A stretch of 64,000 nucleotides of DNA from Squalus acanthias. Taxonomy: Eukaryota. The stretch's first letter is position 1, and each line of letters opens with the position of its first letter. A program made the position numbers and the translations under genes. Positions 1-64,000 of this stretch are shown one piece after another. The notes beneath the pieces were generated by a model. The model did not search any database and was not told the DNA's origin. It worked only from the letters and a program-made list of their open reading frames with translations. The stretch is taken from assembly GCA_030390025.1 (NCBI GenBank), contig CM059431.1:114888001-114952000 (forward strand). Reading direction: 5' to 3'.

Positions 1-1429
1 GAATATTTGTGAGAAGAATTCTAATTTTAATCACAAAATTAATGTTGCAGTCATTTAACACTGACTTAATGTGTGAGGACTAAACTCTGAAAATAAGAAA
101 AATTAAATAAATGAGCACAGTAAAAACTTGATCATGTCAACTTCATAATGTAGCTAATAGAAATGCATGTTTACTGAATCTAATCTTGATAATTCATAGT
201 TGGATCCGAAGATCTACTTGATACCCCTGGCAGCCCACAGAATTGCTTTGTTATTTCAGCTATAATTCTATACCAGTTGTGTTACTTTGAGCCAGTGGTA
301 CATGTTGTCAAGAATAAATTAAAACAGTATGACTATTTGTAATCTCAGTTGCTGAAATGCCCTAAATTTCATTATTTTAAATTTAAAAGTTATTCTCTAA
401 ATTGTTTCATACATTAAATTATGACATAGCATCTATCAAAGTGCTCAAATTTTAAGAACCTTTATTAATACTAATATGAATTGTGCAGAGGAGCCATAAT
501 TTCAGGATTAAAAGTAAATCAGGACCATCTAGATTGATGGTTTGCCCAAATGTTGTCTGTTTTCAATTAAACATAAGATCACTTTTTCTTTTCTTTCATT
601 CCAGACTAAAGTCCATTTTTCAAAGTTTACATTTCAACTGCATTTCAGAAAGCCATTTTGATTTAGGACTCGACTAAATTATCTCTCGTGTTTTTGTGTT
701 TTATTGCCATACTAATTATATTACTGATTTGTTTTATCTTAGTGAAACGTTTTAAATTGGTCCCATTAAAATTGCCTTGATTTATTAGCTGTACAGGTGT
801 CACTGAGAAAGTTTGACCTGTTTGAAGATTGTTGGTGAGGAGGGTAGTTGTCAAGTAAAGATTGCTGGTAGAAATGGAATTCTGTTCTTTGTGCAAATAC
901 ACCTGTGTTTTAACCTTGTGAAAGGTTGAATGAGAAGATTGGACCATTTGCCCCACTGCTGTTCATTTAAATTCTAGGAGTAGGAGTTCTATTACTTGTA
1001 TTGCATATAATCCAATTCCTATATTTAAAAATAGCAAAAGTAACTTAGTTTATTGAGGTGGTGAGAGAGAGAGAGGGGGGAAGTATGGTAACTAAACCTA
1101 TATTTTTGTTTTGTTCTTTTAGATTCTGATTTCAGTGTAGAAGTGGCCATATGGCAATATGCACACCACCCTTTGAATGTGGAGGAATTGTAGTAGTTTC
1201 AGCTAGTGATGTTTGTATTTAATTTTAATTAAGAATCTGTGTGGACCTCTGACTGAATCCAAATGAAAAATGTACTACTGCTTTCAGTATTTTGATCTGC
1301 TTTTAAATTTGTTTCTTTTATCGGTTGTAGCCTAGTTTTAAAAGTCACCTTAAGTAAATTTGTAAAGCTTTTCTACTGACATAACATATTGTTGACAACG
1401 TGATGTCCTTGTATCCATTATAAAATAAA

Positions 1430-2230
1430 GGGGGAAAAATTGGGTATCGCCCATTTTAGGGCGCTAAATCGGCCGGGCGCAAGATTTAGCACTCGGTGCT
1501 AATTATCACCTCCGACTACAAAATTTGCCTCAATCGCCCCTGGAGGTGATTTGAGCTTTAAATCAGGTGCTACACACCTCTCTTAAGGCACAAATGTCAG
1601 GGAGCGAGGCGCTACCTCAGAACGCTACCAAAGCTCAGGCGATATCAGTTACCATGGAAGCCAGACAGACTGGTACTGTCCAGTTCTTAAAGGGGAGGGG
1701 CCCATCTTGCTGGCCAGCCACACCCTGCTCTTTGCAACCTTGAATCTCGGCCTGGAGAGACCTCTAAAGCAATTGTGTTGGAAGCACTAATGGATAGGCC
1801 CAGGGAAAGAGCTCGGCGCTTAGGAACTTCAAAAGTGGTGCTGAGGGCCAAAACCCCTTAGGACAGCGTTAAATCTCTCCAGACGTCTCTCTCCCTCAAC
1901 CTGCATGTACCAAAAATTTTGCCGACAAGAAAAGGCAGGAAGGGCCCACCTTTAAATAGCGCTCCCCCAGCGCCTTCCCGACTTGAAAATGTTCCCCTCT
2001 ACCTGTCGTTCCTAGCAGCAGGCGCTTAGGCAGGGGGTGCGACTCAATATCCGGTCCGGGGCGCTACCAGGGCGTTGCATGCTCGACTGATGTCACAATT
2101 TGCGGGCGCAGGAGATCGTGACGATCGTGTTTAGTGCCGCTGCAAAACGACTGGTCAATTTTGCGAGCGGCGCGAAGTTCCTTGTGCCCCCTGGAGGAGC
2201 TAACCAACCGAATTTCCCCCCCCCCCCCCC
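1430..2230. mobile_element. Harbinger-type MITE (non-coding, GC-rich) in an NDFIP2 intron
   Basis: Imperfect TIRs: GGGGGAAAAATTGGGT at left, ACCGAATTTCCCC plus an expanded poly-C at right. AAA flanks both ends (possible 3-bp TSD). Sharp GC contrast with the AT-rich intron. Confidence 0.65.
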
Positions 2231-2321
2231 AAAGCGTATTTATGCTCATCTTATTTTTTGTCCCTTTCAGGACTCTTTTCTAAAGTAAAGTATTAATTTG
2301 TATTTTTTTTTTTCCTTTTAG

Positions 2322-2425
2322 GACTGCTGCTGTTTTTCAGAGGCTTTATCAACTACCTGAAAATCAGAAACATGTCTGAGAACATGGCTGCGGCACACAG
2401 GACCAGACTTTTCTTCTTGTACTAG
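2322..2425 (+). CDS. NDFIP2: Last coding exon of NEDD4 family-interacting protein 2 (C-terminus)
   Basis: Polypyrimidine tract and AG acceptor (2320-2321). Phase-1 reading gives (G)LLLFFRGFINYLKIRNMSENMAAAHRTRLFFLY*, matching the vertebrate NDFIP2 C-terminus as I recall it (LLLFFRGFVNYLKVRNMSESMAAAHRTRYFFLL). TAG at 2423-2425 is followed by an AG|GTAATG donor at 2427/2428. Upstream exons are not found in the window. Confidence 0.93.
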
Positions 2426-2517
2426 AGGTAATGAAGCATTTCAGTGGGGAAATGGGTAACAATCTGACCGTCGGCTATCTCAGTGGTTTGGTAGTTTCCT
2501 ATTTCTTAAATGTTATT

Positions 2518-2922
2518 TTTTTAATTCATTCATGGGATGTGGTCATCGCTGGCAAAACCAGCACTTATTGCCCATCCCTAACTGCCCTTGAGAAGGTGGT
2601 GGTGAGACAACTGAGTGGCTTGCTAGGCCATTTCAGAGGGCAATTAAGAGTCAACCACATTGCTGTGGCGTCACATATAGGCCAGACTGGGTAAGGGTGG
2701 CAGATTTCCTTCCCTAAAGGACATTAGTGAACCAGATGGGTTTCTACAACAATCCGGTAGTTTCATGGTCACCATTATTGAAACTAGCTTTTTATTCCAG
2801 ATTTATTTAATTAACTGAATTTAAATTCCCCAGCTGCCGTGGTGGGATTTGAACTCCCATCTCCAGATCATTAGTTCAGGCCTCTGGATTACTAGTCCAG
2901 TAACCTAACAACTATGCCAACA
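2518..2922 (-). mobile_element. tRNA-derived SINE whose 3' tail matches the LINE at 62722-64000
   Basis: On the minus strand: A-box-like TGGCATAGTTGTTAGG and B-box GGAGTTCAAATCCC. The 3' ~85 nt (2520-2606) align with 62722-62802. Confidence 0.8.
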
Positions 2923-2994
2923 TTCCCCTAAAATAACAATAACATCCTTGTGTTTAATTAGGGGAGAATCTGCTCAATGTGATTAAAATGTATT

Positions 2995-3445
2995 TCCTCT
3001 GCAGTCTACTGCTGTCTCCTGATTCCACTCATACCTGTTGCAACAAAGACATTACCTGTCCTTCAGCATTTTCTCCTTCTTCTGTGTCTGCATTGTCACC
3101 TCTGGTGTACCTGAGAACTCCACCCTTGATCCCTTCTCTTCCTTGATATCTTATCCCTTGGCAATACCCTGTGGAAGCATGGAGTCAGCTTCTACGTGCC
3201 TCTCCATTTTCACATTGATCCCATGGCTTTGCTGCAGTCTCTAACTGACTTCAACGTGAAGACTTCTGAGAAACAAGGTTCCCTCCAGCTTAATGTGAGC
3301 AAAACTGAAGCTGTGCTCTTCTGTTTCTGCCAGCACCTGCATGCTCTGGTCATGACTCCCATCAACTAAGCTACCTTTCTCGCGTCTATTCTGTTAACCA
3401 AAATTGCTTTCTTACACCCCTGTAACATTGCCCACTGCTGCCCCA
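2995..3445 (+). mobile_element. Old, degenerate L2 LINE RT fragment
   Basis: Decayed match to the L2 copies at 17715 and 61190 (GTCACCTCTGGTGTACC, CTCCAGCTTAATGTGAGCAAAACTGAAGC). Confidence 0.6.
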
Positions 3446-3449
3446 CCTA

Positions 3450-3885
3450 TCTATCTATCTAATTTGCATTTGAATGAATCAATACTAACTGCTCCTGCTG
3501 TCCCCCTAGGGAGCCTGTTCCATAGATTGACCACTCGCTCACTGAAATATTGTTCCCCCAAATTAGTTTTGAATTTACTCTCCCGGCCCCTTGAAGTGCA
3601 GGCTGTGTCCTCTGGTTCGACTGTTCTGGACAAGGTGAAATAAGCTTGTCGTGGTCTACATCATCTAGTCCCTTTAGAATCCTAAACCAGCAGTCCCATT
3701 GTCTCTCAACCTTCTCTTTTCCATTGGGATCATACCAATTTACATAATCGCTTCTCATAATCCAGTCCATCCTTCCCCATAATCATTCTGGTTGCTTTCT
3801 GCTGTATACTTTCAGTAGCTGCAATATCCTTTTTGTACTGTGGTTAGCAGAACTGTACACCGCCTTCAATGAGGCATTGACCAGA
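3450..3885 (-). mobile_element. CR1 LINE 3' fragment
   Basis: Minus-strand ORFs give FSERVVNLWNRLP...SIDSFKCKLDR and FRILKGLD, typical of the CR1 ORF2 C-terminus. Confidence 0.8.
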
Positions 3886-4309
3886 CAAGAATTTATACCT
3901 CGCATTGGGCAATCGCTGCAGCCGCCCCACCCACTTCACGCCCATTTTGGGTACAAGTTGAAAGTTTGCCATATTGTTCTTGAAGCTCATTGAATAGTGT
4001 ATGAAGTTAATAAAAGTATTTTGCTTTTTATTTCAACATTACCTTCTTGTTTTTGTATTCTATTCCTTTTGATACAAAACCAAAGATTCTGTTTTACTCC
4101 TTGTGCTGACTCTTAATGACACAGCAAGATATCTCTGTCCCTTTGCTCCCTTTAACATTTTGCCATTTACAGTGTATTCGTTTTCCCTTTTCCTGTTTTC
4201 TAAATGCATTGTAATGACTATTGCTTTTAAATATCCTTGCATCACTATACAAATAATCTGTAATTTAATGCTTAATTACAGATCTAAGATGCAATGGTCT
4301 ACAAACATA

Positions 4310-5092
4310 TGAGCCTCGATACCTCGATTTTAACCCCCACCCATCCCACCGCCAGGCGGGAGGTGGTTAAAGTATCGGGATCGAGCAAACCGACCCCATT
4401 ACTGCCTGTTTAAATTTTTACAAACGCCTGTCAAGCTATCGACGAGGCTCCTGCAAAAGGCAGGTGGGAGTCTAATTAATATTTAAAAGTCGCAGCCCGA
4501 TGACATCATCGGCGCCGCAACTTAAATTTAACGGTATGTCAAAGGGAGTCAAAGGCTGTGGGATACGCGACAGCAGATCCGAGGTCAGAGGAGCCGACTG
4601 GCCAAGCAAAGTGCTGAAGATCTGCTCTTTTAGCGCTCCTTGTGGGCCAGGAGGAGCAGGAGTGCTCCCCCCCCCCCCCCCCCCAACCCGGCCTCACAAG
4701 GAAGCCTTTTGCCTCCCCCAGCCCCGATCACAGTCCCGATGTCATTGCCCCCCCACCCCCAGTTCCTATCATGGTCCCAATGTCCTGGCATCACCTCGCT
4801 CTCCAGATGGCAGCACCAATGTCCTGGCTCCCCATATCAGGACGCGGCCTGGAGCCTTCATCCTCTACTAACTGCTGGGGATGGTCCCCACGGGTCCCGG
4901 CTGCGGCCTCCTACTGCTTGTTAGTGCTCCCGCCCGCTGGGCAGGCTGTCAGGCGGGAATCTGCAGAAGATTATTTAAATGAGAACTTACCATTAAGATC
5001 AGCAGGACCTCCTCGTCTCCAGCCTTGCCAGGTTCTTCACGCGCTGCCGGGCTCCCACGCATCCTCCCTGCCTCCCCGTTAAAAACAGGGCC
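4310..5092. mobile_element. Harbinger-type MITE (related to 37681-38364)
   Basis: Ends CCTCGATTTTAAC and GTTAAAAACAGGGCC. Internal GGGCCAGGAGGAGCAGGAGTGC is shared with 38031-38052. Confidence 0.65.
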
Positions 5093-5539
5093 ATGGTCTT
5101 ATAAATAAAGTATGGCATTTATAAGAGATTAATTTAAATTTAAAGCCCAATCCATTTATCGGTCCCCTTTATTTGTGTTGCCTATTTTTAACCTTTAAAC
5201 TGTGTATTTTATTTACAAATGGTGTTAACTTGCTTTTTGAACCACTAGTTCCTGTCAATCCATACTACAACCCAGCAGCACCTAGTAAAGTTCATTAACA
5301 CCTGTAAACAAAATGTATCATTTAGTGGTTCACAATCAGCTACAATATTGGATTATAAATAAATTGTGCTTTAGAGCATAAATTTCAATAACTGGTATAT
5401 TAGAAAATGTATTTGGGATGGTCAATCTTTAAATGACAGAATATCTTTCAAGCCATTCATATAGTAAAATAAATATTATTAAAAGGAATGTTTGCAGCTA
5501 GGTTTTTTGAATGATGTATCTTAAATAGATCTTTTTTGT

Positions 5540-5850
5540 CTCTTAGCTGGGGGGTAGCAGTCAGGCTGCTGCTACAGTTGGCTGCACCCTGACTGCTACC
5601 TAAACAAAATCACCATGGTTGCTGGTCTTCATCACTGTGTAGCTCCTCCTGTTGTAAATGGATATGTATGGAAAATAGATGGGGCTGTGGTGTGATCAGC
5701 ATCCAATATTCATTGTTCAGGCTTACACAGAATGAATGGTTCCTTGGGTAAATTACCAGAAGGTTGGTTATACCCAGGGAACTGTTCCCTATTGTAATTT
5801 CTTGCCTTCAGAAGAGTGTAAGTGTAGAAGATTGGAAGGAAAATGAGGAA
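5540..5850 (+). mobile_element. Degenerate copy of the SINE family typified by 47262-47625
   Basis: Shares GCTGCTACAGTTGGC, GGC(T/A)(T/C)ACAC...AATGG and the CCTTCAG(A/G)AGAG end motif with 47262-47625. Confidence 0.5.
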
Positions 5851-5902
5851 GAGGAAATAATTCCCAAATGATTAATTTTGTAATTTTATATCTTTCTTCC
5901 AG

Positions 5903-7090
5903 AATGTGGCTAATGAGCAACTCGAACATTCCTTCCTAATGTGAAATGTCCAGATGTTTTGCTTCAAGCTGCCAAGTTATTTGGATGTAAAACTACTGAA
6001 GAATAAATAATATAAGGTGTTACCACAAAATCGAAGCAAATTACTGAATTTCAAGAGCCGATTTTCTGAATTGCTGGATGGTTGGAACTTTTCCTTTTTA
6101 AAATTTTAAATAATAAGTGAATATACACAAAAGTGATCCTTTTCAATGTAAAAGGGTTCTAATCTACAAATTGCTACTGGAGCCATCCTTGTACCCTTAA
6201 TCATTGACCAAAATGTTTATCCCATAGACGCTGAAATAAGTTTGTAACTGGATATCCAAAGTGCTTCGCCTTCCCACCTACCCAGCCCATAATCAGTTGA
6301 TAAATTTGATTTAAAGAAAATTGATCTCTTTCTTGAATTATTTAACGTGATTGAATTTTAAAAGCAGCCTTTTTTCCTATTAAGGTGGTAATATTTGAAG
6401 AACAATATGTAGTTTACTGGAATTAGGATTAGAGCTCTATTAAGTATCTTGATATGCCTTTAAAATATTTCCAGAACAGGAAGTAGTTCCACTTATTTGT
6501 ATGGTTTTAAGCTTTTGAAATGGCTTAGCTGGTTTATTCTCAATACTCACTTTTTACAGTGACTATTGCATGACATGAAACTGCTTTGTTAACACAACTA
6601 TTCTCTTATTGGCTCAAATGTTGCATCATATTGCTAGAAAAATATAACTGGAATTTGATTTTAACATTCAGAGGTTGTAAATTGTTATAATTGCTTTTTA
6701 CACCCTGTTATAAAAATGCTTCATTTGGCTGTTTTTTTCTTTGTTCTTTTAAAGTCAATTAGCAAATCAAATGACGAGTTTTAAAGGATTGTTCATTTCA
6801 ATTTGTGCTGATTTTTTAAATTGCATTATTTGAAAGCTTGTTCAACAGAAACAAAGTAAAGAAAATCAAGGTTGTATTTGAGAATAATTGAAGTCAGTGA
6901 TGGTGACTTGAGTTATGACTTTGCAAAAGATGTATAAAACCAGAATCCTGCACTTGTAAGTTTGAGGATAAAGAATAAATGCTGATTTAGTAATTCCATT
7001 TTGTTTTGTTTTCAACAACTCACAGACTAGAAAAAAATGCAGTACACTTTTGTTTCTGAATTTGAATAAAAATGTATTTGAAAACTTTTG
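5903..7090 (+). other. NDFIP2: Probable terminal 3'UTR exon of NDFIP2
   Basis: TTTTATATCTTTCTTCCAG acceptor (AG at 5901-5902) is the best candidate I see downstream of the 2428 donor. Repeat-free and AU-rich. AATAAA at 6974 and 7064 with downstream T/GT-rich tracts. The 3' end is an estimate. Confidence 0.6.
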
Positions 7091-8414
7091 TAAAAATATA
7101 TTGCTTTGTATTTATCGGTCTAGATAACATAAGTTGTCTTGCATACACTTTAATCTCGCAGAAACAAAATTTGGTTGTCCGCACCAAAATATGGAAAGGC
7201 TCTTTGACAAGCACCAGAATTAAACTTGTGTAGCTTACTAAAAAGTAGCACTTTCCAATACACAAATTATGGAACCAAAAGAAGGAAGCTTGGGTACAGA
7301 AAATACATCATGCTCAACAAGCCATGCTTGTATTACTGAATGGTGGGAAATTAGAGCTCATCCTTGTGAAATGGCCACTTCTTGAGTCAAGGGGCTCGAA
7401 TTTAATAGCCCTTTGGAGGCGGGTCTATAGCGAAAATCAGAAAAAATGGCTTCAGACGCCCAACCCACCTCCATCCCGCCCCCACCTGATTTTCGTGAAT
7501 GTCTGTTGAGCCGCTCCCAAACTGGCCCGACTGGAACCGGTGGGACAGATAGTTAAGGCAGTTAAGCACCTGTTAACTGCCTTGCTAATCCTATTTTCAT
7601 AGTGGTTTCCCATTTTCGTGCTTCTGGCTCCTGTTTCCCGACTTGTCAGAAACAGGCCAGGTTCAAGGAGACGAGTTGCTGGAGGACATGATTTATATGC
7701 ATTGGTGGAGCACTTTAAAAGCGCCCCTGAAACATGGCTGACATTCAAATGCAACAATTTTGCTGTTGTAGGTATGGGATAAGATTTTGCACATCTACTG
7801 ACCTTGTGACTGTTCAAGCTGACACCCATCTGCAGTGTGACATGAATGGAATAATTTCAGGCCAGTTTGACTGTGCGCTTGCAAGCTTGTTGCCTCAAAT
7901 GAAATCTATAGCAAGGGGATGGGAAAAATTTATGCCCTCTCATCCTGGTCCTCATAATTGGAGGAGTAGCAGCCGCGTGGCTCAGCGTAGTTCTTCCTGG
8001 GAAGAGGAGTAGGGGGAGGACGAGGGGAACCTTGCATGCCCTGTTGTGACCAATGCAGCGTCCCTCCAGTTCACTGCTGTCCGTCAAGCAGGGTATGCAC
8101 ACTGCCATGCCACATTAGCATAAGCTTACTCTTCAACCATAGGTGGCTACCATATGGCTCTGTAATTGCAGGCAACATTTGTCCAATGTCATACATCATC
8201 TCTGCTATACCCTGTTATTTCCTATCACTTTTACCATCAGCATTACAAAAGCAAGTCACCGTGAGCCCTCAATGCGCTTTTGCCATTTCCCAGAACACAT
8301 AGGCCACACAATCAACTGTTTGACACCATTTTTCTTTTACACATCACAAAAGGATAATAAACCAACAACAGTCAGAAAAAAAAGATAAATCATCCAAGTG
8401 ACTCACCTTGTGAC

Positions 8415-11400
8415 TATAGGTGCTTAATCTTTCTCTTACGCGTGCTTCTACGTCGTGCTTCCCCTTTGGCATCAGCAGATGTAGAGGCACCTTACTGACT
8501 AGGATGCTGTGCCTGCTTAGACGCCTTTGGCGGGTGTCCTCTGGGTTTGGGAGCCTGGGAGGGCTCTTCAACAGTCTGCTCTTCCTGCGGCTGTACAGGG
8601 GTTGAAATGGCCATCTCCGTTGTCTCCGCAAAGTGGGTCTCTGACCGAGGGCTCCGCAGTGGCATGGTCATATGAGCGCTTTGAGAGGAGCCCACACTTC
8701 CTTCTGTCCTGCCAACAACATCCCTCTCATGGGTCAGCCGCACCTCCGTGCTGGCAAGTGGCTGGAGAGCTGCACTTCAGGGGGACCATGAGGACCCATA
8801 TCTGCACTGGCAGTCCTCATCAAAAGGATGTCCATGAGCTCTGCTCTCTCTGCTCAATAGCTGCCCATCGCACCTCCAGAGATGACATTCTATTTTGAAC
8901 AGTCACCATGTTTTCCTGACTGGCGACTTATTTCCTCCATGGTGGTAGCCATCCCTTCCACTGAGGTAGCCAGCCTTTCCACAGAGGTTGCCATCCTATT
9001 CATGGTGGTGCGTTCATGCGCCATTGCCTCCACCACGGCAGTGCTGATGTTACAGATAGACTCCATTCTCTCCACACTCACTAACCCTAGAGTGTAAGGT
9101 TTCCAAAATTTGCAGATCACCAAAACCTAAGAAAAAAGGACTTTGGAACTACCTCAGAGTGATAAAAATGCATTTGGGCCTAACATAAGGAATTTAAGAC
9201 CAAAAACCAAGTTTTGGCATTTTAAAAACATGTCTGGGCCTGTAAAGGGACAAGGAGGTGGGGACGACCTCTGTAAAAGCTGTTTGGCTATTGCAGTTAA
9301 TTACACTGTCTGGGGAACTAGGATGACCTCAATCAAGCCCCAGCAGACATTAACATTTTGACAATAGATCCTGGGAGAAGACAGTCCCACCCAAAACATA
9401 GGCCCCATCAAAACCGATTACAGGGCCCATCAGAAACATGCATAATACAAATCACTCAGACCCATTTCTAAAGAAAGACCGAGTCCAGCCTAGAAAACCA
9501 AACACAAAACCAATCAACTGTAATCAACCAAGGAGATCGACAGGACGCAAGCCATCCCAAAAACCAGTTAACACACTAGTAAAGTCGTTACTGTTAACGA
9601 GGCCTCCAAAATCTTACAATGACCGGGATTTGATTTGGTTTTGATAAGGAAGCTTCAATTAGTATAATTGAAAGGCTGTTTTCTCAAGAAGGCAGTTCTG
9701 CAGTTTTGAGTTCAATTGAAAGCCTGTTTTCAGCAGAAGTCAGTGCTGGAGTTAGAGTTCAGGAGAAGCAAGTTGGGCAGTTAAAGAAGACAGTTCAGTA
9801 AGAAGGGAGTTCTCCAGCACAACAGTTCAAGTTCGAGTTCTCCAGTAGAGTTACACAGCAGCAAGGAATTCAGCAAGCGGTCCGGCAGAAGACAGTTACA
9901 GTTCTGCAAGAAGGCAGTTCCACAGCTCGGAAGAAGACAGTTTAATCAGAGGCAGAGTTCAACAGAAAGAAGTTCAATAAAGAAGGCCAACAGCTCCAGA
10001 AGTAGGCCGACACGCAAGAAGAGACCAGAGCGACTGCCTCAGTGACCATCGGACACCTCGCGGCAACAAGGGCCGTACAAAACTTTTTACTCAAAAGACT
10101 CTAAACCCTAACTCTCAACTGTCAAGGATTCGTTTGGTGAGCATTATCCCTGGTTCTCTGGAGTCCAACCTAGCTAGTGAAGTGGAATTGGGAGGGGTGA
10201 AGTATTCTTCTAATGTTATTTTTCTCGCTTGTACCAAAGTGTTCCCCACTTTTAGAGTGTTAAGAGTGTTTGTGTTGTGTTTTACTTTCTTGAATAAAGA
10301 TCAAAGTTCTTGCATCAAACTCAGTTGTCTGCTGCACCTTTTATCACAACCCCCAAATAAGTCCAAGGTCTAGAACCAAGGGAGTGGGAGCGATTCGAAC
10401 CGCTCAGAAGTCAGAGGTGAAGCTGACACAAACCACCACCCCCTACAAGAGGCAAACCCTTCCAGAGACTCCTGCACTTGTTCCTGTATTTCCCGATTCG
10501 CTCTTTTTCTGGATGGCCCCAGAGGCACAGAGTCTGCATGCAGCTCAGCAGAGCTAGGAGATTGCTGCGACCTCTGCAGAGGACTCTCCACTGCTGTCAC
10601 TGTCTCCACCATCTGCTCATGCTCACTTGTGCGCTGTGATAGAGCAGGTGGTAATACTACTCTAACTCACGATGGCCCCACCGAGGTGTGCGTTGCTGCA
10701 CTGGTGCTGGGTGCGCTGAGTCCTGGTGACGCTGCTCCCTGAGGCTTCAGGTTCCTCTGAGGAGTTGTTCAGCTCTTTGTCCTGGATCATGGGGAGGGGA
10801 GCACTCGATGGTCCTGTGAGAGAGTAAAGGCATGATTTAGACATCTGATATTGATGTAGCAGACACATCCTTTTGAGCAGATACTACAACGCAATTGAAC
10901 ATCATATGCCATTGCATTCTGAGAGGGATGAAATTCTATTATGTCACCAGTTTCCTCCAGTGTGCCCGTCTCTCCATCGCCCACTTCCAGGTCCTCGCCA
11001 TCTCCAACAATCTTGTTTGCAGCCTCCTCAGCACTGATAAATGTGGCTAGGGTAGGTGTTCCTCCTCCAGTCATTGCTCTCTCCCTCTTATTGTGGACTA
11101 TCCTTTCCTGCAAGGAGGGACACAAGTGGTGTTTCAGCCACAGTGATGGAGTGAGTGTCAAGAATCCCTACCATAGAAGCTTTGAGTGAGATGAAGATGG
11201 GGTAAGGCGCCAAGAGGAAGCTAGCTCCCTGTGCGTTGTTAGTTGTCACTGCATAACAGTGAGAGTGAGTCTAAGGGGTGCATAGGCAGGATGCTGAAGT
11301 GATTCAGTGCAGAGACAGAGATGGATAGGTAAGGGTAAAGTGGGATGTGAAGGAGGAGGCTTACAACGCAGAGTGCTGGTGATGAGAAGAGAAGGGAAGC

Positions 11401-11671
11401 AAATTGAAGGCAAGTGTGATGGGATACGCACTTTTGATGTTCGCACAAGATCATTAAACCTTTTTCGGCACTGGATCCATGAGCGTGCATATATGGACCT
11501 TGCGCTGACCTCCTCAGCAATGCGCAGCCAGGCTGCCTTGGTCTGCTGAGGAGGCTTCCGCCAGCCATCAGGAGGGAAGAGAATCTCCCTGCGCCCTCTG
11601 ACAGCATCCACAAGTACATGGAGGGAGTCATCATTAAAACGAGGAGCTGCTTTGCCTCTGGAAGAAGTCAT
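8415..11671 (-). pseudogene. Three-exon Myb/SANT-like DNA-binding protein gene of the Harbinger element (disrupted)
   Basis: Exon 1 11671-11432 (APRFNDDSLHVLVDAVRGRREILFP...AWLRIAEEVS...RSWIQCRKRFNDL). Exon 2 11107-10948 (160 nt, AG/GT). Exon 3 starts at 10813 and ends RRSTRKRKIKH near 8420. Interrupted by the LTR and by frameshifts. Confidence 0.82.
9093..10447 (+). mobile_element. Solo LTR (1355 bp) of an LTR retrotransposon or ERV
   Basis: TGTAAGG...CCCTACA termini. 4-bp TSD AGAG at 9089-9092 and 10448-10451. AATAAA at ~10293. No internal coding region. The Myb exon 3 sequence resumes on both sides. Confidence 0.85.
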
Positions 11672-13002
11672 TGCGTCTAAATCAATTTCAATGAGTCCAG
11701 GAATCCACGAGAGAAAGGCTTAGGCTGAATGGCAGCTTTAAAAGCAGCAGCTATGATGACGTCATCAGAGGCGGCCAGCCGACCCGATTGCACTCATTGG
11801 ACCGGCCAGCGCGCCTCATTGAAATCAACAAGCTCATTGAATCAAAATCGGACATCAGCAGCTGATCCCGCCGGAAGCAGCTCCGGAACCCATCCACCAC
11901 GCAACCCGACTCCAAACCGCCTCGGGAATTAAAATCGAGCCCAAGATGTGGAGAGTTCCTCATAGAGCTATCTATAAAGCAGTGACCTGCAGCAGCTTCA
12001 TGTACTTTTCATTAAGTATTATTGCACTGTTCTGATAGTTCAAATAGCTAATGCTTATGGTCCAAGCCAGAAAGAGTGAATTGACAAGGCATTAACTACT
12101 TTTGTTGGGAGCTTGTTTCTCAGATTTGCTACTTGGTCAGGGAAAGCATTTACAGTCTTGCATAAAACTTGCCAATTTTTAACTTGGGTGCCTAGCTCTG
12201 CAATCATGCTTACAATTGCATTATCATTGTCTTTGAACAGAATTTTCACTTCTTAACTTTTCTCCAATGAAACAGCGTTTAATTCTGCGGATTTGTCTTC
12301 GTAACTTGCAATATTAATATATAAACAAGTTAGTGTATGAAATACCTCTGGCCATTAGTTATATAGAAATGTCCTTGAGCTGCATCCAAGAATGCCATCA
12401 CTGTGTTATGTTAACTGTAGCCCAGTGACAATGACAGGTTAATTTTGTTGCCAGCATAGGGAAAGGAAGCCACTTCAGGGCTCTAAATCTGATGGGAAAC
12501 ATGGCCCGTTTAGTTTGTCCTCTATGGCATCTGCTCCCAACAATATACTACTATCTCATTAGTAAATCAAATATCAATCTGGCTCCATGGTGCTAAGAAT
12601 CATTATTAGCACTATAACTCAGGCAAATGCGATGGTAGGAAAATTTGGTGTCAAATTTGTTAAATAATGAATACTATTATTGCTTGGAATCACTAAATAA
12701 TTTACCAAAAGTAGTTAGTGCTATCAAGAAATATGCAACACAGCAGCACCAACAGACAGAAATTCCCATAATCAACACTGATTACTAAATGCCTTCAAAA
12801 TCACCACGATGTTTATCTTCAACCAACTCTTGCCTCCACATTTTTTAACCAAACGCAGGTATTTAAACTGCTCCCCAGAGTTATTACAAGTACAGTTGAA
12901 GTGCCACAAACAGGATTTCATCATCTTAAGGTCATTATTTCATCACTGATGCCAATGATTTTGTATAGCAGTGACTATATTTTCATCTATAAGTCAGTTA
13001 TC

Positions 13003-13672
13003 AACAAGTGCAACTTGCGTTTAGGGCCGTATAGCCTACTCCTGCTCCTATTTCTTACGTTCTTATATTGATAGATTTTTGGATACTAAGGAAATCAAGG
13101 GATATGGGGATAGTGCAGGAAGGTGGAGCTGAGATAGAAGATCAGCCATGTTCGTATTGAATGGCGGAGCAGGCTCGAAGGGCCATATGGCCTACTCCTA
13201 CTCCTATTTCTTATGTTCTTTTATGGCACCTTTAACGTCATAAAAAGCTCCATGGCACTTCATAGGAGTGTTATCGGATAAAATTTGACACCGAGCCACG
13301 TAAAGAGATAGTAGGACAGGCGACCAAAAGCTTGGTCAAAGAGGTAGGTTTTAAGGAGTGTCTTAAAGGAGGAGAGAGACTGAGGGAGAGAATTTCAGAG
13401 CTTTAGGCAGGTGAAGGCATGGCTGCCAAGGGTGGGGCAATGGAAATCGGGGATGCAAAAGGGGCAAGAATTGGAGGAGGGCAGAGATCTCAGAAGGTTG
13501 CCGGGCTGGAGGAGATTACAGAGATAGGGAGGGGCGAGGCCATAGAGGGATTTAAACACCCAGATGAGAATTTTAAATTCCAAGCCTTGCCAGACCGGGA
13601 GTCAATGTAGATAAGCTAGCATAGCGGTGATGGGTGAACGAGACTTGGTGCGAGTTAGGATATGAGTAGCAG
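13003..13672 (-). mobile_element. L2 LINE 3' fragment with two short CR1 3' tails (+ strand, 13022-13221) inserted in its tail
   Basis: 13222-13672 matches the L2 3' region (ORF FKILIWVFKSLYGLAPPYLCNLLQ). 13022-13065 and 13066-13221 each end in GCCTACTCCT(G/A)CTCCTATTTCTTA(C/T)GTTCTT. Confidence 0.8.
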
Positions 13673-14394
13673 ATATCATAGAATATTATGTTGAAGATGC
13701 TGCTTTCAAATATAATTTCACCTTTCATTATATAAATTTTAAAACTTAGAAATATGTTTGTGATCTCTTTTCATAGTGCTTTTAATAGACAAGGATGAAA
13801 CCGCTTAGAGGCTTTATTTAAGGCTTTTGTGCAATTTACGCCTTTTGTGTGAGTGAAGGAAAATAATTCTGTTTGATTCTGCCTTATGTACTTGAGCTTT
13901 GTCCTCTTTGCATTCATTCCCATAGATCTGGATGTTCTAACTTTAAAATGTCCTCACCTGTGCATACATGTGTCACACTTGAGTGTAATGTTATCATTCC
14001 TTTGCTCGTTCCTCCCCATTGGCATTTTCATCACACACTCATAATTTCAAATTGGATTTGGAACTGAACTATTGCAAATATTTTTGAGTTTTGTCTGAAC
14101 TAAAAAGTTCAGCTCCACCATAGAGTAAAGTAGTAAAGAAGGCCTTTAGGTCAACATTTTATGATCAATAAGAAAGGATTTGCATTACATATGTTCGTTT
14201 TTATTAATAGTGCATCAATACTACAGTATTTACATAATTTAGTGAAATATTAGACCTTTTTTAATTGCTCAAAATTGATTTCAGTTGAAGTAAATTACTT
14301 GTATTTGTAAGGAGTAGGATAGGGTTAATCTAGTTGCTTCTTATCTAGTTCTATGCAATTTTGTTGGCTATGGTGTGGAAGTCTGAAATCTCAT

Positions 14395-14685
14395 CACTGG
14401 GAACAAGGGAATTGGGCATTATTTTCAAAGACAAGCAATCTTTTCCAGATGTGCCAAATGCTGAGTTCCTTCCATGCTATTTCCTGTTAGCCTGGATTGG
14501 AGCAGCTGCTGCCATGGTTTGGGGACACCTAGCCAACTTTTTCCTCTTCCTTAAGCATGGAAAAACTTGCAGTGTCAGAGTGATTTATTGTCTTTGGTTC
14601 CCAGAACTTCTTGATCATCTGGGATCTTAGTCTGACTTAGAACATAATTGCTCTGCGTGCTGCACACCAGGATTTGGTTATTCAT
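14395..14685 (-). mobile_element. Degenerate copy of the 47262-type SINE
   Basis: Weak similarity to 39930-40318 and 46148-46330 (CTGGGATCTT...GCACACCAG...). Confidence 0.4.
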
Positions 14686-16000
14686 TCATCATGTGTGTGT
14701 CGCTGGATGACTGGGCAATTGATGGTGTAGTTTGATATAAATCTGATGGTAAATAAAAGTCATTATGTTTAGGATTTTTTCATATTATTGTGAGGATAAA
14801 AAGATGATAGAAAACCATTTTAAATTAAGATACTATTTTATAAATTGAGTGTTATTTTCAAGTATCTTAAGTGCACACCATTGCATTTGGTACTGCTCCT
14901 ACATAATTCATCTGTTTACCAGGTGAATTTTACAATTTAAAAGCTGAGTCACATTTTGTAAAATGTATCTGTAATGCTAGATGCTTTCAACATTTAAACC
15001 TGGCATTTTTGACGGGTTCCAGCTAGAACTATAGCCTGTTTAAAAGAAAATAGTTCCAGAACTGCACCATGTTTTATTTTGCACTTAGACATGTTATAAA
15101 ATAAATTGTGGTTGTTTCTTCTTTCCTAATTTGAAAGTTTGGTGTCCTATTGCTTTATTAGATGCTCCAATGCATAGGGAGCAGTGATAAATGGTTAGAC
15201 CGTCTTTCGGGTGCTATCTGCTCTCCTACGAACTGAAGTTTAACTTACACAAAATAGCCCTCGAGATTTAAAAAAAACAGCTGTGGCTCAGTTGCATGTG
15301 AACCTACTTCTGCAAAAGAGACTTACATTGGGAAACAAATAGGAAAATATTTATGCCACATGTGTGGACTAGAAAATGTGGAATTATTTACATCCATGTT
15401 AGGTGATAATGATTAAATTTCGAAGATTGAAACAAGTTGTGTTTGACACGAAGACTGTTTTTGAATTTAATATTTAGACTTTAGTTAGGGGATTTTCAAG
15501 ATGGCGGCCATTCACTTCTGGAAAAGAAATAACAGGGTTGCTTTTACAAATTTGCGCTCCCGGCATGGAGCTTTGCACATTGGGAGAGCATACAGGGAAT
15601 TCAGGCAATGAAATCAGTGGGCCACACACTAATTTCCATCTATCCTTGCTGACCTCTGTGCCTGAATTCCTGATGTGCATTCTTGATGCACGAAGCACTG
15701 GAGTAAAGCTAGATTAAGAATTCCTGGTGCCTCTGACCAACGGCACAACCCCCTCTATCCTTTAACACACAAACGTGTAGTAGAATGCACGAGGAAATAG
15801 ACCCCTAGAATGTTTACACACTGCGCTAATAATAATAATATATCACAATATATTACACTTAAATGAAACTGCTCCAGTGGGGTCCCCATAGTTGGTTGGA
15901 GCCCTTTAGCACCGACTCTAGGCCCATGCATTCATTCGCTGCTGCTCTGGAGTGGGAGCACAATTCATATAATTTACCCAAATATGCTTGTGTTACTTTT

Positions 16001-16448
16001 TGGCTCAGTGAGGTAGTGCTATTATTGCCTCTTGAGTTAGAAGGTTGTCAGTTCAAGCTCCACTCCAGGGTGTGAGCACCTAATTCACGCTAGTATTCCA
16101 GTGCTGTACTGAGGAAATGCTGCTTTGTTGGAGGTGCCATTCTCTGGGTGAAACATTGACCTGAGGCCTCTTTAACCTGTTCAGGTGAAAATTAAAGATT
16201 CCATGGTACTATTCGCAGGAGAAAAAAGAGAGTTCTCCCAGTCCACTAGCCCACATAATTCCCTTAACCAATGCTACCGAAATATAGATTAACTGGTCAT
16301 TCATCTAATTGCAGTTAGTGGGATCTTGCTGTGCATAAAATAGTGTGTCATATTTATCTACTTAACAACAGTCACTGCACTTCAAATTATGTGAAGCATT
16401 CTGGCATGTTTCTGACAGATGTGATATGGTGCTATATAAATGCAAGCC
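16001..16448 (+). mobile_element. SacSINE1-like DeuSINE, diverged
   Basis: tRNA-like head TGGCTCAGTGAGGTAG...GTTCAAGCTCCACTCC, body aligns to 23904-24300, L2-type tail GCTATATAAATGCAAG. Confidence 0.75.
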
Positions 16449-17393
16449 TTTTAATTGGGAGTATTCACAAACCTTCTGAATATTGTTTTAACTAAAATTG
16501 AATTACGTACAATTATAAATTATTATGTGTGTCGATACTGGGTAATTGACAATGTGATAAACCTCACTCATGGAAATACTTATTACAAACCTATTCATTA
16601 GTAGCATAGATGTGGAATTAATTATATTTGATTTTCTAAAGTCACCACATGATCTTTTTTTGTGAAGAACAGAATGGAAGCTGCAGCGTTTACTCAGATG
16701 AGATTAACTTTTGCCTACCCAGAGTGATTAACATAAGTACAACACCACACAGAGTATTTTTCAAAACTAGCATAACAATGTTGGTTATACATATTGGGCC
16801 GGGTTTTATGGTCAGCGGTGAACGAACGGCACCAGCTGTTCGTTACACTTACACTTGCCCATAGACTTTCTATGGGTTTTTGCACTGGAAGTTCCTGTCA
16901 GCCAACCATCCAAAAAGCGCAGCGCCCTCTACAGGGCATCTGGGACCTCTGTGAATCAGGCAAGCAACTGTGTATCTCCTTAACCAATCAGATTGAAGAA
17001 TCGTTAATGAGCAGCAGAGTCTGAACCAGGAAGTGTCAGTTATTTTAATTCAATGTCATATCATGTACAGAAAGCCAAATAAAGAGAGTGAAAGAAAGAT
17101 TAGATTAAGAGATAGCGATGAGATAGATAAAAGAGAAAGAAAAAGTGAAAAAAAGTTTTATGTAAATTGTTTCATTTTTAAAAAATCTCCAAAAAATAAT
17201 TAAAATCTGAAGAAATGAAACTCCACACTTGTAAAAGTTAATTTTCAGTGTCAGAGAGGATGTTTGGCATTAATTAAGATGTATCACACCATTAATTGGG
17301 TATGATGCGGAGATGCCGGTGGTGTTGGACTGGGGTGGACAAAAGTGAGAAGTCGCACAACACCAGGTTATAGTCCAACAGCTTTATTTGAAA

Positions 17394-17430
17394 TCACAAG
17401 CTTTCGGAGCGCTGCTCCTTCGTCAGGTGA
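17394..17430 (-). ncRNA. Minimal type I hammerhead ribozyme motif (minus-strand copy)
   Basis: Exact reverse complement of 17523-17559. Confidence 0.72.
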
Positions 17431-17522
17431 AGTGAAGAAATACAAATGGGCACAGCATATATATAGACAGAGTCTATATATATGCTGTCTATATATGCTG
17501 TGCCCATTTGTATTTCTTCACT

Positions 17523-17559
17523 TCACCTGACGAAGGAGCAGCGCTCCGAAAGCTTGTGA
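17523..17559 (+). ncRNA. Minimal type I hammerhead ribozyme motif
   Basis: TCAC-CTGACGA-A-GGAGC agc GCTCC-GAAA-GC-TT-GTGA: CUGANGA and GAAA cores, 5-bp helix II, helix I TCAC/GTGA, palindromic loop-less helix III (AGCT). Confidence 0.75.
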
Positions 17560-17714
17560 TTTCAAATAAAGCTGTTGGACTATAACCTGGTGTTGTGCGA
17601 CTTCTCACATTAATTGGGTACTTATACTGGAATGGACAAGCCCTAAATTTTTCTGGCGAGTTTAGTGCGTATCTATGAGGTAAGTACAGGAAATTCATGC
17701 TGTTCAATGTATTT

Positions 17715-18876
17715 TGACACGGTTGACCATTCCATCCTTCTCCAACGCCTCTCCACTGTCATCCAGCTGGGTGGGACTGCACTCGCCTGTTTCCATTCTT
17801 ATCTATCTAATCGTAGCCAGAGAATCACCTGCAACAGCTTCTCTTCCTGCTCCCGCATCGTTACCTCTGGTATCCTCCAAGGATCTATCGTTGGCCCCCT
17901 CCTATTTCTCATCTACATGTTGCCCCTTGGCAACATCATCCGAAAACACAACATCAGTTTCCACATGTACGCTGACGACACCCAGCTCTACCTCACTACC
18001 ACTTCTCTCAACCCCTCCATGGTCTCTAAATTGTCAGACTGCTTGTCCGACATCCAGTTCTGGATGAGCAAAAATTTTCTCCAATTAAATATTGGGAAGA
18101 CCAAAGCCATTGTTTTCTGTCCTCGCCACAAACTCCGTTCCCTAGCCAGTGACTCCATCCCTCTCCCGAACATCTGTCTGAGGCTGAACCACACTGTTCG
18201 CAACCTTGGTGTCATATTTGACCCTGAAATTAGCTTCTGACCACATATCCACAGCATAACTAAGAACGCCTATTTCCACCTCCGTAACACCGCCCTTGCC
18301 TCACCTCATCCGCTGCTGAAACCCTCATCCATGCCTTTGTTACCTCTAGACTTGACTATTCCAATGCACTCCTGGCTGGCCTCCCACATTCTACCCTACG
18401 TAAACTTGAGGTCATCCAAAACTCGGCTGCCCGTGTCCTAACTCGCACTACATTGGCTCCCGGTTAAGTAACGCCTCGATTTCAAAATTCTCATCCTTGT
18501 TTTCAAATCCCTCCATGGCCTCGCCCCATCTCTGTAATCTCCTTCAGCCCCACAACCCCCCGAGATATCTGAGCTCCTCTAATTCTGGCCTCTTGAGCAT
18601 CCCTGATTATAATCGCTCAACCATCGGTGGCCGTGCCTTCTGTTGCCTAGGCCCTAAGCTCTGGAATTCCCTGCCTAAACCTCTCCGCCTCGCTACCTCT
18701 CTTTCCTCCTTTAAGACCCTCCTTAAAACCTACCTCTTTGACCAAGCTTTTGGTCACCTGCCCTAAGTTCTCCTATGTGGCTCAGTGTCAAATTTTTTGT
18801 CTTTTAACACTCCTGTGAAGCGCACTGGGACATTTTACTACGTTGAAGGCGCTATATAAATACAAGTTGTTGTTGT
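17715..18876 (+). mobile_element. 5'-truncated L2 LINE (RT and 3' end)
   Basis: RT motifs [28 protein letters not shown]. 3' end GCGCTATATAAATACAAG(TTG)n. Flanking duplication TGTATTT at 17708-17714 and 18877-18883. Confidence 0.92.
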
Positions 18877-20102
18877 TGTATTTGAATGTGAGTCTCTTGG
18901 TGAGATGCTGTTATCGCGCAGCTTTTAGAGGAGCAAGGCATCTCGGATAGCAACTTCCTGATTTCCGCGTTTAACTGCGCATGTGTGGTCACCAGAAGTT
19001 GCTGTCCAATTTACACGTTAATAAGAGTGAGAGCTGTTGGCCTCATCGTTATTTCTACCACAAAATCTAGCCCAATATATTCAGTGCACAGAAAGCCAGT
19101 CTTCATTTTAAGACTATTGCACGTGATAACAACGTCAGGTAATTCATTAATAGAGTGCATTAAAGAAAGACACGGTGGGGTAAGGGTTAACTGTCCCAGA
19201 AGAAGTAATTATATAATGGTCGAAGTGAATGGGGGCCACATTTTCCACATGGTTCAATGATATCCTGAAGGTAATTTCTTTTTAATTCAGACTGGTATCA
19301 GTGCCCACCCAGAAGGCTCAATAACCATCCAGCTTTGCTATGGTTTTATTTATACTGTAGTCTTCTTTCCTGAATCCTGCGATATAAACTATTAATGAAT
19401 GACTCATTTGCATAAGTCCTTGCCTGTTGGCAAATACTTGTCGGTGTGAAACTTTGAATAGCTGCTGTTTTGCCTCTCAGTGCCCGTACTATGTCAATGC
19501 TTGCAATTAGCCCGAGAAGAAGCAGCACAGGGGAAAAATTGCTGACAATAATTGACCACAGCCAGCAAAAGCATTGTATTAGTTGTGAGTTTTGCATGCT
19601 GCTGCTTGAAGTCTAAAGTTTTAGCGGCTTAAATAAATAAACAACCATTAAATGTTTGAATACAAAGATGTAAGAAGTTACATGGTGTTTGCTTTAAACT
19701 CCAGGCACCTGGGGGTTTAGTGTGTGTGTCCTCCCCCCAGTGTTACTGTGATAGTTTTTGGGCAATAGTTCTATTCTTGAAATCGTACTATTGGCAGAAT
19801 TTCCCAAAGCAAACATGTTTGTTATTAAATTACTGTTTTGTTTCCTGAAGCCAGGTCAAGGACTGTGACCTTGGGAGTACAGATCTAATTTCTTTTTTCA
19901 ATCATTTCCTGAAGTAGTTTTTTTTAGTTATTTGATGAGTGATGTGATTATTTAATATTCTTTGATTTAAAATTTATTCTTTTTAAAAAAGCAACAAAAG
20001 AAGTACATTCAGCACACGCTTGCATTATTTTCTATGGGATAATGTCTGCTGCATTGTCATATGCCACCACTGGCAGTAATGTCACACTTACAGCACCTAA
20101 TA

Positions 20103-20345
20103 TAAGAACATAGGAACAGGCCATTCAGCCCCTCAAGCCTGTTCCTGATCTAACCTCAACTCCATTTACCTTCATTTGATCGATGTCTCTTGATACTCTT
20201 AGCTAATACCTAGGAAAAAGCTCTTCTGCATCTACTCTATCGCATCCTTTTATCATTTGAAACACCACAATTTGATCATCCTGCAACCTTTTACATTCAA
20301 GGGAATGCAAGCCAAGTTTATGCAACCTGTCCTCATAATTGAACA
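20103..20345 (-). mobile_element. CR1 3' fragment
   Basis: Starts TAAGAACATAGGAACAGGCCATTCAGCCCCTCAAGCCTG, the reverse complement of a CR1 tail. Confidence 0.65.
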
Positions 20346-20355
20346 TTGTTATATA

Positions 20356-21985
20356 AGGTCAATCTTAATTCTGGAGAGGAGTCAGGCAGTGGACGGGTGG
20401 AGTGTGGAGGGTGGTGGGGGGGGGGTGGAGGGAGGCGATGCCAAGCCCTCCTGATGATATCAGTGTGAGGCTTGGGGCCATTTTAACATTTGAAGGATGG
20501 GCTGCTCTCCCGCTCGCCTGCAGAATCAAGCAGCCCATCCACCTGGCACGTGTAATTTCTGGCATAATTCCAGAGGCCTACTGAATGTGGGGATGCACCT
20601 CCTAATGCATCCCCCGCTTGCATTGTTTACTGAACAACTGTTGGCTGCAAAGATGAGTCACAGGGCTGCCCTCCACTTTTCAGATGTCTCCCTGGAGGTC
20701 CTAGTGGAGGCAGCGATGGCTAGGAGGGAGATACTCTTCCCCAGCACCAGCACGCGTATCCCCAAGGCCACTGTCAAGCAGGCTTGGATAGAGGTCAGTG
20801 CCACCAGCATCGCCCCCAGGATCTGGGTTCAATGTAGAAAGCAGTTCAATGGCCTCCCAAGAGCAGTAAGGGTGAGTGCACCTCTTCACTTTTCTCACCA
20901 GCACCTCACAACAATCCTCCCACCCCCCCTCCCTCATCATTCCCAACAATTACCTCGCCTCCAACACATCTTCAACATAGAATCACAACAGCACACTGCA
21001 ACACCTCCCTTGTTCAGTCCAAGCACACTCACCTCTTCCTTTCCTCTTTTCACTCAGTGGTAGCACTCTCGCCTCTGAGTCAGAATGTTGTGGGTTCAAA
21101 TCCCACTCCAGAGACTTGAGCACAAAAATCTAGGCTGACATTCCAGTGCAGTACTGAAGGGGTGCGGCACTTTTGGAGATGCCATCTTTTGGATGGGACA
21201 TTAGACCCAGCCTTTGTCTGTCCGTTCAACAGGCTCCTGCAGAAGAACAGACCTTGGAGGAGGGCAAACCTCCTGAGGATGGAACATAAGGCACTCCACT
21301 CCTCGGAGGCACCAGCTCAGACACTGGCACTCTGCGTGATAGTGAGCTAGAGGGGTCTGCATGTGGTGAAACACCCAGCACTAGTGGGCAGCAGCAGCAG
21401 AGACGGACCAGGAGAGGCCTCGCAGAATAGCAGGGCCCTCTCCCAACTCTGCTGAGAAAGACAGCGGTGAGGATTTTGTGGGCCCAACCACGTGCTGGCC
21501 TCCTATACGAGGTATTGGTAGGCGTGCCAAGGAGCTTCAGTACTATGGCTGAGAGTGTGGAGGAGTCCACAGTTATCCTCTGTGGTATCATCTTGCATGG
21601 CATCACTACTCTGCAGTCTACCCTGGATAGTGCGGTCACCTCCAGGGACTCTGCATCCAGACCCTCACAGCACAAGTCCATGCTACCACACTTTGCAGCT
21701 TTGGCGGAAGCTCAAATGACTGTCGTGCAGACTGTGGGCTTCACAATAGAGATATTGGGATGTTGAATTTATAGAGGCTTTTAAGGGGGTCACTCAACTT
21801 CTGCAGTCTGCTCTCCCGAGATTAGTGGTAGTGATGATCCCACGGGAGTGGCAGTGACGTGATGGGAGCAGTACGTGCTGGCCTCTCTCAAGAAGTCAGC
21901 GCGTCTGCACATTCACGCCCTCTCAACCATTACCTGCTATGGTGCCAGCAAGCCAGTTGGTCCAGACTGCCCCGGCAACATCATT
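20356..21985 (+). pseudogene. Truncated Harbinger remnant with a Myb/SANT gene fragment
   Basis: ORF 20497-21063 contains RAALHFSDVSLEVLVEAAMARREILFP...AWIEVSA...RIWVQCRKQFNGL, then a GTGAGT donor. Downstream sequence resembles exon 3 of the other copies. No right TIR seen. Confidence 0.72.
21052..21222 (+). mobile_element. SacSINE1-like SINE 5' fragment inside the Harbinger remnant
   Basis: GGTAGCACTCTCGCCTCTGAGTCAGAA...GGGTTCAAATCCCACTCCAG matches the head of 23904. Confidence 0.8.
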
Positions 21986-23008
21986 CAAAGAGTGACTATT
22001 ATATTGCGTTTGGTAGTAATCTTTTCATGTACAGAGGAAGCAAATCTTAATTTCAGCAGGATTCCAGTTCTACCTACATTGGAAGATTTCTTTATCTCAA
22101 AAGGAATTATAAACTCTTTGGTATTTGGTAAACTCCGCAAGAACATTACCAATATATTGGGATCCTGTGCTTTCCAGTTCAAATCAAAACATTTTACATT
22201 TACAAAAAATTTATATATTTAAGAAATACAGAGGCTTTTGTATCTGCAACTAAGGAAATCAATGTTAATCAAGAAAGAAAGGTTCAAAATAGCTTGCTTA
22301 AACAGCTGGAGAGTGACTATTTTTCAAAGATGTCTATTCCATATTGGTGTCTTTATCTGTTCCAGACATTTTCTTAATCAGCAAACTATTGCTGTTTCCT
22401 ATACAAAGTCATCTCTTGGATTGGCAATTGCCTTAATTTTTTCAGAGTGTGTCTCAGTAACAGAGATACATCTCAGGCTATGTAGAATTCACTTTAATCA
22501 TTATTTCGCTTTTTCAATTTGATCTGAAATATCTGTCTTGGAAAACATGCAATCTGTTGTCTGTTCCATGTTTTGAGGCTTGTAATCAACTTTACAGTTT
22601 CATTTTTCCATTCTGGAGACTACTTGCTTTATATCTTGCTTTCCGACTAAGAGATTTTCTCTCTCGGGATTGCTTCACCAAATTTTGTCTAACAACACAG
22701 GTCACTTAATGCTTTAAGCTCCACTTGGAAGTGAAAGTATCAAGGGGATGTTGGCTGAATTAGCATGCATGACTTCATAATCCTGGATTTTCACCTGTAC
22801 CTGAAAACTCCCCAAATGCACTGTCCCATTCGCCAGTCCCATGTTCTCCCTGCTGATTAAATCACTCTACGTACTTTCTATTGTCGGGTGTATGAGATTT
22901 TAAGGCCAATAATGAGGTGCATGGCATTCACTAGCCTCATTGAGGCCTCAAAAAATGTTAATGAGATCATTGCCCCATAATGTGAACTTGGTGCCTGAAC
23001 ATAACTTC

Positions 23009-23173
23009 TGGGGGTCATTTTCACTTTGGGCATCGGTGGAATACTGGTGGTTGCAGATTGGCCGCCCATTATACACACCATCTAATTTTGCTTTCCATTG
23101 AAGTCATGTGTTTAACAGACAGCCAATCCACATGCCAAGATTACTACTCGGTGGTGAAAGTTAAAATCAACCC
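23009..23173. mobile_element. Tiny Harbinger-type MITE
   Basis: Imperfect TIRs GGGGTCATTTTCACTTT and AAAGTTAAAATCAACCC. Confidence 0.5.
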
Positions 23174-23903
23174 GTGGAATTCACTGCCCATATATAACAG
23201 GCACTGTATGGTTGGCCTGTTCAGCCATGTTGATTCCCAGTCCTTAAAGGGGAGTCTCCTTTGTAGTTGCTCTTACACTTTGAGTTTGCGCTGTATATTC
23301 TACTCTGGTGCAGTGTCTCCAACCACTCCCATAAGTGGAGTTTATGTCCCCTATGAACTGGAGTGCATCTTTACCTGTACAATATCTTGGTAAAAAATAG
23401 AAAAATTCAGAGATCAAGAAGATAACCCTTGTCACTGTACTCTGCTTACTGTGACATACCTTGTGCAGCCATGTAATTATCTTTGTCTTCAGTCAGCGGA
23501 TTGAATATATACTTAATCAGACCATGGCTCATGTAAACCAACAGATAATTTATTTAATATTAAACAGGTAAATGAACATAATTCAGTGCAACATAGCATA
23601 TTTACAATAACTTACAAACTTTACTATCCTCCTTGAAGTGTTAAACCAACAGATATGTCTCCTAATCTAAACTTAAATATAACAATGATCCTGGTAAATG
23701 TTTGCTCACTTCTTACATGGCCAAAAGCTACCACAGAGTCAGACTAAGCTGATCTGGGCACAGGCAGCCCAATATTAACTCACAATTGGAAACCCCTGGC
23801 TAGAGTTTTGTGTCAAAAGGGCTACAAAGAATTCTTGCACCTTCTCGTAGGTTCGACCCATGTCTTCACCCCAATCACAGCTGTCAATCAAGAATCACGA
23901 CCA

Positions 23904-24300
23904 CAGCCGTGGCTCCATCGGTAGCACTCATGCCTCTGAGTCAGAAGGTTGTGGGTTCAAGTCCCACTCCAGTGCAGTACTGAGGGAGTGCTGTACTGTT
24001 GGAAGTGCCGGCTTTCGGATGAGACGTTAAACCAAGGCCCCTTCTGCTCTCTCAGATGGACGTAAAAGATCCCATGGTCAATATTTATCCCTTAATCAAC
24101 ATCATAAAAAAAGCAAATTATCTGGCCATTATAACATTGCTTTTTGTGGAAGCTTGCTGTGTGCAATTTGGCTGTCGCGTTTCCTAGATTACAACAGTGA
24201 CTACACTTCAAAAGTACTTCATTGGCTGTAAAGCGCTTTGGGACATCCTGAGGTCATGAAAGGCACTACATAAATACATGTATTTCTTTCTTCTTTCTTT
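23904..24300 (+). mobile_element. SacSINE1-like DeuSINE
   Basis: tRNA head (CAGCCGTGGCTCCATCGGTAG, GGGTTCAAGTCCC), Deu-type core (CGGATGAGACGTTAAACC...GTAAAAGATCCCATGG), L2-like tail and (TTTC)n. Confidence 0.85.
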
Positions 24301-24534
24301 CAGATAGGCTTAAATCATTGATCTGTGCCAGCTAACTTGAATGACATGCTCAAGATTCTGGGGAGGCATGCCAGAACATAAGACATTAACAAACTAGCCC
24401 TCACAACTACATTAGATCAACAGCTATTAACACAATACTTTAAAAAGAAACACAGGACATTAGTCCTACTCTGAACTGATCAACCCCACTCCCCAGTTCA
24501 TTGCTGCTGTAATAATCTAATTGTCACCTGTTTC

Positions 24535-24923
24535 CAACAACAACAACAACTTGTATTTATAGAGCGCCTTTAAGGTAGTAAAACATCCCAAGGCGCTTCA
24601 CAGGAGTTTTATAAGACAAAACATTTGACATGAGCCACATAAGGAGAAATTAGGGCAGGTGACCAAAAGCTTGGTCCAAGAGGTAGGTTTTAAGGAGCGT
24701 CTTAAAGGAGGAAAGAGAGGTAGTGAGGCAGAGAGGTTTAGGCAGAGAATTCCAGAGCTTAGGGCCTAGGCAACAGAAGGCACGGCCATCAATGGTTGAG
24801 CTATTATAATCAGGGATCCTCAAGAGGGCAGAATTAGAGGAGCACAGATATTTCGAGGGGTTGTGGGGCTGAAGGAGATTACAGAGATATGAAGGGGCGA
24901 GGCTATGGACGGATTTGAAAACA
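24535..24923 (-). mobile_element. L2 3' end fragment
   Basis: (CAA)n CTTGTATTTATAGAGCGCC start, then high similarity to 45402-45810. Confidence 0.9.
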
Positions 24924-26619
24924 GCATTTTAAAACACAATGGTACAGGCCATCCACCACAGAATTATTAATTTCATATGTATGTCCCATCAAAGCTTATG
25001 TAAACAATCAGCCTAGGTTCTGAGCTGTTGCATATCAAAAATGCTGGGCATTGTCTGCAGGTTAACTAGGGTTTCAACTCCTTCTGTGCCATGAGCGGTA
25101 AGAAACGAACCAAATAAATAATCTAACAGACATTGCACTTTTGTTAGAATTGCATAAAGTAGTGACAAGTTGACCCAGCAATTTTATGTTTATTTCATGA
25201 TGTCCTTGGGTTTCACTACTGCAGCTTATTCATACTTTCTTAAATCGGTATCCTATCTGCCATCTGTGGGTATTAGGTAGTGGAGCTGTATTTGAGCTTT
25301 GAATATATTAGGGCCAATGAGCATTCTACTAGCTATCGCTCTGTATCTGTTAGTTCTGAAGGGGAAAGGGCAGGATCAGAGGAGGCATGCTGCACTCGTT
25401 GGCCTAGACATCTAAGATGATTGCAACCCGCTGTACCTTACACAACCTCGCCCTACAAAGGGCCATTGCCATGGAACAGGCGGAGAAAAAGAGGGTCTGC
25501 CTCCACTAACAGAAGAAGATCCCATTCATCAAACACCTATATGAGTCTGTGAACATATAGCAAGCAGGTATCTTTTGTTGGCTGTGTGCTTGGAGTTTGT
25601 TTCTTGCCACTTTTCATGGGTCACAGGGCCAATTAGATAACATGGCAATAATGCAGAGTGCCATGGTAAACATGGTCATGCCTGTGCAATTGGAAAGTGT
25701 ATGAACACTTGCCAGAGTGCTGCGCATTCTCCCTCTTCATCAAACTTACAAACAAACAAAGTGTGAGCATATTTACTGTGGTATCCTTCTTTAGACCAGC
25801 ACATGTCTTCCTCACTTCTCCTAGGATCTGGTCACAGGTTTGACAGTATTCACTTTTTCTGCTACTTTAATCCAGGATGCTCTTGTGCTACTCTTCAGAC
25901 TGGTTGTACTCTGCTCCAAAAAGGACCACCCATTTCTCCAGCAATTCATACAGCAGGACCTCCAAAGTTGTATCTTGGAAGGTTGCCAATTGTCAAACTG
26001 ATGTTGCTGCAGACGTTTCTATCTCTCAGTAGCATTACACTTTAAGATGATCAAAAGTCTTTTAAGAGCTTCTAGTGCCAGATAACACAACCATTTGCTT
26101 CAGGTGATAGGCACCAGAAGCACTGCGATATTATGCAAAGAGATTGACCTTCCATTATAACACAGTCAACGTAAAGCAGGCACAACACTCAAAAAGCAGC
26201 CCTCGCCCTGCCATAGTGATACACTGCATCATCGACCACATTATGAGCAATGTGTAGTGCTATCCAGCATCCAGCTCAGACTGGTGACTGACAAATACTT
26301 GAATTAATAAGAAGCACCCTAGTTCAGTGGTTGATATGTTCAATGGACTTCAGAGGAATAGGAACTCCCTCAAAAGTTTCTGGAAGTCCATCATTAGCCA
26401 ATGAACTTCCATTCAACCTGATGAGCACCTAGAAAACAAGGTGGTGTTGATAAAGACAGGCCATATTATCTGAACAAGTAAATTGGGGGCTGATCACTTT
26501 TCTTTAAATGTGGATTGGTGTCTAGTTTGGAAAAGTGATTTTGAAGACCACCCACTTAGCAGATGTATAACTGTGTGTTCGCTAAGCATACATTGAATCC
26601 AGCCACATGGGGAAAGACT

Positions 26620-27590
26620 GACATTCCAGATTTAAACTGTCAATCAGTGGATGTTTTTAATCACAGAACAGTCAGCCCCTTTTTTGTCCAGCTGGGATGG
26701 TCTTTGCAAACTCCATGCTGCTTTTTTTCTGGTTTAATTGCTGCTTTTATTCTTCTGAGCCTTCAATCTGTGCCAGAGAAGTTAATGCTGATGTCCCTTA
26801 CTCTTCCCCTACCATCAAATCTAGTACCACACCTTGGATCAGTCATGCTGACCATTCTGCAGTCTCCTGTAAAATTCTGTCTCTTGCACCTAGCCTCTTG
26901 ATCACTCTGAGGCATCTCAAGCCTCCTTGTAACCTCTGAAAATTCACCATTAGATCTGCCAAACACAATGTTTTTGAAAGGACACGTCAACTGGTGTCTT
27001 CCTGCCTTCCCAGCAGCTGCATCTTCTGGCCTCTTGCCAAGGTTGTCTCTCAGAACTTCTACAAATGCTCCTTTCTGCACTTTTTCTGTCCTGATGGCTC
27101 TCCTAAAAAGAAAGCTGACTTTTTGTCTCACTTTGCTCCTGAAATCCTAAACTCAGTAAAGTTCATAACAAGTTCCCTCAATTATGGCCAATATCAAGTT
27201 TTATCCACACCAAGTTTATCGAATCCTCTGCTTTCTGGAGTACTTTGGATCTGATGCAATCCTTCCCAGTCTTCAAAACGTTTGCTGCTGATCTTACCGT
27301 AGTCCATCTCTTGGTCTTGCTCTCATCCCATCTATCATTCTCTTTGGAAGTGTGCTTCTGCTCAACCTGTCCCTACAAAAGGGGTTCCCTCTTACCTTAA
27401 TTGTGGCTCTATTACATCAGTAATTTTTCTAAAGTTATCATTCCGGTTCCACTCTTACTAGTTATAATAGAGCCAGCACATCTCCAGCATTGGCTTCCCC
27501 TCCTGTTACCACACGGTCACCTCCAAATCCCAAGGTTCCATCCATGGCCCTCCTCTTCATTGTCTACATACTGCGTCTGGGAAACATTGA
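26620..27590 (+). mobile_element. Highly degenerate non-LTR retrotransposon (CR1/L2/Jockey group) ORF2 remnant
   Basis: Residual motifs FWPLAKVVSQNF..F.PDG..KKADF and WKCASAQPVPTKG, resembling the EN-RT linker and pre-RT region. Many stops. Confidence 0.45.
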
Positions 27591-28304
27591 GGCCAAAATT
27601 TCACAGCACTTCTGCTGCAACACTGGCAGGAGTGCAGTAGAAGGGCCTTAAATGACGCCAGGATCTGGATACACCAGTTCTGAACCTTTGCACTGAATTT
27701 CTAAATGGCCAGGTAAGAAATAAGTGTCCGCCAACCCCTTACAAGGCCAATGATATGGAAGGGTCGGGTGGTCATATATAACCCTTCCCAAAAATCACTT
27801 AAAATGCTTCCTGAAAAAAAGTCCTTCCACCAATTTAATTCTGAATAATTCACATTCCCAATATCCCAAAAAAGTTTTAAAACAATTTTTAAAAAATCAT
27901 TTCACAATGATATGATTAAATTACCCATTAAATTGTCTTTAAATGCCTTCATTAAGTTTCTACTTGAGAATCTCAGCTTCTCCCAATAGCCTGAGCTTGG
28001 ATTTAACATTCTTGCAGTCTGAGCATGATCAGTGATTCGAATTTCCCAGGATACATCAGTACTGTTAAGTCAGCTGAACAAATGGAATATTTTGCCCCAA
28101 GCAGTGTTTGCGCAGTTGTTTATCAAAATTATTGGAAGAAAAGCTAGAGGACAAATTTTAAAAGCTTTGTTCAGGTAACCTTTACAGGGAGTGTTTTTTG
28201 TAAGGCAGTGTGGTTGTGTGTGAGGGAACGGACAGTGTACTGCTTACAAACCAGGTGTCGCTTTTGTTTTGTGTTCTATAAACTTTGGAAAGCTTTGAGC
28301 CCAG

Positions 28305-28470
28305 CTGTGATAGCCCTACCTCCTGGTTGCACAGCCTGCTGACATTCCCTGTCACATGAATAATGGCCATGTGGCCAAGGTACTGAAAGGCTCCCAACAC
28401 CTGTAGAATCTTACCTCAGCAAGGAACCAATGCCTTCAGGAAAGGAGAGAAAGGGAAAAAATTGAGGAAG
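28305..28470 (+). mobile_element. 3' fragment of the 47262-type SINE
   Basis: CACATGAATAATGGCCA...GGTACT...CCTTCAGGAAAGGAG matches 47540-47625. Confidence 0.55.
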
Positions 28471-28622
28471 AAAACTTAACAGAAAAAATAACGTCCAAAC
28501 AAAAACCAGGTACAACCTTGAGGGAACTATAATACAGATGGATGTGCCATGAAAATGATCCTGATGGCTGCGACAAGCATGGAAAAACCATTAAATATCA
28601 TACTAGAACACCAAAGACAACA

Positions 28623-28810
28623 GGGGGTAGACTTTCCTTTTCAGTGCTGGGGCTTAAGAACTGACCAAGGTGGAAGCCCATATTACAACATCAAGAAACT
28701 GCTTACAAATTTTCAATCATTAAAACAAATGGATACAACCCTCTGAATAGCTTGTGCTTAATTTTGCGATAAGGGCCCACCAAGCTCTTACGCTGAAGAG
28801 AAAAATCTAC
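28623..28810. mobile_element. Tiny Harbinger-type MITE
   Basis: TIRs GTAGACTTTCCTTTTCAG and CTGAAGAGAAAAATCTAC. Confidence 0.5.
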
Positions 28811-29452
28811 GTATAGATTTCCGATGTGGTTCAGGGAGTGATTGTTAACTCAGCGTTTAAACTTGGGAGGCACATTGGCAGGATTTAGAGGGGCGGATGT
28901 TGGGCAGTGCCTTTCACCACCTCTTTCTGTAGCTGGTCTCACATTTTTGAACATGCATAATATTGGGCTTAATATTAATGTGCCCCAGCCACTCAGATAG
29001 GCATCTGGAATCCTTGAAGTGATTCACCTACAAGTCAGCTGTTTTCTTCTTCTGCCTCTTGCTGTAGCTTCTTGTCCTCTCTTCTGGCCTTTCAATCCAG
29101 CACTACAGTCCCTGGCAATCCCCAATCCTCCACTCCTTTCTTTGCCCTGCAGACTCCCAATGCGATTTTAAATCCTCTATCCCACTTAATGGCCAGAATT
29201 TTCTGCACCTGGGCGGATCGGGTGCGGGCATTCCATTCTGCTCCTGAGATCGACTTTCCCTTAATGGTGCCTCTTAAGGCAGCTCTGCGCGTTTCCTGGC
29301 ACGATGAAATGGTACGGGTCTGATGATGTCATCGATGACGTGTTTTCAGCCGAGACATTTAAAGGAGCCATGGCCACATTACATTTGAAGGTTCATCTAG
29401 GATAGGGCAGGCACTGCACTGCACCATTGGAGTGTTGCAAGGACTTGGAAAC

Positions 29453-31306
29453 ATGACTGCAAAAGAGACAGAGGGCTGCACCCAAGTTCTCAGATGACTC
29501 CCTCCATATGCTTGTGGAGGGAGTGAGAGCATGCAGGGAGGTCCTCTTCCCTTCGGATGGGCGAAAGAGTCCTCCCCAGCAGACCAAACGAGCCTGGTTA
29601 GAGATTGCAGAGGAGGTGAACAGCAGGGATGTGTTCAGGAGGACCTGGGTGCAGTGCCAGAAACAGTTCAATGATCTCATTAGATCAGGAAAGGTGAGTG
29701 CAAAGCCACACTCAACCTCATCCTGCTGTGCCTCTCATCACATCCCCATCACTCTGCCTTCCCAAGCCTACTCCTGCACATCATTACTCACACCAACATA
29801 CCTTGCACGTCCACCCATCCCTCTCTATCTACATTATCACATCCCCATCTGACTAACCACCCCTCACACTCACCCTCATCCTAATGCAATCATACCAACT
29901 AACAACACCCAAGGAGGCCATTTGGTATTGGCATCCCACTCCATCACAGTCACCCTCTACAGATGTAACCCATCCATTCCTTACACTCATTCCATCACTC
30001 TCACTCAAACTTCTCTTCTTTCCCTCCTTGCAGGAGAAGAGAGCCCACAATAAGAGGGAGAGGGAGAGAACCGGAGGTGGCCCTACATCATTGGCCACCT
30101 TAACTGCAGCAGAGGAGGTCGCCCTGGAAGTATCAGGAGTTGTAGAAAAGCTGGCGGTGGGAGATGGAGAGAGGGGAACATCTCAGCAACCTGGTGACAG
30201 AATTAGATCTCATACAGCCACATGGCATACAGCAGTCACTCATACGGGGACTGATCTCAGCAGCTAGTGAATGTTCATCATTTGCGTAATTGTATTTTTA
30301 CCGATTCTTGATATGACATATCTAACTCATCTCTTTACTCTCTCACAGGTCCATCAAGAGTCCCCCCCCCACCCCCCCAACTGTCTAGGAGGAAGAACAA
30401 GACGACTCCTCAGGGGAGCCACCAGCCTCCGGTGTCTGGTGCACTGTCACCAGACATAAGCGCACCTAGCACCAACGCAGACACGCACACCTCGGTAGCT
30501 TCCACGCGACATAGAGTAGTGTTCTCACCTGGGTGTGTCACAGGTGAGTAAGAGGAGATGGTGGAGACAGGGACAGCAGTGGAGACTCCTTGCCAGAGGG
30601 TGCAGGACTCTCCCAGCTCTGCTTAACTGCATGCAGACGCTGAGCCTTGGGGGCCATCCTAAAGAGGGCGATCCTGGAGGTGCAGGAAGAAGTGCAGGAG
30701 GCTTTGACAGGTTTTGCGACCACGATGTCTGCAAATGTGCAGAGAATTGAGGAATCCATCTCCAACATGAGCACCACTGTGTCGCATGGAAAGGATTACC
30801 ACCTGCTTGAAGCAGCTAATGCACCACTCACAGGAGCACATAGAATCTATGGAGAATAGATGGCTATCTATGGAGAATAGATGGCAGACGCTCATAGAGC
30901 TCCTCTCTAGGAGGGATGTCAACGTAGACTTGGGTCCTAATGGCCCCACTGCTATGCATCTCCTTGCTAGCAGGGAAGTGCGAGTGGCCCCTGAGAGGGA
31001 CGACGGTGAGAGTTAACATGGAAGTGGGGGCTCCTCTCAAAGTGCTCATACTTCTCCCCGTTGCATCCCCCTCAGTCAGAGCCCCACATGCCTCCTGGGA
31101 TCACGATGGCCGAGTTTGTGGTTGCACAGTCGCAGGAGGAGCAGACTTTGGTGGGGCCTTCACAGGCTCCAAGACCCAGAGGACATCCGCCAAAAGTGTC
31201 TATGCAGTCACAGCAGGGAAGTGAGCAGGCTGCCTCTACCTCTGCTGAAGCCACAGGGGTAGCTCCTCGTAGAAGCACGCGTAAGAGAAAGATGAAACAC
31301 AGGTAG
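29453..31306 (+). pseudogene. Harbinger Myb/SANT-like DNA-binding gene, three exons, frameshifted
   Basis: Exon 1 ends at 29693 (REVLFPSDGRK...RAWLEIAEEVN...RTWVQCQKQFNDL, then GTGAGT). Exon 2 30034-30193 (160 nt, same length as in the 7392 element). Exon 3 30349-31306 ends in basic RRSTRKRKMKHR. Confidence 0.85.
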
Positions 31307-31609
31307 ATGCGCAAGGGTAAGCACTTGGGTGTTTTAATAACTCTTTGTGTTAAGTTACCATTACTCTGATGTCACAGATAAAAATAATTATTTTCGCCAT
31401 TTTCCGGTCATGGCCAATTTTGTCTGCAACTTTGGAAGTGGCTCAGTGAGTTGGAGTGAATGGTGAGACATAACGTTACATCCAGCAATAGTGGTCAGTG
31501 TGAAAGGAATGGATTGGTCATTGTACGGATGCTTTAAGGTGTTGCTGTGGGGTGGTGTGAACCTGGCACAGCATGTGGCAGCCATATGGGTGTAATGCCT
31601 GAAGTTAAG

Positions 31610-32781
31610 TAAATCTGGCCATGAAGAGGCCATCCCTGGCCTCCCGGGCAGGATCTGGACCGCAGGTTCCTCCTGCTCCTCCTCCTCCTCATCTTCCAGC
31701 TGATGCTCCTCCTCCTCTGAAGAGGCTGTGCGCTCATAGCCTTGCTCCTCATGTAGCGCTAATCCTCGTTGCTGTGCTATGTTGTGCAGGGGGCAGCAGA
31801 CCACGATGATTCTGGAGACCCTGGCTGGTGCATACTGAAGGACTCCTCCAAATCTGTCAAGGCATCTGAAGCACATTTTGAGCATGCCTATTGTTTGCTG
31901 TATGACACATCTGGTGGAAATGTGGCTTTCATTATATCTCTGCTCGGCCTCAGTACTTGGCCTCCTCAAGGGTGTCATGAGCCACTTCTTCAATGGCTAG
32001 CCCTTGTCTCCAAGCAGCCAGCTGGAAAGTCTGTTCGGAGGAGCGAAGAGCTGAGGGAGGATGGACTGGCGCAGGATGAAAAAGTCATGGCAGCTGCCAG
32101 GGAATTTGGTGCACACATGCATGATGATCTTCCTGTGGTTGCAGACAAGCTGCACATTAAGGGAGTGGAAGCCCTTGCAATTGACAGAGACTCCTGGGTT
32201 ATGATAGGGTGCCTTGATGACCACACGTGTGCAGTCGATGACGCCCTGCACCCATGGGAAGCCAGCCAGAGCAGCAAAGCCGAGTGCCCGCTCAGTAACA
32301 CTGGCTTCATCAGTGGCAAAGTTGATATAATTGGCTGGCTTGTCAAACAGGGCATCGATGACCTGTGTGATGCATCTGTGGGTGGCCAACTGCGAGATGC
32401 CGCAAATGTCTGCTGCAGAAGAGCCAAAGAAGTTGAGGGTGCTGGTGACTTTGACAGCCACTGGTAAGGCGTGCCCACCAAATCCTCTGGGCTACAGGTC
32501 TTGCTCCAGCAATCTGCAAATGTCTGCAATAACCTTTGGCACTGCTGCTCAGTCATGTTGAGGAAGCTCATCCTCTGCCTGTATAGCCTGTGTTGGGGGT
32601 ATCGCCTCTGGCACAGTGAAGCCCTGCGCTGATGCCCTCTGTCCTGTGCAGCATCAGGTGGATGAGGAGAAGGTTGGTGGTGTTGTTGTTGGTGCTGCTG
32701 GTGTGCCTGGTGCTGCTGGTGTTGGGGCTCATCTTGGTCCAATTCTGAGGACCAAGGTGAGACAGTATAAACAGCACCCAT
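31610..32781 (-). pseudogene. HARBI1-like (DDE_Tnp_4) Harbinger transposase, frameshifted
   Basis: Motifs [72 protein letters not shown] and an acidic tail, split over three frames. Confidence 0.92.
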
Positions 32782-33519
32782 GCTGATGTAATAGATGGCA
32801 GGTCAAGTAGAGATGAAAGATGCAATCTGTCAATGGTGTCATAGGTTCAACCAATGAGGTGACAGTGGATCCCGACTTTGCTGAAAACACTTGCAACCTC
32901 TAGAAAGCTAAATCTGTGGTGCATTAAGTAAGCAGGTGTCAGGTGGTATTTATTGTGCTTTCCATGCTCTGCACTAATGAGTTCCATCAATGGCCACTCA
33001 ACTTCTGCCTCAGGTTCACAGACATGGTTCCAGAGCTGCGTGATTCCCGTGCTCATCTAGGGAAATTGGAAAGGTAGGGTTAAAAAGAAGCTTAAGGGTC
33101 TGACAAGTACCTAATAATGATCTAAATTAGCTCGGCCGCCTCTGCTGTTCGGGTCGCGGCCGCGCTGGCAAACGTGCCCGAGTGAAAGGCGCGTGGAGGT
33201 GGGATGATGGCAGGTTCCCGACCCGCACCGAGTTATTTCAACTTTCATTCCCGGCCCGCCTCCAATCCCGCCCGTACGGACGCCAGAAAATTCTGGCCAA
33301 TGTGTTTCCAAGTTTCTCTGCCCAGCACCTTGGTCCCCAGCTGTAGATTTGGGTAAGCCCCCTCGTGTCTCATGCTACTATATTAAATACCCCTGCTTTC
33401 TCCCTACCTTCGCTTTTGTAGTGGGAGAGTTTAGTAACACTGCTGGAATTAAGGCTATCCCACCCTTCTCCATACTTGGAAATTGGTCCAGTCCCTACAG
33501 TGATGCATTATTTAAACAT

Positions 33520-33762
33520 TCCTTTTATTGTTGTATTATAGAACACTAAGTGCTTTATCATCCATACTTCATTGTTTGATCACAATCTAGGAACATCAAG
33601 GACAACTAACTCAAAATAAAAACGTATGACAGACATTTTTGATATTTGCATCACAGCAGGATATGAGTATTCCCTAAGCAAGCTGTAAATGTTCTGAACA
33701 ACAGAATAGTGTAACCATTTATGGAGAAGGGGGAAACACCATCTATCTGATCTGTTTGTGCT
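33520..33762. repeat. Left arm of a dispersed inverted repeat (partner at 39105-39330)
   Basis: 33629-33673 is the reverse complement of 39190-39234 with 1 mismatch. Flanks align more weakly. Confidence 0.8.
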
Positions 33763-34254
33763 GGCCAGTGTTTTAAAGTGGAGCTGAATTTTACTTTAAA
33801 ATTACAGTAAACCTATCATGTCAGATAACCTTGTAAGCGTGTAAAGAGCCGGGAAGGAAGATGTGAGTCATTTCTTAAAGGAAAGGACTAGAAGAAAAAA
33901 TTGGAGGCTAACCACCATGATCTCCATTTCCAGCAAAATGCAAGGGCCAGCTTAAAGTCAAGCATCAAACACATAACAGTCCTCACAAACTCTCACTCTA
34001 CCAGACATGCTGGAGCGGCGGTAGTCAATAGGACCCACTAATGTAACATTTCTGGTTAAATCCATGCCTCCGGACAGAAACCCCGGAGACCATGAAAATT
34101 CATGACCTATCTCACAAACCTCCCCCCCTTCCCAAACGTGTATGCTAAACTTGCTACCTGGTTCAACCTTGCTAAGTTGTACTGCTCTCAGTAGCCACAG
34201 CATAATGCACATCTAAATTATTCCTCAACCTGACCACTTCCATTACAAAACAAA

Positions 34255-36006
34255 GGGCTAAATATTTGTGGCCGCCACGAGAGTTGCCGGTGTCGCCACG
34301 GCCTCGGGTTAACGGCTGCTGAAAATGGACAAAGCGCTACCGGAGAAAGATTCACGCTGGGGGCTAAAGAATTTTAGCCCAGCACTAAATTACCATGTAA
34401 CGCTCTCCTGGTGGCGTTAGTGCAGACATGGGAGTCGAAGTTCCCGTCCAGGAGCGGCGTTCCAGCTTCCAACAGCCTCTGGAAGCGAGGCCATAGAGTT
34501 TGCTGGGCATTGTGAGAAATTAAAAGGACAATGCATTAAAAGGGCAATGACTTCTGAATTAATAAAATTAAAAATGAAGTGAAAAACTTCAGTTTTCAGC
34601 CCTTGGTCCTAAATGGGTGTCTTCAGCTCTTAAAGCTGAATTCCCTTCCGAACCTCAAAAAATAGGAAAAGTGCTTCAGCACTAACACAAATGGCTCAGC
34701 GAGCCAGGGCAGGGGCACCCAGGGTCTTGCACGCAGCACTCCAGCTTTGTGCAGGGGGTCAACACTGCAGGAGAGGTCCTCTACCCACAGGGGCCAGGAG
34801 GCCCTCCAGAAAGAACGATGTGGGACCACATCGCTGAGCCATCACTGCCAGCAGTGTCGCCCCCACCACCTGGCTCCAGTGCCCAAAGAAGCTTCATGAC
34901 CTCAGACCACGGGTCAAGCTCAGTGAATGCATCTTCAAAAGCTGTCTCCCACCAATTGCATCACTAGCCTCACGCACTGCTCAATGCACGACTCCCTGCC
35001 CACCCAATCACCCACGTACCAACAATCTGTACTAATCGCGAGGCACATCTTCCATTCCTAGCCTCACCTCAACCCCTTGGTGGAGACGGTGCTTGGCATT
35101 CTTGGCAGGAGCATGGCTTAGCACTTGACCAGTGGCAGGGCAGAAAGGATACAAGATGCTGATATCCTCATGTGTTATCCTCCTTCTGGCATGCACCTCT
35201 TGCTTTCCCACCCTCCCCTCACCACAACTCCACCCTTGTGCCTTCCTCATTTCGCACACCCAAGAAATCCAGCCTGCCCATCCAGTGGTTGACCAGAAGA
35301 GGGAGAGAAGAAACACCGTCACTCGATTTCACACTCCCAGCCACCAGCTCCTCGAGGTGGTCCTGCAAGGCCATTTGCAGTGGCCCCCACTGAAAGTCAG
35401 CAGCCTTCCACCAGCCATGCTGTAGTCACTGGGGTAGCACTACATGACATCAGTAGGATAGGCAAAGGCACACACAAGACAGTTACTAAGAGCATGCCTA
35501 AGGCTAATGAGTTTATTTTTTGATGTCATATTGGATGGATAGACGTATAAAGTTAGATTGGAAAGTTTGCTTTGTGGTGGCTTTTATTTCAGCATCATGG
35601 CCAAGAGGACGCTGTGATGGTCAGTAACAGAGAGAAGGTAAGGTGTGGGACAAATGTTGAAAGGGGAATTGGGGTTGTGGTCATTGGTACCGCAGGCAGA
35701 TGATTCCATCCCGGATATCCCAGCCAGAAAGGGACTGTCTGAGCTGCAAGCTTCCTTCTGCTTCCTCCTCCTCTTTTATTTTTATCAGAAGGCATTTCCC
35801 TTTTAATGCATTGCCCTTTTAATGTCCCACAATGCCTAGCAAACTCATTGCCTCGCTTCCAGAGGCTGATGGAAGATGGAACGCCGCTTCTGGATGCCAA
35901 CTCCACCTCCACCTGCAACTCTACCGCCGCCACTATTTTCAGCGGCCGTTAACCTGAGGCCGCAGTAACACTGGCAACTCTCGTGGCGACAACGAATTTC
36001 TAGGCC
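34255..36006 (+). mobile_element. Non-autonomous Harbinger derivative with long composite inverted ends
   Basis: ~72-bp imperfect TIRs (34255-34326 and 35935-36006) plus an inner IR (~34435-34567 and ~35774-35912). Decayed Myb/SANT exon 1 at ~34692-34925. Acidic transposase-like C-terminus on the minus strand at ~35682-35773. Confidence 0.75.
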
Positions 36007-36697
36007 TCTGTCTTTATCCCTTCAGCAGAACATGTGTTATCTAGCTGACAATATTCCTCTCAGCCAGGAACTTACCCAACGAAGGACAGCGTTGCCTCCA
36101 TGACTAGCTCCTTCTGGTGGGTACATATCAAATTACATCCTATAGTCCTAAATACTACTTTGAAAGAGATTACTTGGTCTTTGAAACAGAGAAAACGATT
36201 CAGGTGAACACATCTGATCTGGGGCAGTCTGGGCAGTGTGACAGTAAGGAAGTTAGGAATAGATATCATTTACTTTTCTTGGCTGCTCTCAGGTGGATGT
36301 GTGCTACTACATTAAGGTTGCTCCTTAACTTGAGCTTTGCATCTTCTGGTTCTGTTCCCATTGATTAATATTTAACTTCCTGATTGTGACCTTTGGTTCC
36401 TCCTATGAAAGAGGATAGCGAACATGAGAGCAAGACAGTTAGAGATAACTTAATTGAGGGAATAAGGGAGGTCAGTAAAAGGATAAGAGGGGTTAAGGGT
36501 AGGAAAAAACAGTTACATTATTACATAAATGTTTACTGTGTTTCACATTGCAACTGGAATAATTTAACACCTATGCTTATGAGTAACGTATTGAACTTAC
36601 TTCATTTAATATCATTCCTTGCGTATTTTGTATTTGTCATGATTGTAGAGTCACCAGTTAATTTTCATCTTTGTCATTGGTTAAGTGTTTACATAGC

Positions 36698-37078
36698 ACA
36701 TTTATTTAGCACCTTTCACAACCTCAGGATGTCCCATATTCAGTACATTTGAAGTGTAGTCGCTGTTGTAATGTCGGAAACGCGGCAGCCAATTGGTGCA
36801 TAACAAGGTCCCACAAACAGCAATGAGATAATGACCAAATAATCTGTTTTAGAGATGCTGGTGGAGGGGTAAATATTGACCAGGACTCCGGGGAGAACTC
36901 CGCTGCTCTTCTTCGAGATAGTGCCGCGGGATCTTTTATGTCCATCTGAGAGAGCAGACGGAGCCTCGGTTTAACATCCCATCCGAAAGACAGCCCCTCT
37001 GACCAGTGTAGCGCTCCCTCACTACTGCACTGGAGTGTCAGCCTAGACTTTATGCTCAAATCTCTGGAGTGGGACTTG
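36698..37078 (-). mobile_element. SacSINE1-like DeuSINE
   Basis: Reverse complement aligns with 23904-24300. The extreme 5' head is missing. Confidence 0.85.
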
Positions 37079-37680
37079 CTGTCTTTGGGCAGCAGCCAAA
37101 ACCCCCTGCAGCCAGCAGCCAATACCGATTCTGCAGGCTTCTTCGGCCTGCACTTCCCTCCCCTCATTCCAGGCCTGCCAGGTGTGCGCTGAGGGAATCT
37201 TGGGCCTACGATAATGATCTGAATCCAGAAATAAAGGAGCACTCCACCTAACTTGTGCACAAACGGGAATCTGGAGGGGGAGGCATGTTGACCCTACCAT
37301 CAACAAGTAGAGAACTTGCTCGATCCCTTACCATGTTGCGAGAACCTGTTGATGTGGGGAAGAGAGAAAAAAAGAGACACCCTGTAAAGTAGGGAGGATG
37401 AGTTGAATAGATGGGACAGAAATCTTGTTGTGGGGCAGGGATATCTCTGGCTCTGTTGGAAGCAGGAGTTATGGTTGCTGTAGCTGCTTAGTGGCTCATA
37501 ATCATAAAACAAATTATCTTCCAGTCCCATGAGAGATCCACTAGTTCTTTTGAAATCCTTCTGCCACCATTTGATGTTGGTTTTACACATAATTGGAGTA
37601 CATTTAAGCCAAATTAGTAGTATAACACCAGGAATTTGGGACTCATTGAAGTTCATATCAGACCCTCAAAAATATCAAGA

Positions 37681-38364
37681 GGGTAGATTTTAACCCTACC
37701 CTCCAGGCAGAAACTGGGTGGGTAGCAGTTAAAATCCACCACGTCACTGACCTGCTGATATTCTGCCCGGATCCCACCATTTCCGATTTTTACCAGCACT
37801 TCTAGACAAGCGGCTAAACCATCTACTCGAAGCTGACGGGTCCTTCTTTAAATATACAGAGAGGGTGGGGGGGGTGGGTGTCTGATGATGTCAATGGATC
37901 CCAGCTGTATTTGTAACTCCGCCCTGAGCGGAGAAGCTGCTGCACCTTTCCCCAGGTGAAAGCCAGTCACGAGAGGATCGTAAGCAGAAGAGGCCATTCA
38001 CGGCAAGTTTTTGTTTTACCTTCCTTTGCGGGGCCAGGAGGAGCAGGAGTGCGTCTTTGGACCCCATCAGGAAAGTCCAGCCCTCCCCTTGCCCGGAATT
38101 CTCCCCTTCCCTACTGTGAGATGCCGTCGGAGCCCCCACCCCCGCACTTACCTGAGTACCGGTGGGCAGCCAAGGGGCCGCCTGATTTTTTACAGGCTGG
38201 CAGCCGATTCCCGCCCACTCCAGCCTGTTCAGGGCCGGAAGCCAAGCGCGGAATGTTAATGAGATTACATTGTCCATGGCCTCATTCTGCCGTGGGCCGG
38301 CAGGAAACCAACTCTCCAGCTTGATCTCCTGCTGGAAGCCTACTGCGAGTTAAAATCCACCCCC
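37681..38364. mobile_element. Harbinger-type MITE
   Basis: TIRs GGGTAGATTTTAAC and GTTAAAATCCACCC. Related to 4310-5092. Confidence 0.7.
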
Positions 38365-38744
38365 TACCTCCATCCCCATAAGGTCTGACTGTGTTATGCC
38401 AGGCTCAGTGTAACACTTAGAACAGACATAGTGTGAACGATTAACCCATTTATTAGCATATATTGAGCGATAGAGTTACACCAATAATGAATTTAAACCT
38501 GTATCTAGACAGGTGAAGTGAGGCACACACACATAAGTACCTACCATGCGCACACACACACAGAGTGACTTTGATCTTCAGTGAGGAGTATTGCACTTGC
38601 TCTGCCTGCAGTTATATAATGACAGTCCCAGTTTCAGTTGAAGCCAGAGCATCAGGTAATTTTATCCCAACAAATTTAAGTGGCAATGGTATTGTTTGAT
38701 GCAGCTTCATATACCTCTGGCCCCGCAGAAGAAGTGGGTCGCCT

Positions 38745-39032
38745 CTTTACCCAGAGAGTGGTTAGAATGTGGAACTTGCTACCACATGGAGTAGGCTGAG
38801 GTGCTCTTGCAGAGAGCTGGCGTGGGCTCGACCGGCTGAATGGCCTTTTTCTGTGCTGTAACCATTCTATGATTCTAGTTAAGGCGAATAGCATAGATGC
38901 ATCTAAGGGGAAACTCGATGAATACATGAGGGAGAAAGGAATAAAAAGATATGCTGATAGGGTTAGATGAAGTAGGGTGGGAGGAGGCTTGTGTGGACCA
39001 GTTGGGCCGAATGGCCTGTTTCTTTGCTGTAA
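38745..39032 (+). mobile_element. CR1 3' end with a second short CR1-type tail inserted (~38800-38877)
   Basis: TTTACCCAGAGAGTGGTTAGAATGTGGAAC...GGGCCGAATGGCCTG. The inner piece ends CTGTAACCATTCTATGATTCT. Confidence 0.75.
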
Positions 39033-39104
39033 TTACTATGCTATTCATATATATACCACCTATATAGTAGCAGTATAACAGCAGCATTAAATGTGCCCAT
39101 GAAG

Positions 39105-39330
39105 AGAAAAGCAGATCAGATATATGGTATTTCCTCCTTTCCTGTAAATGTTTACCCCCTTCTGTTCAGAATATCTACATCCTGTTTATGGAATACTCAC
39201 ATCCTGCTGTGATGCAAATATCAAAAATGTCTGTGGTGAGTTTTTACTTTGGAGTCTATGATCCAAACATGATGCATGCATGGATGACAACTCGCCAAGG
39301 ACTCCATTATACAAGAATGAAAAGAACAAA
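39105..39330. repeat. Right arm of the dispersed inverted repeat (partner at 33520-33762)
   Basis: See the left arm. In addition, GCAGATCAGATATATGGTATTTCC pairs with GGAAACACCATCTATCTGATCTGT. Confidence 0.8.
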
Positions 39331-39929
39331 CTAAACAGAGCGCACCTAATGTTTAGACAGCTGAACTAAGCACGTTAAATGCTTGCATCACACAGATACT
39401 AAAACAGCCTCCAGATCGGGGGTCTGCTCAAGGTTTTGTCATCGTTCCATCTGTAGCCTCCTGCTTCCCTGTATCACTTTGTCTTCCCTCACTCCCAGTC
39501 TTTCAGACTTCTGTTGACACTGCAAATTTTTATTGAGTAATACCTTAACTGAACCTGTGTATATTGAATTTCACCATCCTTCTTCCAGACCACTATGGAA
39601 ACGGCTAAAGCTTTTTTGGCTTGTAATGGTAATGTGGAAGTAACTGTTTAAAAGCTGATTCCTGTCTACAGCTTTAGCTAACAAAAGATTTTTTGGCCGG
39701 TGCTGATTTCTAAATTCGAAAAGTTAAACCGGTTGAAGCTTAATGTTTTCAACAGATCATTATTCAGGCTGCAAGTGCTGCAGTACTATCCTACTGCCAT
39801 TTGTTTAGTTATAATTTTACAGTTTTACTTTATCATTGCTGATTAAACTACCTCTCGCAGTCTGCTTTATGTGGCAAAATTCAGTCATGCAAAACACATT
39901 ACAGTACCCAACAGAGCATATTTCTGCAT

Positions 39930-40318
39930 TGTTTTCCCCTTCCACTTTCTCTGCTCCTGCCCTGAAGACAATGATTCATGTTGTCATATGGTTCCACAGG
40001 CATTGGCTGTCTTATGGCAATTTGCCCGAATAGTCATTCTTCATGCGTGAGTGCAGTGTTGATGGACTATTTGACCACGAAAGTCATCACAGCTGAGCCC
40101 AATGCCGGTCCTCATCTAATGTCCTTACACACACGCGCTCCAGCATTGGAAAGCAATCGGAAGCAGGACCGTGACGGATTTCTTTTTTCCTCCTTCGTCC
40201 AAAGGACTGCGACCACCAATTGCACTTTTCCCACTGACTCCCGAGCTGGGATCAGCTAACTGGGATCTTCCGAGTCCGTATGGGTCAGTACCACATGAGG
40301 AAGTCTATTTACTCATTG
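39930..40318 (-). mobile_element. Copy of the 47262-type SINE
   Basis: Reverse complement is collinear with 47262-47625 (GGAAGATCCCAG, TTAGCTGATC, CAATTGG, CATGAAGAATG, CTTCAGG). Confidence 0.6.
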
Positions 40319-40334
40319 ATGTCAAAATGCAGCT

Positions 40335-40783
40335 CACTTGAATTTCCCGAGTTTACGCCAGTTCTCAGCTGATTTGTAAATTTACACCTAAAATTTTAGG
40401 CACCACAAGACCCAAATTTATATTTCTGGTGTTTAATGCAATTTTTTTCATCAATTTATTTTTATTTCTCCTCATTGAGACCTAAAATGTATTTTCTGTA
40501 ACATTGAATGTTTATGGCATCAGACTGTGCATAAAAAATTCAAAAATGTGCAAAAATGATGGTTTGATAACTTCAAACTTTAATTTTCATGCACAAAGAG
40601 GGTCTTGAAGAAGGAATTATGGCGTCAGTTCAGTGTTTTACTCGGGCCCCGATTGTTTACGCTGATTTCCATTTGCTTTTTTATGTTCCGGCATTTGCTA
40701 ATGAGATGGTAAGATCGACGCAAGTTTTGGTATAAATATCAGCGTATCTTGTCAATTACGCTGTATCAGGAAATTCCAGGTCA
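40335..40783. mobile_element. Degenerate MITE
   Basis: Ends CTTGAATTTCC and GGAAATTCCAGG, CpG-bearing ends and AT-rich centre, like the other MITEs. Confidence 0.4.
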
Positions 40784-40869
40784 AAATTGTGGAAGATGTT
40801 TAATTATCCAAAAATAGATACGGATAAGGAAAATTTTTGTGGTGAGAAAGGGAAGTTTTTTTTTTTGCT

Positions 40870-41290
40870 GTGTGTTCAGGACTGTTTTCTCAGTCAATAT
40901 GTTGCTACTCCAACAGAGAAGGAAGCACTACTTGGCCCAGTTCTGGCTAATGAAGTGGAAAAGGTAGTCGACCTAAAAATAGAGGAACACTTGGGAAGCA
41001 AAGACTGCAATATAATTAGGCTCAGGGTAAGAACAGAAAAAGATAAAGAAAAGTTGAAGACAAGGGTACTTGACTGGGAAAAAAGGAAATCTTAGTAAGT
41101 TAAAATGGAGCCTTAACCAGAGTAACAAATGGAAGGAAAAATTGGCAAACAGACCTGTAGATCAGTAATGGGAAATATTTAAACAGGAGATGGAAAGGGT
41201 ACAAATCAAACATATTCTAAGAAGGATGCAAGGCAGTGTATTAAAGGGTGGGATTCCATGGATGAATAGAAAGATTAGAACAAATTTGAA
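40870..41290 (+). mobile_element. Old CR1 ORF2 fragment (endonuclease end and linker)
   Basis: VQDCFLSQYVATPTEKEALLGPVLANE...EHLGSKDCNII matches the CR1 QDxFLxQYV..PTR..A.LDLVL.N...EHLG.SDHN motif. Confidence 0.8.
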
Positions 41291-41671
41291 ATGGTTTCAT
41301 TTTTGAGTCTTCCAACCTTCTTAACCTAGATTATTTTGGCTCTCGAAACTTAGATCACTCACATTGGTGAGTCCCAACCTTGAGATCGAGGTAAACTTTT
41401 GGTGAAGCATCTGGGAGACAAACAGCAAACCCTATGCAGTAATTGCCTTCAGCTGGCGGACTTATGCTTTCATAAGATGTCACTCCAATATTTAAAAGTA
41501 ATGGAACGTTACGACAGACCTTGTTTTAAGTTAAAAATATCAAGTTGCTTATTTACAGTAGGCAACCTTCCACTTAACACCTCGAATGGACAAGATAACA
41601 AAAATGAAATCACAATTCTAAGAACTAAGCTAATCCTTTGGGATAACTTTTAAATAAATGCAGTATTTCTC

Positions 41672-42100
41672 CTTTACAGCCTTCCGGACTCAATATCGAG
41701 TTCAACAATTTCAGATCATAACCTCGGCCCCTACATATACATTTTATCCACCCTTTTGGTTCATGCCTTTTCCCTTTTTTTTCTCTCTCTCCCCCCACGG
41801 CAGCTGTCTCTCATTCTGCCAGCATTTCACACTTCACACTTCTAGCCACCTTTTGTTTCTTAACCTGTCCCATTACCATCTCGTCTTGCCTTGAGCATCT
41901 CTTAATGTCTCTACTTACCATAGACCACCCCTTTTGTTCTTTTATTCCTCCCCCCAGCCTCCCCCTTGCTTTTTTATCTGTTTCATTTCCTGCTTTTGTT
42001 CTCAGTTCTGACGAAGGGTTTCGACCTGCAACGTTAACTCTGTTTCTCTCTCCACGGATGTTGCCTGGCCTGCTGAGTTTTTCCAGCATTTTCTGTTGTT
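41672..42100 (+). mobile_element. 3' end of a second Penelope-like family with a mutated hammerhead motif
   Basis: LQPSGLNIEFNNFRS* (end of a GIY-YIG ORF), a pyrimidine-rich UTR, then AGTT-CTGACGA-AGGGTTTCGACCT-GCAA-CGTT-AACT and the tail CCTGGCCTGCTGAGTTTTTCCAGCATTTTCTG. Confidence 0.75.
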
Positions 42101-42867
42101 GTTGCAGTATTTCTCCTGTTGTTAAGGAATATTAACTTGATTGTTACAAATTCAGGGTATTGCTTTAGATACCTTCTTGCGTTCAGTGACATCAGTCACT
42201 CTCATAAGTGGATCCCATGCCCTTTACATGCTGAGGTTGACTCACACTTGCCAATATCTGCTGATCCAATCCCGTAACCTAAAGGTTGTAACTAAGTGTC
42301 CCCTTTGTCATATGAAGTCATCAGAGGAGGATGGGGGAATAGTGCAAATCTTTTGTCATCAAGAGAGACAGCAACATCATTGTGCTTGCCCCTGCTCCTA
42401 CGCTCCATGCCCATTGATCCAAGGTAGACTGTAGAATTTCTATCCATGCATTAGTACACCACACATGCAGGTAATAGAATTCTCCATGCTAGCTGCCATA
42501 TAACCCGATAGGCATATCCACCAGTGACTAACAATTTTTCATGCCCCAAAAGCATCCTTCTTTAGGACAAGTGTCAGAGATGGGCTGTGGATGGATGCAA
42601 TCCCACCTTCCAGCCAGCCACTTCTTGTTGCTCCTATGTCACCACCACTTGCTGCAGCTCAGTTGTTCTGTGTTTCATTCAGTGCACTCTGCTCAAAGCG
42701 ACTTTCTAAATTTCCTGGGGTGGTTACACCTGTCCTGCTACTCACCAGGGTGAGTTGAATGGCGTGATACGTTGTGAGGTGCAAGGTTTTTCCTCGTCAC
42801 TGTCCCCACCTCAGCTCTTGCAGTAGCTACGGAATTAGAAGGATAAAAACTTATCAACATGTCCTTA

Positions 42868-43157
42868 TTACAGGATTACATAGGATATACAGCACAGAAA
42901 CAGGCCATTCAGCCCAACCAGTCCATGCCGGCGTTTATGCTCCACACGAGCCTCCTCCCATCTTTCCTCATCTAAATCTTTCAGCATAACCCTCTATTCC
43001 CTTCTCCCTCATATGCTTGTCTAGCCTCCCCTTAAATGCATCTATACTATTCGCTTCAACCACTCCCTGTGGTAGCGAGTTCCACATTCTCACCACTCTC
43101 TGGGTAAAGAAGTTTCTTCTGAATTCCCTATTGGATTTCTTGGTGACTATCTTATAT
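42868..43157 (-). mobile_element. CR1 3' end
   Basis: Near reverse complement of 52165-52452. Confidence 0.88.
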
Positions 43158-43744
43158 CTTATACAGGGAGGGGTGGTGTGGGGGGGTGGGTGGAGGGAGT
43201 TACACTATACAGGGAGGGGCGGGGGGGGGTGGCGGGAGTTACGCTGTACAGGCTCCAACCTAAGGAGGTGATGCTGGGAAAGGGAGGCTGCTGGGAAGTG
43301 TACAATGCATCCTAATGGGAAACTAGACAAAGAATGTGTGGGTAGGAGGAAACATTTCCTGCTAGTAATAGTTGCTGAAGCACTTTACTATGAGGTCACA
43401 GTGAGGTCCTCTAATCTGCCGCTACTGGTGAGGCCACTGTACTTTTTCTGATGTGCAGACAGCACAGCGTCTGACTTATGCTGGGGTCCTCGGGCCAGAG
43501 GAAAATCGCCCCCATGCGGTTCTTAGCCAAAACTTTGTTCAGTGAGTGGTGTGCCTCCGATACATTCTGGAGTCTCCAGTTGCCCTCTACACCTCCTACT
43601 GCTGCACTAGATATCTGACACTGGTCACTGCACCCATGCTATGTGTCAGAAAAGTGCTGTGTGCTTGTTATATCTGTCAGTGCTGCGGTGAGACTTCAAA
43701 ATCTTGCTCTTCATTCAGCTGCCTGATGTTAGGTCTGATGTTAG

Positions 43745-43897
43745 GCCTCTCTACCTCTCTCTCTTCCTTTTTAAGACCCTCCTTAAAACCTACCTCTCAC
43801 CTGTCCTCATATCTTTTAATGTGGCTCGGTGTCAAATTTTGTTTCATAATCGCTCCTGTGTAGCGCCTTGGGACGTTTTACTATGTTGCTGTTGTTG
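43745..43897 (+). mobile_element. L2 extreme 3' end
   Basis: CCTCTCTACCTCTCT...TTAAAACCTACCTC...GCGCCTTGGGACGTTTTACTA. Confidence 0.8.
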
Positions 43898-45077
43898 AAC
43901 TGGAGCTTAAGACACTCTTTTTGTTTATATCCCCTCCTGTGTATTTCTGCATGAGCTGTTCATGATTCAACAAAGCATTAACAAACAAAAAGCTGCTTTT
44001 ATTCACTTTCTGTTGATTTTTTTAAAACCCATTTTCTGATCGGAACAATTCCTCAGTGCTCTCCCGGCAATCCATTAATGCTGTCCACTGGTATTGTATC
44101 CCTGTTTTTGCGTCTACCTTTTTTCTACTAATTGTTAAACACAGGAAAGTATGGCCCATGGCAAGTGCAGATGCTGCCCTGGAAAGCAGATTGCAAAGCT
44201 TCGTCTTGTGGGGCGTTCCCGCTGACCAACAGTGAGATTACTCCTTATGCTATATTTCCCACTTACTGCCAACCTCCACATGGAGGTAAACAGATAAAAC
44301 AATTAAATACAGCCCTCAAATTGCAAGACTCTACTCTTGCTGCAGACTCTTGCTGAACAGATCGGAGAATCGGGTGTGAAGGTCGGTGCACCTGACCTGT
44401 GGCGTGCCTGATTTTCTGGACATTCATTTTGAAGCTTTTAAGGAAGCTTAATTTGGGATAGAAATCTTGGGAGAACTGTAGCTCTGCATGAAAATATGGT
44501 GCTCAACAGGACAGTTTTATCATTACCTGTGTGTCTTGTATTTGAAAATATCTCTGTATATATTCGGTCATCTTACTTATCTCCAGTAGCAGTGTTACTT
44601 TGCCAGATTTCTTGTAGATAGACTTTTATATTTAAGGGAGTTTTTTTACTATCAAAATTTAATACAAACTGCAACATTTATTATTACTGTGGGTAGAACG
44701 TATAACCCCTATAAAATTTCCTCCTAGTACTGGTAGAGGAAGCACAGTATAAGAAGCACCCAAAATTATCTCTTAACTCCTTCCTCCAGGTTTGTATTAA
44801 CTGTTTGAGTGAAATCTTTGTCAGATTTCAGTATTCAAACCACTCTAGGCCCGTAAAATGGAATTTAGGCGAGAGTTTGCCTTTTTTAACTACAGTCCAA
44901 AGTCAGTATACTGGCTGTGATATATGATTTTTATGCAACAGCTCACTAAATCAAATAACCCACAGGAATAAAGTCACAAATTGGTTATCCTGGTTAGATT
45001 TAATAGTGGCATGGAATGCATAGACCACAAATAGCAGCTGTGTGTTTTTTTTTAATACAACATTTGAGAAAAATATT

Positions 45078-45177
45078 AGGGGCGGATTTCCTCTGTGGGC
45101 TATGTGCAAAAATCATAAATCTATTCATAAATAGGTTTACAATTTCACTACCCATTGTGCACAGAGAAAATCTCCTC
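45078..45177. mobile_element. Tiny MITE or hairpin element
   Basis: Ends GGCGGATTTCCTCTGTG and CACAGAGAAAATCTCC. Confidence 0.5.
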
Positions 45178-45251
45178 ACTATGAGTTAGGTTAGTTGCAC
45201 ATTATATTGGAGCACCAATGTACATTTTCACAGTAAAAGGGAATATAAATT

Positions 45252-46330
45252 CCTCTTCTCTCCCCACACATGTAATTTCCTCTTCCTGTCTGACATGTTC
45301 AGGTGCTGACAGCATTCGATTACCTTGCCCAAGCAGCTATTCATCATTTATGGGCTGTTTGCAAGCTATTGAACTGTGAGATCATCACGACCAAGTCAGC
45401 GACAACAACAACTTGTATTTATATAGCGCCTTTAACGTAGTAAAACGTCCCAAGGCGCTGCACAGGAGTATTTTAAGAAAAAAAATTGATACCGAGCCAC
45501 ATAAAGGGATATTAGGGCAGGTGACCAAAAGCTTGGTCAAAGAGGTAGGTTTTAAGGAGTGTCTTAAAGGAGGAGAGAGAGGTAGTGAGGTGGAAAGGTT
45601 TAGGCAGAGAATTCCAGAGCTTAGAGCCTAGGCAACAGAAGGCACGGCCACCGATGGCTGAGCGATTATAATCAGGGATGCTCAAGAGGGCAGAATTAGA
45701 GGAGTGTAGTTATCTCGGGGGGGGGGTAGTGGGGGGGGAGGGGGGGTTGTGGGGCTGAAGGAGATTACAGAGATAGGAAGGGGCGAGGCCAGGGAGGATT
45801 TGAAAACAAGGATGAGAATTTTGAAATCGAGGCGCTGCTTAACCGGGAGCCAATGTAGGTCAGCGAGCACAGGGGAGATGGGCGAACGGACTTGGTGCGA
45901 GTTAGGACATGGGCAGCCGAGTTTTGGATGACCTCAAGTTTACGTAGGGTAGAATGTGGCAGGCCAGCCAGGAGTGCGTTGGAATAGTCAAGTCTAGAGG
46001 TAACAAAGGCATGGATGAGGGTTTCAGCAGCGGATGAGCTGAGGCAAGGGCGGAGACGGGCGATGTTACGGAGGTGGAAATAGGCGGTCTTAGTTATGCC
46101 GCGGATATGTGGTCGGAAGCTCATTTCAGGGTCAAATATGACACCAATGTCTTCACATGTAACTACACACATGTGCTGACATTGCTAGGTAACAATCATG
46201 AGTTGGAATCCTGACTCATCTTTCCTTAACCCAGTTAAATCAGTACACACTGGGGAGCAGTCATGGGATCTTTCTGGTCCATAAATTTTAGTACCACACT
46301 GCCTGGTGCATTTACCCACTGTGCCACAAG
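45252..46330 (-). mobile_element. 47262-type SINE split by the L2 insertion at 45402-46147
   Basis: 45252-45401 and 46148-46330 continue each other when compared with 39930-40318. Confidence 0.5.
45402..46147 (-). mobile_element. Young 5'-truncated L2 LINE
   Basis: (CAA)n tail. ORF GVIFDPEMSFRPHI...LIHAFVTSRLDYSNALLAGLP. CpGs retained. Confidence 0.93.
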
Positions 46331-47261
46331 GGCTGTTGGGGGTTTAATGCACTGCCAGGGGAAGCTGCTTACCAGAGGTCAGAGAGGAGGGACGGTGAGA
46401 ATAATTGGAAAGGAAATGCCCCTCTTGTCATTCCCCCACTTAGCTGCAACTTGCACACATCTCATAACCATGACAGCCTGATATGTGGCCTGGGGAGATC
46501 AGGGGGTTGGGAAAAAATAAAGGAGCTCATCTCTAACTAATATTATGGGTTGAGCACTGCATCCATGGTAAAGAATTGGATATCACATTTTCACAGAACA
46601 AGACTATGTCAGATCAATTTTTTAAATCAGAGATTAACTAACCTATCGGACCACTAATAATCTCAGTACGGGACACAAATAATAACTTTGGTACATTTCT
46701 CCACAACATTATGATTTGTGTAAGTGTATTGGCATTTAAAATAGTAATTATGCTGAATGTCACGCTGCTCTTGTTAAGTGTCAAGCTCTGTATTTCATTA
46801 AATGGTGGAGCAGGTTGATGAATGAATAAAAACTTTGGTTTGTGTGGTTCTGGTAACAGTGCAGTTTTATAGCAGTTACGTGCTGTTCTGAGGGTTTGCC
46901 GTGTGTGCAGCACTTACCCATCTAGTCTGTGTTGTTTATCAGTTTGTATTACTGCCAGTGTGCTTAAAAATGCTTCCTGTCTTCAAATGATTTGACAAGG
47001 TTAAGCTGCACTGATGATACACAGTTGAGTAAAGCTCTGTGTCTTTTTTCTGTCTGTTTGTTTTCTTAAATAGATCCCTGGCAATAGCACTGACATGAAC
47101 CTAGAGTGCTTATTTTTGCAGTATGTCTTGAGGTCTGGTGAGAGGTACTGATTATGTGTTAGAACCTGGGTTTCTTAAAGGACTTACTTTGCAATGAGTG
47201 AGTCTGAGTTTAGGTTCACACATGGCAGCGGCGTTTAACAGAGCATTTTTGCTCCCATAAT

Positions 47262-47625
47262 TGCTCAGTGAGTTTATCTAATAAGTAGCTGAGACAGGCC
47301 GGGAAGGTCTCGGGTTCGATCTGCGGTTGCCGCTGAGTTAACTGATCTCAATCAGGGTGGTGTTAGGGCTGCTACAGTTGGCCTCAGGGCACCCTGTTTG
47401 CAGAGGACAAAATGGGCCAGGCTTCCTGTTCCTGATTGCCGTTCAGCGCTGACTGCTGGAAAATGTGGACATCATGTGAGGATAGGATTGGGCCAGGCTT
47501 CCATGGTCACATAACTTGCTGGCACTCACTGTTAAGGCACATACATAAATAATGGCCACTTGGGTGAGGTACCATTGAGTGACTCGCACAACCCAATGGG
47601 GAGTTGATGATTTCAGAGGAGGAGG
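47262..47625 (+). mobile_element. tRNA-headed SINE, family not named (best-preserved copy)
   Basis: A-box-like TTGCTCAGTGAG and B-box GGGTTCGATC. Five further related copies occur in the window. Confidence 0.6.
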
Positions 47626-47861
47626 GAAAGGAAGAGGAAACCATTTTGCAAAGAGGAAAAAAAGGAAAACATTTTGTGCTCAGGTGGAAAATTTGGTATT
47701 TTAATCAAATTTATTTTATCCCTATTTTGTATATTTTGTTTTCCAACTCCTTAGGTTCTCCTCACACAGTGCACCCCATCTAACAGAATGGAGGAACAAC
47801 CTGCTTTCCAGCCTCCAATCATGCCACTTCTCAATCCACCTCCTTGTGCTTTGGAGCAAAG

Positions 47862-49125
47862 TCAAGGACAAAATTAAATCTCACTTGGAGAAGCATGGGT
47901 GAATAAGGGTAAGCCAGCATGGATCTGTTAAAGGAAATTCATCTCTGACTAATCTGATTGAGTTCTTTGATGAAGTAACAGAGGGGGCTGATGAAGGTAG
48001 TGTAGTAGATGTGTATACGGACTTTCAAAAAGCATTTGATTACATACCACATAACAGACTTATTCAGAAAATAGAAGCACATGGTATTAAAGGGGCAGTG
48101 GTAACTTGGGTCTGTAATTGGCTAAGGGATAGGAGGCAGAGAGTAGTGGTGAACAGATGTTTTCCTGACTGGAGAGAAGTATGCAGTGGGGTCCCCCAAG
48201 GGCTGGTATTCTGACCATTGCATTTCTTGTTATATATAAATGAACTGGACTTGGGTATAGGGAGTACAGTTTTTGAAGTTTGTTGACAATACAAAACTTG
48301 GCAATGTAGTAAATAGTAAGCAGGATAGCAGCAGACTTCAGGAGGACATAGAGAGACTGGAGAAATGGGCAGAGACTTGACCGATGCAATTTAATGCAGA
48401 TAAGTGTGAAGTGATGCACTTTGGGAGAAACAGCATGGAGAGGCAGTATAATCTAAAGGGTACTATTTTGAGGGGGGTGCAAGAGCAGAAAAACCTGGGG
48501 GTGCATATTTATAAATCCTTGAAGGTGGCTGGGCAAGTTGAAGGCAATTAAGAAAGCGTATGGGGTACTTGGCTTTGTAAATAGGGATATTGAATACAAA
48601 AGCAAGAAAAACCTTTACAAATCATTGGTTAGGCCTCAGCTGGAGTATTGTGTGCAATTCCTGGCACCACACTTCAGGAAGGATGTCAAGGCCTTGGAGA
48701 CGGTACAGAGGAGATTTACCAGGATGATACCAGGGATGAGGGACTTCAGTTATGTGGAGAGATTGGAGAAGCTGGGATTGTTCTCCTTATGAGGGATTTT
48801 GACAGAGTAAGTAAGGAGAAACTGTTTCCTCTGGCAAGTGGATCAGTAACCAGTAATTGGCAAAAGAACTAGAGGGGAAATGAGGACAATTTTTTTCACA
48901 CACAGGGTTGTTATGATCTTAAATACACTACCTGAAATGATGGTGGAAGCAGATTCCATAAGAACTTACAAAAGGCAATTGGACGTGTATTTGAAGAGAA
49001 TTCATTTGCAGGGTTATGGGAGAAAGCTGGGGTGTGGGGGACTAATTTGGATAGCTCTTTCAAAGAGCTGGCACAGGCATGACGGACTGAATGGCCTCCT
49101 TCTGTGCTGTAAGATTCTATGATTC
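47862..49125 (+). mobile_element. 5'-truncated CR1 (HER1-like) LINE
   Basis: DFQKAFD, GVPQG, LVRPQLEYCVQF, LETVQRRFTRMIPG. Tail GATTCTATGATTCT. Confidence 0.93.
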
Positions 49126-49763
49126 TCAGTGACATTTGCATTGCTACATCTGGCTCAAATGTATCTTAGCCCAGACACAAAAAGAAAATAGGTCCAATTG
49201 CCAGCTGGATGAATAATTGACCTACTTTTAATTCAGCAGGCTTAACGGAAGTCTACATTTTTTTTTGGCTAATTTTACTATTTCAGGACATAGTTAAGAT
49301 TTGAGGAAGAAGCGCTCTTTCTATTGATAACTGTGAAGGGAAGTCTTATCAAGCTGGTCTATAATGAGCTTATGCTCACATCACAGTATTGCCTATAGTC
49401 CACTAGTTGGTGACGTCTTAGTTTGAATTTGTGTGAAATATATATGGGTGCGAGTTTTAACCCATTTTACCAGGATATCTAATTACAGCACACTGGACTA
49501 GCAGCCATTTACACTCTAGCCCACTTGACTGGTCCTTCAGCTTAAAGGTTTCAGTAAACATCATCACATTCAAATTCAAATAGTTTATCACCAAATATTT
49601 AATGTTTTCAGTCATTCTAACCACATGCTCCTACTTCCTACTGTTCTTGCCACTGAACTATCTGATATACAGGTATTAGTATTATTTCTGGGATAACATA
49701 AACAAACATAATATTGACTTACACCTACAACAACCATTTAGAAAAAATATTTTTTTACAGACT

Positions 49764-50444
49764 GGCCTGGAGTTTCCGCTAGGTGCAATTCAACCGAAGT
49801 CGGTCAAAACAACGCAAAAGATTGCAGAATTTCAAGCACAAATTACGTCCAGCGCAAATCGAGTTTCCGCGATCTTTTGCGCTAGTTTAAAAAACATCGT
49901 GCTAGAAGCCGGCCCCACCCACAAAACTGACCGCGCTCCCAGATCGAATTAACCACCATGGCGAGTTTCCGCTAACTGCGCTCGTTTGTGGGTCTTCGAG
50001 GAAGCTCTTAAAATGAAGCTTTTTGTTAGGCACAAAGACACAAATAAGCACGTTTTAAAAGCTTTTAAATATTTTTTTAATTTACTAAGAAACTGACTAG
50101 TGTACACCAACAAAACTAATAAATGGTTCGGTATAGTTTTTTTTAAAGCCATTTTCAATGATTTAAAATCGGGTTACTCTCAGGTGGTGGACTAGACAGT
50201 CTGATTTAAAAATGCTTATTCTTTGTGATAAACCCATTTTCAGCTGTATTAATAAAACTGCACCAAGTTACCATTCTTAACGAGGAATATTTTTTCATGC
50301 AAATTTAAAAAAAATGACGTTCTAAAACGCTGCCCAATTGCGCTGGTTCATGGAAGATTTTACGTTGGGGATATGCAAATGAGTTTTAGCAGAAACTTCT
50401 TAAAACTGGATCGCCGATTGCACCCAAAGTGAAAACTCTAGGCC
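49764..50444. mobile_element. Harbinger-type MITE
   Basis: TIRs GGCCTGGAGTTTCCGCT and AGTGAAAACTCTAGGCC. Flanks ACT and AAT. Confidence 0.7.
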
Positions 50445-51113
50445 AATAAATTTGTATCCCTTATCTGATTGTTCACCAGGCTATTATTTACTAAAATTAA
50501 AAAGACTTTTTAAAACACGTTAAGTACAACATTCTCTCACACAGTACCAAACAGAGATGTTGCTAAAATAACCTCCTTTTTTGCAGCAGCAGCAACAAAC
50601 ATTCCACAGCAAGTTGGAAGTGGAAATAAATCAATCCAGCTGTTGGAGTGTGTTTGCTATGGTAACCACGCAACAATATTTTTGCAAAGTATGTGAGAGG
50701 GACATTTGATATGAGCATCGCTGTACAGACTATGTAGCAAACCCTTGTGCTATCCTCAGCCAAGAAGAAACACCAGTACAAGTACACACAGAAGTAGGTC
50801 AGGACAGAATTGATAGTTATTCCACTGAGGTAGACAAGCCATGACGGCACTTGGCTCCTCACTGCTGTGATCACTGGTTTAAATACCAGCCAGCCACTGA
50901 CGCTTGAATCTGCTAGCCATATGTGCGGTGCGTTTTGCCAGTGCACGTGCATCTTATCTTAGGGGCATATACACACTTCTGTGGAAATGCACGTAAGTTA
51001 TTAGGTTGTCACAAGTAGCCAAGTAGGATGATCTAATGAAGAATTCCCACCGATAATATATTATTTTTAAAATTGTGTAGAATGTAAAAATATTGTTCGA
51101 ATATGGTGTTATA

Positions 51114-51438
51114 AAAGAAAAAGACTTACATTTATGTAGCGCCTTTCATGACCACCGTGTTTTACAGCCAATAAAATACTTTTTGGAATGTAGTCACTGT
51201 TGTAATGTAGGAAACGTGGCAGCCAATCTGCGCACAGCAAGCTCCCACAAACAGCAATGTGATAATGACCCGACAATCTGTTTTTGTTATGTTGATTGAG
51301 CGATAATTATTGACCAGGACACCGGGGAGAACTCACCTGCTCTTCTTCAAAATAGTGCCATGGGATCTTTTATGTCCACCTGAGAGAGCAGACGTGGCCT
51401 CGGTTTATGTCTCATACAAAAGACGGCACCTCCGACAG
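51114..51438 (-). mobile_element. SacSINE1-like DeuSINE, 5' truncated
   Basis: Reverse complement aligns with the body and tail of 23904-24300. Confidence 0.85.
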
Positions 51439-51704
51439 TCATCTGTTATATCACAGTTATATTTTTAAGCCAGAATATTAACCATGATCATCTCTTGTTC
51501 AGCTTTTGGTATCAGCCCGCCACCAAAACAGTCTCATGATCAGAGCCGGATTAAGATAACTTGGGCGTTGGGCACCATGAACATGCCCCTCCGCATAAAA
51601 CCATCCCCCAATCCATTAAAACACAAATGTGTCGTAAAATGCATGACAAAATAGGCTTGTACAATGATTATCTGCTGTATTAATAATAAAGCAAATAATT
51701 TCAC

Positions 51705-52452
51705 ACAATATTATGGGGTAGAGGAGCAAGAGGATCTCGGAGTACAAATATACAAATCACTAAAAGTATTGACACAGGTTAACAAGGCCATACAACAAGC
51801 AAACCAAGCACTAGGGTTTATTTCTAGAGGGATAGAATTAAAAAGTAGGGAAGTTATGCTAAACTTGTATCGAACCTTGGTTAGACCACACTTGGAGTAC
51901 TGCGTGCAATTCTGGTTGCAATGTTATAGAAAGGATATGGAGACACTGGAGAGGGTGCAGAGAAGATTTACAAGGATGATACCAGAAATGCGAGGGTACA
52001 CCTATCAGGAAAGGATGAACAGGCTGGGTCTCTTTCTCTTGAAAAAAGAAGGCTGAGGGGTGACCTAATAGAGGTCTTTAAAATTATGAAAGGTTTTGAT
52101 AGAGTGGATACAGAGAGAGTGTTTCCACTTGTGGGGAAGAGCATAACTAGAGGACATCAATATAAGATAGTCACCAAGAAATCCAATAGGGAATTCAGAA
52201 GAAACTTCTTTACCCAGAGAGTGGTGAGAATGTGGAACTCGCTACCACAGGGAGTGGTTGAAGTGAATAGTATAGATGCATTTAAGGGGTGGTTAGGTAA
52301 GCATATGAGGGAGAAGGGAATAGAGGGTTATGCTGATAGAGTTAGATGAGGAAAGACGTGAGGAGGCTCGAGTGGAGCATAAACACCGGCATGGACTGGT
52401 TGGGCCGAATGGCCTGTTTCTGTGCTGTATATCCTATGTAATCCTATGTAAT
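51705..52452 (+). mobile_element. CR1 3' fragment
   Basis: LYRTLVRPHLEYCVQFW...FFTQRVVRMWNSLP. Tail (ATCCTATGTA)x2. Confidence 0.93.
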
Positions 52453-52690
52453 ATTATGCTTCTATGCAGCTTTTCTGTGTTGTGGCAGTTTTTACCATGA
52501 GCCCGGAGGCAATTTTGATTTTTGACACTTTTTTGGTGCATTTTCCAGCATTTTTGAAGTGTACTGAGGTTCTGCTATTGAGTTTTTGGACATAGCAAAG
52601 GTAAAAGCAACCCCATAACATGTACTGAACGCTTCTCTTCCTCCCAAAAAAGTAGTTAGGTTTAAAATCCATTTACACATTTAAAATAAT

Positions 52691-53449
52691 GGGCCGGATA
52701 TTCTGATCCCTATGGGTGTGTGCGCGCTGTGTACACACCCGTAGGGACATCGGATTTGCTGGTTTCAGGCATGCACAGCGCCTGCACTGAAAACCAGCAT
52801 TTCCGATCTGTCAAGAATCCTCTTGACAGATCGGATGCCTGCCCTGGAGAAGGGCCTCTGCAGGCGGATAGTTTCGCTTTCTGGAGACCCTCCGCCCGCA
52901 GAAAACCCTTAGAATTCTTACGCCAGGTAAAAGCAGGCGTAAGACCTGCTTTTACCAAGATAAGAGTTGAAAAAAGTTAAAAATGAAAAATGTTTTCACT
53001 CATTTATCATTTAAAAATACTTTAAAAAAAAGTAAGTTTATTTTTAGCCCTGTAATAAACTTTAATTATTTTTTCAAAAAATTCAATTTTTGTTTAAAAT
53101 ATTTAATTTATTGTAATTTCAACTAATTTTAAAAATGTGATTTAAAAAAAATGTATTTAATGTTTTAAAGTGTTTTTGGGGTGATCTCCATTCATATATT
53201 TGACAGGTCTATCTGTCAAGTGTATGAAGGGAGACTCCCTTTTTTGATTGGCTCCCCATGGCCTACGTGATCGCAGGGACGCTTGCGAACCGCATGCGCC
53301 TCTGGGATACGTAGGCCCTGCACACTTGGAGTTCGAGAGGCCCAGCATCGGAACTATATGCACCTCGGGAGCCCTCAGGTAAGTGCGTAGATATTTTCCA
53401 GATCGGAGGCCTCCGCACGCGGGAAGCCTCCGATCGGAAAATACGGCCC
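52691..53449. mobile_element. Harbinger-type MITE
   Basis: TIRs GGGCCGGATATTCTGATC and GATCGGAAAATACGGCCC. GC-rich ends, very AT-rich centre. Flanks AAT and ATT. Confidence 0.75.
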
Positions 53450-53514
53450 ATTGCGTTTCCAACTGGTTTTAATTAGTTTGCCTAATGGCTAATTTTGTGC
53501 TCATTGGAGATAAT

Positions 53515-53649
53515 GGGGTAGATTTTGATTTTGGGCGATAGTGTAAAACAGGCGAAGGCAATGGAAATAAAAATAGGGAGAGATGTAAAACGGGCTGCCA
53601 ATTCGCTATCACCCATTTTACAATATAGCACAAAGTCCAAATCTAGCCC
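53515..53649. mobile_element. 135-bp Harbinger-type MITE
   Basis: TIRs GGGGTAGATTT and AAATCTAGCCC, with an AAT TSD on both sides. Confidence 0.75.
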
Positions 53650-53767
53650 AATGTCTGTTATCACCAACCCACCCACACACTCCCTATTCTGGGGGCCAAG
53701 CTCCTGCCTTTGAGTGACACTTTACAACAATCTCTCCCTGTACCAAGCAGTAGATAGTCATTTGTTA

Positions 53768-55943
53768 CATAAGATTAGGGCTCATGGGATTGGGGGTAAT
53801 ATGTTAGCATGGATTGAGGATTGGTTAACGTACAGAAAACAGAGAGTAGGAATAAACGGGTAATTTTTGGGATGGCAGCGTGTAACTAGTGGGGTGCCGC
53901 AAGGATCAGTGTTGGGCCTCAGCTATTTACAATCAGCTATTTACAATCTATTTCAATGACTTAGATGAGGGGACCGAGTGTAATATATCCAAGTTTGCTG
54001 ACGATACAAAGCTAGGTGGGAAAGTAAGCTGTGATGAGGAAGTAAAAAGGCTGCAAAGGGATATAGACTGGTTAAGTGATTGGGCAAGAAGGTGGCAGAT
54101 GGAGTATAATGTGGGGAAGTGTGAAATTATCCACTTTGGTAGGAAGAATGGAAAAGGCAGAATATTTTTTCAAAGGTGAGAGACTCGTAAATGTTGGGAA
54201 TCAGCGGGATTTGGGGGTCCTTGTACACAAATCTCAGAAAGTTAACATGCTATTAGGAAAGTAAATGGTATGTTAGCCTTTATTGCAAAGGGGGTTGGAG
54301 TAGAAGAGTAAGGAAGTTTTGATGCAATTAAATAGGGCTTTGGTGAGACCACACCTGGAGTACTGTGTACAGTTTTGGTCTCCTTACCTAAGGAAGGATA
54401 TACTTGCCTTAGAGGGGGTGCAACAAACAACAACAACAATAACAACTTGTATTTATATAGCGCCTTTAATGTAGTAAAACATTCCAAGGCGCTGCACAGG
54501 AGTGTTATACAACAAAATTTGACACCGAGCCACACAAGAAGAAATTAGGGCAGATGACCAAAAGCTTGATCAAAGAGGTAGATTTTAAGAAGTGTCTTAA
54601 AGGAGGAAAGACAGGTAGAGAGGTGGAGCGGTTTAGGCAGGGAATTCCAGAGCTTAGGGCCTAGGCAACAGAAGGCACGGCCACCAATGGTTGAGTGATT
54701 AAAATCAGGGATGCTCAAGATGCCAGAATTAGAGGAGTGCAGATACCTCGGGGGTGGTGGCGGGGGGGTTTGTGGAGCTGGAGGAAGTTACAGAGATAGG
54801 GAGGGGCGAGGCCATGGAGTAATGTGAAAACAAGGATGAGAATTTTAAAATCGAGGTGTTGCTTAACTGGGAGCCAGCGGAGGTCAGCGAGCGCAGGAGT
54901 GATGGGTGACCGGGACTTGGTGCAAGTTAGGACATGGGCAGCCGAGTAGGGGGGCACCAGAGGTAACGATGCGGGAGCGGGAAGAGAAGCCATTGCAGGT
55001 GATTCTCTGGCTACGATTAGACAGATAAGAATGGAACCAGGCGAGTGCAGTCCCACCCAGCTGGATGATGGTGGAGAGGTGTTGGAGGAAGATGGAGAGG
55101 TCAACCATGTCAAAGGCTGCAGATAGGTCGCAAAGGACGAGGAGGGATAATTTACCTTTGTCACAGTCACATAGGATGCCATTTGTGACTTTGATAAGAG
55201 CTGTTTCGGTACTGTGGCAGGGGCGGAAACCTGATTGGAGGGATTCAAACATGGAGTTCTGGGAAAGATGGGCACGGATTTGGGAGGCGGCAACACATTC
55301 AAGGATTTTGGAGAGAAAAGGGAGGTTGGAGATGGGGTGGTAGTTTGCAAGGACGGAGGGTTCAAGGGTTGGTTTTATGAGGAGAGGGATGATGACAGCA
55401 GATTTGAAGAGGGGGACGGTACCTGAGAGAACCGTTAACAATATCAGCTAACAAGGGAGCCAGAAAAGGAAGTTGTGTGGTCAGCAATTTAGTGGGAATA
55501 GGGTTGAGGGAGCAGGAAGATTCACTGGATTGATTCCAGGGATGAGAGGGCTGTCCTATGAGGAGAGATTAAGTATATTGGGCCTAAATTCTCTAGTGCT
55601 TAGAAAGTTGTTTCTCCTGGCTGGAGAGTCCAGAACTAAGGGTCATAATCTCAGGATAAGGGGTCGGCTATTTAGGACTGAGATGAAGAGAAATTTCTTC
55701 ACTCAGAGGGTGGTGAATCTTTGGAATTCTCTACCCCAAAGGGCTGTGGATGCTGAGTCATTGAGTATATTCAAGGCTGAGATAGATAGATTTTTGGACT
55801 CTAGGGGAATCAAGGGATATGGGGATCGGGAGGGAAAGTGGAGTTGAGGTCGAAGATCAGCCATAATCTTATTGAATGGCGGAGCAGGCTCGAAGGGCCA
55901 TATGGCCTACTCCTGCTCCTAATTCTTATGTTCTTATGTTTTT
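53768..55943 (+). mobile_element. CR1 LINE split by an L2 insertion
   Basis: SKFADDTKLGG RT motif. The sequence GGGGTGCAAC|GAAGATTCACT is rejoined across 54424/55516. Tail (TTCTTATG)n. Confidence 0.9.
54425..55515 (-). mobile_element. L2 LINE with an internal deletion, nested in CR1
   Basis: (CAA)n tail. [37 protein letters not shown]. Deletion junction near 54948. Confidence 0.92.
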
Positions 55944-55949
55944 ATGGAA

Positions 55950-56772
55950 TGAAAGTTAAAATTGAGCGATCTATTTGCTGCTCCAATCCTGCCCCAGGGC
56001 AGGGTTAACCCAGCTGTTTTTTCTGGTGGCTGAAGTGTCCACCTGACTTGGGCGGGTGCCTCATTAATATATGCTAATTGGGGTCCGATGGCATACACAA
56101 TGGCATTTTAATGGCATACTGAGTGAGCGGGGTGTCCGCCGTGGGTGCTCCACTTATTAAAGCCTGTCGGGGAAGAAGTGGAGGTCCTAAAATGTGCAGG
56201 TTAGGTTGATTTGGCTATGATAAATTGACCCTTAGTGTTAGGGGGGGGGGATTAAATATGTGGGGTTATGGGGATAGGATGGGATATGTTAGGGGGAATT
56301 AAATACGTGGGGTTACGGGGCTAGGGTGGGATATGTGTACTGTGGGGATTAAAGCAGGGACAGGGTACTGGATTTGGATGATCAGCCATGATCGTATTGA
56401 ATGGTGGAGCAGGCTCGACGGGCCGAATGGCCTACTCCTGCTCCTAGATTCTATGTTTCTATGTTTCTATGTTTCTAAATGCAAGTTCCAGGCTGCCGAA
56501 GGAAAGTTTGGGCCACGGCTGCCTGGGCTTCCTCCTTCCCACCCATGAGAGACCCCTGCTGATCCCCCCCCCCCTGTAACTACTTGAGTGCGGGATGTTC
56601 TTCGCTTGTACGCAGCAGACCAACTACCTCTTTACACCCGTTTTGGGTGGGCAGCTGGCCGGTGGGATGTAAATGAGGCCCGGCAGCTAATATCCGATGG
56701 GCCTCCCATGGAGGCTCTTGGGCAGGCAGCCTGTGCATCCCGTCAGCTCCTGTCTGAGAGTTAAAGTTCCCC
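55950..56772. mobile_element. Degenerate GC-rich MITE interrupted by an HE1-like SINE
   Basis: Similar to the 4310 and 37681 family (CCTCATTAATAT, AAATGAGGCCC, terminal GTTAAAGTTCCCC). Confidence 0.4.
56189..56477 (+). mobile_element. Headless HE1-like V-SINE fragment with a CR1 tail
   Basis: V-domain end ATGTGCAGGTTAGGTTGATTTGGCTATGATAAATTG, ~42-bp tandem duplication, CR1 tail and (TTTCTATG)n. Second copy at 62343. Confidence 0.7.
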
Positions 56773-58289
56773 CGTTAAAGACGTAAATAGGAATTGGCAG
56801 CCTTTATTCTACCCTCAGATTCCCAGCTCCATAGAAATTGAAAGTCCAGGGAACAGAAGAGAACCAAATCAAGTCCTTAGAGCAACTGCATTAACTTGGA
56901 GCACAATCTGTTCAGCACTTTTCCTCCCATTTCGGATCTTGCCCTTGCAGACAGTAAGCTCTTTAAATCAGAACCCAATCGTCTCCAACGCTTTTTTGTT
57001 CTCTTCAGCTATTTCCTTTTCATTTCTCCCGTTATTGTCCACTTTATAAATCATTTCTTGGCTGAGAGAGGCGAGTCTCAAGGGGTTGCAGTCATTCCTG
57101 AATATCAGGGTTTAGCTACTTTCTTGCAATGAATACTTAACTGAGAGTTGAGAATCTGACCGCAAACCAGAAGTTCGATTGTTGAATTCACCGAGCTGTC
57201 TGTCAAGTGACTTTCGTCAGCACTCCATTGAACAACTGGATGAAATGGTATATACAAGTGAGGGCTTCAAGGAGATCTTGATACTAGCTGAATTTCCGTT
57301 TTGTTTAAGATTGTGGTGGGAGTTCTTGTTTCGAGTATTGTAATTCAATTCGTGTTACGATTAAATAAAGTTACTAACATATCTAAAAGATACTCACATG
57401 ATACTGTAAGTTTATAGATATCACACACAGTTAGTAACATAAGGTTTTAAGGATCATATCCCCAAAATATATGTAATTACAAGTGTTTGCCATATACCCT
57501 GTATATTGCGTCTTAGCATAATGCTTTGTTCTGAATAGAGTTTAACTTTAAAAGAGAAAGACAGCAAAGGGATGTGTTTTTAATATACTCTCCAGCTGTA
57601 CAGTATAAGAAATCACCCAGCAGTTATTCTCTTTATTAAATTAAAAGTGCCCTTCTTGTGTCTTGAGAGAACAAAAATGTTGGAATCTTTTGAGTTTTGA
57701 CCAAGTCTATGCAACCTGTTCTCATAATATAACTCTTTAAGCCCTGGTATCAATCTGGTGAATCTGCGCCCTCTCCAAGGTCAGTATATCTTTCCTGAGG
57801 TTCAGTGCCCAAAACTGAGCACAGTACTCCAGATGGGGTCCGACCAAGTCTCTGTACAACTGAAGCATAACTTCCTTCCCTTTGTAATTCAACCCCCCCC
57901 TTGAGACAAAGGCCAACATTCCATTAACCGTTTTGATTACTTTTTGTACCTGTGCTCTAATGTTTAGTGATTTGTGTACATGGTCTCCAAATCCCGTTGC
58001 TCCTCCACAATTCTGAGTCTCTCACCATTGAGAAAATTGACTTATCTGCTGTTCTTGGATCCAAAGTGAATGGCCTCACCACTTCCCCATATTGACCTCG
58101 ATCTGCCATAGTTTTGCCCACTCACTTAATCTATACGTGTCCATCTGTAACTTCCTGCTCCAATCTACACATCTTACTGTGCCTCCTAACTTAGTCTCAT
58201 CTAGAAACTTGGATATACAGCTCAATTCCCCGTTTACTACCAGGATATATCTATCCTAATCTTGCTACGTAACCAGGCCTATGTAACTT

Positions 58290-61200
58290 GAGTTTCCCTG
58301 TGCCCATTCACGTGCGCTTTTTGGCTGCCGCTCCGGACCCGAGCCCATCACTTCTATTTCCAATTTTTCTCTCCTTTTTTTCTTCTTTTCTCTTTACCCC
58401 TCGCTCCTGTCATCGTGCCTCCTTTCATTTCTCCCCTCTTGGGTACTCTGCCCTCCCAAATCCCTACCCCAACACTTCAGCACTCCGCGACCTTCCTACT
58501 CTCCTGCCACCGTCCCAGGCTTGACTCCCTCTTAGATAAGCCTACAGCTTCCCTCTGTGCCTCGCTTGGCATCCTCCGGAGGGCCCATCGAGGCACTCGT
58601 CGCTGCCTCCTTACTAGCAGCAACTGCAACTGCAACTGCCCCATCATACTCTCTAGCTGATCTCCCCACCCAGCACACCCACTGGGGGCTAATCTTTCCT
58701 ACCTCCTTCCACTCACCCCTCCCAATGCTGACCCAGTGGACTCTGCCAGTGGATCGGCTATCACCGTCCTTCTCCGCATCAACCTCAAGAATGTCCGTTC
58801 ACTTGTAAACAAGGCCCTTACCATCCATGAGCTTATTGTGGATGATTGCATCGACATCATGGCCTTGACGGACACCTGGCTGAGGGATGATCACCCCTTC
58901 AACAACAACAACAACAACAACAACAACATATATTTATATAGCGGCATTAATGTAGTAAAATGTTCCAAGACTCTTCACAGGAGTGTTATCAAAATAAAAA
59001 ACAAAATTTGACACCGAGCCATATAAGGAGATATTAGGGCAGAGGACCAAAAGCTCGGTCAAAGAGGTACATTTTGTGGAGTGGCTTAAAGGAGGAAAAA
59101 GAAGTAGAGAGGTGGAGAGGTTTAGGGAGGGAATTCCAGAGTTTAGGACCTAGGCAGCTGAAGGCACAGCCACCAATGGTGGAGTGATTAAAATCAGGGA
59201 TGTTCAAGAGGCCAGAATTGGCGGAGCACAGAGATCTCGGGGGATTGTAGGGCTGGAGGAGATTACAGAGCCAGGGAGCGGCGAGGCCATGGAGGGATTC
59301 GAAAACAAGGATGAGAATTTTAAAATCAAGGCGTTGCTTAACTTGGAGCCAATGTAGGTCAACGAGGACAGGGGAGATGGGTGAACGGGACTTGGTGCGA
59401 GTTAAGACAAGGGTGGCAGAATTTTGGATGACTTCAAGTTTACATAGGGTAGAACTAGAGAGGCTGGCCAGGGGTACATTGGAATAGTCAAGTCTAGAGG
59501 TAACAAAGGCATGGATGCGGGTTTCAGCAGCAGATAAGCGGAGGCAAGGGTGGAGGCGGGCGATTTTATGGAGTAGGAATAGGGTCGAGAGACCAGGAGG
59601 TCGGTCTCATTGACAAGGTGAACTTTGAGAGGGCATGAAGGGAGATAGGAGAGAAACTAGGGAAATATGCAAATTCAGGGTTAGGGCAGAGGGGGAAACT
59701 GAGAGGAAGTTAGGCCCAGTGTGCTAGGGGAAGGGAGGTAAGTAGCACAGGCAATTGAACGGATGTTCTCGATCTTTTTAACAAAAAACTCTATGAGCTC
59801 CTCGCATTTATTGTTGAAGGTGAGGAGGCAGGGGAGGGTGGTTTGAGAAGACCGTTTGTGGTGGAGAGGAGAAGCCGGGTGTTATCTTTGCCTTCCTGGA
59901 TGATCTTAGAATAGTGGGCAGTTTTATCGATTTTTTTCCCCCCTTAAATGAAACCTCCCTGTTTGGCTAAACCTTCCACCACTTGTCCTGTTCAAACCGC
60001 CGCAGTGGCAGTGTGGCTCTTATCATCAAACCTCACCTTGGTCTGTCCCCCTACTCATCTGGCACCTTCTCCTCCTTTGAGCATTTCACCTTGTTCCACC
60101 CCTCTTGCCTCTCATTTTAAAATCCTTGTTCTCCATCACCCACCCAAGTACCATAAAAATGTTCTCATCAAGATATCCTCAGTGCTTTCCTCCCTCAGCC
60201 TCTGCACTGAGCGACTTCTCATCCTTGGTGATTTTGACCTACATCTGAACTTGTCGTGCTCTCTCTCCTCTGAGTTCACTGCCCTCCTATCCTCCCTTAA
60301 TCTCTCCCTCCATATCTCTTCCCTACCCATATTCACGGCCACCCCCTTGACCTTGCCATCTCACGTGGCCTCGCTACTCCCATCGTGTCAATCACAGATA
60401 AGGCCATCTCTGATCACTTTCTTGTATCGCTCTCCATCCACAGCCCCCTCCCCCCTCCCAATCTTACTTCCTTTTGTGTCCGCCCCTGGAAAACACTCTC
60501 TCCCAATTCACTTACAACTGCACTTTCAAAATCCCAACTGTCTAATCTTTGGCCCTCCATTCACCACAACATTTCTGCAACTATCGATCTGCTCAATCAC
60601 ATCCTAACTTCCACCTTTGATGCCCTAGTCCCCATTAAAACCATCACTCTCTCTCACCCTGGTCATTCCTGCTGGTACGGCCCTCAACTCCACACCTTTA
60701 ATACCAAGGGACGCAGTCTTGAAAGCATATGACGGACAACTGGTTTAGCCATTCATCGCCCGATCTGGCTGGACCACATAAAGCACTATCGGATTCTACT
60801 CTTCCCTATCAAAACTGCTTACTATTCCAGGAACATCCAGGAATGCAAAGATAACCTCCGGCTTGTTTTCTCTACTACAAACCGTCTTCTTAAGCCCCTC
60901 TCCCCTGCCTCCTCCACCCTTACCTCCAACAACAAGTGTGAGGAGCTCATGGACTTCTTTGTCACTAAGACTGAGACCACCTCTACCTCTACACTTCCCA
61001 AGCCCACCAGGCCAAACATCCTCTAAGGTTCCCCACGATCCTAGCCCTGAACTCTCATCTTTCTCTAGTTTCTCTCCTATCTCCCCTCATGCCCTCTCCG
61101 AGCTCATCTTGTCCATGAGACCCACCTCCTGATCCCTCGACCCTATTCCCACTAAACTGCTGGCCACCCAACTTCCCTTCCTGGTCCCCATGTTAGCTGA

Positions 61201-62114
61201 TATTGTTAATGGTTCTCTCTCCTCAGGTACTGTCCCCCTCCCCTTCAAATCTGCCGTCATCACCCCTCTACTCAAAAAAAATCCCTTGACTTCAGTCCTT
61301 GAAAACTACCGTTCCATCCCCAAGCTCCCTTTCCTCTCCAAAGTCCTTGAACGTGCTGTCGCCTCCCAAATCCGTGCCCATCTTTCCCGCAACTCTTTGT
61401 TTAAATCCCTCCAATCAGATTTCCGCCCCGGCACAGTACCGAAACGGCTCTTATCAATGTCACAAATGACATCAAATGTGACTGTGACCGTGGTAAACTA
61501 TCCCTCCTCATCCTTCTCGACCTGTCTGCAGCCTTTGACACGGTTGACCACACCTCTTCTCCTCCAATGCCTCTCCTCCGTCGTCCAGCTGGGTGGGACT
61601 GCACTCGCCTGGTTCCATTCTTATCTATCCAGTCGTAGCCAGAAAATCACCTGCAATGGCTTCTCTTCCCGTTCCCGCACCATTACCTCTGGAGTCCCCT
61701 AAGGATCTATCCTTGTCCCCCTCCTATTTCTCATCTACATGCTGCCTCTCAGTGACGTCATCCGAAAACACAGCGTCAGGTTCCACATGTACACTGATGA
61801 CACCCAGCTCTACCTCACCACCACTCTCTCAACCCCTCCACCATCTCTAAATTGTCAGACTGCTTGTCCGACATCCAGTACTGGATGAGCAAAAATTTCT
61901 TCCAATTAAATATTGGGAAGACCGAAGTCATTGTCTTCGGTCCCTGCCACAAACTCCGTTCCTTAGCCACTGACTCCATCCCTCTCTCTGGCAACTGTCT
62001 GAGGATGAACCAGACTGTTCGCAACCTTGGTGTCGTATTTGACCCCGAGATGAGCTTCCGACCACATATTTGCGCCAACAGTAAGTCCACCTACTTCCAC
62101 CTCCATAACATCGC
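58290..62114 (+). mobile_element. Long L2 LINE copy (APE endonuclease and RT), 3' end lost
   Basis: NVRSLVNK...[52 protein letters not shown]. Many frameshifts. Confidence 0.9.
58900..59935 (-). mobile_element. L2 copy inserted antisense into the L2 above
   Basis: (AAC)n tail at 58901. CCCCTT duplicated at 58894-58899 and 59940-59945. Internal deletion near 59580. Confidence 0.88.
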
Positions 62115-62342
62115 TAATGATCTTTCTAGCAGAACCTTATCAAATGCCTTCTGCAAGTCCACATAGCCAACATCCATAGACACTGCACTATCCACCATTC
62201 TAGTGAACACTTCAAAAACATTCAACTAGATTAGTCAGCAGTGACCTACCCATCACAAATTCATGCTGACTCTCTTTGATCAATTCATACTTGTCCAAGT
62301 TCTCAGTCACTGTCTCTGATGACAGATTCCAGTAACTTCCCC

Positions 62343-62643
62343 AAAAATGTGCGGGTTAGGTTGATTTGGCTATGATAAATTGACCCTTAGTGTTAGGGGG
62401 GGGATTAAATATGTGGGGTTACGGGGATAGGATGGGATATGTTAGGGGGAATTAAATACGTGGGGTTACGGGGATAGGGTGGGATATGTGTCGGTGCAGG
62501 CTCGATGGGGATTCTGTGTGGGAAAGCAGGGACAGGGTACTGGATTTGGATGATCAGCCATGATCGTATTGAATGGTGGAGCAGGCTCGATGGGCCGAAT
62601 GGCCTACTCCTGCTCCTAGTTTCTATGTTTCTATGTTTCTATG
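62343..62643 (+). mobile_element. Headless HE1-like V-SINE fragment with a CR1 tail (second copy)
   Basis: Near-identical to 56189-56477. Confidence 0.7.
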
Positions 62644-62721
62644 ATGTTAAACTGATGGGTTTGTAGCTACCTGGTTTCTCCCTCCCTCCCTTCTTAAATA
62701 ATTAGGGACATTTTCAAAAGT

Positions 62722-64000
62722 TTATTCTTGGAATATGAGCATCACTAGCAAGGCAGCATTTATTGCCCATCCCTAGTTGCCCTTGAGAAGGTGGTGATGA
62801 GCTGCCTTCTTAAACCGCTGCAATCCATGTGGTGAAGGTACTCCCACAGTGCTGTTAGGGAGGGAGTCCCAGGATTTTGACCCAGCTACGATGAAGGAAC
62901 GGCAATACATGACCAAGTCAGGATGGTGTGTGACTTGGAGGGGAACCTGGAAGTGATGGTATTCGCATGTGCCTGCTGCCCTTTTCCTTTTAGGTGGTGG
63001 AGGTCGCGGGTTTGGGAGTTGCTTTTGAAGAAGCCTTGGCGAGTTGCTGCCGTGCATCCTGTAGATAGCGTACACTGCAGCCGCTGAATGCTGGTGGTGG
63101 AGGGAGTGGATATTTAAGGTGGTGGATAGGCTGCTGATCAAGCAGACTGCTTTATCCTGGATGATGTTGAGCTTCTTGAGTGTTTTTGCAGCTGCACCTA
63201 TCCAGATAAGTGGAGAGTATTCCATCACACTCCTGACTTGTGCCCTGTAGGTAGTGGAGAGGTTTTGGGTAGTCAAGCGGTGAGCCATTCGCTGCAGAAT
63301 ACCCAGCATCTAACCTGCTCTAGTAACCATAACATTTATGTGGCTGGTCCAATTGAGTTTCTGGTCAGTGGTGACCCCAGGTTACTGATGGTGAACGATT
63401 TGGCGCTGGTGTTTAAATTCTCTCTTGTTGGAGATGGTCATTGCCTGGCAGTTGTGTGGTGTGAATGTTTACTTGCCACTTTTCAGCCTAAGTCTGGATG
63501 TTGTCCAGGTCTTGCTGCATGCAGATATGGACTGCTTCATAATCTTACGAATTGGGAATGGAACTGAACACTGTGCAAACAGCCCCACTTCTGACCTTGT
63601 GGTGTAGGGAAGGACATTGATGAAGGGGATGAAGATAATTGGGCCTAGGTCCTGAGGAACTCCTGCAGCGATGTCGTGGGGCTGCGATGATTGGCCTCCA
63701 ACAACCACAACCATCTTCCTTTGTTCTAGGTATGACTCCAGTCACTGGAGAGCTTTCCCCCTGATCCCCATTGACTTCAGTTTTACTAGGGCTCCTTTGT
63801 GCCACACTTGATCGAATGCGGCACACTTATCGGGTAGATATCAGTGAGCAGGTTATTTGTGAGTAAGTACCGCTTGATAGCACTGTTGTTGACTCCTTCC
63901 ATCACTTTGTTGATGATTGAGAGTAGGTTGTTGAGGCGGTAATTGGCTGGGCTGGATTTGTCCTGTTTTTTGTGGTCAGGACATACCTGAGTAATTTTCC
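62722..64000 (-). mobile_element. LINE of the CR1/L2 group, distinct family, RT C-terminus and 3' end (runs off the window)
   Basis: AGVPQD, TYRAQVRSVMEYSPLIW...IQDKAVCLI...SWDSLP...FKKAAHHHLLKGN*. Confidence 0.88.

Follow-up and report, generated by a model that had tools for sequence, protein, structure and literature searches.

A head-to-head, 5'-truncated Penelope-like insertion with a hammerhead motif on each strand in the Squalus acanthias genome

Results

The window is the whole 64-kb stretch of Squalus acanthias DNA that was analyzed (positions 114,888,001 to 114,952,000 of contig CM059431.1). Read from the window sequence, positions 17303-17608 form a 306-bp insert flanked by 12-bp direct repeats (Table 1), which stretch to 13 nt in the repeat search because base 17608 suits both the arm and the flank. 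Two inverted arms, 17345-17463 and 17490-17608, are complementary at 119 of 119 positions, and a 42-nt tail is present on the left only. An earlier note made from the sequence had described a 12-bp target-site duplication, two 119-bp arms without a mismatch, and a one-sided tail of about 42 nt, and all three descriptions hold. The tail is not foreign DNA. It is the minus-strand continuation of the 3' end of the element, and its last base is the A of the ORF ATG in L085, a full-length copy described below. Positions in the element are given as q numbers that follow the sense unit, with q1 at 17490 on the plus strand and at 17463 on the minus strand.

Table 1. Features of the insertion at 17291-17620 of the window
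Feature	Position	Strand	Remarks
Target-site duplication, left copy	17291-17302	.	12 bp; repeat search and direct reading
PLE tail	17303-17344	-	42 nt; pLTR continuation between two inferred RT start sites
Tailed arm (element 3' end/pLTR)	17345-17472	-	17345-17463 is the perfectly paired part
Minimal type I hammerhead motif, tailed arm	17394-17430	-	Predicted cut after 17398, minus strand
TATA-like tract and initiator-like site, tailed arm	17429-17465	-	Putative, from sequence; inferred +1 at 17433; faces outward to the left
Templated snap-back insert	17473-17488	+	Repeats the tailed arm's inner end in inverted orientation, extra TA included
Tail-less arm, same pLTR segment	17485-17608	+	Family-type 7-nt TA tract
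TATA-like tract (17490-17496) and initiator-like site, tail-less arm	17490-17524	+	Putative, from sequence; inferred +1 at 17520; faces outward to the right
Minimal type I hammerhead motif, tail-less arm	17523-17559	+	Cut predicted after 17555; stem I 17523-26/17556-59; stem II 17535-39/17543-47; core 17527-33; GAAA 17548-51; palindromic AGCU 17551-54
AATAAA hexamer	17565-17570	+	Mirror at 17383-17388 on the minus strand
Target-site duplication, right copy	17609-17620	.	Repeat search and direct reading

The spacer between the arms is 26 nt long and, as had been claimed, has its own hairpin (17 bp with a 3-nt loop, 17452-17468 with 17472-17488) and a slipped duplication, here a 13-nt tandem. 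Homology to the element enters the spacer until about 17472 from the left and begins at 17485 on the right, covering approximately half of it. When the arms are extended into the spacer, they are no longer identical. The TA tract is 9 nt in the tailed arm and in the snap-back insert and 7 nt in the tail-less arm, and within the tailed arm this private TA occupies 17464-17472 together with 7 nt of element sequence from further upstream. All 138 other contexts have a 7-nt tract. The final 4 nt of the snap-back insert are common to the right arm as microhomology. One slip, a 16-nt snap-back, and a join at the 4-nt microhomology account for the entire center of the window copy.

The absence of arm differences across 119 nt has a probability of about 0.06 at the family arm rate (97 differences in 4,146 sites). 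The window copy is probably young, and the earlier suggestion of a very recent insertion is plausible, though weakly shown by this value. The window copy itself is verified by the assembly alone. In the contigs of four public runs, none of which spans the locus, neither a filled nor an empty site was seen, because family copies swamp this stretch; the one run that may be RNA is dominated by other copies of the family.

No further pieces of the Penelope-like family were found elsewhere in the 64-kb window. A stop-free frame with a YADD motif at 17700-18100 (plus strand), which starts about 80 bp to the right of the insertion, resembles a fragment of a CR1/L2-type LINE reverse transcriptase. At 31391-32802 (minus strand) lie two long stop-free frames of 202 and 270 amino acids (aa), the beginnings of which resemble a PIF/Harbinger-type transposase. 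A 47-bp tandem of two copies, with an 8-bp tandem after it, is present twice, at 56245-56477 and 62398-62643, about 6.15 kb apart, which suggests that the pair are long direct repeats of another element.

The insertion is a 5'-truncated, head-to-head copy of the end module (pLTR) of an abundant Penelope-like element (PLE). A search of the 3.7-Gb genome with the tailed unit gave 57 matches at 85 to 100% identity among 40 scored candidates, many of them head-to-head pairs, and longer relatives extended upstream into a reading frame. A 251-aa piece of that frame had 59,720 first-look candidates, of which 150 were scored and were 97 to 100% identical. The full-length copy L085 has an 892-aa ORF and a 267-nt pLTR on each side, a direct repeat of 98.5% identity that includes the window unit. 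The window's exact 51-mer, which spans the ribozyme motif, runs into the 3' end of the ORF at 8 of 86 sampled loci, with 85 to 95% aa identity to L085. This link between the window variant and a PLE ORF upholds the earlier view that the locus is of Penelope-like origin and was inserted as an inverted partial repeat. Pfam places RVT_1 in the L085 ORF (E = 2.9e-8), and the motifs DKG and YIDD and a C-x4-C-x2-C linker upstream of YIG were read directly from the protein. The endonuclease part had no Pfam score in L085, and the C-terminal 281 aa of a relative matched 0 Pfam families; a GIY-YIG-type endonuclease domain is thus a putative assignment from motifs. A PDB sequence search gave one uninformative match at an E value of 0.93.

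A CX2-5CxxC zinc-finger-like linker between the reverse transcriptase and endonuclease characterizes the Neptune and Nematis clades (PMC8557442), so the linker in L085 points to one of these two clades. The ribozyme 51-mer has 8,202 exact matches in the 3.7-Gb assembly and a 29-mer of the unit has 19,270, and a genome-wide pattern search found at least 2,664 places where two ribozyme boxes stand head to head within 15 nt. Full-length copies with a stop-free ORF and pLTRs on both flanks were observed at L085:4323-6998 and L086:4271-7036. The family looks recently active.

Each arm carries a candidate minimal type I hammerhead followed by AATAAA, on both strands, as had been noted. The palindromic helix III (AGCU) and a predicted cut after U17555 also agree with our reading of the sequence. 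An Rfam scan returned 27 matches at an E value of ≤10 and no hammerhead family. Nearly all of the matches were to miRNA-precursor models and, all scoring below the gathering score, they were rejected as fits to the shape of a long hairpin. The ribozyme assignment instead draws on core identity and covariation. In 18 distinct variants, hand-picked from the 45 commonest of 121, the core (CUGANGA and GAAA) is invariant in 18 of 18, variation falls in loop II and N7, and 98.1% of cells in helices I and II are paired; in 5 of the 18, a helix I pair changes from C-G to U-A. None of 500 shuffles reached that pairing, a figure that is no probability because the sequences are related. At window position 17555, hammerhead position 17, a family variant has C in place of U; this variant accounts for 11% of the summed contig depth in run X1 and 28% in run X5.

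The earlier note had predicted that self-cleavage would compete with formation of a long double-stranded hairpin. The antisense arm is present as described, but a real competition is overstated, since folding is estimated at about -238 kcal/mol for the arm duplex versus about -11 kcal/mol for the ribozyme motif. A read-through RNA of either strand would make the antisense arm first, and the duplex far outweighs the motif. Cleavage is therefore unlikely, and any transcript of the locus should form a long hairpin. Because each strand has only one sense ribozyme, dimerization would require a second ribozyme in trans.

The 5' ends of the arms were located across the family. Of the 86 arms that bear the motif, 49 begin within q28-35, 6 within q1-27, and the other 31 further upstream; the lower edge of this distribution is artificial, as the search pattern forced the arm start at or before q35. 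The commonest start is q31 (16 of 86 arms). By the TATA/initiator promoter consensus, q31, which lies 30 nt below the TATA tract, is the A of an initiator-like TCACTTC. Mini-insertions of approximately 200 bp, head to head with arms ending at the initiator-like base, number at least 2,664. Both arms are that short in 36 of 56 sampled inverted copies, and the window copy belongs to a minority that retains the TATA tract, in its case on both arms. The pile-up at q31 is likely due to run-off at the transcription start; a stop of reverse transcription at the ribozyme edge is the rival explanation.

Arm starts around the predicted cut site were counted genome-wide at q64, q66, q67, q68, and q71, taking arms in which the base just before the start departs from the unit sequence. 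The raw counts were 246, 148, 575, 323, and 146, respectively, and 4, 13, 15, 15, and 16 of the first 30 loci at each position were true truncations. This gives estimates of 33, 64, 288 (95% confidence interval, 180 to 395), 162, and 78 truncated arms, or 33, 44, 192, 129, and 49 without joints having at least 2 nt of microhomology. Arm starts are thus in minor excess at q67 (window position 17556), where the predicted 3' cleavage product begins and where the peak corresponds to about 1.5% of 19,270 arms; the counts cover these five positions, the confidence intervals at q67 and q68 overlap, the search patterns vary in length by a few bases, and two q67 loci are one duplicated junction. The bulk of arm ends lies away from the cut site, with a minor peak at it. 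Stalling of the reverse transcriptase is a rival explanation for the q67 excess. A joint of 17431 to 17556 was also seen in contigs of public runs X5 and X6.

Arm statistics were collected from a position-ordered sample, the first 90 loci with the 51-mer along contig C1, which yielded 87 insertions after the removal of three double fetches. Inverted pairs account for 59 of the 87, a lower bound given that short partners can be missed, and 28 were scored as solo. Exactly one tail was found in 57 of the 59 inverted copies. One duplicated locus (of L098/L099) was dropped, leaving 56 copies for comparison of the arms. In 14 of these, the tail-less arm extends beyond the tailed one at the 5' end by 5 nt or more; the reverse holds in 20, and the two lie within 5 nt in 22. 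Copies picked by BLAST provide the extremes, with arm reaches of 1140 versus 402 nt and 2462 versus 1320 nt. This BLAST-selected set of 52 pairs (27 with the tailed arm longer, 24 with the tail-less arm longer, and 1 equal) was used for clear extremes only, as the window copy was mis-scored in it through the TA slip and it includes a duplicated locus and one or more false pairs. Overlap at the arm joints of the 56 copies is mostly -3 to +4 nt. Duplications were found in 48 of the 56; 32 of these 48 measure 12 to 13 nt, and they are 70% AT overall. Three pairs of loci (L098/L099, L044/L048, and L183/L184) share an identical junction and flank and so are segmental duplicates or haplotype copies.

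Within single insertions, the arms differ from each other at 97 of 4,146 sites. A one-base insertion in loop II is discordant between the arms in 8 of about 50 insertions, and a G/A site is discordant in 5 of 54 against a background of about 2% per site (P of about 0.004). The two discordances are linked in L129, L180, and L348. Different family variants in the two arms of single insertions were observed in these three and in L333, L335, and L344. The linked discordance suggests that two template RNAs were used per insertion event, and later gene conversion or error hot spots of reverse transcription could also produce discordance. Four other copies truncated at the TATA tract (L034, L033, L035, and L057) have templated TA-rich inserts at the junction, which in L034 consist of 54 nt of repeated units. 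The TATA tract seems to be a hot spot for snap-back synthesis.

Discussion

The insertion in the window is probably a single, noncoding, 5'-truncated stump. Its arms likely arose by separate reverse transcription from RNA, and in any read-through transcript the hairpin would keep the ribozyme silent. In L1 twin priming, two target ends prime two cDNAs that are joined by microhomology, and the inverted part copies another, upstream region of the RNA. Here, only about 40 nt would separate the starts of the two primers, which makes the arms mirror images. Polymerase-theta-type snap-back leaves short templated inserts at joints. Twin priming at two start sites of reverse transcription, closed by a 16-nt snap-back, fits the window copy best. 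From the anatomy of the locus, its family, its junction, and the arm statistics, we infer the following enzymology and order of events. The GIY-YIG endonuclease of the element would cut the target strands 12 nt apart. Each 3' end would then prime reverse transcription, one at the end of the tail and the other about 40 nt upstream, and two start sites at this distance would give one tailed and one tail-less arm. Both cDNAs would end just beyond the TATA tract. The tailed cDNA, slipped by one TA, may then have snapped back and copied 16 nt of itself, and the new end may have annealed to the other cDNA by the 4-nt microhomology, with gap filling leaving the 12-bp duplication. In vitro, the Poseidon PLE protein cuts and extends both strands, two internal start sites of reverse transcription flank the tail, and the protein is predicted to dimerize (PMC11167929). 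Cutting and extension of both strands together with two bracketing start sites are what twin priming requires. The available text of that study reports no difference between the strands in start site and does not derive inverted repeats from it. Our literature search, outside subscription papers such as Arkhipova 2006, found no application of twin priming to PLE palindromes. No study of a PLE dimer or of PLE cryo-EM was found in the literature from 2023 on, and shark Penelope palindromes were met with only in general reviews or surveys.

The earlier note had attributed the whole palindrome to fold-back self-priming of the cDNA, and part of this stands: the 16-nt center is accounted for by such a step. 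The extension of fold-back to the second arm, in which the same dead insertion would have gained its tail-less arm when the cDNA was copied back nearly to its start, is disfavored by the arm statistics and the TA slip, and we regard it as unlikely. The center of the window copy does hold a true 17-bp fold-back hairpin, its arms are identical across 119 nt, and self-priming on the antisense template is the preferred origin of PLE palindromes in PMC3846280. Since the window copy has a longer tailed than tail-less arm, arm length does not decide the matter at this locus; the TA slip is the one feature of the window copy itself that argues against fold-back, which needs a second slip to restore the 7-nt TA tract of the family, and such a slip would rescue it. 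Across the family, each arm has sequence that the other lacks in 14 of 56 copies, and those cannot be made by fold-back of one cDNA. Nor does fold-back predict that arms differ in subfamily variants or that they preferentially stop about 40 nt before the end of the tail. The least probable of the explanations considered is an artifact of assembly or sequencing, in which a chimeric fold-back read would have created the palindrome. The lack of a contig spanning the locus in the four public runs leaves room for it. The 12-bp duplication, the unrelated flanks, the one-sided tail, and the nonsymmetric center speak against it, as do the occurrence of the same anatomy at 57 of 87 sampled loci and the presence of head-to-head joints of this class in contigs of other public runs.

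A retrozyme-like mobile mini-element had been proposed for the case that the palindrome is multicopy, with comparison of spacer junctions across the genome named beforehand as the test. The 32-nt junction pattern of the window copy, with at most one mismatch allowed, has one match in 3.7 Gb, the window copy itself, and no second locus shares the junction. As the junction is unique while the 51-mer occurs 8,202 times, the window copy is no mobile mini-element, and the proposal is not sustained. In a more general form, the palindromes would be nonautonomous retrozyme- or MITE-like units that are transcribed and reinserted whole, and this we consider very improbable. Short head-to-head copies are numerous (at least 2,664), and some of their junctions recur, two of them 7 and 6 times among the first 50 listed. 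When 20 loci of this class were fetched, 6 of 7 copies of one recurrent junction and 5 of 6 of the other had the tail on a common side, which by itself is compatible with amplification of a unit. However, the recurrent junctions sit where both arms stop at the common 5' end, and they appear with the tail on either side and on differing subfamily backgrounds. These opposite-side exceptions and mixed backgrounds make convergence on a shared 5' stop the simpler reading. Whole-unit amplification also fits poorly with the unique junction of the window copy and with 51 distinct arm-length combinations in 56 position-ordered copies. At the window locus, the arrangement is inverted with one sense hammerhead motif per strand, and at least two consecutive head-to-tail units with a same-strand hammerhead, the defining mark of animal retrozymes, are absent.

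The locus is an ordinary dead stump, one of thousands, in an arrangement already published. A broader and more tentative proposal, which we hold to be somewhat less likely than not, is that the short palindromes of this family are a fossil record of PLE integration by a dimeric enzyme with a 12-nt stagger and reverse transcription from both ends, often on two RNAs, with run-off at the transcription start, 1 to 2% ribozyme-cut templates, and a divergent promoter in the window copy. If so, most templates ran off at the pLTR transcription start, and about 1 to 2% were cleaved beforehand by the minimal hammerhead; these would then serve as genomic evidence for cleavage in vivo. The window copy, with a TATA/initiator pair on both arms, could be a divergent promoter that seeds further short copies. 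The origin of PLE inverted repeats and tails and the cutting by hammerheads in vivo are described as open in PMC8557442, PMC4209133, and PMC11167929. We found no report of in vivo cleavage by a PLE hammerhead in the literature outside subscription papers. Both questions can be put to simple genomic tests in this young, high-copy family: two-template twin priming through arm-length asymmetry and arm discordance, and ribozyme activity through a peak of 5' ends at the cut site. Copies with an intact 892-aa ORF would suit the existing in vitro assay.

The arrangement resembles insertions of endonuclease-containing (EN+) PLEs in its head-to-head inverted pLTRs, single-end tail, target-site duplication, and palindrome at the junction. 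Inverted 5'-truncated pLTRs with a one-sided tail of 30 to 40 bp and a target-site duplication are described for EN+ PLEs in PMC3846280, PMC8557442, and PMC8969392. The TATA tract with a TCACT initiator-like site and the hammerhead within the pLTR are further points of agreement, and the layout of the window arms is that described for a rotifer pLTR (PMC3846280). Unlike those insertions, the arms here are cut to about 120 to 170 nt and lack the ORF, and the target-site duplication is nearly constant at 12 bp. The self-priming reading published for PLEs (PMC3846280) is disfavored by the arm statistics in this genome.

The candidate ribozyme shares with the minimal hammerheads described in PMC4209133 a type I core with an extra base after A9, a G10.1-C11.1 pair, a short helix I, and a palindromic helix III region. 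In that source, minimal hammerheads occur in pairs 100 to 700 bp apart on opposite strands, and cleavage was absent as a monomer and low as a dimer. The motif here differs in a helix II of 5 bp rather than 7 to 8 bp and in position 17, which is U in the window copy and C in a minority variant.

Much of the anatomy has a counterpart in the Anolis Poseidon element PAc (PMC11167929). In vitro, two start sites of reverse transcription bracket the tail and both strands are cut and extended; targets are AT rich, as are the 48 duplications here (70% AT), and a hammerhead lies at the pLTR-ORF junction. In PAc the ribozyme and both start sites lie inside the ORF, whereas in the dogfish family they are upstream of the ATG, and the zinc-finger linker points to Neptune or Nematis instead. 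RNA ends at the cut site were not found for PAc in that text, whereas genomic 5' ends peak slightly there in the present family. Animal retrozymes, in turn, are head-to-tail units with at least two same-strand ribozymes (bioRxiv 10.64898/2026.07.22.740005). The window copy is like non-LTR retrozymes (the same source and PMC7229834) in being noncoding, in its type I hammerhead, and in its relation to a PLE pLTR, and it differs from those head-to-tail, same-strand elements in that its two units are inverted, each strand has a single sense ribozyme, and its junction is unique.
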